This document shows positions 1 to 64,000 of a DNA stretch of 64,000 bases, piece after piece. The position numbers were made by a program, and so were the translations under genes. Origin of the DNA: Anthoceros angustus (Eukaryota > Plantae > Anthocerotophyta); NCBI GenBank assembly GCA_010909165.1, contig VJWM01000178.1, positions 372,001 through 436,000 on the forward strand, given 5' to 3'. The notes below the pieces were generated by a model that did not search any database, had not been told where the DNA came from, and saw nothing but the letters and a program-made list of their open reading frames with translations. Each line of letters starts with the position of its first letter. Within the stretch, counting starts at the first letter, position 1.

Positions 1-3000
1 AGAAGAAGCGCAGGAGCTGGTGGGAGGTTTGCGAGCACAGCCTCCTGGCCTCTCCTCTGCTCTGCTCTCCTCCCCTCCCCTCCCCTCTCCTCTCCCCTGC
101 TCTCCTTTCCTTTCCTCTCCTCTCCTCTCCTCTCCTTTTCACTGGGGAGCACGCCAAGAGCAGCGGCCGAGAAGGCGCTGATGGCAATGAATGAAGGAGG
201 CAGAGGCGGCAGCAGCAGGACCAGCTGCAAATCGCAAGCGACGGCAGCAGAAGATCCGGCTGCAGGCTGCAGGCTGCAGGCTGCAGGCTGCGGGCGCACA
301 GGTTGCGAGCGGAGAGGGGGATGCGGGGAGCAGGGCAGGGGTGAGCTCTAGATGCGGTGCAGCAGCAGAAGACGCGCAAACGTCACAGGCGCGGAGGAGG
401 CGGCGTTGAGAGATTGGGCCAGAATTGAGGGTGGAGGTCGGGGATGGCAGCAGGCGTGCGCGTTGGGCAAACCTGGAGCGGGCATTGAAGTAGGAAGGTG
501 GCAGGCCAGCTCCGTCCGTCCTGTCCTGTCCTGTCCCGTGCCGTCCGTCCCGTGCGGGATAGGCTAGAGACGAAGGCGGGCCGGGGCCGGGGCCGGGGCC
601 GGGCGCCGGGCAGCACCTGGCCGGGCCGGGCTGGCCGGCCCAGCCCGGCCGGGCTGTTTGCCCTAGACTAACTCTAACTTAGCGCGCGAAAGCGGGAACA
701 GGAGCCCTGAGGCGGTGGTCGTTGGCGCTGGTCGTTGGGATCATGGATGGAGATGCAGGCGGGAGGAGTCGATCATCCATCGTCGATCGTCGATCCGGCA
801 ACGCCATTCTAAATCTACATCGGGCAGGGGGGACTGGGTTGCATTATTGAGTGACAAATGCGGCAAGTGCAAAGGGCGTGGACAACACAACAGCCCAACA
901 GCCCCAGGGGTGTGTAACCCGTAACGCTCGACAGTGGCAGTGGCGGGGTGGGTTTGTAACTTTGTCGGGACAACCTGACAGCCGGGCCCGGTTCGAACTC
1001 GAACCCGGCGCGGACTCTGCTTCCGCTTCTGACCACGGCAGCGGTTACAGTACGCAGCGCTGTGGTTGGGCACAAAGTATTTGACTTATGGGCGAGCTCC
1101 GGGCGCGAAGCCGAAGCCGAGGCCGAGGCCGAGGCCGGGCACGCTGGAATCTTCCAGCGGCCTCGGCAGGGCAGGGTTGGGGGGACTCGCGCGCGGAGCA
1201 GTAATATGTAATATCGGCGTAAGCACGTCTGTGCTGGCGCTGGCGCTGGCGCTGGCGCTGGCACGGACGTGTGAAAAGGGGCTATGTGGTTCGAGGTTGA
1301 GGGTGGCGATGCTGCTGTCCCTGCAGCTCCGACAGGCCTGGCCCCCCTGCCTGCTTTGCTGCTTGCCGCTTGCCTGTGGCGACTGTGGCTGTGGCTGTGG
1401 CTGTGGCTGTGAACTCAGCGCAAGCGGATTCCTTTAGGTTAAGTGGGGGCCCACTGAGGCCGCCTAAGTGGGGGCCCAGCCGGGCGGATGATCATCATTC
1501 AAGCATGACAGGATTGTTAAGGACACGCGTCTGTGGCAGAGGGGCAGCGGGGCATAGGCCAGAGGCAGGGGCAGAGGCAGAGGCGTAACGGGACGTGGCG
1601 CTCTCCCAACCGTCCCGTAACCCCGTTCCCGCTTCCTCCCCTGCCGTTACGTTACGCTGCACCAGCGTACTGTAACGTCTCTCACAGCGCTGCTCCTCTC
1701 CGCTGCTGCTGCTGCTGCTGCTGCTTCTGCTTCTGCTCTGTTTTGTGCTGCACTGACTTAATCTTTTAGTCCACAAAGATGGCTGTGAATATGGAGACTT
1801 TGCTGTGCAGTAATTGCTTTCCCTTACCATTTTATCTTTTTCTTTGCCTTGGCCATGCCTCGCCTTCCCTTGCCTTGCCCTGCCCTGCCTTGCCCTGCCC
1901 TGCCCTTCCCTGCCCTGCCTTGCCCTGCCCTGCCTTGCCCTGCCTTGCATTGCCCTGCCTTGCTCTGCAGCTCACCGTACTCAAAAGACTAATAAGGCAC
2001 GGGCACAGGTGAGGAGAGGAAGTTTGCAATTGCGTCTGCGTTTGAGTGTGCGTCTGCTCTCCTGACACGCTGCTGCACACAGTCTGGCTGCAGCGAGGAG
2101 CAGGAGAGGCCAGTCAAGGGGAGATGAGAAGGGCCCCTAGGGGACCCTGGTCAATCAATGAGTTTTTTAGAGGGGACGGGGAGGCTTGAGGGGATGCTGG
2201 TGCCCATGGAGGCCCCATTCCGATGGCCCGGGATCGGGAGGGAATGGTTACTTTATCGCACCGACCATTCCCGATTCTACAGCGCGGGTGGCAGCACAGC
2301 CCAGCCCAGCCCAGCCCAGCAAGATCCAGTGGGTGGACACAGGCAGGCGCATCATTTTTATTGCGGTGGTGGGGCGGCCCAGGTGCAGGTCCAGGCGAGA
2401 GTGAAGAGACTAGTCCGTCCCTGTAGGCTGTTACCACCCCGCTCGCTGTGCTGCGAGGTGGAGGTCCGGGTTCTGGTCCAGGTCCAGGTCCAGGTCCAGG
2501 CCAGGCCCAAGCCAGGCCGAGGCCGGGCCACCGGCCGGACTGCAGCTGCAGCTGCAGAGCTGGGCAAGTGCGATGGTCGGTTTTCGATGCAGATTTTGGT
2601 GTACTTGCGTGAGAAGGCAGATAGCTATATAGATAGATGGACAGAAAAGATACATGATAAGCGGAGGGTGAGCAGCGTAGGTGTAGGAGTCGGAGTCGGA
2701 GTCGGAGTCGGAGTCGGAGTCGGAGTCGGACAGCCTTCTGTCAAGAGAGCGTAATGGAATGGAATGGAATCAAACAAACCGGTGTCCAGTGCAGTGCAGC
2801 GTCTGGTCTGGCGTGGCGTGGTCCTGGCCGGCCTGGGGCCTGGCATGGGGCCCCTGCCAAAATGGTTACAGCAGCAGCTGCAGCGCTTGCTGGAACATGA
2901 TTTTTTACCTCGTAGAGCGACCCAGTCTTTGTCTAGAGAGGTTAACAAGACATGATGATCTAGAGAGACGAATTTGAGCGAGGCCGAGGGCCGAGGGCCG

Positions 3001-3200
3001 AGGACCGAGGGCCGAGGGCTCAGGGCGGGAGCAGCTGGTGGACGAACGGAGTGTGTCGTCTTGCAGCCGTTTTCTTATTGCCTTTAGGCGTGGTGTGTAC
3101 TTGCAGGGGGCCAGTGGCCCCCCTGTTGCAGGTTGCAGGCTGCAGGCTGCAGGCTGCAGGCTGCAGGCTGCAGGCCAGGCTGCTTTTGCACTCGCAAAGC
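1..3200. repeat. GC-rich microsatellite/low-complexity tract: (CTCTC)n, (GGCTGCA)n, (GGGGCC)n, (CTGGCG)n, (CCTTG/CCCTG)n, (GGAGTC)n, (CAGGTC)n
   Basis: Directly visible arrays, e.g. 60-135, 258-292, 578-612, 1232-1262, 1865-1962, 2686-2730 and 3135-3175. ORFs here are repeat translations. Confidence 0.9.
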
Positions 3201-4970
3201 TTCTAGAGCGTCGTCCAGAGGGCGTGGCCTGTAGCCTGGCTTTCTCGTGCTTTGTCCTCTACTCTTGTCTAATGCAACCTTTGCCTCAGGGCTCTCAGCC
3301 TGGGACACTCATAGGCTGCCTTCACTTTTCCTTCCAGTGCCTGCAGTCCCTTCCAGGCTTCGATGCGATCCTCCCCTGTCACCGAAGCTGCAAGTAATAA
3401 GTGCCCGCTTCGTACTGTACCCTTTTTCTTCTTCAAGGCAGGCGCCGCACCGCACCTCCTCCTGCTCCTGCTTCTTAATCCTTTTCGGCATACGTATATG
3501 GTATGCCATGGACGCAATGGGCAGTGAGTGGCACGCAATAGGCATGCTTACACGTGAATAAAGAAGGCATATTCAAAGTTTGGGAGCAAGTGAAATGCTC
3601 GTGCACAACTAGCCAGGCCACAGCTGTCATGGGCTTGGCTTCTCCTCGGAACAACACGACAGAAACTGAAGCAAGCAACCCTGCAAGCCTGCAAGCCTGC
3701 AAGCCTGGAGCGCCGGGGGAAAGAGAGAAAGGAGAAAATCATGCGGCACGTCTTGTGTGCCACAGCCGCCTTATCGTGTTCATAGCCTATCAGCGCAAGC
3801 TCGGTTTTTATTCTCCTCAGTCTCAGTCTCAGTCCCCCGGAGTCCGGGACTCCCACTCCGGAATCCGGGGCCTGTAAAGTTTTGGCGTCCTTCTCCGCTG
3901 CCAGCGGACGGACTGTGACGCAAGTACGCTTACATAACTGCAGGTCACATTGTGGTAGATGCCAAGTACAAGCCCACTTTCCACCATGCAAAACGCCCAC
4001 CGCCGCCCACTCTCCAGTTTCTGCCCTTTTTCTGAGTAAAAACCTTTCCTATAAAATCTAACACTTTCTACACGGAGTGTAGCGTCAAACTTGCCTTATA
4101 TGTATCTCTTACCAACATGATTTTTGTGGAGATAGACCCATCAGTTAAGTTGTGGTCGACCATGTGAGCAGAAATGTATCACGGTATGATTCGTACCTAG
4201 ATTGACAGCTCACTCAACCACCTTGTAAGAGAGAAAGAGACGTGAGATGTGGGTACACTAATTATTGTCTTTTAAGTTCACGTGAAGTGTACGATCCGAG
4301 TTATTTTTCTTCAATATCGTCCATCCTATCCAAGAGTCGTCCACGTCCATTCTATCCAAGAACCGTTGGTTTCTCTTCTCTATCTCTTCCGACAATTTTC
4401 GGTCTCCATGTATGTATGAGCAGCTAGATCTCAACTTTGCAAGATATGAAGGTGTGAAAAAAACACTAAAGCCATATATCCACAAGTTGGTAGTGAGGAC
4501 AAAGAAAACAAACCCAACCAAGCGCAGCATCTAGGGAACGATGATATAGAAAATGATTAGCGAAGCAAGAGGCGGGACAAAAGGCATGTTGCTTACCAGG
4601 GAAACATATTTGTCTGGGTGAAGGGAGGAGGTTGAATGCGGGAGATGTGGTTTAAAAATGGAGGGGAGGAATGTTTGTCCGAAGGCGAAGGCTCCCAGGC
4701 TGCCAGGCTCCCAGGCTGCCGGGCTCCCAGGCTCCCAGGCTCCCAGGCTCCCTGGGCACCAGGTGATAACGATGACAGCACGGCGGGGCAGAGCCCTTTG
4801 GAGCCAACCAAAGCCAAAGGCTAAGGAGATGGGAAGGGACAGGCCACGGCCCCACGGACGAGCGAACGAAGGAACGGACGGACCGGCCTTTGCTTTTTGA
4901 CGGATGTCAACAGCGCCCGTCCGTGTGGTGTTCCGGGATTAGGGGATTAGGTTAGCTGCAGCCTGCCTGC

Positions 4971-6239
4971 GGCCGCTGCCGCTGCCGGGTGGTGCGTTAC
5001 GGAGTTAGGCAGCTGCGTGCCGCCATGAGCTGGCGAATGCGGCTTGAGAGAGACAGTGGGACGAAGGAAGCTTGGCAGGGCAGTTGAAAGGAAGCCCTAG
5101 TTCGCGGCAAGCCCTAATTCGTGGAGTCGGGACGGGACGAGACGAGACGAGACGAGACGAGGCGAGACGGATCTGTTGGCGGTGGCGGGGTGGCGGGTGC
5201 GATGTCCGCGCCCAAGGCGTTAGCTTTGACTGATGAGAGGAGAGGAGAGGAAAGATCTGATGGGAGGGCGCCAGCGGCCAGCGGCCAGCGGCCAGCCGGC
5301 GCGAGTCGCGAGTCGCAAGTCGCGCATCAAGGGGCCATGATCCATCCCATGTGTGAACCCATGTGGGGCCGAGAAGGATCGTTTTCACACCAGCGGGTGA
5401 CAGCAGCCCGCGGCAAGAGTCTACCACACGCTTCTGCCAGCCCATTCAACTGAAAAGGGGAGCGCCGAGGACGACGCAAAACTGCTCCAGACGACAGGGC
5501 AATGGAAGCCTGTTTGGACTGTTGGACGCAAAGCAAAGCAAAGCAAAGGAAAAGGGAGATGGGCGGTACTGGCGCGCCACGTTCTAGGCCGGGCCACCGG
5601 CCGCTGCCGCTGCCGGGTGGTGCGTTACGGAGTTAGGCAGCTGCGTGCCGCCATGAGCTGGCGAATGCGGCTTGAGAGAGACAGTGGGACGAAGGAAGCT
5701 TGGCAGGGCAGTTGAAAGGAAGCCCTAGTTCGCGGCAAGCCCTAATTCGTGGAGTCGGGACGGACGAGACGAGACGAGACGAGACGAGGCGAGACGGATC
5801 TGTTGGCGGTGGCGGTGGCGGGTGCGATGTCCGCGCCCAAGGCGTTAGCTTTGACTGATGAGAGGAGAGGAGAGGAAAGATCTGATGGGAGGGCGCCAGC
5901 GGCCAGCGGCCAGCGGCCAGCCGGCGCGAGTCGCGAGTCGCAAGTCGCGCATCAAGGGGCCATGATCCATCCCATGTGTGAACCCATGTGGGGCCGAGAA
6001 GGATCGTTTTCACACCAGCGGGTGACAGCAGCCCGCGGCAAGAGTCTACCACACGCTTCTGCCAGCCCATTCAACTGAAAAAAGGGGAGCGCCGAGGACG
6101 ACGCAAAAACTGCTCCAGACGACAGGGCAATGGAAGCCTGTTTGGACTGTTGGACGCAAAGCAAAGCAAAGCAAAGGAAAAGGGGAGATGGGCGGTACTG
6201 GCGCGCCACGTTCTAGGCCGGGCCACCGGGCCGCTGCCC
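4971..6239. repeat. Tandem duplication of a ~630-bp GC-rich unit (4971-5598; 5599-6229)
   Basis: The copies differ almost only by short indels, mostly in homopolymers. GGCCGCTGCC microhomology is present at the junctions. Confidence 0.95.
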
Positions 6240-9200
6240 AAAAGCCTGACAGGGATCGACCTCAGCCTGCACTCCATCCACTCCCCTTGCCCTGCTCGCC
6301 CATGACATGCGGGCACAACCAGAAACTCACATCTCTCACACACGCCTCGCGCACCTCCCGACTCCACTGTAACAGATAATGCGATGGGCATTCATGGCGG
6401 ACATGGAAATGGGACCAGCCAGCAGCCAGCAGCCAGCCTTTGCCCTGGGCCTTCCAGCCATCCAGCCAGCCTAGGGCCCTAGCCAGGCATGGCCTACAAT
6501 CAAGGCCGGGCTCCCAGGGACAAGAGCATGATACGCCGCGCCATCACTTCGACTCATCAAACCGCTCTTGTCTCCCCGCCACGAGGTCTTTGCTGATTAC
6601 TCCCTGGGCCATCATCATCATCAATATATTCCTGCCCTATTCAAGGCATCACACCACATCCCAGTGCATTGCACTGTCTGCCCTACCTCTCTCCTCCTTT
6701 CCCACCTACGAGGCTACGACATACAAATTGCAGCAGAAGCCGCAGCAGCAGCAGCGGCAGGCGCAGGAGCATCCAATGGCAGTGCCTCATTCTTTGTATG
6801 ATTTTGGTATTTGGCCATGGTAATGCGTGTGGCATATGCTGCTCAGTCTCTCTGCGGAATGAGAATGCAGAGCGTCGGGCTAGATACTGCAGATATGGAA
6901 TTATTGCGCCACAACTCCCTACTCATACCACGCCTGTGACCTCTGTCCTTCCCGCACTTCACTGCATTGAAACCGTAACTTCATGCATGTCTGCCAGAAT
7001 CTGCAACAGCTGATGCTGTTGATGATCTCACAGGCCGGGAGACCCAGTCCAAGCTAAAAAGAAGCCTTGCCTTGCCTTGCCTTGCCTTGCCTGCTGCAGC
7101 AGAGGCATCCTCTCGTACATGCATGAAATATTTTTGTATTTCCCGTTGCTCATGGCGCCTGCACAGGTTTCCGTTACATCCAAAGCAAGCTGCTGGTGCT
7201 GCAGGTGCAGGTGCAGATGCAGATTGCATGGCAGGGGAGGGCTAATTAATCCATGCGCCTTGTGTTGGTGCGAACTCCACAGCTTCTTTGTTTGCTTCAT
7301 GCTCATTGCTGGATGCTGATTCCTCACCGTGTAGGAGTGTGAAGCCTGTTCGCCACAACACCCACCCCCATAAAGGGCCTCATTCATAGCCGCAGGGAGG
7401 TGTGACGCGGCCCGTTCTTGGCTGTTAGGGAGAAGCCCAGCATTGATTTCCACACCCTGCGTCCAGCAGGCCAGCCGGCCAGCCAGCCAGACGCACGCAG
7501 CGGCACTCCTGCACCTTGTTCCGTTAGCTAACTGTGGTAAGCATGGCAGTGAGCGGCCCGTTTCTGGCCTCACCTGCCTGCCTGCTCCGTTTGCAAGACG
7601 CTGCCGTTCGTACGGCTCTCTCATGACGCTGCCGTTGCTGGCGCACAGCTGGGATGCATACAACATTCAACATGTCCAGGCTCCCCCACAACCCCGCGCT
7701 CCAGCTCCAGCTCGAGCTGCAGCCTGCTGCCTGCACTCGTGAACTCGTGTTGTGGAGTGGACCCCATGGCATCCAATCCGCGGCCTCGTCTCCAGGCTGC
7801 TTCGAGTTCTGCACTCCTGCACACCCATTTACACCAAGGCTCTAGGCTGTAGCATGTCATGACGGTCCGGGCCCGGCCGCAGAATCATCAGCCTCCCATC
7901 ATGCACTTTCTCCCTCACCACATGCAAGCAAGGAACGAAGCTGCAACAAAGCTTTCATGCAAGGAAAGGAAAGGAGTGGCTGATGAATTAGGTCATGCAT
8001 CATCGCCCAGTTTCCGTGGCACTGTCCCGACTCCCACTCCGGTGCATGCTGGTACACACCATGTGGTATTGTACACTGCAGTTGGGCCCATCGGGATTTA
8101 TATCCCCGCCGTATGCCCCATTCATGGCCTGCACCACCGCCCTAGGTCGCTTGGCCGCTTCTACCATGGGTTCACACACTCGTAGGTTGCTTCTTCCGCT
8201 TCTCCTTCTTCTTCTTCCTTCTTCTTCATGGCCATGGCCACATGCATGCATTCCTTTTCCTTTTCCTTTTCACGGATCGCGGCTGCTGCTGCTGCAAGCC
8301 AAGGACTAGAATAGTGTAGAACTCTCAAGCATATCCGATTCGCAAAGTGAGTGGTGGTGGGTGTGTGTTCAGCCCAAAAGCTCCCAGTGCCTCTGCACTT
8401 TTCTCAAGTTCCACAAAGCCTGGGACAGTGAGTTTGTTCCCCGGTTGACTGGCTTTTGCTTTCTTAGACTTTGTCCTGCCATTGCCTCAATCATCACTTG
8501 TTTACTGTTTTCCTCCCGGATGAGATGATTGTTCCCCCTCCACACACAAACACACATTGCTCAACAAAACACCCTGCTGCAACCCGCAGAGGGCTTCCGT
8601 CTTCCTGGTCCTTCCATAACAAAAGAGCATTACAAATCTCCTCCTCGTCACCATGTCTCCTTCCTTCCTCGCAAAACCGCAGCAGCTCTGCCCACCCTCC
8701 CACACTGTCCACTAAATCGGCTACAAAATGCGTGTGCCCAAAGTACACACCGCACTAAAACCAGCCATGTCCCATGTCCAGCTTAGATCAGGACACATAA
8801 CTCCCCCCCTCCTGGAGCCCACAACAAACACTTGCGTCCTTGTCTCCTCCCAGCCCCGCAAGTACAGCCTGCGCTGCACCTGCACCCATCAGAGGGGCCG
8901 AGGCAGCGGACCCGGAGGGGGATGGGGAAGGGGACGCGGAGCGCTCCATGCATGTGAGTGGATCCATCCCGGCCTCCAGGCGCCCATGATGAATGCATGT
9001 GCACATGTGTGGAATCGGATGCATTCCATACATGCTAAACAAAAGTGGGAAACTCATCAGAGAGCAGACGTCACAACAGGAGTCGCCGTCCGCGGGCCTC
9101 TTTCTCCTCCGGCCCACGGATGCGTGGAAAAGGAGCTCATTCAAACCCGCCTGCCCACTTTCCGCTCCCCGATCTTCTTGCCAGTTGCCCACCGCTTCTT

Positions 9201-10529
9201 CCTTTCCCTCATCAATCACGGCCCTTTCTCGCGCTCCTTGTGATCGTCGCTTCCGGTGCGTGGTCCTCTCAGGCCCTCCATCCCGGAATATCAAGTCAAG
9301 TCATTCAACTCATTCGACTCCCAGCCCATTAATGGCGGATCAGGACTGCCCACAGGATCGGTACCAGCCATTCAATCGCTCTAGGTACGCACCTTCAATG
9401 GCCGGGCCCTTTTTCCATCCACGATTTTGCCAACCCTGTTAACACTTCACCTTCCTTCCTTCTTTCCCAAGTTCGCCATCCCCGCTTCGGGCTTCAGGCT
9501 CCTGCGCACTCCTCTCCTCTCCTGTTCTGTTCTGTCCCGTCCTGCCTGCCAGTGCCAGCTTCCATGGCCTGATGGGATTACATAGCTAGTCAACTTCACT
9601 GATGCTTGCTCCTGGGCACAACGCAAAGCTACACGCACCATGTGACCATGCCCATGATGTGTGGATAAGCAGAGCACAAATTACCTGACCCGGTGCTCAG
9701 CCGTGTGTCACTCATCACCGGGGTCGACATGCTTTGCACTTGCCGGGATCAGTAGGCAGCTGTCGCCCACACGCACCCGTGCCTGTCGCTTGCCAGAAAA
9801 TTACAGCCGCATAACACTACATTGGTGCCGCAGTCCTGCACACCATGACACAGCTCCGGGGACTCCGGAGGTGCCTTCTACACGATTAATGCGTTGACAA
9901 GTTCCATGATTAAGAGGCCCATGATCATAACCACTTCAAGCTTACACTTTGATCAACGACCTTCACCCTCAGGCTGCTGATGCACGCCCGACTGTAGATG
10001 CAAAGCTTCGACCTGGAGATGGCACTGCGATGTACAAATCTGAGTACTGTCTGGGAGACATGCACTGAACTTGAACTTGTCAGATTCATCCAGCATGCTC
10101 CAACCAGTCCACACGTTTGTGCTGGATACCGAAATGCTGATTGCCAGACACAAAATCTCTTCATGACAGAGTATGACTTCCCATTCACACTCGCTATCGG
10201 GGCTCACAATTCAGATTCCTGCCTCCTGACATACAGGGACAGCTACAGCGTGATCGAGTCAAGCCCAGGGCCTTCCTGTGTGAGATCAGGACAGACAACA
10301 CTTGATCACAAAGACGCACTTCTTGCAGAGGCCCCAAGCACCTGCACACACTGCCCACACCTGGCATCTTTGCTTCACTAGCGCTGCCATGCAAGCCTTC
10401 TACGGTGGCAGCAGCTGGGACCTCGAACAAGCAGCATAGGTGTAAGCATGAATCGACCTGAAAGCTGCTGGCTCATTGTAAACCATTAGCTCTGCAATGG
10501 AGGAAAAAGAGATTTTCATCGATATTTTG

Positions 10530-13325
10530 TCAGTCCTGAAAATGGTCTGCTCCCGCTTCAACCTCATCTGTTGTCAGATTGCCATTCTGGGCCATGAAAA
10601 TTCTATACACTCGCCTAGAGCATGCTGGTCCCACTCTAATTCGACTTCCATTTCCGCCCAACGGCGCTTCCTTCGTTAAATCTTGTAGCAGAAGCTCCTT
10701 GTTATGAGCCTGGAATTGTCACCCACAAGCAACACTGGTGAGTCCTGACCAGAATGCAATAATATGCCCACACAAAGTCCACTCGACAGCTCTGATACCA
10801 CTACGTTGCACCAAACCAAAACTATCAGGACAGGCCACAAGTCCGAAACTCACACTCATGCTGGGGTCCAGGTAAGCGTTCAGAAGCGCTCTCATATTCG
10901 GATATTTCTTTGCAATTGCCATTGCACATGCGCCGGATAGTCTTGGAAGAGCTACCAAGGCTTTCAGCCTGACATCATGTCAACTCCATCAGGTTCCTCT
11001 AGCTAAACGAAAAGCTGACAAGATCGAAAGACATCCCGTGACATAATATCAAGGCTAGAAAAATGTCATTCCCAGCATCTCCAAGTACATACCATGGACT
11101 CTTTTTAATCACAGCCTTGTGTGGATCGTTCTTCACAACATGCTCGCCATTTTTGCTCACGGAGAGATAAGTCAGCTTGGGTCTGTAGCCATCAGGAAAG
11201 ACAAACATCAGTCTCCATCTATTTTCATCAAGAAGTCCACAGCAAACTTATGATGCACAGATGGTGCTCCACAAGTATCCAGAACATACTTGAACGGAGT
11301 TTTTGCTAGATTCTGCATTAAACCGACAATGTGGTCTGCAACTTCAGCTTCGTCCAAGCAGAGGCGGGAATGTACTCCAGCATAGTGCGTCACAAACTCT
11401 GCTAAGGCCTGTCTACATTGAGAGACGACATCAGATGGACATCCACTCATGCAACCACACTAAAAAAAGCGTAGCGTTACCTGTTCAACAGGAGGTCGAA
11501 CCCAGCTTGAGCTGGATTGCTTATACTGAGCTTGATCCCTGCTAGCAAAAGAAACCCGTCAGAATCCAGCCAGAGATGCAACCCAGATCTCAATTCTGAT
11601 GGGATCAGTTAAGCTTTCATTTGTAACTGACCCCATCTGTAGCAGCTCACCAACATGAACAAGATATTCTTACCTTTGCTTCAGGTACCACGTCAGCTTG
11701 TTGATCAGATAACAGACAGTGAAACCCGGGTATTGTTCTTGTAAGCTGTCCACATGCTTTTGCAGCTCGTTTCGTTCAACCATATTTGAAAACTCCTCTC
11801 CTTCTAATACTATTATCACATATGGGATGGTCACATCCTCTAACTGCAGCTGTGACACGGTGGCGCAAATAATCCTGTTCAGCTCCTTGACTTCTCCTTG
11901 CACTACTTTTCATTTTCGGCTGAAAAACCTACTCCTTCCACAGAAAACCACTCTATCTGATGCTAGCAGAGCAAGCATGATTGAGCTTTTAGTACCTGAG
12001 AGTCTCTACAGGGATCTCTCTGGCTGCTTTCCTCAGGATCTTCCTCATCAGGTACATCCCCTTCTGCATCAGTAGACGGCCTTTTTGTGGTCCAGAGGAT
12101 CGTCCTGCTGACAGGGTTTGCAACTATGTGGTACTTCAAGCTTTTCTCACTCAAACGAGTAAGCAGTGGGCCTGCCAAACGCGCAAGGTGAATCATTTGA
12201 AAACTTCGAAGCATGCAGCTGATCTTCTGGACCACAAAACCAGAACAGGAACAAAAACTGAAAGAAACGCTCATGACGCGAGAAAATTGAGTCACGAGTC
12301 ACCTGCCTCCAATAGTGCCTTTCTCCACGACTTTTGTGTCGATGAAGGCCACAGTGTTCTCAATGGCAAACCTCCCTTTTTCCCATTTGCTCTTTTCCTG
12401 CTCAAGCTTCCTTCTTTCTGCTGCTCCAGCTTTAGCCTGCTCTCTTCTAGTCTTCTCCTCCTACGTAGACAAAGAGACAGCATCAAATTGACCCAGACCG
12501 TTCACTTTGAAGAATTCGCTGTTTCATCATCACCTTGAATCGCTAAATCAGCAACTCTACCTCTTTCTGCTGCCTGTTCAACTCCTGTCGCTCTTTCTTC
12601 TCCTCCTCCTTCCGCAATTTCTCAGCAGCTCGTGCCTCCAGTTTTCTCTGCTTCTCTGCCTCCTTCTGCGCTTGCTTTTCAGCTTGACTCCGAGCTCTTT
12701 CCTCTTGCGTTAGAGTTCCACTTCCGGCCCTCTCAGTCCTCTTCAACCTCTTCCCTCGACCAGCTTCCAGTGCTTGTGATGATGACCTACCCACGTCAAC
12801 ATTCCCATCGCCCATCTCGTTCCATTCCGGAGAATCAGCTGAAGCCTGGCCCTCGCTGTAGCACACGCCTGTCTGCCTCTGCCCATCTCGATTCTCACTC
12901 AACCCAATCTCACAAGCCTTGCCGGGCACACCAAATGGCTGGAGCCAGTCAAGATCCGCCTCCTTCTCACCCACAACAGACCTGGCTGATCCCATTCCCT
13001 CAAGCTGCACCACCGCCCCCCGAGGCGCATCGTTCTCATCCCCAAGCCCCAAACCCCTTCCCTCGATCTTCTTCTCCGCCAATCTTGCCCCATGGAAAGG
13101 CTTCCTCTTTTTGAACCAGTCCACAATGCTCCTCACCTCCTTCTCCGCAGCCGCATTGTAGTCGTGCAAAACTCGACTACCCGCGGCCAAAGGCTTCACA
13201 CCAATTCTCTCCCCCACAACCTTCAGCGACTCCTCCGACTCCTGGTCCGACTCCAGGTGCACAACCGCTACAGGAGGGTCCTCGGGGTCCGAGTCCGAGA
13301 GGCAAACAACCTCGCGCGGCGACAT
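10530..13325 (-). CDS. EME1: Crossover junction endonuclease EME1 (MUS81 partner), multi-exon
   Basis: Start MSPREVVCLSDSD, a K/E-rich coiled coil, ERCC4-like segments (LKYHIVANPVSRTILW; IPYVIIVLEGEEF; PGFTVCYLINKL; DEAEVADHIVGLMQNLAKTPFK), an HhH region (ALVALPRLSGACAMAIAKKYPNMRALLNAY) and C-terminus RVGPACSRRVYRIFMAQNG...DHFQD*. GT-AG introns separate the segments. Confidence 0.9.
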
Positions 13326-14061
13326 GAGCTCTCTCACGCCCCTCCCTCCACCGCTCACCAGCGGTATCGATGAGACGCGACCCACAGGGTGAAATGCACG
13401 CATTCTCCACACCACATGCTCAAGATCCCCGAGCCCGCGCCGCCTGCCACAGCCCACCACACCTCCACATCCCCCCAGCCTGCTAGCAACCTCGAATTCA
13501 AGTTCCTCCAGCACCAAGGGCAACCTGCGCAGGCAGACGAGTCCAGTGATGTGCTCCTCGCCCGACCGAATTCGCAATCAGAGCTTGCCTGATTTCAACA
13601 GGCTCGAAGGCTCCCCGAATTTCCTCTTCCGCACTGCATACATACAAACGTGATGTTCCCGCGTCTCCAGCCTCCAGCTTCGACTGTAAAGGAGCCCTTG
13701 GACTACTCTCACGATTCGGCCCCACCGGACACTTAGCTTACCAGTATTTTAAAAGCTTTTTATACAAAACTTCAAATTGTGGACAGCTCGAGGACCAGAC
13801 CGTCTCGACCCCGGGGTGCAGGTCTTGCTGATGGGAAGAAGCAGGACGAGGCGTTCAAGCGCAAGCAGCAGCGGGTGCCGTGATCTGGTGAGTTCAACCC
13901 GGGTGTGTAGTTTTCTGAAGAGTGTGATAGGGACCTGACTTGAACGTGGAATTGGAATTGGCATGATCAGGATCAGGATCATGAGCGAAAGTGCATCCGG
14001 TGGGAGTCCAAGCTTTTGCTCTGATCCTTGGTAGGGAAATCGGCATCCAGTTGCGATTTCG

Positions 14062-14802
14062 ATGAAGGGGCAACGAGCAGGAGCTTGGGATTACCAGTCC
14101 CTGACTGCTCCACGGGGGTACGTGCTTGGGGCCATCTTAATTAGTGATCGTGTCTCTCGCATCATCTTCAGGTGCTGCGTTTGTGTGCTGTTAGGTTTTT
14201 CTGTGAATGCGTGCAGGTGTTTCTGCAGCCAGTGTCATTTCACTTAGGCAGATGCTGGTGTAGTTTCTGAGATGTTAAGAGTCGGCTGTCTGTTTGAATG
14301 CTGCTGCACAGGGATGGGCTCAGCAACAGATCCAGTCACGAAGTTCAACTGCGTGTAGATCCAATTGGGGATTTTGACGAAGAGGTGGATGGTCTCCGTA
14401 GCAAGGTGGCTGTGCTCAAAGGGGTATGTGTCGCGTCAAGGGTTTCTGTCTCCAGTGCCAGTCAGCAAGATAGCGTAATATTGAAGGTGCTCCATGCCAC
14501 AGGTTGTCCAGGAGATCGAGTCAGAGACCAGATTTCAAAACGAATTGCTCTCTCAACTGGTAAGTCGGACTGAAGCTGAACGTGTGAAGCTGGTGCTTTC
14601 TAGCATCTTTTCCTCCTCTTCGGGCTGACAGCCTGTTTTGCAGGAGGCAACCATGGGGAAGGCCCAAGCTGGACTCAAAAATACCATGAGAAGACTGAAC
14701 CGAAGTTTGGCGGTCAATGGGTCGAACTACGTCACGCATGTCGTTCTCTTTGCATTGCTGTGTTTCTTGGGTGTATACCTGTGGACAAAATTCTTTAGGT
14801 GA
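14062..14802 (+). CDS. Qc-SNARE, SFT1/Bet1-like (4 coding exons)
   Basis: Spliced product ...RDGLSNRSSHEVQLRVDPIGDFDEEVDGLRSKVAVLKG|VVQEIESETRFQNELLSQL|EATMGKAQAGLKNTMRRLNRS, followed by a C-terminal TM segment (VVLFALLCFLGVYLWTKFFR*). Resembles plant SFT11/SFT12. Confidence 0.9.
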
Positions 14803-15202
14803 TCTGGAAGTGGCCCATACAGTATAAAGCAGTGGAGATTACACGTTCTGGAATCTTCAAAAGGTGTTGCCGTGTCATAAGTTTTATGGCCACAATTCTT
14901 ATCATCTGGAGAGGCCTGCCTTGTTGCTTATTAGCCCGCTGATGAGTTTAACTTTATCAGTTCGACTTCCTAGCCCAGACTGTGTATTACCACTACCACA
15001 CGAAGTTCTCTTAACCTGAAAGAAGACTTATTAGGAGCGTAACTCCCTTGAGCTGGGGTGCCTTTGTATGTCGCAGCACCGCCTGGATTGCTATCCGCTC
15101 TCGACGAGTTCGTCACTATCCCATTCCGTGCGGCTTGCGTTGCAGGATCTGCTGGCTGGTGCGTGATTCGGTGCTTTCGTCTTGGGTCTTGATTTGTTGA
15201 GG

Positions 15203-18200
15203 ATGGTCCCTGTCATCTCGCCGTGCCAAAGGCCCGGCTTGGGGCTCGCCTTGGCATTCACGTCCCGCTGGTGCACCGCTTCAAGCAGAGCCGCTCCTTG
15301 TCCTCACGCTCTGCCTGTGATGCCCCCCGCTTCCCTGCCCACTCCATCCAACTTTCTTCTATTTGTGTGTGGGTGTGCGTGTGTGCGTGTGTGCGTCTAT
15401 GTGTGTGATTTGTGTGTGCGACGATCTTTGTCAATGGATGCTGCATGTCAAGTCGTGGCCAGCTAGTGGTGGGTTGTCTCCTTGGGCTCCAATTTCATCT
15501 GGTTGTGGGGGAATTCAGCTAGCCATTCCTGCAGTGGAGACTTTCCTCACTCGCCAGTACTTAAAATGAGAATATCTGGTGTAGCTTGACTTCCCAGTTG
15601 AGGGTCGAATTGTGAATGGCTTGGAAGAGTACGCTGGTAGCTTCTTTTTGAGTACCTGTGTTTTCGAAACGCTGGTCTGAGAGACTAAACTCCAAGAACA
15701 GCTCAGTTTTGCGTCCGCTAGAAAAATAGTTGATTGTAGTTCTTTGTGGGCTCCTTCTGACTGAATCTGGATTACCTCGTTCGAAACAGAGTTATAGATT
15801 TGTACTAGGTTGTAATTGAAAGTTTACTCAACATCATACGTTGATTGGATTGCAGGGTAAGGCTCTTTGGCAGTTGAGAAGGCATCGCACAACCTGCAAA
15901 TCCTTCGATCAGTTTCCGAAATTTAGGGCGAATCCCAGTGTAAATTGTTTTGTCCAGTCGCTGCTATGCCGTATGGTAATCTGATTCAGTAAGGTCAATA
16001 ATTGATTACCAGCCATTCTGTGGCATGCAGACTCTTGGTTCCTGTTGTCATTTGGTCGGCAATCTTCAAACATTGCGGGTGGGTTGTCTAATGAGCAGCA
16101 GACATGCCAAATAGATCGTCGCCTCTGCTTGTTCCTTTTTGCAGCGGATACCCCACAGTGCCAATCTTATATTGTTTTCACATTATCCTCATTCCAGGGA
16201 GCTGGTCCAGACTTGGGAAGGGTGACTTGTACTGTTGCAGCTCAGCCCCTTTCTACAGCTGCAGCTGAAAAAGCAGCAATGAAGGAGACTCCGAAGGAAA
16301 TCTTCTTGAAAGATTACAAGAGACCAGACTATGAGTTTGAGACGGTGCATCTAGGACCCACTTATCTGCCTCCCCTTATACAAGCATCTCCATGCACCTT
16401 CCTAACCCCTTTCTTGGCAGGTTGCTCTTAAATTCAAACTGGGCGAAGAAAACACAAACGTTCTGTCAACCATCCATGTGATTCCCAAGCACACAGGTAG
16501 TGGCAGTTGTAGAAAGAAGACAATGTCTGGGATAATAACCATGACCCTCGTTTTTGTCGAATTGCGCTTGTACTTTTCAAAGTCTGAATGTTGGTTACGT
16601 GCAGGAGGTGTACCACTCTCTTTGAATGGGGAAGATTTGAAGTTAGTCTCTATTAAAATCAATGGCAAAGATGTGGACGTAAGTGACTGTGGGATGACTT
16701 TGTGAGCCTGTCAAGGTGATGATCAGCCACTAATTCTGCAGATAACTGGTGCAGGAAGAGAATTTGAGCTTGACAGCCCGCCATTTGGTGCTTTCTTCAC
16801 TGCCTTCAGAGCCCTTTGACTTGGAGATAGAAACAGAGATCGAACCGCAGAACAACACCACCCTTGAGGTCCTTGCTCATTATGATTGGCAGCCTTTATA
16901 CAGCTTACAATAGAAGTGTGTAAAGTGCTGCAACATCTAGGACTTGTTGGTAGCTAACCCCGTTGGAAATTACAGGGTCTCTACAAGTCATCTGGTAACT
17001 TTTGCACACAATGTGAAGCTGAGGGCTTCCGCAGAATCACGTACTACCAGGCATGCTACCCCTACATGCTTGTGCCCAGGCTAGTTACATTGGTGGTAAC
17101 AATGTGGTGCTGGGAGAAGGTCTCACCTCAGAATTTGGTTTTGAGTGTGATGGATGGATTGACTTGAAAATACAGGACCGTCCAGATGTGATGTCAAAGT
17201 TCACTACTCGAATTGAGGGAGACAAGTCTCTGTATCCTGTGCTTCTGTCAAATGGGAACCTTGTTGAGCAAGGAGATCTATCTGTGAGTGGATGCCACTA
17301 CCTTGGATGTGGTAGAGCTGGTTAGTTTTTGGCAATGCCTGCAGATTGATTATCGTATTTTTGTTACTCTGGCGGTTTTGTTTCAGGATGGTGCTCATTA
17401 TGCTGTGTGGGAAGATCCTTTCTTGAAGCCTTGCTACCTTTTCGCATTGGTTGCTGGTCAGCTTGCCTGTCGAGAAGACACATTCACTACCTGTACAGGC
17501 CGAAAGGTGGTGCTGAGGATATGGACACCAGAGCAGGATATCGGTAAAACATCTCATGCTATGGTTTCTCTGAAGTCAGCCATGAAGTGGGATGAGGAGG
17601 TAACTACCAAACCTTGGCCTAATGTCTAAGTTCTACTGGACTACAGTAATATCCCTCTCGTGTACCAGGTATTTGGGCTGGAGTATGACTTGGACCTCTT
17701 CAACATTGTTGCTGTCCCCGATTTTAATATGTAAGCTTTTTTCCACGTTTGGGAGGCTTTTAGGGCAACAGAAATTAAGTCTGACTTATATAGAATTGTT
17801 CTACCTCTTTCTAGTTACCCGTTTGGTCTTCTTGTGACAGGGGGGCAATGGAGAACAAGAGTCTGAATGTAGGTCCCTCAGATTTGCCGGCAGAATACTG
17901 TAGTTGTAAGCTTATAGTTCTTGGTGACGTTTGCTTGTTTATGAATTTTGTGTATGTATTTTGCAGATTTTCAATTCAAAACTGGTCTTGGCATCTCCTG
18001 AGACAGCTACTGATGCCGATTATGCTTCCATTGAGGGTGTGATAGGACATGAGGTGTGTTCACAATATTTTCTGTTGTATCAAGAAGCTACCAATCACTT
18101 ATTGAGAAACTTCTGGCATTGACTTGTGGGTGGTTGTGAAATTCCTGCTGATGGGATTATCAGTATTTCCACAACTGGACTGGAAACAGGTGCATGCTTA

Positions 18201-21200
18201 CTTCCAGTACAGCAACTTGACATTTTTTCCCTTGTCAATGCTGTAGTACACTACTTATTCTGTATGTACTAAAGCACTCGTATTTGTGCCCTTCTTTGAT
18301 GACAGGGTTACATGTCGTGACTGGTTTCAACTCAGTTTGAAGGAAGGTTTGACTGTATTCAGAGATCAGGTGAGAATTATACTGATGAATCATCAGCTTA
18401 TTCTTTTCTGGTTGAGATGATAGGTGAAATCCATCAAGATTCTGATATACATAGCTCGTATTGGTTCTGTACTATTCAGGAATTCTCATCCGATATGGGT
18501 AGTCGAGCTGTGAAACGAATTGGTGATGTCATGCGTCTTCGCATATCACAATTTTCACAGGTAGTTGGCACATTGCATGAAATATATGATTATTTAAAAG
18601 TGGGCTTGAGGTTTGTACCGTTGATGATAAACAGGTCATCTTGTCTTTCTTTTGCAGGATGCTGGTCCTATGGCTCACCCTGTCCGACCACATTCTTACA
18701 TCAAGGTAGCCCCCAGCATAAACTTCTGCTTTTCCTGTTTTATCCCCTCAATGTTCTGTCAGTCTGCACGGCACTCAATTCTTTTTGACAAGCTTGTGGT
18801 TGGCTCATGAGATGGTGTTGCCTTGTAGCCCATTCTGTCAGTCTTTGGGTAAGTGCAGTATCAGATTCTAACCGGTAATGTTGGTTTCCGTACATCAGAT
18901 GGACAACTTCTACACAGTGACAGTAAGCCCATTTGTCCACTGTTTGTAAACTTCTGGGTTGGAGCTCTTTGCAACACTTCTTGGCCTAATGTGTCTCTGT
19001 GAACTGTCTTACAACTCCTGACGACTGGATTCAACAGGTCTATGAAAAGGTATGATACAGAACAATACACCTTGGGGCTTTGCATTGGCTTTATGCACTT
19101 CTGTCTTATTCATCATTATCACTCTTGTGCTCCAGGGTGCGGAGGTTGTGCGGATGTACCAGACATTGCTAGGGAAGCAGGGCTTTAGAAAGGTTGGCCA
19201 CGTCTGAGAGAGTGAGTTGCTTTGGCGCAGGTGACATTGACTACTTCATCATTCTAAATGTTCTGTCATGGCTGGGTGCAGGGAATGGATTTGTATTTCA
19301 AGCGTCATGATGGGCAAGCTGTAACTTGTGAAGACTTCTTGGCAGCAATGAGGGATGCCAACGGTGCAGATCTTGGCAACTTCTCCTTATGGTTTGTTCT
19401 GTCCTCCTTTCACTGGCCTGCATTCAGTTCATTTTGGAGCACAGATCACATGGAATGCTACTTGTCATGCATGAAGCTAGTCAGGTTGCGATAATGCGAG
19501 ATCTGGAAAAGTTACTTCTAGCTGATGCTGAATATGCACATGAATGCAATTTTTGTGCTCCCAGGTATGCTCAGGCTGGGACGCCTGTAGTTACTGTGGA
19601 GACTAGCTATGATCCAGAGCGACATTCGTTTACTCTCAAGTGCAGGTATGTCTGGTTGAGTGTCTTGTGTGATGGGGGCCTGTAGCAGTATTGCTGCTCA
19701 CCTTGGCATTTGTGAGCTTCTGCGGGACATATGCTTTTGATTTGCTTGTAGTTGATCCGCTTTTGCACTGCTCAGGCAGGAAGTTCCCCCAACTCCAGGG
19801 CAGCCAGTCAAGGAGCCAATGCTTATCCCCCTTGCTGTGGGCCTCTTGGGCACTGACGGGAAAGACATACCACTCTCCTCTATTTCGGATGGTGTTTCTG
19901 TGAAGTCATTGAAGAATGCGGATGGCAGCTTGCCAACAACTGTTGTCATTCGGATAGAAAAGGTAGGTTTCTTCTGTAGTATACAGGCATGGGTAACAGG
20001 ATTTGGTGTTATCCTGTCCTCTAATATGTCACTGTAGGCATGGCTAACAGGGTTTGGCCTTCTCTGTCACCTTATATGCAGGCTGAGGAAGAGTTTACTC
20101 TGCTTGACATCCCAGTGAAACCAGTTCCCTCCTTGCTACGCAATTTCAGTGCCCCTGTGCGGCTGGTTGTAGATGTCCGTGATGAAGATTTACTCTTTCG
20201 CCTGGCTCATGACTCGGATGAGTTCAACCGGTTTGTAATCTTGGAAAGCTGTTTTGAAAAGGAAGGCATCACTAGCTCTTACCCGTATGGAAGTCAACTC
20301 TCATTGCTTATATTAGCTTTTTGCATACAGGTGGGAGGCAGGACAGACTTTGGGCAGAAAGGTTCTTCTTGATCTGGTGGCCCGTGTACAAAAAGGTGAA
20401 GACCTGACAGTCGACAAGGCATACATCGAAGGCATGCGGAGCATTTTGGTTGATACATCTCTGGATAAGGTGTGCAATTCTTGCTGCTTGTAGTTCTTCC
20501 CGGTAGGTTCTTTGGTGATAATAAGCAGGTGAAAATCAAGAACTCTGTCTCTGCAGGAATTTATATCGAAGGCCCTCACCCTCCCAGGGGAAAGTGAACT
20601 TGTTGACCTCATGGAGGTGGCAGATCCAGATGCCATTCACACTGCACGCCGGTATCTAATCAAACAGCTGGCCAGTTCGCTAGAGAACGAATTTTTGCAG
20701 GCGGTGAGGATTTGTTTGAAATACAGTGGCTGTGGGAGCTTTGTCAAGATTTTGGGTCTACATCTTCCATTATTTGTGGCTTTACTAACATTATCACACG
20801 TTTTATAGCTGGAGAGCAATCAGAGCTCTGAGGAGTATAATCCTCTACACCCAGCCAGGGCACGGCGTTCTCTGAAAAATGCTGCCCTAGGTACGTTTGC
20901 TTAGGTTCTGCCGGCACTAAAGCTCTTCCTTGCATTCGCCGGAAGGTAGACACTGAGTGCTTCTCTCTCTGCTTGTTGGCAGGCTATCTTACTGCTCTAG
21001 ACAAAAATGCCACAACTGAGCTAGCTGTGAAGGCATTCCGAGAAGCAAAGAACATGACTGACCAGTTTGCTGCCCTTGTTGCTTTGGCTCAAAACCCGGG
21101 TGAAGCACGTGTTAAAGCTCTTGCTGACTTTTATGAACAATGGAAGGATGACGCTTTGGTAAGTACTCGCTTTCTATCCAAACGAATTTTTCCAATTAAC

Positions 21201-21918
21201 GGATTGCTGAGCGGCTTCATGGTGCGCTGTGTTTTCAGGTTGTGAACAAGTGGTTGTTGCTGCAAGCGGCTGGTGATATTCCTGGCAATGTGGAAAATGT
21301 CCGAAAGCTTTTGAAGCATCCTGCTTTCAACATCACAAACCCGAATAAGGTGTGCGCCTTGGACGTGTCCTTCAAAGCATGCTGACCGAACTATTATCCT
21401 GGACTGAAGCTTATTCGTCATGATTTCAGGTGTACTCTCTCATTGGTGGCTTTTGCGCAAGCGCCATCAACTTCCATGCCAAGGATGGCTCTGGCTATAA
21501 GTTTCTTGCGGACATCGTGTTAGAGCTGGACAAGCTGAACCCACAGGTTTCGTATTTGCTGCCCATAAGGAATCCCAGCTACATGATTTGCCTTTCTGTC
21601 GAAGCTTATCTCAATGCAACATGTGCTACGATTGCAGGTCGCAGCGCGAATGGTCTCAGCCTTCTCCAGGTGGAAAAGGTTCGATGAGGAGCGGCAGTTT
21701 CACTCCAAGGTAGTTTTGGAGATTCTCTTCAGCTTCTTTGCCTACGTGAGGGTTGTTGTGAAGCCGAGAAATTATGAGGGTCAGTGTGAGGCTGAGAAAT
21801 TAAGTGGCGTTAACGAGATTCATGGACTGTGGTGCAGGCGCAATTGACGAAGATCACAACTACTGAGGGTTTGTCAGACAACGTGTTCGAAATTGCATCC
21901 AAGAGTCTAGGGTTGTAG
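15203..21918 (+). CDS. M1 family aminopeptidase N (puromycin-sensitive aminopeptidase-like, PepN type), ~30 exons, probable organellar transit peptide; start uncertain
   Basis: [53 protein letters not shown] (GAMEN motif), GHE|[23 protein letters not shown] (HEXXH-X18-E), MDNFYTVT|VYEK|GAEVVR and C-terminus [16 protein letters not shown]. Confidence 0.95.
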
Positions 21919-23639
21919 ACAACAGTTGCACGTTTGCCGAGTCGGGGCTTTTGCTGAAGAGCTCCAGAATGGACTCGGACAATGGTAGGATGTTTGGCTA
22001 AGTTATCGCCGGTAGCGTTTGGACCGAGCAACGTTATATTTCCACTTACAGCTTTCTGTAGATGTTCCGCCCTGAATGCCGCGTGCTGTGCACACTCACG
22101 GTCGTGGTGGTTGTGCTGTCGGGTATCGCGTAACGTGGAAGGAAAGTTGTAGCGTCTCGGTGTTCTGAAAGTGTTTATATCACCGTTTAGCTAGAAAGAT
22201 TTTCTTAATTTCAGGTTCTCGAGGCTCGAATAGAAAGGCTACTGGATGAACAGTGGTTCACGGGAGGTTGTCATCGGGTTGAGTCGGGTTTCATTGGCGG
22301 GAGGTTTGTCCGGGTTCTGGCTTCCCTGGATGAGGCCCAGAAAGAGCAGATAACAATCGGAGTTTTAACTCCAGATGACGGGGGTATAGGGTGTAGAAAG
22401 ACTGATTCACGAAATTTACCTGTATAAGTGCTCAAAAATGAATAGATTTTATGCTAGATATTGAAAATATTATTTCTTTTTCATTGATGAGTCCATATTG
22501 AGCTTTCAAGTTCTTAGTTGCTATTATAGTTGAGGTAATTCATTATGAACATTCATTTGAGAGATCACGTCGGTTACCAAGTGCCCTCAAGTGCTCCCAC
22601 CATGTCGAAAATCACTACACAATATAATATTATCTAGTTTTTTAGACTTATCGAGAACAGAATTTGAGCGTATTATTAAGTTTTACATCGTTCAAAAACT
22701 ATAATTTGGTTCATATTTGCACCAAAGACGTACACCGTTATGCCTTCGTCTACGGGTCTATGTCTTACTTCCCTTGCGGTGTCTTACACTGTTATGCCCT
22801 TACACTGCGTGCCTATTTCCTACTACCTGTTCAAGTGTCCACAAGTGACCAAGTGAGGCACACCATATCATCCACTTCCACCCTTGGTTTCTTCACATGG
22901 TCACCTCCAGATTAGTAATCTCCAATATTTCTTCCACAATAGGTTTATGACATGTTTCCACGGCATGAAAGTCTTCAAAATCTGTTTTCTCTCGTGCACT
23001 CATTCAAGGCAGTACACATGCTTCACTCAATGCTTGTAACCTCCAATGTCATATTTGCCCTTAAAACCATCCACCCACCTCTAGTTCCATTAAAAGCCTC
23101 TACATTCTTCTTCAATATCCGAGACACTGTCATTCAACTTACAAGTACTCATAATTTATTTGTAGCTCACCTTGCTACATCACCTTGAGACAAGCTAGGA
23201 TTGGCTTGACTATAAGCTAACAACTCTCTTTTTTACCCAAAATCTAGCTGACCCTTTGTGATCAATGGTCCAACATGACAGCCCAACTAGGTCGAGCAGG
23301 TCACGGTCTTCTCTCATAGACATTTCTGTGACAAAGTGGAGAGCATAAGATTCTGTCACTATGAATTTCTTTATTGTGTATTGTAACGTACAATGGCAGT
23401 GCTCCTTAGAGCATAGGGAGAAACAAGTCTCTTGAAGAGACACGATTGTTCAGCATGGGTCACAACCCTTCGTTTTTGTATGCCTTGATGGTCTAGATCT
23501 GGTAGTACTTTGTTGTTACGCCTGTGAATGCAATGACTATTTAATGGCAGCGGCATTACCAAGCTCAGTCGCAGTTATGAATGTGACTAAGGAAGCACCC
23601 GCTCTAGTCATCTATTCTTTTCGAACTTAAGGCATAAGC

Positions 23640-24340
23640 ATAAGCAAGACCATGTGTCCCCAGACTCTCACAGAATAAGAGGAGATGAGCTCTATTCCGT
23701 ATGCCGGATCTATCGGCACTCTTTAGCATCTCGTACAAAATAATCGGCCTGACCTAGCTCTTCCAGCCTCATGGACCTCTCAATTCCTTTCCCATGCGGG
23801 TCCACCTCATTGGCCCATCGATACTTGCAAGGCACTGGAAGAAGGGAATTAAATATCAGACAAAGAGCCCAAGACAAACTTATAGGTTTGACAGACGCGG
23901 ATTGGGCTAGTGATCTCGATTCTCGCAAGTCACCAAGTGGCTATGTCTTCTTACTCGCCGAAGGAGCTATCAGTTGGAAATCTAAGAAACAAACTTCTAT
24001 AGCTCTTAGCTCTGCAAAATTATCTGCAGCTGCTGCTAAGGAAGGCTTACGGTTGGTTCAGCTATTGGGGGATCTTGGTTACCCACACGATGAACCCAGA
24101 GAACTACGCTGTGACAACCAAGCCACAATTGCTCTCTCTAAGGATCTCAGATTTCACGAACGATTTAAGCCTGTCGAGCTTTGCTACCACTTCTTGCGAA
24201 TGAAGGTTGAGAGCGGAGAATTACATTTGACCTATGTGCCTACAGAAGACAAGTGGCGGACATACTTACGAAGCCATTGGCAAAGATTAAGCATGCTCAC
24301 TTCATATCTGCACTGGGACTTTCAGATCATCAATGATTTC
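23640..24340 (+). mobile_element. Ty1/Copia RT-RNaseH remnant
   Basis: IPYAGSIGTL, GLTDADWASDLDSRKSPSGYVFLLAEGAISWKSKKQ, LRCDNQATIALSKD, HLTYVPTED. The frame is broken by stops and frameshifts. Confidence 0.9.
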
Positions 24341-24399
24341 CCCGTCTCAACGTTTGAGCTTAAGGAGGCAGCCTGATCTTGTCAGGAAGTAACGAGATG

Positions 24400-24650
24400 G
24401 CTTTGTCTCCTTTGCGCTTTGCCCAATTGAGCATGTGTGTATGTCACAATTTTCTGATGTGCTATGCCATGGGCAAATAAATAAGTAGTTCTCAAACGCA
24501 GGGGACGTTAGCTCATTAGCGTTGTTAGTTCTGGAAATTTTAATTTGCTTGCTAGTTTGATTTTCTACCAAGGCTTTGTAGAGTTGAAAGGAAGCAAATG
24601 CTTCTGATTTGTACCTGAGGAAATAGAGGAAGGTGTAATGACTAAAATTG
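24400..24650 (-). mobile_element. Ty1/Copia integrase-core remnant (opposite strand to the RT fragment)
   Basis: FSHYTFLYFLRYKSEAFASFQLYKALVENQTSKQIKISRTNNANEL matches the Copia integrase core. Confidence 0.8.
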
Positions 24651-25560
24651 TTTCTAACGGCATGGCTCCTTGGCTTCTTGTGATACATCTTGATCAAAAC
24701 TTTAATGTCAAGTCATTACTCTTGGCCTGCCCATTAGTAACTGAATGGAAGGCTGTAGATATTTTATGCTTCACCATGAACATCCTAAGCATGCTTTCGA
24801 CTCCAACATTCACAAAATTCACGTCCTTGATTTGAGATCAACTTGTATGGGCATCTGAAACGAGTTATCACTTGATAATAGAGGAAGTGAGCAATATTGT
24901 CACCTAACGGACCATATAAGGTTTGCCAAATGCTTCAATCCCTTTCGTTGCATAATATGTTGCCATGGTGATAAAACAGTTTCCACGTAATAAACAATTT
25001 CCACGTATTACGTGGAAATGTGATCTAAACCCTAAACCCTAAAACGTTTCCACGTAATATGTGGAAACTGTTTATTACGTGGAAACTGTTTTATCACCAT
25101 GGCAACATATTATCCAATGAAAGGGATTGAAGCATTTGGCAAACGTGATTCTTAGTAAGGAACCGACTTCATAGATCTTATGTAATCTATCTAACCGCCA
25201 ATTAATAAAAGGAGCACTTGGGAAGATGATATTACTCAAATCTTTCGAGGACACAGGCATATTTTTGGCAGACAGACACACTATCTACAATATTACGTAA
25301 CATCTTTAAATAAACTGGGCCTAAAATACCTTCCTCTCATGACCTTTTTGGCCTCCAGAGCCAATGTCGTGCATCTTGAAAAGGACTTTTGGATTTGTGA
25401 CTCCCATTTACACAACCTCTCGATTTAATGACAAGCTCCAAAACCACTAACGAAATCAAAACAATGTGTTCATGTTCATCAAAACAATATGTTCATGTGT
25501 AATGTTGAACATTGATAGGCATAGAGTCCATAATGCTTGGATGGGATGCCACCCTTTACC
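24650..25560 (-). mobile_element. Ty3/Gypsy integrase remnant interrupted by a MITE
   Basis: Decayed translation: KMHDIGSGG, AKKVMRGRYFRPSLFKDVT*YCR*C..CQK (HHCC zinc finger), PSAPFINW, then beyond the MITE LYYQVITRFRCPYKLISNQGREF and KHKISTAFHSVTNGQAK. Confidence 0.75.
24920..25145. mobile_element. ~225-bp palindromic (foldback) MITE-like element
   Basis: Arms of ~95 bp are near-perfect inverted repeats (GTTTGCCAAATGCTTCAATCCCTTTC... / ...GAAAGGGATTGAAGCATTTGGCAAAC), flanked by TAA and TGA. Confidence 0.8.
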
Positions 25561-27682
25561 CAACTTCATGGCCCTCAGCACCACCTATTGTAAACATCAT
25601 GACGAGACATGGCTTCGTCTCTGCAGTGTGCGGGGTCGCCAGTTGTTAGTGCCCTACGGGGTTACTTCTCCATATCAAACACTACAAAAAAGTTAACCTC
25701 TGAGAATTGCCCAACACTCGTCCAGCATGACACCACCATGAAGGAACCGGCGAACGTGTTTGTGCATGATTCCACTTTGGCTAAGGAAGTAAACAAAACT
25801 AGTATGATTGGTTGCATCGAAATTACGTTGGTCACTTGTCAAGACTAGTTCGTTGTTGGACATTGAGTATGTATAGACTTTTGCAATCGTATTGGTTGTG
25901 CTTAACAATGTCGGGCCAAGGCTTGAACGTGTGTCTCTAACATATGTGTGACTCGTGTGTTAGTGTAGATGAGCCTATATATGCTTCATAATTCAGTGTA
26001 TAGAGATTTTTGTTTTGTATTTCTTGTGCTTGTTGGGCCAAGGCTTGAATGTTTGTTTCTATCTTGTGTGTCACTTGTCTGCTAATGTGGATGAAGGAGC
26101 CTGTACAGGTACAGATTTATGGAAGTTTGTACTTGGCTTGCTAGGGTGCATGAAGAAGCCTATACAGACTCGTTGAATTGAGGGTGTAGAAATATTTGGT
26201 TTGTACTTGTTATACTTGTAAGCTAAGGCTTGAATGTCTATCTGTCTCTAACATGTGTGTGACTTGGTTTGCGAGGGTGAAGGAAAGAAGGCAGGGGGAG
26301 CAATTTTTGGACAATTTGAATGTTATTTAATAAGTAAAAAAATATTAAACAAAATAAATAGACACAATACGGACATATAAATCCATGTTGTAGCCATTGC
26401 CGCATTTGAGTGTGAAGCACGGAGTAGAAGCTAGGGTTCACTTTCAAATAGAAGTAGCATATGTGTGATTTGGAATCATAGATAACATTAAAGATGAAGG
26501 TGATGATAATAATTGGGTGGTACAACTTTATAGTTTAGTAGAAAACATAGAAAGTAATAACGGAGGAGAAACATGAGTTTTGAGAGAATGTCAAGATGTC
26601 GGAAGAGTGACACATGAAGAAGAAGAAGAAGAATTTTATTTAAGTCTACTAAGGACGGATTTCCGTGATGGGACTTGGTACTTAACAACTTGTACCATGG
26701 TGTGCCTAAGCTACTTGAACCAAGGGCATCCACTGCCTTTAAGCACCCCATCTAAGCACCGATCTACAGGATGCTTAATCACGACGTTCTTATAAATGTG
26801 TGTCCATTTGGCCTAAGGCATTTTGGAGCTTTTGTTCTTTCAATTCGTATCAAAGATACCATGATATCATGATACGAATTGAAACTGAACATAAAAGAAT
26901 ACCTTACACATGAAACATGTGCCAAACCTAAGTCAACAAGGAAGGTCTTTTTTTTCTTGTAAATCGTGTGCACTTGAAGCCATTGTTCCGGTATTTCGAA
27001 GGCGGTGAACCACCTGATGCATTTTTGAAGCAATTGTCAGGTGTCACTCTATGAAGTTTTGGACCATTTTCCAAGCGTTAAACCTGAGAATGTGATTGCA
27101 ACTCTTTGGGTTAGCAAGGAAATGCTGAAAGCTTATGCGAAGGGTAAGCAGTTCGTGCAGCTGTCTGCCGCTTTAGAAGGTGGTCTAATGTGGTGAGCCA
27201 AGATGAGGCTCTTCTTCTCTCTTGTTACAAACACGGCAAGCGCTGATGTCGGAGCCTTTGCTGGGTTTACCCAACTTTCATAAGTTGAATTGGTGTTATA
27301 CATCATAGGTGGCCTACTCTGTTAGTTCGTCTGTCGCAGCGATCCGATTCCGCATTGGTGAGGGAGGAGAAGACCGCATGACATCCAGCCAGTTCGATAA
27401 ATTTTACGATAGTTGTGATCTGGCTGATATATCTACGTACGTCTGGCTCAAACGAGCATATCACTGAGAAATCGTTGCACGTGTCATTGTACAGAACTCA
27501 AACATTCCCGAAAATCGTAGCTGAGAGAGTGCTGTTTGTAAGACAGCATTCACAAATCAATCCAGTAGCAAAAATATCTCACACTGTACAATTTAGGATC
27601 CCAGCTTGGGATGTGACGCTCAGACTTCACCACAATGTACAGGGCCAGTGCCGCTGTGGTGCTCGTCAAAAGCAGAAACAAT

Positions 27683-28530
27683 TCACTGCTTCTTGTCAAA
27701 GTTCTTCTGAACACTTTTGGCAAGGTTGTCAGCGTTCTCCCTCAAAGCTCCGGCGGCATCGTTCAGGGACTCCTTAGCCGCGTCCAAATTGTCTTGTACA
27801 CTCTCTCCGGCGTCTGAGAAAGCATCTTTCACTTGCTCCTGAGAATCATTGTCATAAGTTGTCAGCACTCCACTGCAGAAGCACTAGCCGAAATCAACTC
27901 ACCGCAAAGTCTCAAAGAAAAGCTCACCGCAAGGTTTTGAGCTTCGTTGGTCGCGCCTGAGGCCCTCTTGGAGGCGTCAGACTGTAAGCTTTTGGCTTTG
28001 CTATCGGCAGAACTGACATACTTATCGGCTTTCTTGGAAACGTCTTTAGCCGAACTCTGAACTTCGCCAGACTTGCCTTGAACGAAGTCGGAAGCCTGCT
28101 GAGCAAAGTCTTTCACCTGGTCGGAGGTGTTCTTCACGGCATCTTGAAGCTTCTCCACAACATTCTGCACAACAACAATGCATCAAATCACCAACCAATT
28201 TCCCCTCCTCAACACTGGAACCGCTCACATTGCCCCATACTCCACACATCATTGCCAGAACACGAAACTTCACCACAAGATATCGTGTGCAGTGAAAACT
28301 GCAACCATCACGGGCCTTACCGCAGGCTCCTCCTCTGCTCGGACACGGAATGAGTGGGAAATGGGAACAGCAGCAGGCCCTCGGGACACCACAAGTCTTT
28401 GGCCTACGAGAAGGCGGGACTGCGCGGAGGCCAAGGAAACGGAAGCTGTGGGCCTGACTTTCACCCTCTCCCCCAACCCGACCACTCCCGCAGCAGCCAA
28501 TGTGCTTGCGCTCATTGCCATGGATGCCAT
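27683..28530 (-). CDS. Plastid-targeted LEA (group 3/LEA_4-like) hydrophilic protein, 3 exons
   Basis: Ser/Ala/Arg-rich transit peptide ending FRVRA, then A/K/D/Q/S-rich amphipathic repeats (VKDFAQQASDFVQGKSGEVQSSAKDVSKKA; VQDNLDAAKESLNDAAG). Exons approx. 28530-28321, 28165-27928 and 27839-27683. Confidence 0.75.
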
Positions 28531-28643
28531 TTCCTTCGAGACAGAGACTGTTGAGCAGGAGACGAATTGAGTCGAACTGATCACTGATGTCGCTGTGATG
28601 TGAGACGAGGCAAATCGATGAAGTTCACTGGAATAGGAGCAGG

Positions 28644-28713
28644 TTTTATACGCGCTCCTCGCATTTTCCCGCTTGAAGAACTCGCTAATATTCATGCAAA
28701 CGCGACGCGTGTC
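28644..28713 (-). promoter_or_regulatory. TATA box and CE3-like ABA coupling element upstream of the LEA-like gene
   Basis: TATAAAA on the minus strand at ~28643-28649 and ACGCGTGTC at 28705-28713. Confidence 0.5.
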
Positions 28714-29452
28714 TAAGGGCCTCCTGGACGTCGACAAGTGGAGCGTGAATCCAGTCCAGGTGTCCACTCTCTGAGAGGCGCGCTTCACGCCCCAGTGCCC
28801 CAGTCGTGATGTGGAGCACTCTGATTCATCACCGTCGCTTGAGAGCTCAGCCGAACGCTGGAATCTACCTCGCGGCCATGGGAAATCGCTGAAGCTCGAG
28901 AGCAGGAAATTTTGCTATCTGGATCCAGATGGTGCCGGAATTTCTACTGTGTGATTGGTACGCACGCTTTCGCAACCGTTACCTGCCGCGCTCTGTTGAA
29001 ACCGTCCCCAAGTCCTTGTGAGAAGGGGGACACATGTTGCAATCAAATTGCCGATGCCTGGACACTTGCTTAGCTTGCCGCTGGATTAGACACGAGTTCA
29101 CAAAGAGTTTGAGCCTTTGAAGCAAGGTGTCCTCTCCGCTGACTGTTTTAAGCGGCTGTTCAGCTCCTGTGATCGATGTTAAGGATCCACAGGTCTGCAA
29201 GGCGAGTCGTTCCCTTTACTCCAGATCCAGCTCAGGAACAAGGCAGCAACGCTGGCACTCTGCGCCCGGAGAGGCGGCTGCGGTAGATTGTGGAGAGCGA
29301 TCGGCTCTGCTGTGACCGGCGTCGCTGCTGGCGGGAGCTCTGTCAGAGAATTGGAGCACGCAGGGGGGAAGGCAGGAATTCGAAGATTTGAGCACACCTC
29401 GCGCACCATTTCTGTACTCAACGCGGAAGTGGAAATTGTCCGTGGGCCAGAG

Positions 29453-33043
<3,591 letters not shown>

Positions 33044-33783
33044 TGGGGAAGTGTAACCGCAACATAACACCTAACACAGAACGATATAAAATGCTAAAAT
33101 ACACCCTACCTATTTGTTGTGATATTGTATCCCAAACTGTGAAAAGGATATGGTGGTTGTTCCAGAGCACATGATCCTCTGATTGCAAGCCATGATCCGC
33201 TGTCTGGTTGTCCATTGTCCTCTCTCCGCTGCCAATCAGCATGCCTCGTCGTGCTTGCCGCCCCATGTTCAAGTTTGACGCCTGTGTCGATAGTAAGAAG
33301 CTGGTGGTGCGGTCTCTGCTAAGTGCCGTGTCATCAAATAGTGCAGAGACATCATTTTTGCGTCCCCAAATTTGCTGTCCACCTGGTGTGTTTGTCATCA
33401 GCAACTTTCAATCAACAAGTTTGCGCATGCCCAGCCGCTGTAAACTTTGTAAGATGGATGCCGATTTGGCTTATCCAAACACGCTAACGTACACCCGTGA
33501 AGAGCTCGTCAGCTCGACACCTGACAGCCGTGAATATCATACTCCCAACTGCCAACTTCCCTTTGTCAGAATAGTCGGCAGTTGGACGGAGGCTTAGCTC
33601 TTTTGCGCTCCTTTTGAGGTGTGGCCGGCGGGATGTACAGAATGCGGATGCGTGTTGGAGGGCCTTTGAGCCTGTGCAAAGGGATAGATAGATGCGCAAG
33701 TTGCAAGGTGCAAGTTGCTTCACAACTTCACGGGGACAAGTGCAATTCACCTGATAGTGTGGCACTGACAGTGGTGTAGCAGC

Positions 33784-34447
33784 ATGGCGCTCCCCTCAGC
33801 AGAACGCATTGCTTGTCTCGCCTTGACTATAGTCATCTACACCAGTCTTCTTACCGCTGGCATGTCCAAGAGAACGGGTGGGAAAAGGCAAGCACCTCGC
33901 TCAGCCTGGGATTTGGAAGGCCAAGAGTTTGTGAGAGCGCACAATGCAGCCCGAATGGAAGTTGGGCAGACCTTGTCGTCCATGACGTGGAACCTGACGC
34001 TCAAGGAGTTCGCTCTGTCCTGGGCACAAAACCAAGCCTGGAATGAAGGGTGCGCGCTTGAACACTCCGACGGGCCTTACGGAGAGAACATTTTCTGGGC
34101 CAGCTGGAACAGCTCGCCTGGCGACGCCGTAGGAGACTGGGTTGCCGAGAAGCAGTACTACGACTACAACTCCAACACCTGTTCGGCACCTGATCAGGAG
34201 TGTGGCCACTACACTCAGGTGCGCTGCTGGATTTCCTGTGAATTCCCATCGTACATGTCTGGGACCCTTGCAATTAGAGCGCTCCAGCTAACACGTCCAC
34301 ACATCACACATTCTCCTTGCGCAGGTTGTGTGGAGAGATTCCGTCCGTGTCGGATGCGCTTCAGTTGCCTGCCCTGGCGATGGTGGGGCTTTCACTGTCT
34401 GTAGCTATGATCCCCCGGGAAATTGGGTTGGTGTGCGGCCCTACTAG
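33784..34447 (+). CDS. PR1: Pathogenesis-related protein 1 (CAP superfamily), 2 exons
   Basis: Signal peptide, [27 protein letters not shown]|[27 protein letters not shown]. Intron 34219-34324. Confidence 0.93.
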
Positions 34448-34499
34448 CAATTCCCACTCTTGTAAACAAATCAAACTTCTGAGAGAATCTAGTCCACCT

Positions 34500-35410
34500 T
34501 CTTGCAATGTTGTTTTCCAGGAAACAACATTACCGATGTAGCAATAAAGAAAGGTTGGATTTCTGCGTTTGGATTAGGAAGCTTGGGAAAGAACATAATC
34601 TTTCTGATCCACGGACCAGTTTTTGCTATGATCCCACGGACCACGAAGTGAAAGACATGGCACAAATCCAAAAGTCATGCCCATACAGAAACCTGGAAAA
34701 GGTGAGAATGCCTTGTTTGCAGGGACTTCGCCACCCATCCCAGTTTGAGGTTATGGTGAGCGTGCAGGGGGGAAGAGGCAGGCCACACAAGCCTGGGTTC
34801 CCTGCAAAAGTTCTTGCGCTAACGGATCCTTGGAACTGGTTCGTGCTGGGGATACGCCGTGTCAGGTTATTGTTCGACACGTTGAAGACAGACAGCTTGT
34901 AGAGATTTGCTAACCTCTGTGGCAGGGACCCGGAAAACTTTGGATAAATCCAAAGTCTCGAGGACGCTCAGGTTTCCAAGGCCGAGAGGGATCTGCTTCT
35001 CAAGATAATATTGTTGCTTGACAGATTGAGGTACTGAAGACTCACCAAGGCTCCTATGCATGTCAAGCATGTGCTGAGATTGAGATAGTTCTGCTCAAGT
35101 TAGCGGCACTGTTCTGTCGCTGATCATGAAATCCCTGTCGAGCGGCTACATACATCAGCAGGTATTTCCCCTGAGAACAAATTGCTGGAGAGGGCCAGGG
35201 CGTGCAGCTGACTCAGTGTGGTGATCCAGTCCGGAACAGGCCCTGAGAAACGGTTGTTGAATAGGGCAAGCACCCGGAGAGTATTCAAATTAGGAACTTG
35301 GGATGCTACCAGAGACAGGAGGCTGTCAAACACTGAAAGCGCTACAAGCCGTGGACTACATAGGCTGTCGGAAATGCTTCCTGTCAGGGGATTACTGGAC
35401 AGATCAACAT
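34500..35410 (-). pseudogene. LRR receptor-like protein fragment (frameshifted)
   Basis: Plant-type LRRs in different frames: LRVLALFNNRFSGPVPDW, LALSSNLFSGEIP, IPLGLGNLSVLETLDLS, SNNNLTRRIPSTNQFQ..FAGNPGLCGLPL (LRR C-cap). Confidence 0.8.
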
Positions 35411-36172
35411 AGCATTCCCCAGAACAGGTGAGACAAAGTCAACAACACGGAAATATGCATGCAAAGAGTATGGCACCCTCCCGTTTAGCTGGTGTACGTG
35501 CTAAGATAAGAACTCCGCAGTGAAAGCAGCCTGCCGTCGGTTCAAGCCCCGGTTGAGGCACATTTGTTCCGTTCATATCGTCCCATTGCTGGGGCGCGCC
35601 GACCTCCCTCGTGTGTGGTTCACCTGACAAACCTGGTTGTGAGACAGGACGAGAATCAAGGCACTTGTGCGGGGCAGCCACCTTCAAGCCATAGCCGGTG
35701 AGGAAGGGGTACCGGTCAGACACGCCCTGGCCTCCCACATTCTGCGAATGTATGCGTCCCATGGCAGCCATGGCATTTTGCAAGACGTGGTGGATGTGCT
35801 TCAAGCTGTGGGCAGGCTGATATCTATCAGCCTTTGCGCGGTCGACCATCGTTTCTGCTTCCCGTGACATGTATGCCAAGTATGGCAGCGTTGAGGACTC
35901 AGAGGGATCTGTGACCAGGTAAGCCACAAAGTATGTAATGATATATGTACAGAAAACGTCTAAAGTATGTAATGCTCTTACTCTAGGTCGCCTGTAAGTG
36001 CCCCCATTCACACTCACTTGAAACGAGTAACGCGTGACTTCCCTGGGGGCCTCGTCTGGCACATTTGCATTGCAACGACAGCACTATTCGGTGCTGCCGT
36101 TTTTTCGCCTGGCGACCTTTCTGCTTTTCAAGAACGGCTTCTGCAAGCATCAGCTTCACGCTCCGGCGCGTC

Positions 36173-36738
36173 ATGGCGATCCTGTCTGCTCTTCAACTCG
36201 CTTTGGTTCTGTTCTTCTCAGCCTCGCTTGTCAGTGCCGGCAGTAGTGCATCCGATTGCACTTCTGATGTCGTCGACCTTGTAAGATCCATATCAACTGA
36301 CCGAGATCCGCCGATTTGCGTTTGAGAAATTCGGCTTCGATTTTTTCAAAACTCACGATAAGAAATCGAGACCAATCCCCGTGGTTCTTCGGAAACCCGA
36401 TGTGCTGCTCTTCACCTGAATTTTCATACCTGCCGAACGCATCGTATTGCGTCGATTTAAATGAAGATCCTGAATTTTGCGGAGCTTGCAACATCCGCTG
36501 CAGCCAGTACGAGCTGTGCTGTGAGGGCTTATGCACCAACGTATATCAAGATGTGTCCAACTGCGGCCTTTGTGGCTACACTTGTCCGGTGGGATACCAG
36601 TGCATTCCTCTCCATTACAACTCGAATAACAACACGTATAGCGCTCGCCCGGGGACTTCGAATGACAACGACGACGCCGGATTTCCTGATTGCGTGTCTC
36701 CGGAAGGCATAGCACAGTTTGACGATTCTACGGCCTGA
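36173..36738 (+). pseudogene. STIG1-like secreted Cys-rich protein, copy 1; intron acceptor lost
   Basis: Exon 1 MAILSALQLALVLFFSASLVSA...VVDL|GTAAG and exon 2 CVDLNEDPEFCGACNIRC..CCEGLC..DVSNCGLCG. The acceptor and LQCGG codons seen in copy 2 are missing, and no in-frame AG was found. Confidence 0.7.
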
Positions 36739-38044
36739 TCTTCTCTTTCCAGGGATACTGATACGTTGAAGTCGTCAATCAGGCCTATGACCACTGCAGT
36801 ACTTCTTAGCAGCGGCTAGGGACGTCCCTGCAACATTGATCTGTGACCACGAATGGTGCATTCTCTCTGAAACGAGCATTGTGATGGTCATTCCAGTGCC
36901 TTGAATCATTCCAGATGGATCTGGCCTGGCAATGTTTCAATAATCTTTTCACTGTCTCTTGGTCACTTCGAGTTCAGGCCTTCAAGACCAGATCACATTC
37001 CTCCAAGTTTGATCATGCCAACTGTACTTAGAACTACTACTTAGCTGGTTCATCTGGTTGTCTGTAGGGTTGTCCAGCTTTTAAATAATCGAGGTGTTCA
37101 TAGCGCTCCAGGTGCCATGCTGGCATGCTGGATTTGCATACGGAAGCGTGACAGTTCTCTCCGATCGCGAAAGTGGGACAGCTTGAGATACATCACATCC
37201 AGCTCAAAAAGCTCGTACTCAAGTTGTCATTGTCGGAGTCTACTGTTCAGCTTTACTTTCAATCTCCGCATTGGCGATCTCTGCTCTTCACCCTGTCATA
37301 AATGATGTTGTTTCAGAAGCTTCAGATCAACCAGGTAAGTAGCTGAAAAGAACAGAATCAAGGCGAACTCAGGAGCAGAGGTGATCGCTTGCGTCAATTT
37401 CGCCTGCCACCTTTCTGTTTTAAGAACGGTTCTGCAAGGTTCAGCTTCACGCTCCAGCGCCGTCATGGCGATCACCTTGGCCTTAAGCTGGCCTTGATTC
37501 TGTTAACAGAACGTAGCTGAAGAGAACGTTCGTTTTAGCAACTTAGCTGGTTAATCTGAAGCTTCTGCTTTTCAAGAACGTTACACAACCTCATGTAACG
37601 ACATTTGCCTTGCCATTGGGCCTTGGTTTTCCTATCATCAAAAGAATCAGGAGTGTTGAGAGGGAAGCCACTAAAGGAATGGTTCTCATGTCCTTGTAAA
37701 GGAAGGTAGTTCAAAGGTGTTTGATCCCCTTGGCCCCCCATAAAACATTCGCAACAATTGCTGAATCTGCATGTGCACATCTTCATTATCCAACATCTCC
37801 CAACTCTTGCACGAACACCTTCCTCAAAAGTCACCTGCCTCGAAAGTTCTCTTGTCACAATATCCTTATATCGGTTCCAGTCCCCACCACTACATACAAT
37901 TTGGCTTGCGTGAATGTGGGAGGTACTTCCCTTCGAAGTCTTTACGATTCCATGAACTGCCAGTGGTTACACTGTCTGCTCTGGGGTAAGAAACCAGGCT
38001 GAGAGATAATGACTGTCACACCGGTGACCCATCGAGGTCTTCAT

Positions 38045-38295
38045 TCCTTGACATAAGCGTAAGAGTGCACTAGTGGGCCATGGGGACGACGAAGGCAATG
38101 ACCTAGAGGCCACCAACAACTGTTGTCAACTGTCCCCGCTTTTCGGCTGTTTCTACGTTGGTTTTCAAGTTGGATTCCCTCTTGTTGTCCTGGAAGGTTG
38201 GGCCTCCGGAGTCTGGCAAACCGTCAATCACTGCCACCAGACGTTTGGAAGTACTGTATAGGGACTTCTCGTCAGTATGTAGCAAGCACTGCATA
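38045..38295 (-). pseudogene. Duplicated, decayed last exon of TLP18.3
   Basis: LYSTSKRLVAVIDGLPDSGGPTFQDNKRESNLKT...VVGGL* has a premature stop and a deletion relative to 48824-49068. Confidence 0.85.
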
Positions 38296-38899
38296 ATGAC
38301 AAGAAAATGAGGGAGGCACAAGAGACTTGTAACGTCGTCGGTGCAGACACAGTGCTAACTGAGAGCGGATGGCTCCGCAGCAAGCTTAAGAGGAGTTGTA
38401 TTTGGAACCTGCAAACTGTCAGCAACTATAAAATGCAGAAGGGAACTGCATTCACAGAAGGAGTTGTGAATGCCAGCCTGGGTCAAAAGCATGAAGCAGT
38501 TCTGCAAATCTGCTGTTGCAGGTTGCTTCATCCCTTGGGTTTGGTGAACGCATGTGAGCATTCACTATTGCTTAGATGCATATATGCAGAACACGTTTGA
38601 AGTGCCATTTTTGCAGGTTCGTTATTTTGGATCGCTGGACAACCACCACAACAAGGCTTGGCTGCAGGGAAGGCTATGGAGGGCCTGCAGGTACAATTGC
38701 AAGGCCAGATACAATCAGGATGTTGGACGCCCCATTGTTTCCTTTTCAACTGCACGGTCCTGAGAGGCAGTGAAGAGGGAGGTGGGCTTGGGAGGAGCTT
38801 CACATCACCGATTTTCAGCGAAGCAGCTACTTCCAGCCGCGCCATATGGCAAACCAAAATGACTCCAAGCAGGTTCAGCAGGTCTGTCAAAGGATTCAC

Positions 38900-39255
38900 G
38901 TGGGTGAGAAGGGCATGCGATGCAGCGGTGTGCCCAAGTGATGCCCATCGTGGATCTTCTTGGACGGTCATGTGATGAGGCAGAGTATTTTTCGCATACC
39001 ATGTCGTTTGAGAAGGATATCTCAGCGTGGAAAGCTTTGTTGAGTGCATGCAAGAGCTAAGGCGAAGTCGCGCATGGAAGGCCGTGCATTGACGGCCACT
39101 AACAGCTGGAACCTGACAAAGCAAGTTCGTATGTGCTGTTGGGGAGCATGTATGCAAATGCAGGCAGGATAGGATTGAATAGGATTGAAAGCTTGAGGAA
39201 GTCAGCAGGTGCTTTGAAAAAAGCTGCTAAGGCCACCCACCATTGAAGTAAGGAA
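38900..39255 (+). pseudogene. PPR S2/E1/E2 remnant ending in a KP-box-like motif
   Basis: IVDLLGRS..EAEYF..M.FEKDISAWKALLSACKS*, SYVLLGSMYANAG, LRKSAGALKKAAKA(T)..IEV. Confidence 0.75.
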
Positions 39256-39264
39256 CACACCCGG

Positions 39265-39390
39265 CAGTCCCGAATGCTGGTGCACAGTAAACTACACCAG
39301 TTCCAGCACCATCGGGAAAATAATCATCAGCCACAACCTCAAAGGCTACGTCTGACAAATGCGAGAAGTACTCAAACATTGGCTTGTACC
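39265..39390 (-). pseudogene. Isolated isoleucyl-tRNA synthetase exon fragment (editing-domain region)
   Basis: YKPMFEYFSHLSDVAFEVVADDYFPDGAGTGVVYCAPAFG resembles the IleRS GTGxVHxAPAFG motif. It is preceded by a TAG acceptor. Confidence 0.75.
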
Positions 39391-39526
39391 TACACCAAAC
39401 CACCAGATTTTGGCACAATAGCTACAATGCATACTAGAGTAGCCTCAGCTGCGCCACAGCCAGCGACAGCTCCTTCGCGTAGGAGGTTGTTCGTTATCTT
39501 CGTTGCGCACTCATTGCGCCTCAAAA

Positions 39527-39643
39527 TTAGCTGCCACCTTCGTACTTGGGATCCGCCACCACATAGTGATAGAAAACCACCAACACAAAGATGGTAATCC
39601 CCAAGAAGTTGGCCAAAAAACCTAGATCCTGGTCGTCAATCAT
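39527..39643 (-). CDS. OST4: Oligosaccharyltransferase subunit OST4 (38 aa)
   Basis: [42 protein letters not shown] acceptor lies directly before the ATG (5'-UTR intron, donor ~39813). Confidence 0.95.
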
Positions 39644-40668
39644 CTGCGTATGGCCAACCGATCGACAATCAGCACAAACATCCATACAACCGAACACCAG
39701 GGCCTTCGCACTCTCAATAACATCGAAAACATCGACACCAGGCCCCCATGGACCCGCTAGACCACGGCCAAGGAGCACTGCAAAGCAATATCAAACAAGC
39801 GGTGCAGATCCTAACCTTGCCGATAGAACCCTTGCCCTCTTGAGACTGTCTGCAGAGGTCGGGAAAGAACCGGCGATATTTCGCCACAACAACCAAACGG
39901 AACCCTACTGGTGCCCTAACCTACATCAGGCCAGGGATAGGGGCATCCTGGAGTCGCTTGAAGTCTACGTATAGCATTTACTCGTAACTTGAGTCATAAG
40001 TTAGAAATATCAACTGAAGAGGTGAAAATTGAACACTAGAAGTTGAGACGAACTCCAATGCATCTGGCTTGGCTTGTGACCAGCATTTGCCGTTCAGCTG
40101 ATCAGCTATCCCCTGCGGGAGGATCGAAAGCGGCTGTCCATGTGTGGTGACAGCGCAATCTGTCCATTTCGTGCATTCTAGCAATTGAAACTTGCCATGG
40201 AGGAAGTCCCCGAGGGGAAGAACTACAGTTTCCTTAAGAGAAGGAGACAATTTTCGAACTGTGGGAGTCATTGGACGCGTTCCACACCCAGCTCAAGCGC
40301 AGTGAAGGCAAGCCGGATTATATTTTCCTCATTACGGCCATATTCTAGCCGGCACCATTAAAGACATTGTGACGAGGTACAAGTCAGCCCGAGGGTTTCA
40401 TGTCACAGACGGTTTGGGTGGGATTGCCATGGCCTGCCTGTCGAGTACGAGATTGATCAGAAGCTGGGAATTAAATCTAAGGAGCAGGTGCGGGATTCAA
40501 ATTCAGATGGATTTCGCTCGAGTGGCAGACGACTTGCATTGCTGACATTGCCCTTGCTTTTGAACAGGTGGCCATCTGTGCGTAAACCCTAAACCGGGGC
40601 ATAACTTGGCCATCCGTGCCTAAACCTAAACCGGAAGACCGAAAGGTGGGGGGGATGGATGACGATCG

Positions 40669-41205
40669 AATTCTATAGGCCATCTTTCTCTCCCGAATAT
40701 TAAATTCTGTAGGCCATGTCTCCGGGAGAATATTGAATTCTGTAGGCCATCTTTCTGGGAGAATATTGAATTCTGTAGGCCATGTTTCCGGGAGAACATT
40801 GACTTCTGTAGGCCATGTTTTCGGGAGAGACGAAGGAATGTATATGGAATTGTGTAGGATGCAATGTTGAGTAGATATCCAAAAAGAGCAAACGGTTCCC
40901 ATCTAAGATCTGCTCAGGTAGATAGGCGCCCAAAGGCGGGTTACTGTCGGGGTGTGGAAGATGCGGGTTACTGTTAGGGTGTGGTAGATGTCGAAGATGT
41001 AAAAGATTGCGTTCTGCGTCGACGACTCATGACGTAAAAGTGATAAGGGTCGAACTCGCATCGAAGGCGCATGACGTTGACGAGGGTCGAACTCGTGTCA
41101 AACTGAATTTCATCGACGATGCATGACATCAAATTGATGAGGGTCGAACTCGCGTCGGCGGCGAATGACGTTGACGAGTTTGAATTGCGTCAAACTGAAT
41201 TTCAA
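40669..41205. repeat. Minisatellite cluster: ~5 x 33-bp unit (40669-40830), 2 x 27-bp (40937-40990), 2 x ~93-bp (41017-41205)
   Basis: AATTCTGTAGGCCATGTyTCCGGGAGAATATTG units and GGGTCGAACTCG-containing units. Probably the interior of a non-autonomous TE. Confidence 0.8.
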
Positions 41206-43539
41206 GAAGATTAACAACAATGGCATTTATGTCCACAACAAACAAGCAAATTTTGTTTTAAGTCCACTAGTCCACTGAGGGCACACATGCTCCCCATGGG
41301 ACTCCGTTGTCGGGCAATTTGCTCCATGGAGTAAACTACAGTAGGTTACTAGCACCAAAAGCATTCCTCTCTAAGTACCCCATCCAGATCCACCTTGTGG
41401 TGTAAACCCCTTAACTACAACTTTCTTAAGGTGGGTACACTGCAAGTGACAAGTAGAATGTGTCCATTTGGACACACATACTAATGTACACCACTCTATC
41501 GGGAACAAGTTTAGCTTACAAAGAAAATTGGAAACTTATGAATACCGCAGGAGCCAATGGACAAAAATTAATTAATTATATCAAGTGCCAAATTTTTAAA
41601 AAATATTGAAATGAATGGCTGAAAACTAAAAAATGCAGAATGGTAAGTGCCGAAAACATGCTGGTGTGCACCCACCAAGAGGGTCGTGTAATACAAGTGT
41701 GATGAAGAAGAGGAGGATTCCACAATGAAGTTGCAGCTCCAATTCTTGCACACATCTCTTAGGGTGTCGCTTAGGGTGGGGGGTCGTGGGATTGACAATA
41801 TTTTGCTTCATGGTCACGTATGAAAAATGTGGCGAATTGGAAGATGCTGAATATTTGACTTCTTGGCCACAACAATGTGGTAACACACCCCTTATAGGTA
41901 CCTGGTTATGCACATTATGGGCTCGACTGATGCTACCTTCTGATGGCTAGTGCAACTGCATGTGCTTTACAAAAGGCCAAGCAGCTGCACTCACATATTG
42001 TGAAAGGGGACATACGTAAAACATGCTTGTGGGCACTTTGCCTAAGCTATTTGCGTTCAATTGTCTTAATGATACTTTAGACAGCGTCGCCGTGATGGTT
42101 GGGTGTTTATGCGAGACATCATATTCAACCTTCCAGGATTTGAAGCCTTTGTTGAATCTGCTGGTAGCAAGACTTGGCTGCTATAGACTCATGGCAGTGT
42201 GGCCGTAATGGTTGGGTCTTTTGCGAGACTTTTGTATGCTCTTGTCGCATGGTAGTTGATGCTGCTTCACAAACTAATGATTCCACGCGCGAATGGCTTT
42301 GATGTTGGATCGTTCAGAACTTCTTGTAGGAATATGTGTTGATGGCTACACGGCTACTATACATATTTACTAATCACTGCTCTCAAACTCGTGCTAGTAT
42401 ATACTATTGTAGGGAGCATTTTGTGGTTTAGAAACATATATATGGATGATTCACATGATAGTATTTCTGAGAGCACTTGGTTGTTTAGGAGCATTTTGTG
42501 GATAATTACATGGCCACATTGTTCCAAGGGAGCACTTACTCAGTGAAAAGAATGCCAACTCTATTTTTCAAGTTCTAGCTATCGACTCTATGATGGGAAG
42601 GTCGTTGTAGTCTTTGGTTGGATGAAATACTTGCTCGATGATGTGAGGGTTACTGTAGTCTTCGGCTTGATGAATACTTGGGCCATGATGTGAAGGTCTT
42701 TCGCTTGATGAATACTTGTATGGTGGCGATTATATAAACATGATAATTTTTGAAGGGGGGGAATATAGTAACCCCCTTCGGTTGAGACAGCACCCCCTTG
42801 TCACGATGTACACCCTTCCCCGCACAAAGATATCGCCTCTACTTTGATAATGCGCACACCCTTTCTGAGCCCATACCTTTGATAAAAGACGCACTTTCAA
42901 GACTACACTCCAGAACTAGAGCATAGTAGGGCCACACTGTGGGCCTGTCTGCGTTTTTGTAGAATGCATAGAGGGCTGCCATTTTCATATGTTTATTACA
43001 ACCGAAAACTTTTACTTTCAAGTGGTGGAACACAATTAAAACAATCCTGTATTAACGGGAGTCTTATTTCAGTGGTCGTGAGAACATTTCAACAAACAAC
43101 TGCTAAAGGAGGAAGTGGTCATCACCATCGACAATAGTCATTCAAGAGTGCGGCCGAGCGACTCGTCTATGCCTTGCGCCGATACTGAGTCAAGGACCAC
43201 CACCAAATTCCGAAGGCGGTCCATATCCTCTGCGTCAAATCTGTCATTCTCCTCCAATGCTTGCTCGTATTCATTAGTATAATTCTTGGGCTGAGCTTCG
43301 GATGGTGTCGATTGCCACACAACATTTAAGGTATGCTGATCCTCATCCAAATGCTCGTCAATCGTGGTCTTCAACCTTCTGGCACTCAATGCAACCACTT
43401 GGGCTTTAAGGCAATGCCAGCGAATATTGATTTTCTTAAAGACAGCCTATGAGGAGCTCCCTATGCCCGCCGGCGCCCATGGGTAGGGCATGGTGTGTTG
43501 GGGGGGGGAGGGGGGCCCGGCCGGCCGGCGCCCTCCCTT

Positions 43540-45750
43540 AGCACTATCCTACGTTTGTGGTTTGGGCGTACATGTATTCTCCAAAACACCGGTTAGTTTG
43601 GGAAGCGTGAAAGCTTCCTTCCGTGTAAGCACTATTGAAAACCTCGCAAACATCTGGTCAACCTGGTCATGTATATGGCCAACCAGGAGGAACCCTATCT
43701 TTACCTTCTGGAAAGCCTTTAGCTCCACTAACATATGCAGATAAGCGAATAGCAGTGCATTCTTTTTCTCCCGTGCAGTATTGTTGAGTTGAAGATAGAG
43801 GACCTTTGGGAGAAGTCCCTCGTAATTCGAAATGACATGTTGAATATTGGCTATAGTTAGGTTTGCATCATTCCGGATGTTCCCATATGCTATGAATAGC
43901 TTCGCCGAAATCGTGTAGTCGTAAACCATGATGTGGTTGTCGATAAAACCCATATTTGAACCCATGACGTGGATGTCGATAAAACCCATATCTGAAAGGT
44001 CCTTCGATAGACTCGTAAAGTGGGGAAGTTGTGTCTTATGCTAATCCATCCCGTCTATAGATATACCGATATACTTCGCCGGATCCCCAGAGCATTTCAC
44101 ACGATGCTTGACATATTTTTTTCTTTCATACTTCAGCAACTGCCTGTGCCGTCTTAGATCAGATTCAAATCCTTCTGCAAACAAATCATAGAAAATACAT
44201 TGTTAAACGTTCTAACCCATCGCTGTGGTGCGCCGGCCGCCTCCCTTAGCACTATCCCACGCTTGTGGTTTGGGCGCATGTATTCTCCAAAACACGGTTA
44301 GTTTGGGAAGCGTGAAAGCTTCCTTCCGCCTAATGATTTGTTCACATCTTCCAATTTACTATCTCAAACAATCAATTCAGCCCTCGGAGCATTTAACCTA
44401 GGTTCTGGCAAGATCTTAGCATAAAGTGTCTCTCTTAAGATCTTTGTGTAACCGCATGTCCTATTCCGCACAATAACTCCAACATGATGGTGTACTATAG
44501 ATATTCAATTTTTTTGGAACTCACAAAGTGCGTTCTGATTTTCTTGAATGAAATAAGCAGCCATGATACTTTTCTGCAGCCAATCATCACTAGGGGAAAA
44601 AGTAGCCTCCGAGGACCTGTCGAGCATCACATCTGCAAGAAGTATGCCGACTTTTCGGTTCAAAGACTTGGAGTCCATGTAATTCAGTTCGTTGAGGTGT
44701 GACAATTTCAAAGCCATATTTGTTGTTCGTTGCATCAAATTTAATAAGTCCCGCTGCTTTTTATTCTCTTTCTTCAGGAGCTCAATAGTGAGTCTGGCAG
44801 ATAAACCAAAAACTTGAATTAGAAACTAGGAAACATGTGCAAGGGGCTACATAAACATATGAACCCAAGCATTAACCTTTCCGATGCATTTTCATTGTGA
44901 ACTTTTGCATTTGTGTTGGTGTGAAGAAGAGTCTCTCCAGCCTCTCTTGACCTCTTGATAGTTGTTGGGCCTTGAAATCCCCTAGCATCAGACCACAGAG
45001 ATGGAAATTTAGTCGACAAAATTGAAAACTTCTCGGAAAACGGGGAGAGACAAAAACTCAGAGGTCTTAAACTAACCGCTTCTTTGTGCCAATACAGTTC
45101 CTTCTGGCCTTAAAGGCAGCTCGATCCTCAATTGGCTTTGGTTGCTGCGCCGCAATTGCTTCCATGTGAGACTTCGACCTCATCTCGTAATAGGCTACCT
45201 TCTCAAACGTCCAATTAGGCATCTCATTGTCCTTCTCTTGTTTTTGTCTTGGAGCTAAAACTCTTGTGTCCTCTTCGCTCCCATCCTCCGTGGTGCGCTG
45301 ACCGCACACAGTGTGCCTTGGTCGGCGCATCTTTGTGTGCTTCTTCAACATGGGGGGCTTATTCAGTGGGATCCCAAAGACCTACAAATTACGCATTACA
45401 AGCACATCAAAAACACATCTCACCTTGTTTTTCTCTATTCGTCTCCGACATTATATTTCGTTTGAGATAATCGCAGGTTGTGCACAAGGCAAACCGATTA
45501 CTCTTTGGAATTTTGACCTTGTTGAAGTGCGTGGCCCAAAGTTGACAAAAGTACCAATGCGAAATGTTGTACTGCAGCGCTCGCTGCATATGGTGCTTGT
45601 ATTCTTGAAAGACCTCGCCTTTTGTGTACGAGTCAAGAAGGTGATACACTTCAATGTTTGGCATTCTCTCGGCAATTAGCATGAACACTTGGTTCATCCA
45701 CGCTAGAGCTGTTGATTCGGCCGCCTTTCGTACCGACGAAGGGCAGACCA
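43540..45750 (-). mobile_element. Degenerate DNA-transposon transposase, Sola-like (DUF7869-like) DDD type
   Basis: WATHFNKVKIPKSNRFALCTTC (CxxC), ISIDGMD*HKTQLPHF, LPKVLYLQLNNTAREKKN, FLLVGHIHDQVDQMF. Broken by stops, rearrangements and an internal ~110-bp duplication (43512-43623 vs 44232-44328). Confidence 0.65.
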
Positions 45751-45779
45751 CGCAATGTTCCCAAGGGCTCTCTCTTTCG

Positions 45780-45950
45780 CTTGTTCGTACCGGCTCCTTT
45801 GCTATGACAAGCTGGTGATGGCAGGCATCCAACGTAATGAAGTCACCTTCCTTTCACTTCTATCTGCCTGCAGTCATGCTGGCCAATTGTGGGAAGGTGT
45901 GAAGTGCTTCAAATCCATGGACAGATATCAGGGGATAGCTCCCAAAGCTG
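45780..45950 (+). pseudogene. PPR P2/L2 motif fragment
   Basis: AGIQRNEVTFLSLLSACSHAGQLWEGVKCFKSMDRYQGIAP. Confidence 0.8.
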
Positions 45951-45977
45951 CGCTGCTTGTGTGTTACCAAAAATTTG

Positions 45978-46330
45978 TCAATGCCGATCCCCACAGGAAC
46001 AAGAGCTATCGAGGAACCGATGCATTTGATGCGCATCTCTGACTATATTCTGTCCCTGCTCAAGCCGTGAATTAATGACCTTGGTGCTACTATTGCAATC
46101 ATTGCACATACGAACATTTTTAGTGACACGCCAAGTTGTGCCATCTGGTATATTGAGCACACCATACGCGAAGGCCAGTTTCTCAGCATGTCCACAGAGG
46201 GCATCTTCCTTCTCCTTCTCAGACACTGCCTTGAGCACCAACTCAATTTGTGGCACATGACCTCCTTCCTCCATCAACCTTGTTCACACTTGTCGGCTTT
46301 GATAAAATGTCGGACCTCTCTTCCCCTATG
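45978..46330 (-). pseudogene. Orphan DYW-like deaminase domain of the DYW:KP 'DRH' type
   Basis: GHVPQIELVL..EKEKEDALCGHAEKLAFAYG...KNVRMCNDC...IVRDAHQMHRF..SCSCGDRH*. No upstream PPR array is in frame. Confidence 0.85.
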
Positions 46331-47057
46331 TACCTGAGACCAGCTTAGAAAAAAAATTGAGACAGCCAATAATCAAGTGCCTGATACCAGGATTTTTCTA
46401 TCACGGATGAGCCAGTTCAAATTAGACAGAAACCCGAAATGAATACCCCCGTAGACAAAACCCTTCTCATGCAACTGCTTGACCATTCCAAGCTGAACCT
46501 GATCACGATACTCCTGCACTCATCATTGTATTTGTCGATACCCATAGCACGTCCGACATAGGGTTTAGGCACCATGATAAATGATGGGCCTGGATGGCCC
46601 ATCCCTAAACCCTGAACCGGGTCATAAACGCCGCCCCGATGCGGCCAAGGCAAGCTTTCTGGTTCGGAGGAGAGAGAGTAAGTGATGGGCAAGACCACAT
46701 CAGCTTTCAGACAACCCAGCTTCAAACCCCGGACGAGCTCTAGTGACCAGCCAAAGTATTGATATATCTACCTAACAACAAAAGAAAATCGAAGTAATGC
46801 TCCTACTTACCTCCACTACGTGGCCAGGAATTACCCGTCATTCACACTCAGGTAAAACGAGTCACGGGCAACCCCACGGCAGGCTGTCGGTTATTCAGGC
46901 GTGACATCACTTGGTTTCGAGGCCTTTATACATTTGAGGGGCCTCGTCTGGCACTTGCACCGACAGCACTATCCAGTGCTCCCGCGTTTTCGCCTGCCAA
47001 CCTTTCTGCTTTTCAAGAACGGCTTCTGCAAGCATCAGCTTCACGCTCCGGCGCGTC

Positions 47058-47652
47058 ATGGCGATCCCGTCTGCTCTTCAACTCGCCTTGGTTCTGTTCT
47101 TCTCAGCCACGCTTGTCAGTGCAGGCAGTACTGCATCCAATTGCACTTCTGATGTCGTCGACCTTGTAAGATCCAAATCAACTGACCGAGATCTGTCGAT
47201 TTGCGTTTGAGAAATTTGGCTTCGCTTCTCGATTTCTCATCGTGAGTTTTGTTTTCGTTGTTCATCGCCAGCTCCAGTGCGGTGGCCAATCCCCGTGGTT
47301 CTTCGGAAACCCGATGTGCTGCTCTGCACCTGAATTTTCATACCTGCCGAACGCATCGTATTGCGTCGATCTGAATGAGGATCCTGACTTTTGCGGAGCT
47401 TGCAACCTCCGCTGCAGCGAGTACGAGCTATGCTGTCAGGGTTTATGCACCAACGTATATCAAGATGTGGCGAACTGCGGCCTTTGTGGCTACTCTTGTC
47501 CGGCGGGATACCAGTGCATTCCTCTCCATTACAACTCGAATAACAACACGTATAGCGCTAGCCCGGGGACATCGAATGACAACGACGACGCCGGATTTCC
47601 TGATTGCGTGTCTCCGGAAGGCATAGCACAGTTTGACGATTCTACGGCCTGA
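47058..47652 (+). CDS. STIG1-like secreted cysteine-rich protein, copy 2 (intact, 2 exons)
   Basis: Signal peptide MAIPSALQLALVLFFSATLVSA, intron 47166-47271, then LQCGGQSPWFFGNPMCC...CVDLNEDPDFCGACNLRC..CCQGLCTNVYQDVANCGLCGYSC, matching STIG1 Cys spacing. Confidence 0.85.
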
Positions 47653-48193
47653 TCTTCTCTTTCCAGGGATACTGATACGTTGAAGTCGTCAATCAGGCCT
47701 ATGACCACTGCAGTACTTCTTAGCAGCGGCTAGGGACGTCCCTGCAACATTGATCTGTGACCACGAATGGTGCATTCTCTCTGAAACGAGCATTGTGATG
47801 GTCATTTCAGTTTCTTGAATCATTCCAGATGGATCCGGCCTCGCACTCTTTCAATAATCTTTTCACTGTCTCTTGCTCACTTCGAGCTCAGGCCTTCAAG
47901 ACCAGACATCACATTCCCCCAAGTTTGATCATTTCAACTGTATTTAGAACTACTACTTAGCTGGTTCATCTGGTTATCTGTAGGGTTGTCCAACTTTGAA
48001 ATAATTGAGGTGTTCATGCTCAATACATCATTGTTCCGAAGATTAGAGCTGCCAATGTCTGCCATCCCATGTTTGTTAAATTACCTCAACTGAACTGTCT
48101 CACGCAAAGCCGGAGTCCACTGTTCACCTTTGCTTTCAATCTCCGCCTTTACGATCTCTGCTCTTCACCCTGTCATCAATGATGATGCTGTTT

Positions 48194-48382
48194 CAGAAGC
48201 TTCAGATCAACCAGCTAAGTAGCTGAAAAGAACAGAATCAAGGCGAGCTTAAGAGCAATCCAAGAACGCTTCTGCAAGGTTGAGCTTCACGCTTCAGCGG
48301 CGTCATGGCGATCACCTTGGCCCTTAACCTCGCCTTGGTTCTGTTCTTTTCAACTACTTAGTTAGTTGATCTGAGGCTTCTG
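48194..48382. repeat. 60-bp inverted repeat (hairpin) derived from STIG1-like exon 1
   Basis: Arms 48194-48253 and 48323-48382 pair with 3 mismatches and 3 G:U. A disrupted paralogue lies at ~37314-37566. Confidence 0.85.
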
Positions 48383-48823
48383 GTTTTGAAGAACGTTACA
48401 CAACGTGAGTGACGACATTTGCTTTGACCTTGGGCCTTGGTTTTTCCATCATAAAAAACTCAGGGGTGTTGGGAGGGAAGCCACTGAAGGAATAGTTTCT
48501 CATCTCTTTGCACAAGACCGTAGTTCAAAGGTGTTGAGAAGGGAGCCAGCGTAGATTCATGTGACTTGCTGCTGCGTCACATTACATATGCGTGTGTAAT
48601 CACCCTATCCACTGTGGCGTTGGCTGGCGTTGCCTCGAGTCTAGGCAGATGGATGGCTTGGGTGAATGCGCTTCGCTCAAGATGTTTGGGCGTCTGTGAC
48701 TGGACGGACTTCCCTTCGAAATCTTTACGATTTCATGAACTGCCAGTGGTTACACTGTCTGCTCTGGGGTAAGGAACCGGAGTGAGAGATAATGACTGTC
48801 ACACCAATGGCGAATCGAGGTCT

Positions 48824-49937
48824 TCATTTCTTGACATACGCGTAATATTGGGCCATGGGGACGATGAAGGCAATGACCAAGAGGCCACCAACAACTATTG
48901 TAAACTGTCCCCGCTTTTCGTCAGTTTCTTCCTTGGTTTTGAAGTTGGATTCCCTCTTGTTGTCCTGGAAGGTTGGGCCTCCGGGGTCTGGCAGACCGTC
49001 AATCGCTGCCACCAGACGTTTGGCAGTACTGTACAGGGCCTCGTTGTACTTCTCGTCAGTAGCCAGCACTGCATAATGACAAGAAAATGAGGGTGGCATG
49101 AGGGACTAGTAACGTTTCTCAGACACAGCAACTGAGAGCTGGAGGGTCGGCAGCAAGCTTAAGGCGGCCAGGCCCGCTCAATGTTGTTACCTGGCAAGTT
49201 CTCGGAAACCACTGCCTCCAAAACAGAGTCACCAGCCGCACCCGTGAAGGCTGGCCCCCCGGTGACAGCACCTTCCTTCTGGGTTGTGACCAGCAACACG
49301 ATTCCCTTATTGTTGCCCTCCTCTAGAGTTGGATACCACTTCTCCAATACTTGGTCCGCAAATTCAAAGGCGTCTGCCTTGCTCTGTAGGAGATGAGCGG
49401 AGGAATTAGAGCAGAGCAGGAAAAAGATGAATGGCGATACTATTTCAAGCAGTATCAAAGAGGAGGAGTTCGAACCGTGAGCTTGCGGAGGGTGATGAAG
49501 TTGATGTGGTAACCTTTGCGCTCCTCCAGGTCGGTGAGGAGCCTCTTGAGGTCGGATTTGGTCACCCGGTTGAGCACGCCGGCATCGTCAAAAATGTAAG
49601 TGGGAGGAGGCCCCTCGTTCAGCACATTGAATTCGCTGGCATTGGCCACCGGAGACTGCAGCGGGGATAGCTGCAAGGCCGCTGACAAGGCTAGGGCCGC
49701 GAGGGCATTACCCGCAGAAGCCAGCCGGTCGGAAAGGGCGCCCGCGCGCACAGACGTTGACGAGCGAGCAGTGAGCTTGAGAGAAGAAGAGGAGGTCGAG
49801 GAGGAGCAGCGCTCGCCCCACACAAGCGACGTGAGCTGCTGCTGCTGCTGCTGCTGCGCCGGAAGTTGAACCTGCTGAGGGTGCGGCAGCATCGAAGCCC
49901 GGCCAACGGTTTCCGCTATCGCCATCGCCATCGCCAT
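48824..49937 (-). CDS. TLP18.3: Thylakoid lumen protein TLP18.3 / Psb32-like (TPM domain), 3 exons
   Basis: Bipartite transit peptide ending ANA|SEFNVLNEGPP, DDAGVLNRVTKSDLK, INFITLRKLT|SKADAFEFADQVLEKWYP, DGLPDPGGPTF and a C-terminal TM segment VVGGLLVIAFIVPMAQYYAY. Confidence 0.95.
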
Positions 49938-50247
49938 GCCTTGAAGAACCAAACAGCAGAACACTTGCCTATTGCAAAAAGGAAGATATGCAAGAGAGCG
50001 TCCAACCTTAGCTTCCCCTCCACAGATCCACCAGAGCCAACCACGTCGGCATCACATAATCGCGGCACATCTGCTCTCCTCATCCAATCCAGTACTACCT
50101 ACTTTAGTGCAGGTAAGCAAAAGCGTAAAAAGTCCGCCATGAAAAACCAACACGTCAAAAAAGGCATTACCTAAGCCATTTCTTGGGCTGTTTTCATGCA
50201 GTTGGAAGAGGCGTATGTTCATTGTGCGTGGGAACAAGTTGCGGATC

Positions 50248-52045
50248 TCAGGTCCCAGGGTCACCACGGATGGATATAGGAAACCCGCTTTTCTGCAAAG
50301 GGCCACAAATGGCCCTAGCCAGCAGCCTATCTAAGTGTTGTAGAGTTGATGCCTCATCCAACAGTATCAAAGTCGAATGCAGGACCAGCACGTCTGCTCC
50401 CTTCAACTGGGAAAAGGCACCAGGATCTCTCATGTAGTCCTGGTTCAAACGGCCAAAACAGCGTGAGCAGGAGTTACACCAATACGTCCAGCAAGAGGAG
50501 TAGCTGCACACTTAAAGCAAGGAGAGGCAGCAGCAGTAGGCTCGCTGCTTACTTTTTCGGTTATGACAAGCAAGACCTTTTCCGGGAACTCCTGCTGCAA
50601 CTCCAAGATCTTTGCCTCTAACAAACTAATGTCCTGAGCAGGCAGAAGAGAAAGCTTTGAGCAAAATCATTGACGTGGCGGCAGATATGGAAATACTACA
50701 AACAAAATAGTGTTCAACTAACCTTCGATGTGAAGTGATGGTGGTCACTGAACATCATGTCCGCAACATGCAGAGGTCCCAGCTGCCACCACAAGGCGAG
50801 ACAAGCTATAAGGACGAGAACAGAAAGACAAAAAGAAAAAAGACAGTAAACCTCCTGGCCGACAGGATAATCTAACCTGCTTCACCACCAGTGACAAGGA
50901 CTCGGGACAGCCCACCCCAGAAACGCAAAGCACAACCTTGCCCTTCACCTTGCTCAAAGGCACAGTCAGGCTGTCCCCTACGTGAGCATCAGGCATTCTG
51001 CTCAAGTGCAAAGGAGCCATCCGTGAGTGCAAGCAGAGCGCATTGGCCTTCACCATCGACCTCAACCTAACCAACCGGGAGGATGGCACCTGCACAACCA
51101 TGGCCGAGTCCCTACAGATATTCCTCTCACCCAAGCCTTAATCTCAGACCTGTCCAACCTGTTTACAAACGCTTCTCACCAAGTCTGCATGATGAATGAC
51201 GACAACATCCGCCCTTCTCAACTCCTCCACAGGTTCTCTCAGAGGGCCTCGGGGCAACAACTTGCCATTCCCCCACCCAGTTAGCGCATTCACCATCACA
51301 ACCTCAAGGTCCTTCACCAACCCCCATTGCTGGACAACAGACGATACACCAATCAAACGAAGCCCCAGAAGAACCATAACGTGCTCCAGAGACAACACCT
51401 GATTCACACAAACTCTACCTGCATACCGTCATCCAGAATCACAACACCAATTCCGTGCATAGCCGAGCTTTCCATCGCTCCCTGAGGCGACACTTGGATA
51501 CCGCTCGCCCGCCTCCGGAGCTCCTCAGGGCCAACAACACCTCGCTCCCGCAGGAACCGCGCGGCCACACTCGCTCGATCAGCGCCACACCCGACATCCG
51601 CACGCGGCCGCAAATGCCTGGCAAGAAGGCGGACCTCGTCTCCTCCGCCATATCCCTGCACCCAGCTGCACACAATCAATGCATGAGCCCGAGCTCCAAT
51701 TGCAAAGCACCAGAACCCGCGGCAACACGGAATGCTCACCCGGCTAAGCACCAGGGGCCGGATTCCCGCTGCAATGCAGGCGCGGGCCAAAAACTCCGCC
51801 ATGGGCGTCTTCCCGGTTCCGCCCCAAGTGAGATTGCCCACGCTCAGGACCGCGACTGGCAGGCGGCGCTGGCGCAGCACTCGCCATCGGTACAGCACCA
51901 GGCGCAGGCGCAGCAAGCAGGAGTACACCAGAGACGCAGCGGAGAGCACCGGCTTCAGACTCCGCTCCAGCAGCGGCGCGGGCAGGGCCCGATCGTGGAC
52001 GCTGTCGGCCGACAGCCGCACCACCGCCTGCTTCACCCTCTCCAT
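50248..52045 (-). CDS. LPXK: Tetraacyldisaccharide 4'-kinase (lipid A pathway), multi-exon
   Basis: LPVAVLSVGNLTWGGTGKTPM (Walker A), LVLSR|GYGGGDE, VVILDDGMQ|, LEVVMVN..GWGNGKLLPRGPLREP..LRRADVVVIHH, LCVSGVGCPES, FSDHHHF. Confidence 0.92.
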
Positions 52046-52067
52046 CACGCCATAGCCGCCTTCATTC

Positions 52068-55000
52068 CTAAGCCCCACTCGTGTGGGTTTTGGAAAATTT
52101 GTCTCCCTCCAGATGTAGCAATTCCCCTCCTTGTTCCAGGTGAAAAACATCTCGCTGAGCCTTGCATGTAGCTACACCTCCAATCTCAAGATGCTTCGTA
52201 TCCCCAACCAAAAACCCATGCACCAGTCCATCCAAATCTGTCCACCAGCTCTGGCCTGGCTGCTTCCAGGCCCCATAACCAATTCTCCTCACCTGCATCT
52301 CCTGCGCATGATCCCACATCTGGGCACCCGTGTATATGCTCGACATCAACACATACGCTGCAGCGTCTTTCTTGTCGAGTTTCACTGCTTCATCAAAAGC
52401 ATGGCATCCCACCTCCACATTGCCCCACTTTCGACAAGCATTCAACAGAGTGTGCCAAACTGCAGCATTAGCTTGGACAGGCATTGCCCTTATCAATGCT
52501 AGCGACTCGTTGAGTTGGCCTGCACGGCCCAAGAGATCCACCATGCAAGTGTAGTGCTCCACTGTAGGACTGATGCCATAATCTTTCCTCATGGCCTCAA
52601 AGTACTCCCGCCCTTTGTCCACTAGCCCTGCATGACTGCATACTGTGAGTACACTAAGGAATGTGATGCTGGAAGGCTGTATGTCATCCTCTCTCATTCT
52701 GCAGAACAGGTCAAAGACCACTTCACTGTCTCCTTGACGAGTGTAGCCTGCAATCAGTGCATTCCAGGTGACAACATCTTTTTCAGGCAATGCCTCGAAC
52801 ACATGTTGCGCATCAAACATACTCCCTGATTTCCCATACATGTTTATCAAACTGCGGGCTACAAGGACATCAGCTTGGAGCCCTTGTTCTTTGATCTGTG
52901 CATGAAGCTGCTTTCCCATATGCAAAGCTGCTCCGTTTCCACATGCCTGCAGGAGGCAAGTATATGTAAACGAATCAGGTGCAACGACGCCTTCATCTGC
53001 CATAGCACTGTAAAGGCACAGAGCTTCCTGCCCCATTCCCTGTTGGGAATATCCTGCTATAAGTGTTGTCCATGTCACCACATTTTTCTCACAGAGCCCA
53101 TCAAAAACGCCCTGAGAATCCTCCAGACTGCCACACTTCGCGTACATGTTCACCAAACTGCTGGCTATAAACAAATCAGCTTGAAGCCCTCGTTCTTTAA
53201 TTTGTGCATGAAGCTCCTTCCCTTTATCCAAAGCTGGGGGGCCAACACATGCACATGCTTGAAGGAGGTACACAAATGTCAGCCCAACAGGTACTGCCAA
53301 GCCTTCTTCCTGCATTGTATTGTATCGACGGAGGGCTTCCTGACCCATGCCGTTTTGAGAATATCCTGCTATAAGAGCCGTCCACGTCACAATGTTTCTC
53401 TGACCAAGCCCGTCAAACACAGCCTGAGCATCTTCCATGCTGCCACACTTAGCATACATGTTAACCAAGCTTGACCCTAAAATCACATCAGCCTGAAGTC
53501 CTCGTTGTCTAATCTCTGCATGAAGCTGTTTCCCCTCTGCCAAAGCCCGGTTGCCTACACTTGCACATGCCTGCAGTAGAGAGACAAATGTTACACAATC
53601 CGGTACAGTAACGCCTTCTTCCTGCATAGCACTGTAAAGAAGAAGAGCTTCCTGACCCATGCCTTGCTTTGAGTATCCTGCTAAAAGCGCTGTCCATGTC
53701 ACCACATCTTTTTGAGTGAGTCCATCGAACACTCTCTGGGCGTCTCCAAGGCTGCCACACTTTGCATACATGTTCACCAAACAGTTGGCTATGAAGTCAT
53801 CAACTTGATGTCCTTGTTCTCTAATTTGTGCATGAAGCTGCCTACCCTTGTCCAAAGCCGAGGTGCCGACACTTGCACATGCCTGCAGGAGGCACACAAA
53901 AGTTACAGAATCAGGTGCAGCCACACCACCTTCTTGCATCATGCTGTAAAGGCGCAGTGCATCATGACCCATGCCCCGCTGGGAATATCCTGCTATCAAC
54001 GCGGTCCATGTCACGACATTCTTTTGACCGAGCCTGTCAAACACCACCTGAGCGTCGTCCAAGCTCCCACACTTGGCATACATGTTTACGAGGCTGCAGC
54101 CCAATAGGACTTCAGTCTCAAGTCCTTGTTCTCCAATCTGTGCATGAAGCTGTCTCCCCTTTTCCAAAGCTGGACCGCCCACACTTGCACATGCCTGCAG
54201 GAGAGATGCAAATGTCACAGCGTCGGGTACAGCAGTTCCTTCCTTCTGCATGGCACTGTAAAGACAGAGCGCTTCCTGAGCCATGCCCTGCTGCAAATAT
54301 CCTCCTAGCAAAGCTGTCCAGGTCACCACGTTCTTGTTACCAAGTCCGTCAAACACTCTCTGAGCGTCTTCCAAGCTGCCACACTTTGCATACATGTTCA
54401 CCAAGCTATTGGCCACAAACACATCAGCTTCATACCCTCCTTCACTAATTCTTGAGTGAAGCTGCTTACCAATTGCCAAACCTGGAGAGCCCACACTTGC
54501 ACAAGCCTGGAGGAGGCACAAGAAGGTTACAGAAGTAGGTGAAGCAGTAACTTCTTCTTCCATAGCACTGTAAAGACGAAGCGCTTCCCAGCCCAACCCC
54601 TGCTGGGAATATCCTGCTATTATGGCATTCCAAGTCACTATATCCTTTCGACCAAGTCCGTCAAACACTTTCTGAGCATCCTCCAAGCTGTCACACTTTG
54701 CATACATGTCCACCAGGGCATTACAAACAAACAAACTATGGTCACTCCCAGAGGCCAACACATCGGCATGCACCTGCTGCCCAGTTTTTAAGTCTGCTCC
54801 CCTTGCACAAGCCTGAAGGGCTGCCACAAACACATGCCCATCTGGCTTCACACCTGACCTTCGCATCCGCTTATACAGCTGTATGGCCTGCTCAGGTTTT
54901 CCGTGGCGAACATTTGCAGAAATGACGGAAGACCACATGAAGGCATCTGGTTTGGCAGCCACGGTAAACACATCCATCATTTCAGCCAACAGGGCATGGG

Positions 55001-55346
55001 CAGCATACATTCGCATGATGTGGTTGCACAAAAAAGTATCCGACTCATACCCCTTCATCACCACCAAAGCATGGACACGGCGACCCACAACCGGATCCCT
55101 CTGAGTTTCACACCTTTTTATGACAGCACGAAAAAGAGATTGAGCAATACAACAGTCTATCTGCACCAGAACTCCCAGAGCCTCCGCAGCTTCATTGAGC
55201 TGCCCCTGCTGACATAGATGGCTCACAGTTTCAGCCGTCACGTCCCACTGATATCCTGCAGCGCTGAATTTGAGGTCCGCCATCCCACCAACTTTCCTTG
55301 GCCGCCACAGTTGTCGCCCACTCCGTAGCTGAAGTGCAATACCCAT
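52068..55346 (-). CDS. PLS-class PPR protein (~8 PLS triplets, E1-E2, partial E+ with PGxSWW box), candidate organellar RNA-editing factor; start uncertain
   Basis: Intron-less ORF of >1000 aa with repeated LVNMYAKCGS.EDA..VFD / VVTWTALIAGY / VTFV.LLQACA motifs, HYTCMVDLLGRAG, VWHTLLNAC, YVLMSSIY and KQPGQSWWTD..VHGFLVGD. No DYW catalytic core. Confidence 0.95.
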   Translation of the reverse strand: MGIALQLRSGRQLWRPRKVGGMADLKFSAAGYQWDVTAETVSHLCQQGQLNEAAEALGVLVQIDCCIAQSLFRAVIKRCETQRDPVVGRRVHALVVMKGYESDTFLCNHIMRMYAAHALLAEMMDVFTVAAKPDAFMWSSVISANVRHGKPEQAIQLYKRMRRSGVKPDGHVFVAALQACARGADLKTGQQVHADVLASGSDHSLFVCNALVDMYAKCDSLEDAQKVFDGLGRKDIVTWNAIIAGYSQQGLGWEALRLYSAMEEEVTASPTSVTFLCLLQACASVGSPGLAIGKQLHSRISEGGYEADVFVANSLVNMYAKCGSLEDAQRVFDGLGNKNVVTWTALLGGYLQQGMAQEALCLYSAMQKEGTAVPDAVTFASLLQACASVGGPALEKGRQLHAQIGEQGLETEVLLGCSLVNMYAKCGSLDDAQVVFDRLGQKNVVTWTALIAGYSQRGMGHDALRLYSMMQEGGVAAPDSVTFVCLLQACASVGTSALDKGRQLHAQIREQGHQVDDFIANCLVNMYAKCGSLGDAQRVFDGLTQKDVVTWTALLAGYSKQGMGQEALLLYSAMQEEGVTVPDCVTFVSLLQACASVGNRALAEGKQLHAEIRQRGLQADVILGSSLVNMYAKCGSMEDAQAVFDGLGQRNIVTWTALIAGYSQNGMGQEALRRYNTMQEEGLAVPVGLTFVYLLQACACVGPPALDKGKELHAQIKERGLQADLFIASSLVNMYAKCGSLEDSQGVFDGLCEKNVVTWTTLIAGYSQQGMGQEALCLYSAMADEGVVAPDSFTYTCLLQACGNGAALHMGKQLHAQIKEQGLQADVLVARSLINMYGKSGSMFDAQHVFEALPEKDVVTWNALIAGYTRQGDSEVVFDLFCRMREDDIQPSSITFLSVLTVCSHAGLVDKGREYFEAMRKDYGISPTVEHYTCMVDLLGRAGQLNESLALIRAMPVQANAAVWHTLLNACRKWGNVEVGCHAFDEAVKLDKKDAAAYVLMSSIYTGAQMWDHAQEMQVRRIGYGAWKQPGQSWWTDLDGLVHGFLVGDTKHLEIGGVATCKAQRDVFHLEQGGELLHLEGDKFSKTHTSGA

Positions 55347-55466
55347 GATTTCCACAGGCACAGCCAACACCTGTGACGACGTGATTGAACCCGACGGAAC
55401 CCAGCTTTTGGCGGCCGGCTGGACTAGCTGAGCCAATTACAGTGTCCATGTCCAGATACGCTACCA

Positions 55467-55545
55467 GACAATAAAACGCTCGAACAATGAGCACACCAAG
55501 GTATGGACAATAAAACGCTCGAACAATGAGCACACCAAGGTATGG
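55467..55545. repeat. Perfect 39-bp tandem duplication upstream of the PPR ORF
   Basis: GACAATAAAACGCTCGAACAATGAGCACACCAAGGTATG x2. Confidence 0.9.
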
Positions 55546-57656
55546 AACAAGCATTTCTCACCAGCCTCCCAAGCTACCGAGGCGGCCTCCAACGATGTTT
55601 CTCCGTTATCCAAGATGTCCGGCCCGGCCTCATGCAAAATGCGAAACGTCCCGAGAGAAGCCTTTCCCATAAGGTAAAAGGCAGAAGCAAGGGATTGTTC
55701 ATTTGTGTTGAAGTTTTGAACTCGAATTGAGATGGAGACTATTAGAGAGTTTGCGGGCAACGTGAATTAAAACGGGCCGCTAGAAGTACGATGGCCCCTG
55801 TCACGATGTTCATGACCTCAAACTGTATTTTTCCATGTGCCCAGCCCAAGCATCTGGTCTTAGTTGCGTCGACGAATCGGGCGCGGGATGCAGTGGTGGA
55901 AGTGTCGGGCGGTGGCGGGGGGTGGGTAAGCGTGTCCGCTGACCGTGTGTCTGCCATTGTCGCGGTTGCACGATCCACGATCCGTTCTACGTCGAGGCCC
56001 CCTCGGCGCGGGCTAGCGCGAGCGTAAGCCGGCGGCGATCGCATGTTGCTAGTTTGAGTTCAAGTTTCTCGCTCGCTATGCAGGTCATCCAAGGACACCG
56101 TGGAAATCTTCAATTGGGCCGCGTAGAGTGGTGCACATCAAAGACCTAACCGCACGGCATATCACTTGTGTCTGCAACCAAAAAAAGCACACCAGCTGTT
56201 CGTCTATCTGAGGGGGCGCTGAGGATTTGGGTCACTGGGATTGGGCGCCTCTTCTCCGAGAACTGAATCTGCTCAGCTGTTGACACGGCTGCTCTGTCGC
56301 AGCAGAGATTGCGTAGTGCCCAGCAGTTTCGGCCCGAGGAGGACAGTAGAGGGTGTGAAGAGAGGAGAAGCACGCAAGCTTAGCACCTTGTACATCGAGG
56401 CGGTGGACTGTCACTCCTTTGATGCCTGCAGGCGCATGGTCTTGTGTTTGCAGGGTGTACGGTGCGTCGATACTGAGCTGCAGCCAGGCGCACAGTGCTC
56501 CACTGCTGCTGGTGCCTGCTGCAGCAACCTGACCGTTCATCCAGGGACTGCTGCAGTCACATGAAACTTTTGTTATAAGAGAACAGAGAGTGGAGGCGGA
56601 GAGCTCAACTGGCAGAAAACAAAACAAAACGCTGTCTCACCTGGGTGCTTGTCTTCATCCATGACAGCGTCCATTGAGCCGTCAGTCATTTCCTTGAGGG
56701 TGGTCAACATCTATCATTACTGCATTAGCAGTGTCCCGTGTGCCCTCAATCTCTGTGTCCTCCTTTTCGTTGTTCTTCCCCAGTTCGCCTTCTGCAGGGC
56801 TGCTGCCTTCAGCTGCAGCTCGCCCTTGGAAGATTCGGCTGTCCCCTCGAACTTCGGGAACGAAATTGCCCATCACAGCCCGATTCTGTCACCTCACAAA
56901 CTCCGCATCTCCAGCCACACTTTCTGTTCCTCGGACAGACATATCGGCGCCATAGTAGTCACACTGAATCTCTGCTTCATGGCTGGCACCCATCCCAACA
57001 CTCCCACCCACAACTATGCTTACTACCCCACGAGTCCCAGTGCGAATGATTGCCGCACTTGTATCGCCACCTTCTTCACCCCCTCCTTCATCACTTTTTT
57101 TGAGACAGCCTGGGAATCCTTGCTTTAAGCGCTGCGACACATACTGTGCTGCGCCTGCGGCACAGCGCGGACACCCTCGTCCTGTCCATCACATTCACTT
57201 CTCTTCACACTTACCACTGAGGAAGTTGTCCACACTTTCCATGGAGTTGTCCTGCTTGTTCTGTTGACAGGTGTCTATCGCCCGCACGGACGACGAGCGA
57301 TCGGTAAATCTAGACTCGACCATTTGGCCCAGGAAGAAACCGATCCACTCCGAAGCTCCCTCTCGGTCATTTCTCTGTCTCAAGCTTGGACACTGATCTG
57401 TCACCGCTGCTCCCCTGGAAACCTGGTCAACAGCAGAACCTCCTCCAGCGCGTCAGCGTTTTGAGGAGTCCGTGGCACAACGCTTCCCCTTCCCTACTTC
57501 GCCCTGATCAACCACGGTCCCTTGAGCACTGTCCGCTTCAATCTGCCGACTCTGAGCAGCATCCACAGTGCTCCCACCATAGGCAACTCATGGTTTCGGA
57601 TCACGAGGCAGAGCAGGGAGCAGGGAGCAGATTGCCGTGCCATGGGGAAACCGTGG

Positions 57657-58109
57657 TCATCCTTCCAAGGATGTGCACGTGCTGGGAACTAGCGTTTGTG
57701 ACATTTCTGGTGGCACAATATCACTCCCACCAGTAGACTCAGTAGCGGCCTTGGAGGCCATAGATTTCTGAGCCACAGGAGTCGGAGAGTCGGTGAAGCA
57801 TTTGTCGAAGGTGACAGTGGCCGCAGCATACATCTTCTGCACTTTCGTCAGGTTCTTGTTCAGCTGGTTGATGAGATCCACGTTGCTGGTGATGCGCTCC
57901 GAGATGCCAGACTGATGATTCTGGTTGATCTTACCAATGAGAACCCGGTTATGGTCCAACAGAGCTTGCACTCTCGCAAAACACTGTTGAAACTTCTCCC
58001 ACTTCTTCCTATCAAAGTCAAGGTCGCTGCAGTCTTCCCCAACCGGTTTCTCAAACTCCAGGTTCTGTTCCATCATCTCGACCACGCTCTTAGCCTGCGG
58101 CTTCGACAT
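57657..58109 (-). CDS. EARLY FLOWERING 4-like protein (DUF1313)
   Basis: WEKFQQCFARVQALLDHNRVLIGKINQNHQSGISERITSNVDLINQLNKNLTKVQKMY matches the ELF4-family helical hairpin. Confidence 0.85.
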   Translation of the reverse strand: MSKPQAKSVVEMMEQNLEFEKPVGEDCSDLDFDRKKWEKFQQCFARVQALLDHNRVLIGKINQNHQSGISERITSNVDLINQLNKNLTKVQKMYAAATVTFDKCFTDSPTPVAQKSMASKAATESTGGSDIVPPEMSQTLVPSTCTSLEG

Positions 58110-58537
58110 GTCAGGAAGCTACACCACACAGCTTCCCTGCAAAACGTCACGTCACGCAACACAACGCGTCTGCTTCCTGTTCATGTTCAGACAGCTACAT
58201 CCACTTCAATCTGGCCCCTCTCCCCTCCCCTGCACCGCAATCCGGAACAACAAGCTCAGCTCAGTCGCTCCCCCGGCTCTCCCCCACCCTGCCCTACCCT
58301 GCAGCCACTCACCACGCGATGTCAGCACATCACACCAACCGAGGGCCTAGGCAGCCACTCCCTCGATGCCCCCGCTCCCATCCAGCCGTGCATGCGACCA
58401 AACCCACACCGGCCAGCTCCCGCTCGCTCCCGCGCCTCTACATAACCAAAATCCACAGATCTTCCAATCCCTCTCACAAACGCTCCTTGGCGTCAATCTC
58501 CTCTCAACGCCACACCGCAGAACAACCTCCACACGCA

Positions 58538-58745
58538 TCTTCCTTCCTTCCTCCCTCCCTCCCTTTCTTCCTTTACTCCTTCCTTCCTCCCTCCCTCCCT
58601 TTCTTCCTTCCTTCCTTCCTTCCTTCCTTCCTTCCTTCCTTCCTTCCTTCCTTCCTTCCTTCCTTGCTCCTCCGTCTCCTTCCTTCCCGTCTCCCTTCCT
58701 CCACCTTTCCCTTCCTTCCTTTCCTCACTTCCTCCCTTCTCCCTC
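58538..58745. repeat. (CTTC)n / polypyrimidine microsatellite
   Basis: Long CCTT/CTTC array upstream of the ELF4-like ATG. Confidence 0.95.
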
Positions 58746-58878
58746 CCGCGCTCCCTCCGTCCTCCACCTCGAAGCTGGATCGGTCAACCGCGGCAGCACG
58801 GCACCAAACCCTGCGCCAACCAGCCCGCTGCCATGTGCATCCTCCTCAGCCTTGCGAGGGCGAGGGCTGCAGGGCAGG

Positions 58879-61800
58879 GCGTGGCGGGGGGAGGGGAAGG
58901 AGGCGCTGCGAGGCCGCGCACCATGCCCGTCATTGCAGGGACCGCCAGCCAATGAGGCAGGGGAACGGCATGGCAGGCCGTGCACCGCCAGTGCACTGCG
59001 CTCTCTTTCCAAATCCCGGCGCCAGCGTGCCAAGCATAATCCAAATCTCGCTTCCCATTGCTGCTCGGCCTGGAATCCTGTCACAAATATCCTGCGTCTC
59101 CTGGCACGCCATTGGCTCACCACGCCCCGGGGTTCGAACCCGCCCACTCTGACGTCACTGGTTCGGTTGGTGGCATCTGCCGTGCACGCACAAAGTGGGC
59201 CAAGTGGCCAAGGCCGGCCAATGGGCGCCCGGATACAGATCTACCCTGGATCTCTCCACCCTGGATGTTTCCCCCTCCCGTAGCCGGTCGCGCTACGGGC
59301 ACGTGGCCGTCCAGTATGTCCGAAGGGACGTGTCCGCCCCCCTTCCCCACCGCGATAAATATCTCACGACCGGCCCCGCCGTCGATGTCCCATCCTACGG
59401 CCCTCGCCGCTCCACGCCTCTTCCCGTCGCCGCCGCCGCTCCACGCGTGCGGCTCCGCGCTCATTCTTCACCGGCTGTTGCCGGTCTCTCTGCCCTGACG
59501 CTCGTTGCACTGCCTGCGTTTCTTGCAACTAGGCACGGGAAGCAGGATTCTAGTGGTCTCGTGCAATTTGCACTCCGAATCTTCAGCCTAAAGTGTCAGG
59601 CAGACACTGCAGTGGCTATCCGCTACTGAATTTCTGGAATGGTTGGCAAGTGGTTATGGGTGCTGTGTTTCATGTGGGTGTTGAGGCTTAATGGGGTTCT
59701 TCTGCAGAGTAGTGAGGTGGGATCGTTTATGAAACATGGACTATCATGAGGAGCTTCCGTGAGTTGAGCAAAAGTACATTAGGTTCGAAATTTGTGAGGA
59801 GACGACAGAGCTATAGAGCCACCTTGAAAGGAGACCATAAAATCCCAAGTACCAAGATCTCCAACAAGGAAAGCACCTCCGATCCAGGACAGATCACCGT
59901 TTGATCCCATCACACTCACTCCCGGAGTGACCTCGTCTACTAGAAGCAAGAACCCACCTTCGCGACTTGGAGATGCACAAAGACAGGTGTTATCAACTTT
60001 TGGAGCAATAGCGTGATACAACATGAAACGCATCCGACATACGTCCGCAGATTTGAAATATATCTGCTTTCCGCATCACCTTGACATAACCGGTCTTCGA
60101 CAACGTACAAGACATAATACGCACTGCAGGCTTCCATGCCATGGATGACACATGCAAAGCACCAGGTCTTCCTGGGTGGGTCTGATGTCTTGTGCTGCTC
60201 CACTTAGACCATCGAAAGAACATTTTCCAAGGGCAAAACTTGGTAAGTGGGGAATACGCGTGTAAATTAAAATCTCTTGGTCCTCTCCCATTCGGTTTAC
60301 TACCTAGTCCAACAGCTTTTCTCCTGAAGAGAGAATTAAGAAAGAAAACCAATAGCATTAGCTGCACAAACCACTGAAGGAGAAGAAAATGCCATCCTGG
60401 ATCCAGCTGCTGGGATCGGACGAGCCTGGAGCTGAAGCGTGAAGAATGTGACCAGTGGCGGCTACTCCGCCAAGGTACTGCGTATTAAAGCCGCCTGCCA
60501 AAGCACAAGATCCTGTGGCAACACAAGCACCTCCAAGTAGGGCAGCATCTTGAGAAGCCCATGTTTCTTTGGACCGATCTTCAACCCCGATTGAAGTAAG
60601 TCGGCAACTAGTACATGAGCACATAGAGCGCGTGGCGGGGAGGGGAAGGAGGCGCTGCGAGGCCGCGCACCATGCCCGTCATTGCAGGGACCGCCAGCCA
60701 ATGAGGCAGGGGAACGGCATGGCAGGCCGTGCACCGCCAGTGCACTGCGCTCTCTTTCCAAATCCCGGCGCCAGCGTGCCAAGCATAATCCAAATCTCGC
60801 TTCCCATTGCTGCTCGGCCTGGAATCCTGTCACAAATATCCTGCGTCTCCTGGCACGCCATTGGCTCACCACGCCCCGGGGTTCGAACCCGCCCACTCTG
60901 ACGTCACTGGTTCGGTTGGTGGCATCTGCCGTGCACGCACAAAGTGGGCCAAGTGGCCAAGGCCGGCCAATGGGCGCCCGGATACAGATCTACCCTGGAT
61001 CTCTCCACCCTGGATGTTTCCCCCTCCCGTAGCCGGTCGCGCTACGGGCACGTGGCCGTCCAGTATGTCCGAAGGGACGTGTCCGCCCCTTCCCCACCGC
61101 GATAAAATATCTCACGACCGGCCCCGCCGTCGATGTCCCATCCTACGGCCCTCGCCGCTCCACGCCTCTTCCCGTCGCCGCCGCCGCTCCACGCGTGCGG
61201 CTCCGCGCTCATTCTTCACCGGCTGTTGCCGGTCTCTGCCCTGACGCTCGTTGCACTGCCTGCGTTTCTTGCAACCAGGCACGGGAAGCAGGATTCTAGT
61301 GGTCTCGTGCAATTTGCACTGAATCTTCAGCCTAAAGTGTCAGGCAGACACTGCAGTGGCTATCCGCTACTGAATTTCTGGAATGGTTGGCAAGTGGTTA
61401 TGGGTGCTGTGTTTCATGTGGGTGTTGAGGCTTAATGGGGTTCTTCTGCAGAGTAGTGAGGTGGGATCGTTTATGAAACATGGACTATCATGAGGAGCTT
61501 CCGTGAGTTGAGCAAAAGTACATTAGGTTCGAAATTTGTGAGGAGACGACAGAGCTATAGAGCCACCTTGAAAGGAGACCATAAAAATCCCAAGTACCAA
61601 GATCTCCAACAAGGAAAGCACCTCCGATCCAGGACAGATCACCGTTTGATCCCATCACACTCACTCCCGGAGTGACCTCGTCTACTAGAAGCAAGAACCC
61701 ACCTTCGCGACTTGGAGATGCACAAAGACAGGTGTTATCAACTTTTGGAGCAATAGCGTGATACAACATGAAACGCATCCGACATACGTCCGCAGATTTG

Positions 61801-62374
61801 AAATATATCTGCTTTCCGCATCACCTTGACATAACCGGTCTTCGACAACGTACAAGACATAATACGCACTGCAGGCTTCCATGCCATGGATGACACATGC
61901 AAAGCACCAGGTCTTCCTGGGTGGGTCTGATGTCTTGTGCCCGACCATCGAAAGAACATTTTCCAAGGGCAAAACTTGGTAAGTGGGGAATACGCGTGTA
62001 AATTAAAATCTCTTGGTCCTCTCCCATTCGGTTTACTACCTAGTCCAATGTTTTCTCCCGAGAATTAAGAAAGAAAACCAATAGCATTAGCTGCACAAAC
62101 CACTGAAGGAGAAGAAAATGCCATCCTGGATCCAGCTGCTGGGATCGGACGAGCCTGGAGCTGAAGCGTGAAGAATGTGACCAGTGGCGGCTACTCCGCC
62201 AAGGTACCTGCTGTATTCGGCAAAGCCTGCCCTGGCCAAAGCACAAGATCCCAGGGCAACACAAGCACCTCCAAGTAGGGCAGCATCTTGGAGAAGCCCA
62301 TGTTTCTTTGGACCGATCTTCAACCCCTGATTGAAGTAAGTCGGCAACTAGTACATGAGCACATAGAGCGCGTG
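58879..62374. repeat. Tandem duplication of a ~1.75-kb unit (58879-60629; 60630-62369)
   Basis: Near-identical copies with GCGTG junction microhomology. Differences are mostly short indels. Confidence 0.95.
59149..59364. promoter_or_regulatory. Cluster of TGACGTCA, CCAAT boxes, G-box (CACGTG) and Evening-Element core (AAATATCT) ~1.0-1.3 kb upstream of the ELF4-like gene
   Basis: TGACGTCA ~59150, CACGTG 59300-59305, AAATATCT 59357-59364. The full AAAATATCT is in the duplicate at 61104-61112. Confidence 0.45.
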
Positions 62375-62799
62375 ACGGAACGTGGTGTTCTTCACGACGA
62401 TGGCCCAGACTACCTGGCTTAGCTAATTTCTTCGAGCCTAGTACATATCCACGTACTTCTTCTCTCGAAGAGCTCCATCGCCTGGACTACTGGAGCAGGG
62501 CATCTCTACCCATGACGTTCGTGTCGGTTCTGGGAACATGTTTGTGCGACGCTTTACGTACTAAAGTGGGGGCTGAACCCGGATCTCTTGGGTGAAAGAG
62601 TTTCCTTCAACGCCTACACTACAACGGATTGTGAACAGCTCATACCAGGGATAGCTGTGACCGAGCCATAGCCGATGTACTTCCTCAACTATGGAACGTC
62701 TTTAGAGGATTACATTGAAGGCCATGGCAGTGCGTGTCAGTAGATAGTACTTTTGAACCTTTGTTTAGGCTCTTCAACTTACCGTTCTGTACAATATTG

Positions 62800-64000
62800 A
62801 AATCCTATATTATATGCGGAGATAAAATATATTTTATATTAAAATTTTTATATTATATATGGAGGTGAAATGTGCTAAAGCACCGTTTGTTTCATCGTCT
62901 CCAATCATATTAAATCATAAAAAATTATATTTTATATATTATAATTAAATTTGATATTTGATAATCTTAATCTCTTTTTTTTGTGGAATCGATCGTGTAT
63001 TTACATTCCATGTAATTTATAGGATCATTATGAGGCGGCCCTAAAGCGCTTGAGAACCTTGCAATAGCAGCCTTTTTTATGAGCGAGACATTCCATGTAA
63101 TTTAGAATACCCCGAAGGGCCTTACATCAGAGGTCATATGTCAAGTGGCTTCATTACCTTGCAATAGCAGGCATTTTTGCAAGCAAGATAGTAGACATCA
63201 TGTATAAGGCGGCGCTCAAGGGCTTCAAAACCTTATGATAGCAAGCCTTTTTGCCGAGCTTGCAAGGTTCTGAAGCCTGGCAAAAAGGCCTACTATTGTA
63301 AGGTTCTCAAGCCTAGCAAAAAGACCTACTATTGTAAGGTTCTCATAGAAGGCCTTTTTGCCAGCAAGACAACAAAAATCATGCATCACGCGGCCCCAAA
63401 GGACTTCAAAACAAAGGTAGGCCACCAAGGGTTATCCCATGGGGATGGGAGATACCCCATCCCAATAGTGATTTGTCCAAAGGATTGCTTAACACATAAC
63501 AGGCAGCCCTAGAGGGCTTCAAACCAAAGCCAGGCCACCAATCAGGGTTGGGAGGTACATTATCTCAATAGTAATATGTCCATAGGGTTGCTTAACCACA
63601 GGCCAATAAGAAATAGCTCATCCTAGCAGTGATATGTCTGGAGGGTTACTTCATTAGGAGAGTTACTTAACCACTGACTTCCAATGAACTCTGGGCTATT
63701 GAGTCATTATTGAACGAAGAGCCTGGCTTTATTTGTGTATTCCTAAGTGAAGAATGCAATGAATATGAATATTTTATTATAATAAAATTTAAATTATATA
63801 TGATTTTATTATATTATTTTTATTTTATAATAATTTTATTATATTATGATAATTTTATTATATAGTCGCCATATTTTAATTATATAAATTATACTATTAT
63901 AATAATATACATTTTTTATATAATAACAAAAAATAATAGTTATACATATTAACATTGAGTATTATCATGAATGGAAATGTTACAGGGCTAAGATGCTGAT
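62800..64000. repeat. AT-rich, repeat-containing TE-like/intergenic tract
   Basis: Very AT-rich blocks (62800-62980, 63760-63960), a 36-bp tandem repeat at ~63265-63345 and recurrent CCTTGCAATAGCAG motifs. Confidence 0.6.

Follow-up and report, generated by a model that had tools for sequence, protein, structure and literature searches.

Probable overlap of two separate genes, a DYW-less PPR gene and an LpxK gene, in the hornwort Anthoceros angustus

Introduction

Tandem transcription units that overlap, or that are read through from one into the next, occur in compact eukaryotic genomes. Arabidopsis has an LpxK of its own, AtLpxK, and plant LpxK proteins (tetraacyldisaccharide 4'-kinase) are annotated as mitochondrial in database names. 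Among the E/E+ PLS pentatricopeptide repeat (PPR) proteins, Arabidopsis CRR4 depends on DYW1, a DYW-only protein, in trans (PMC5295000).

Here we describe a PPR gene and an LpxK gene that lie head-to-tail on the minus strand of a 64,000-nt stretch of A. angustus DNA (GCA_010909165.1, contig VJWM01000178.1, positions 372,001 to 436,000), hereafter the window. Like CRR4, the PPR protein has a long PLS tract, E1, a shortened E2 and no DYW domain in cis, and its database relatives share its end border; unlike CRR4, the last part of its E2 is frameshifted into an unrelated tail, and the orphan DYW domain nearby is decayed. The LpxK protein resembles other plant LpxKs in its PF02606 match, its P-loop, its N-terminal start and its length of about 415 aa, and is 41-44% identical to moss, fern and seed-plant LpxKs. 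Nothing in the protein itself sets it apart; only its 5' flank, which lies inside the coding sequence of another gene, is unusual. As in known tandem units, the two genes are same-strand neighbours without an intergenic spacer to speak of, and RNA continuity is seen in four taxa, here in contigs only.

Results and discussion

The PPR protein ends within E2

The PPR open reading frame occupies 52068..55436 (-) and comprises 1122 codons counted from the first TTG, with in-frame ATGs at 55346 and 55283 as candidate starts. Pfam matches extend across the whole frame (PPR_2, 392 bits; PPR, 333 bits), and Tandem Repeats Finder reports an array at 52940..54715 (-) with a period of 312 nt, one 104-aa P-L-S triplet, in 5.7 copies with 73% matches; the tandem P, L and S motifs place the protein in the PLS class. 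E_motif is matched at residues 1005-1064 (34.8 bits), and a C-terminal profile built from 48 E2-DYW tails aligns in the PPR's own frame over positions 2-92 (93 bits), which delimits an E1/E2 region at 52176..52451 (-) running from ...LLNACRKWGNVEVG to GDTKHLEIGG. E1 and E2 are both recognizable, with the last ~15 E2 residues present only out of frame. The protein falls outside the DYW subgroup: neither DYW (PF14432) nor the E+ model gave a Pfam match in the frame, and profile positions above 108 were unmatched in any frame between 52176 and 51700. Relatives sharing the signature PGQSWWTD are mostly DYW-less and end just past E2, and one of them, P0139 (63% identity), terminates ...LESGGILSTSVHS, at the same spot. 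The two closest matches, L001 and L002 (61-63% identity), may be paralogues, and their own contigs carry no LpxK downstream.

Profile similarity in the PPR frame stops at GDTKHLEIGG, at about 52176, in agreement with a first-pass annotation of this DNA, which had seen it lost after GDTKHLEIGGV. Beyond this point the frame translates a C-terminal tail of 34 residues, ATCKAQRDVFHLEQGGELLHLEGDKFSKTHTSGA (52071..52170, -), without profile or BLAST similarity. The neighbouring frame, in which LpxK is also read, had been called E+-like. It holds HARLSEMFFTWNKEG at 52124..52168 (-), and including this segment raises the profile score by about 5 bits at the end of E2, a modest gain. With the spacing obtained by removing 4 nt, the joined frames score 98.1 bits against 93.2 bits unjoined, and the alternatives score less (94.5 bits for removal of 1 nt, 93.9 bits for addition of 2 nt). 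In a null of 200 shuffles, each taken as the best of 7 spacings, the 95th percentile was 95.2 and the maximum 100.1, giving p of about 0.01-0.02. The 4-nt removal also reproduces the spacing found in relatives such as ...HPDGGHVYALLEGLFLKAEEDG. Pfam searches with the last 90 PPR residues and with the 42-residue shifted-frame peptide returned nothing, even at E = 10, and BLASTP with the short peptides was uninformative. Judged by profile score and spacing, it is plausible that the PPR E2 motif once ended in what is now the shifted frame.

The frameshift site is a palindrome, TGTAGCTACA, at 52167..52176 (-), in which the additional 4 nt are best taken to be GCTA (52172-52169). The earlier proposal of a 4-nt insertion is upheld as regards the spacing, whereas the ancestral chimera of PPR and LpxK that was attached to it is unsupported. 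The site had further been likened to an excision footprint of Tc1/mariner/Stowaway elements. It does have the form TA-GC-TA within the palindrome, but the motif is common and carries no evidential weight: the window contains 84 perfect 10-nt palindromes, and TANNTA occurs 2.25 times per kb. No element, inverted or terminal repeat, or empty-site allele was seen at this position in the sequence or in the four organisms, all of which have the same length there. As the origin of the 4 nt, a Tc1/mariner footprint is formally possible and no more than that.

The frameshift is old and the reading frame is kept

In four organisms, RNA-derived spliced contigs agree in length at this site, so the frameshift is old, predating the split of the four taxa, and is not an assembly error. 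The contig from A. angustus itself (X1) is identical to the window over 51740-52265 (0 differences), and those of three related organisms have no indel at 52167-52176. We found nothing in favour of the notion that the extra 4 nt are a sequencing or assembly error in a gene that really reads through, and judged by the contigs it is refuted.

The frameshifted E2 could mean that the PPR gene is heading towards a pseudogene. In its full form this explanation holds that the PPR gene is already decaying, that the frameshift marks its loss of function and that its remains serve only as promoter or leader of LpxK. The E2 end is indeed out of frame, the tail has lost 3 nt at 52126 in organism B and gained 1 nt at 52104 in organism D, and further PPR debris lies in the same window. 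Against this, the frame has stayed open over 3.4 kb in spite of a frameshift older than the split of the four taxa, which differ by up to about 11%. Transcript contigs that match it (0 differences in run X1) are found all along the PPR frame and show that it is transcribed, and related proteins stop at the same point or just past E2. We therefore regard decay as unlikely; the truncated PPR may well still be functional.

LpxK is complete and starts at a conserved methionine

The LpxK exons were located by reference-protein search, with splice sites read from the sequence and phases assigned by hand. Exon 1 (51741..52045, -) begins with ATG 52045 and contains the P-loop GNLTWGGTGKTP, as supported by Pfam, N-terminal alignment and contigs. 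Exons 2-7 (50248..51665, -), supported by tblastn, contig joints and splice sites, lie at 51665-51419, 51329-51180, 51089-50877, 50782-50723, 50633-50553 and 50439-50248. With the stop TGA at 50250-50248, the seven exons total 415 codons. The intron 51740-51666 is absent from spliced contigs; within exons 2-7, contig joints fall at 50438/50552 and 50632/50722 and contig pieces end at 51419, 51665, 50877 and 51086. Pfam LpxK (PF02606) scores 83.9 bits on exons 1-2, the P-loop has the G-N-x-x-W-G-G-x-G-K-T-P that is invariant in the alignment, and in tblastn the seven exons together match the Ceratodon LpxK from residue 2 to residue 400 of 414. In an alignment with seven other plant LpxKs, Met 52045 coincides with their first residues, and none of the seven is extended upstream. 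On this sequence evidence the gene is intact and complete, and its product is a predicted kinase. A word search of the protein collection with the LpxK frame yielded plant LpxKs alone, 35-57% identical, with no close relative among them, and an exact look-up of five window open reading frames in that collection found none of them.

The junction leaves room for overlap, not for a fusion

On the minus strand, the PPR stop TAG (52070-52068) is followed by a spacer of 22 nt (52067-52046) and then by the LpxK ATG (52045-52043). These coordinates, taken from the sequence and the list of open reading frames, are those on which the first-pass annotation had based its remark that no terminator plus promoter would fit between the genes, and the remark is borne out. 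Because the gap from stop to start is only 22 nt, the PPR and LpxK transcription units must overlap. Tight packing is the local rule, since the next gene begins ~300 nt past the LpxK stop.

In the LpxK frame, 41 open codons (LHARLSEMFFTWNKEG...GYGV) lead from TAG 52174-52172 into MERVKQ. The earlier count of about 41 codons was accurate, but such a run is not beyond chance: at least 41 open codons precede 24% of all ATGs in the window. A PPR-LpxK fusion protein, for which HARLSEMFFTWNK would be one hypothetical junction peptide, was rejected: this TAG interrupts the LpxK frame and TAG 52070-52068 closes that of PPR, leaving no continuous frame. An ancestral or allelic chimera, as suggested previously, is not supported, in view of the conserved LpxK Met, the chance-level open frame and organism D, where the additional nucleotide at 52104 leaves the E2 remnant and LpxK in different frames. 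PPR homology stops about 80 nt short of the LpxK ATG. It had also been noted that no PPR-LpxK fusion is known from earlier descriptions; in agreement with this, our literature search returned no paper containing both 'LpxK' and 'pentatricopeptide'.

RNA is continuous across the junction

The stretch 52046..52265 (-), which overlaps the 3' coding end of PPR, is transcribed in continuity with spliced LpxK exons in contigs of four organisms (X1 rec3, X2 rec9, X3 rec22 and X20 rec15). These contigs run from the LpxK exons to ends at 52263-52271, thereby reaching 220 nt or more into the part that codes for PPR, and diverge from the window by 0 differences (X1), about 5.5% (organisms B and C) and about 11% (organism D). 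Contigs merge overlapping transcripts and show neither RNA ends, strand nor single molecules. Over intron 1, the bin depths are just those expected from the exonic share of the one spliced contig, so no unspliced contig is present there, and among the contigs none retains the intron or ends separately at the junction. As the contigs run from LpxK exons into PPR, the PPR 3' end is overlapped by the LpxK leader or promoter, by PPR read-through, or by both. The earlier suggestion of an LpxK promoter embedded in PPR is consistent with the reach of the contigs; read-through fits them equally well. A real start site could account for the shared contig end at 52263-52271, as opposed to a graph break at k-mers of the PPR family.

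Based on these observations, we consider it probable that PPR and LpxK are two separate nuclear genes, arranged head-to-tail with overlapping transcripts, and that the locus reflects old, conserved crowding rather than a fusion gene. In a compact plant genome, the PPR gene would encode a long PLS-class protein belonging to the 'E/E+' group that lacks DYW. An old small insertion, for which 4 nt fits best, would have put the last ~15 E2 codons out of frame and replaced them with the 34-residue unrelated tail. The downstream gene would be an intact seven-exon LpxK whose protein begins at the conserved Met 52045. We infer that LpxK transcription begins at one or more sites within the 3' coding part of PPR and that transcripts of PPR continue into LpxK before polyadenylation; on such read-through RNA, the first open reading frame alone would be translated.

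A counterpoint to overlapping but separate units is that the leader stretch contains four upstream ATGs (52231, 52219, 52167 and 52150), which would hamper translation of LpxK. ATG 52150 shares the LpxK reading frame, and ATG 52167 opens a 40-codon upstream open reading frame (uORF) whose TGA overlaps the LpxK ATG (TGATG, 52047-52043). Such an arrangement invites the reading of a true dicistron, in which one conserved PPR-LpxK mRNA would be the main source of LpxK through reinitiation or leaky scanning, for example by way of the 40-codon uORF. The stop-start overlap and the continuity of RNA in four organisms, with no intron-retaining or separately ending contig, are in keeping with it. However, reinitiation past a 1122-codon frame is unexpected in eukaryotes, the uORF ATG is in a weak context (TACATGC), a stop-start overlap can be due to chance, and the continuity is that of contigs in which overlapping transcripts are merged. 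We hold the dicistron to be improbable. Similarly doubtful is a co-transcribed unit, conserved in this plant lineage, in which LpxK RNAs begin inside or upstream of PPR and are controlled by upstream open reading frames, among them the uORF with the stop-start overlap; if true, a lipid-A-pathway enzyme and an organelle RNA factor would be coupled in their expression.

With PPR and LpxK taken as separate genes, the finding is an ordinary one that raises no new question on PPR proteins or lipid A synthesis. It would offer a clear-cut case, conserved among the taxa, in which the promoter or leader of a plant gene lies within the coding sequence of a neighbour. Its practical value is for annotation, as the pair may be merged or truncated by gene callers; the PPR gene is to be recorded as DYW-less, its E2 end being frameshifted, and not as a fusion.

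An orphan DYW domain downstream

A decayed open reading frame at 46274-45981 (-), 5.9 kb downstream of PPR, matches Pfam DYW_deaminase with 100 bits. Its presence raises the question of a split gene, in which a rearrangement would have cut an ancestral PPR-DYW gene in two where E2 meets DYW, leaving the LpxK, TLP18.3-like and STIG1-like genes in between and the orphan DYW as survivor. The two parts lie on the same strand, and the profile is matched over positions 2-108 at PPR and 100-198 at the orphan. On the other hand, the closest relatives of PPR are natively DYW-less, and the orphan adjoins debris of a different PPR at 45803-45964 (+), with more debris at 38947-39162 (+), both pieces being only about 35% identical to the PPR frame. 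The two putative breakpoints share no nucleotide similarity or repeat (local alignment score 17), and inspection found no workable splice donor and acceptor pair. A split gene is accordingly rather unlikely. A giant intron leading from PPR to the orphan DYW was rejected, as inspection revealed no donor with an acceptor of compatible phase. The orphan domain itself keeps HAE, CNDC and CSC and has the changes H62N, H86R and YW to RH; 22 of 53 conserved columns are altered, and its median identity is 43% compared with 66% among intact domains.

Two adjoining genes and RNA across their border

The minus-strand PPR and LpxK genes are both intact and only 22 nt apart. The pair carries an old frameshift, and in four taxa RNA runs unbroken over the border. 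The PLS-class PPR ORF of 1122 codons (55436-52068, from the ORF list and Pfam) carries PPR motifs along its whole length, residues 1005-1064 match the E motif, and neither the Pfam DYW nor the E+ model gives a hit. Within its PPR tract a 312-nt unit, equal to one P-L-S triplet, is repeated 5.7 times in a minus-strand tandem array (52940-54715) at 73% identity; internal tandem duplication is how this protein grew. Its TAG stop (52070-52068) stands 22 nt before ATG 52045, at which LpxK opens.

Residues 2-400 of the 414 in moss LpxK align to the locus in seven minus-strand exons (52045-51741, 51665-51419, 51329-51180, 51089-50877, 50782-50723, 50633-50553 and 50439-50248), and PF02606 scores 83.9 bits on exons 1-2 read through (Pfam). 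The exon borders coincide with the places where spliced contigs are joined or their pieces end, and with splice sites read in the sequence; phased by hand, the exons give 415 codons. The LpxK protein begins MERVKQAVVRL and there lines up with the N-terminal residues of seven LpxKs of moss, fern, seed plants and two Logan assemblies (MERVKKAI..., MEQMKRSV..., MENLKRMV...), none of which has a counterpart of the 41 open codons upstream of the ATG.

Contigs from four public runs (X1, X2, X3 and X20, of organisms A, B, C and D, A being the organism studied here) were placed on 50200-55500. Because they skip LpxK introns (51666-51739; joints 50438/50552 and 50632/50722), they are RNA-derived; bin depths over intron 1 equal a single contig's exonic share (X1: 17.4 x 103/177 = 10.1) and reveal no unspliced contig there. 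In all four runs, one contig links spliced LpxK exons to DNA upstream and ends at 52263-52271. From 51740 to the contig end, the exon-1 piece differs at 0/526 positions in X1, 28/532 in X2, 31/531 in X3 and 60/525 in X20. The first-pass annotation had placed a 4-nt footprint-like insertion (GCTA, 52172-52169) at this border; its coordinates were all correct when rechecked on the sequence, and the site has the same length in organisms A-D, with no indel at 52167-52176 in any linking contig. The frameshift is thus real and predates the split of these taxa, and an assembly error, given also the perfect match in X1, has next to no chance of explaining it.

Further downstream, the organism B contig lacks 3 nt at 52126, and that of organism D has one additional nt behind 52104, which puts the E2 remnant out of the LpxK frame and shifts the PPR stop. 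The organism D insertion indicates that the PPR tail and spacer are without coding constraint as a fusion. The proposed PPR-LpxK chimera is not supported, given this break in frame and the LpxK methionine, which coincides with the start of the seven aligned proteins.

Transcription of the PPR gene is evident from PPR-specific contigs, which in X1 match with 0 differences; that it is a dying gene seems improbable. Every PPR contig is short (200-600 nt), and summed contig depth rises ~250-fold at 52147-52323, the onset of the conserved 'KQPGQSWW' box. For these two reasons, a graph break at family k-mers is a likelier cause of the shared contig end than a start site.

We propose that LpxK mRNAs begin within the PPR 3' coding region. 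As there is no space for a separate PPR 3' UTR, PPR mRNAs would continue into LpxK and end either within that gene or at its poly(A) site. In such read-through RNAs the first ORF alone would be translated, and a true PPR-LpxK dicistron, for which the continuous RNA might be taken, is unlikely. An LpxK leader starting at or above 52265 would include minus-strand ATGs at 52231 and 52219, each starting a short uORF, and at 52167, whose 40-codon uORF (within 52043-52167) ends in a TGA overlapping the LpxK ATG (TGATG); this overlap could be coincidental or could serve reinitiation. It would also include ATG 52150, in the LpxK frame, adding 35 residues that by inspection, with four Glu, appear unlike a presequence.

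A minus-strand TLP18.3/TPM-domain-like gene (48824-49964) begins ~300 nt past the LpxK stop, so that tight spacing is normal at this locus; beyond it lies a plus-strand cysteine-rich STIG1-like gene (47058-47652), both named from translation only. Our literature search found no paper combining LpxK and pentatricopeptide. No new kind of system is needed: these are an E-class PPR and a standard plant LpxK whose neighbouring genes overlap, the genome being compact.

The probable E2 remnant and the ancestry of the PPR

On an E2-DYW profile built from the C-terminal ends of 48 homologues, the match in the PPR frame stops after GDTKHLEIGG (profile position 92, ~52176). The neighbouring frame (HARLSEMFFTWNKEG...) was attached with X at the break and rescored. 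Against 93.2 bits for the PPR frame by itself, the join reached 98.1 bits when spaced as a 4-nt removal, 94.5 as a 1-nt removal and 93.9 as a 2-nt addition; in 200 trials with shuffled tails, each scored at the best of seven spacings, the 95th percentile was 95.2 and the highest score 100.1. The earlier 'E+-like' reading and its 4-nt solution thus gain modest support, and the 4-nt-removal spacing is identical to that in relatives such as ...HPDGGHVYALLEGLFLKAEEDG. The last profile similarity, NKEG (52124), lies ~80 nt upstream of the LpxK ATG. The palindrome, TA-NN-TA form and frame open into LpxK are present as described but weigh little alone, since 84 perfect 10-nt palindromes and 2.25 TANNTA per kb occur in the window, and 24% of all its ATGs are preceded by an open frame of at least 41 codons.

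The closest database relatives of the PPR all come from one Logan assembly (SRR33208241; L001 9452-12748 and L002 1441-3834), carry a 'PGQSWWTD' signature and share 53-63% identity with it over the last 243 residues. Most 'PGQSWWTD' relatives stop just past E2 without a DYW domain, which makes the subfamily a sizeable DYW-less group there. The most similar, P0139, terminates ...GDMRRLESGGILSTSVHS, at the same place as the PPR break (...GDTKHLEIGGV). Judging from these endings, the PPR ancestor most likely lacked DYW already and was an E/E+ protein comparable to Arabidopsis CRR4, which acts with DYW1 in trans (PMC5295000). The contigs of P0139 and another relative, P0127, carry no LpxK, and both may be paralogues.

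An orphan DYW domain and PPR debris

A six-frame profile scan found a DYW domain without a PPR tract, with its own ATG at 46274 (46274-45981, within 45978-46283, minus strand), 5.9 kb downstream of the PPR, which itself has none. It spans positions 104-198 of the same profile (111.7 bits; Pfam DYW_deaminase, 100 bits) and, being on the same strand, appears at first sight to be the PPR's missing half, split off with the LpxK, TLP18.3-like and STIG1-like genes between. We consider such a split doubtful: the PPR relatives are natively DYW-less, and neither breakpoint similarity nor a workable splice pair was found when looked for. The orphan itself is decayed, with a median identity to intact domains of 43%, versus 66% among intact ones, and 22 of 53 conserved columns altered, including H62N, H86R and YW->RH (CNDCN for CxDCH, HRF for HHF, a final GDRH for GDYW). 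It also adjoins, tail to tail, a plus-strand fragment (P2/L2, 45803-45964) of a different PPR, with ~35% identity to the intact one. A second plus-strand fragment (S2/E1, 38947-39162), at similar ~35% identity, contains two in-frame stops. The two adjoin in protein coordinates, yet lie 7 kb apart in reversed order. They represent another, decayed PLS PPR gene, and their layout, with the tail-to-tail orphan DYW, suggests old rearrangements.
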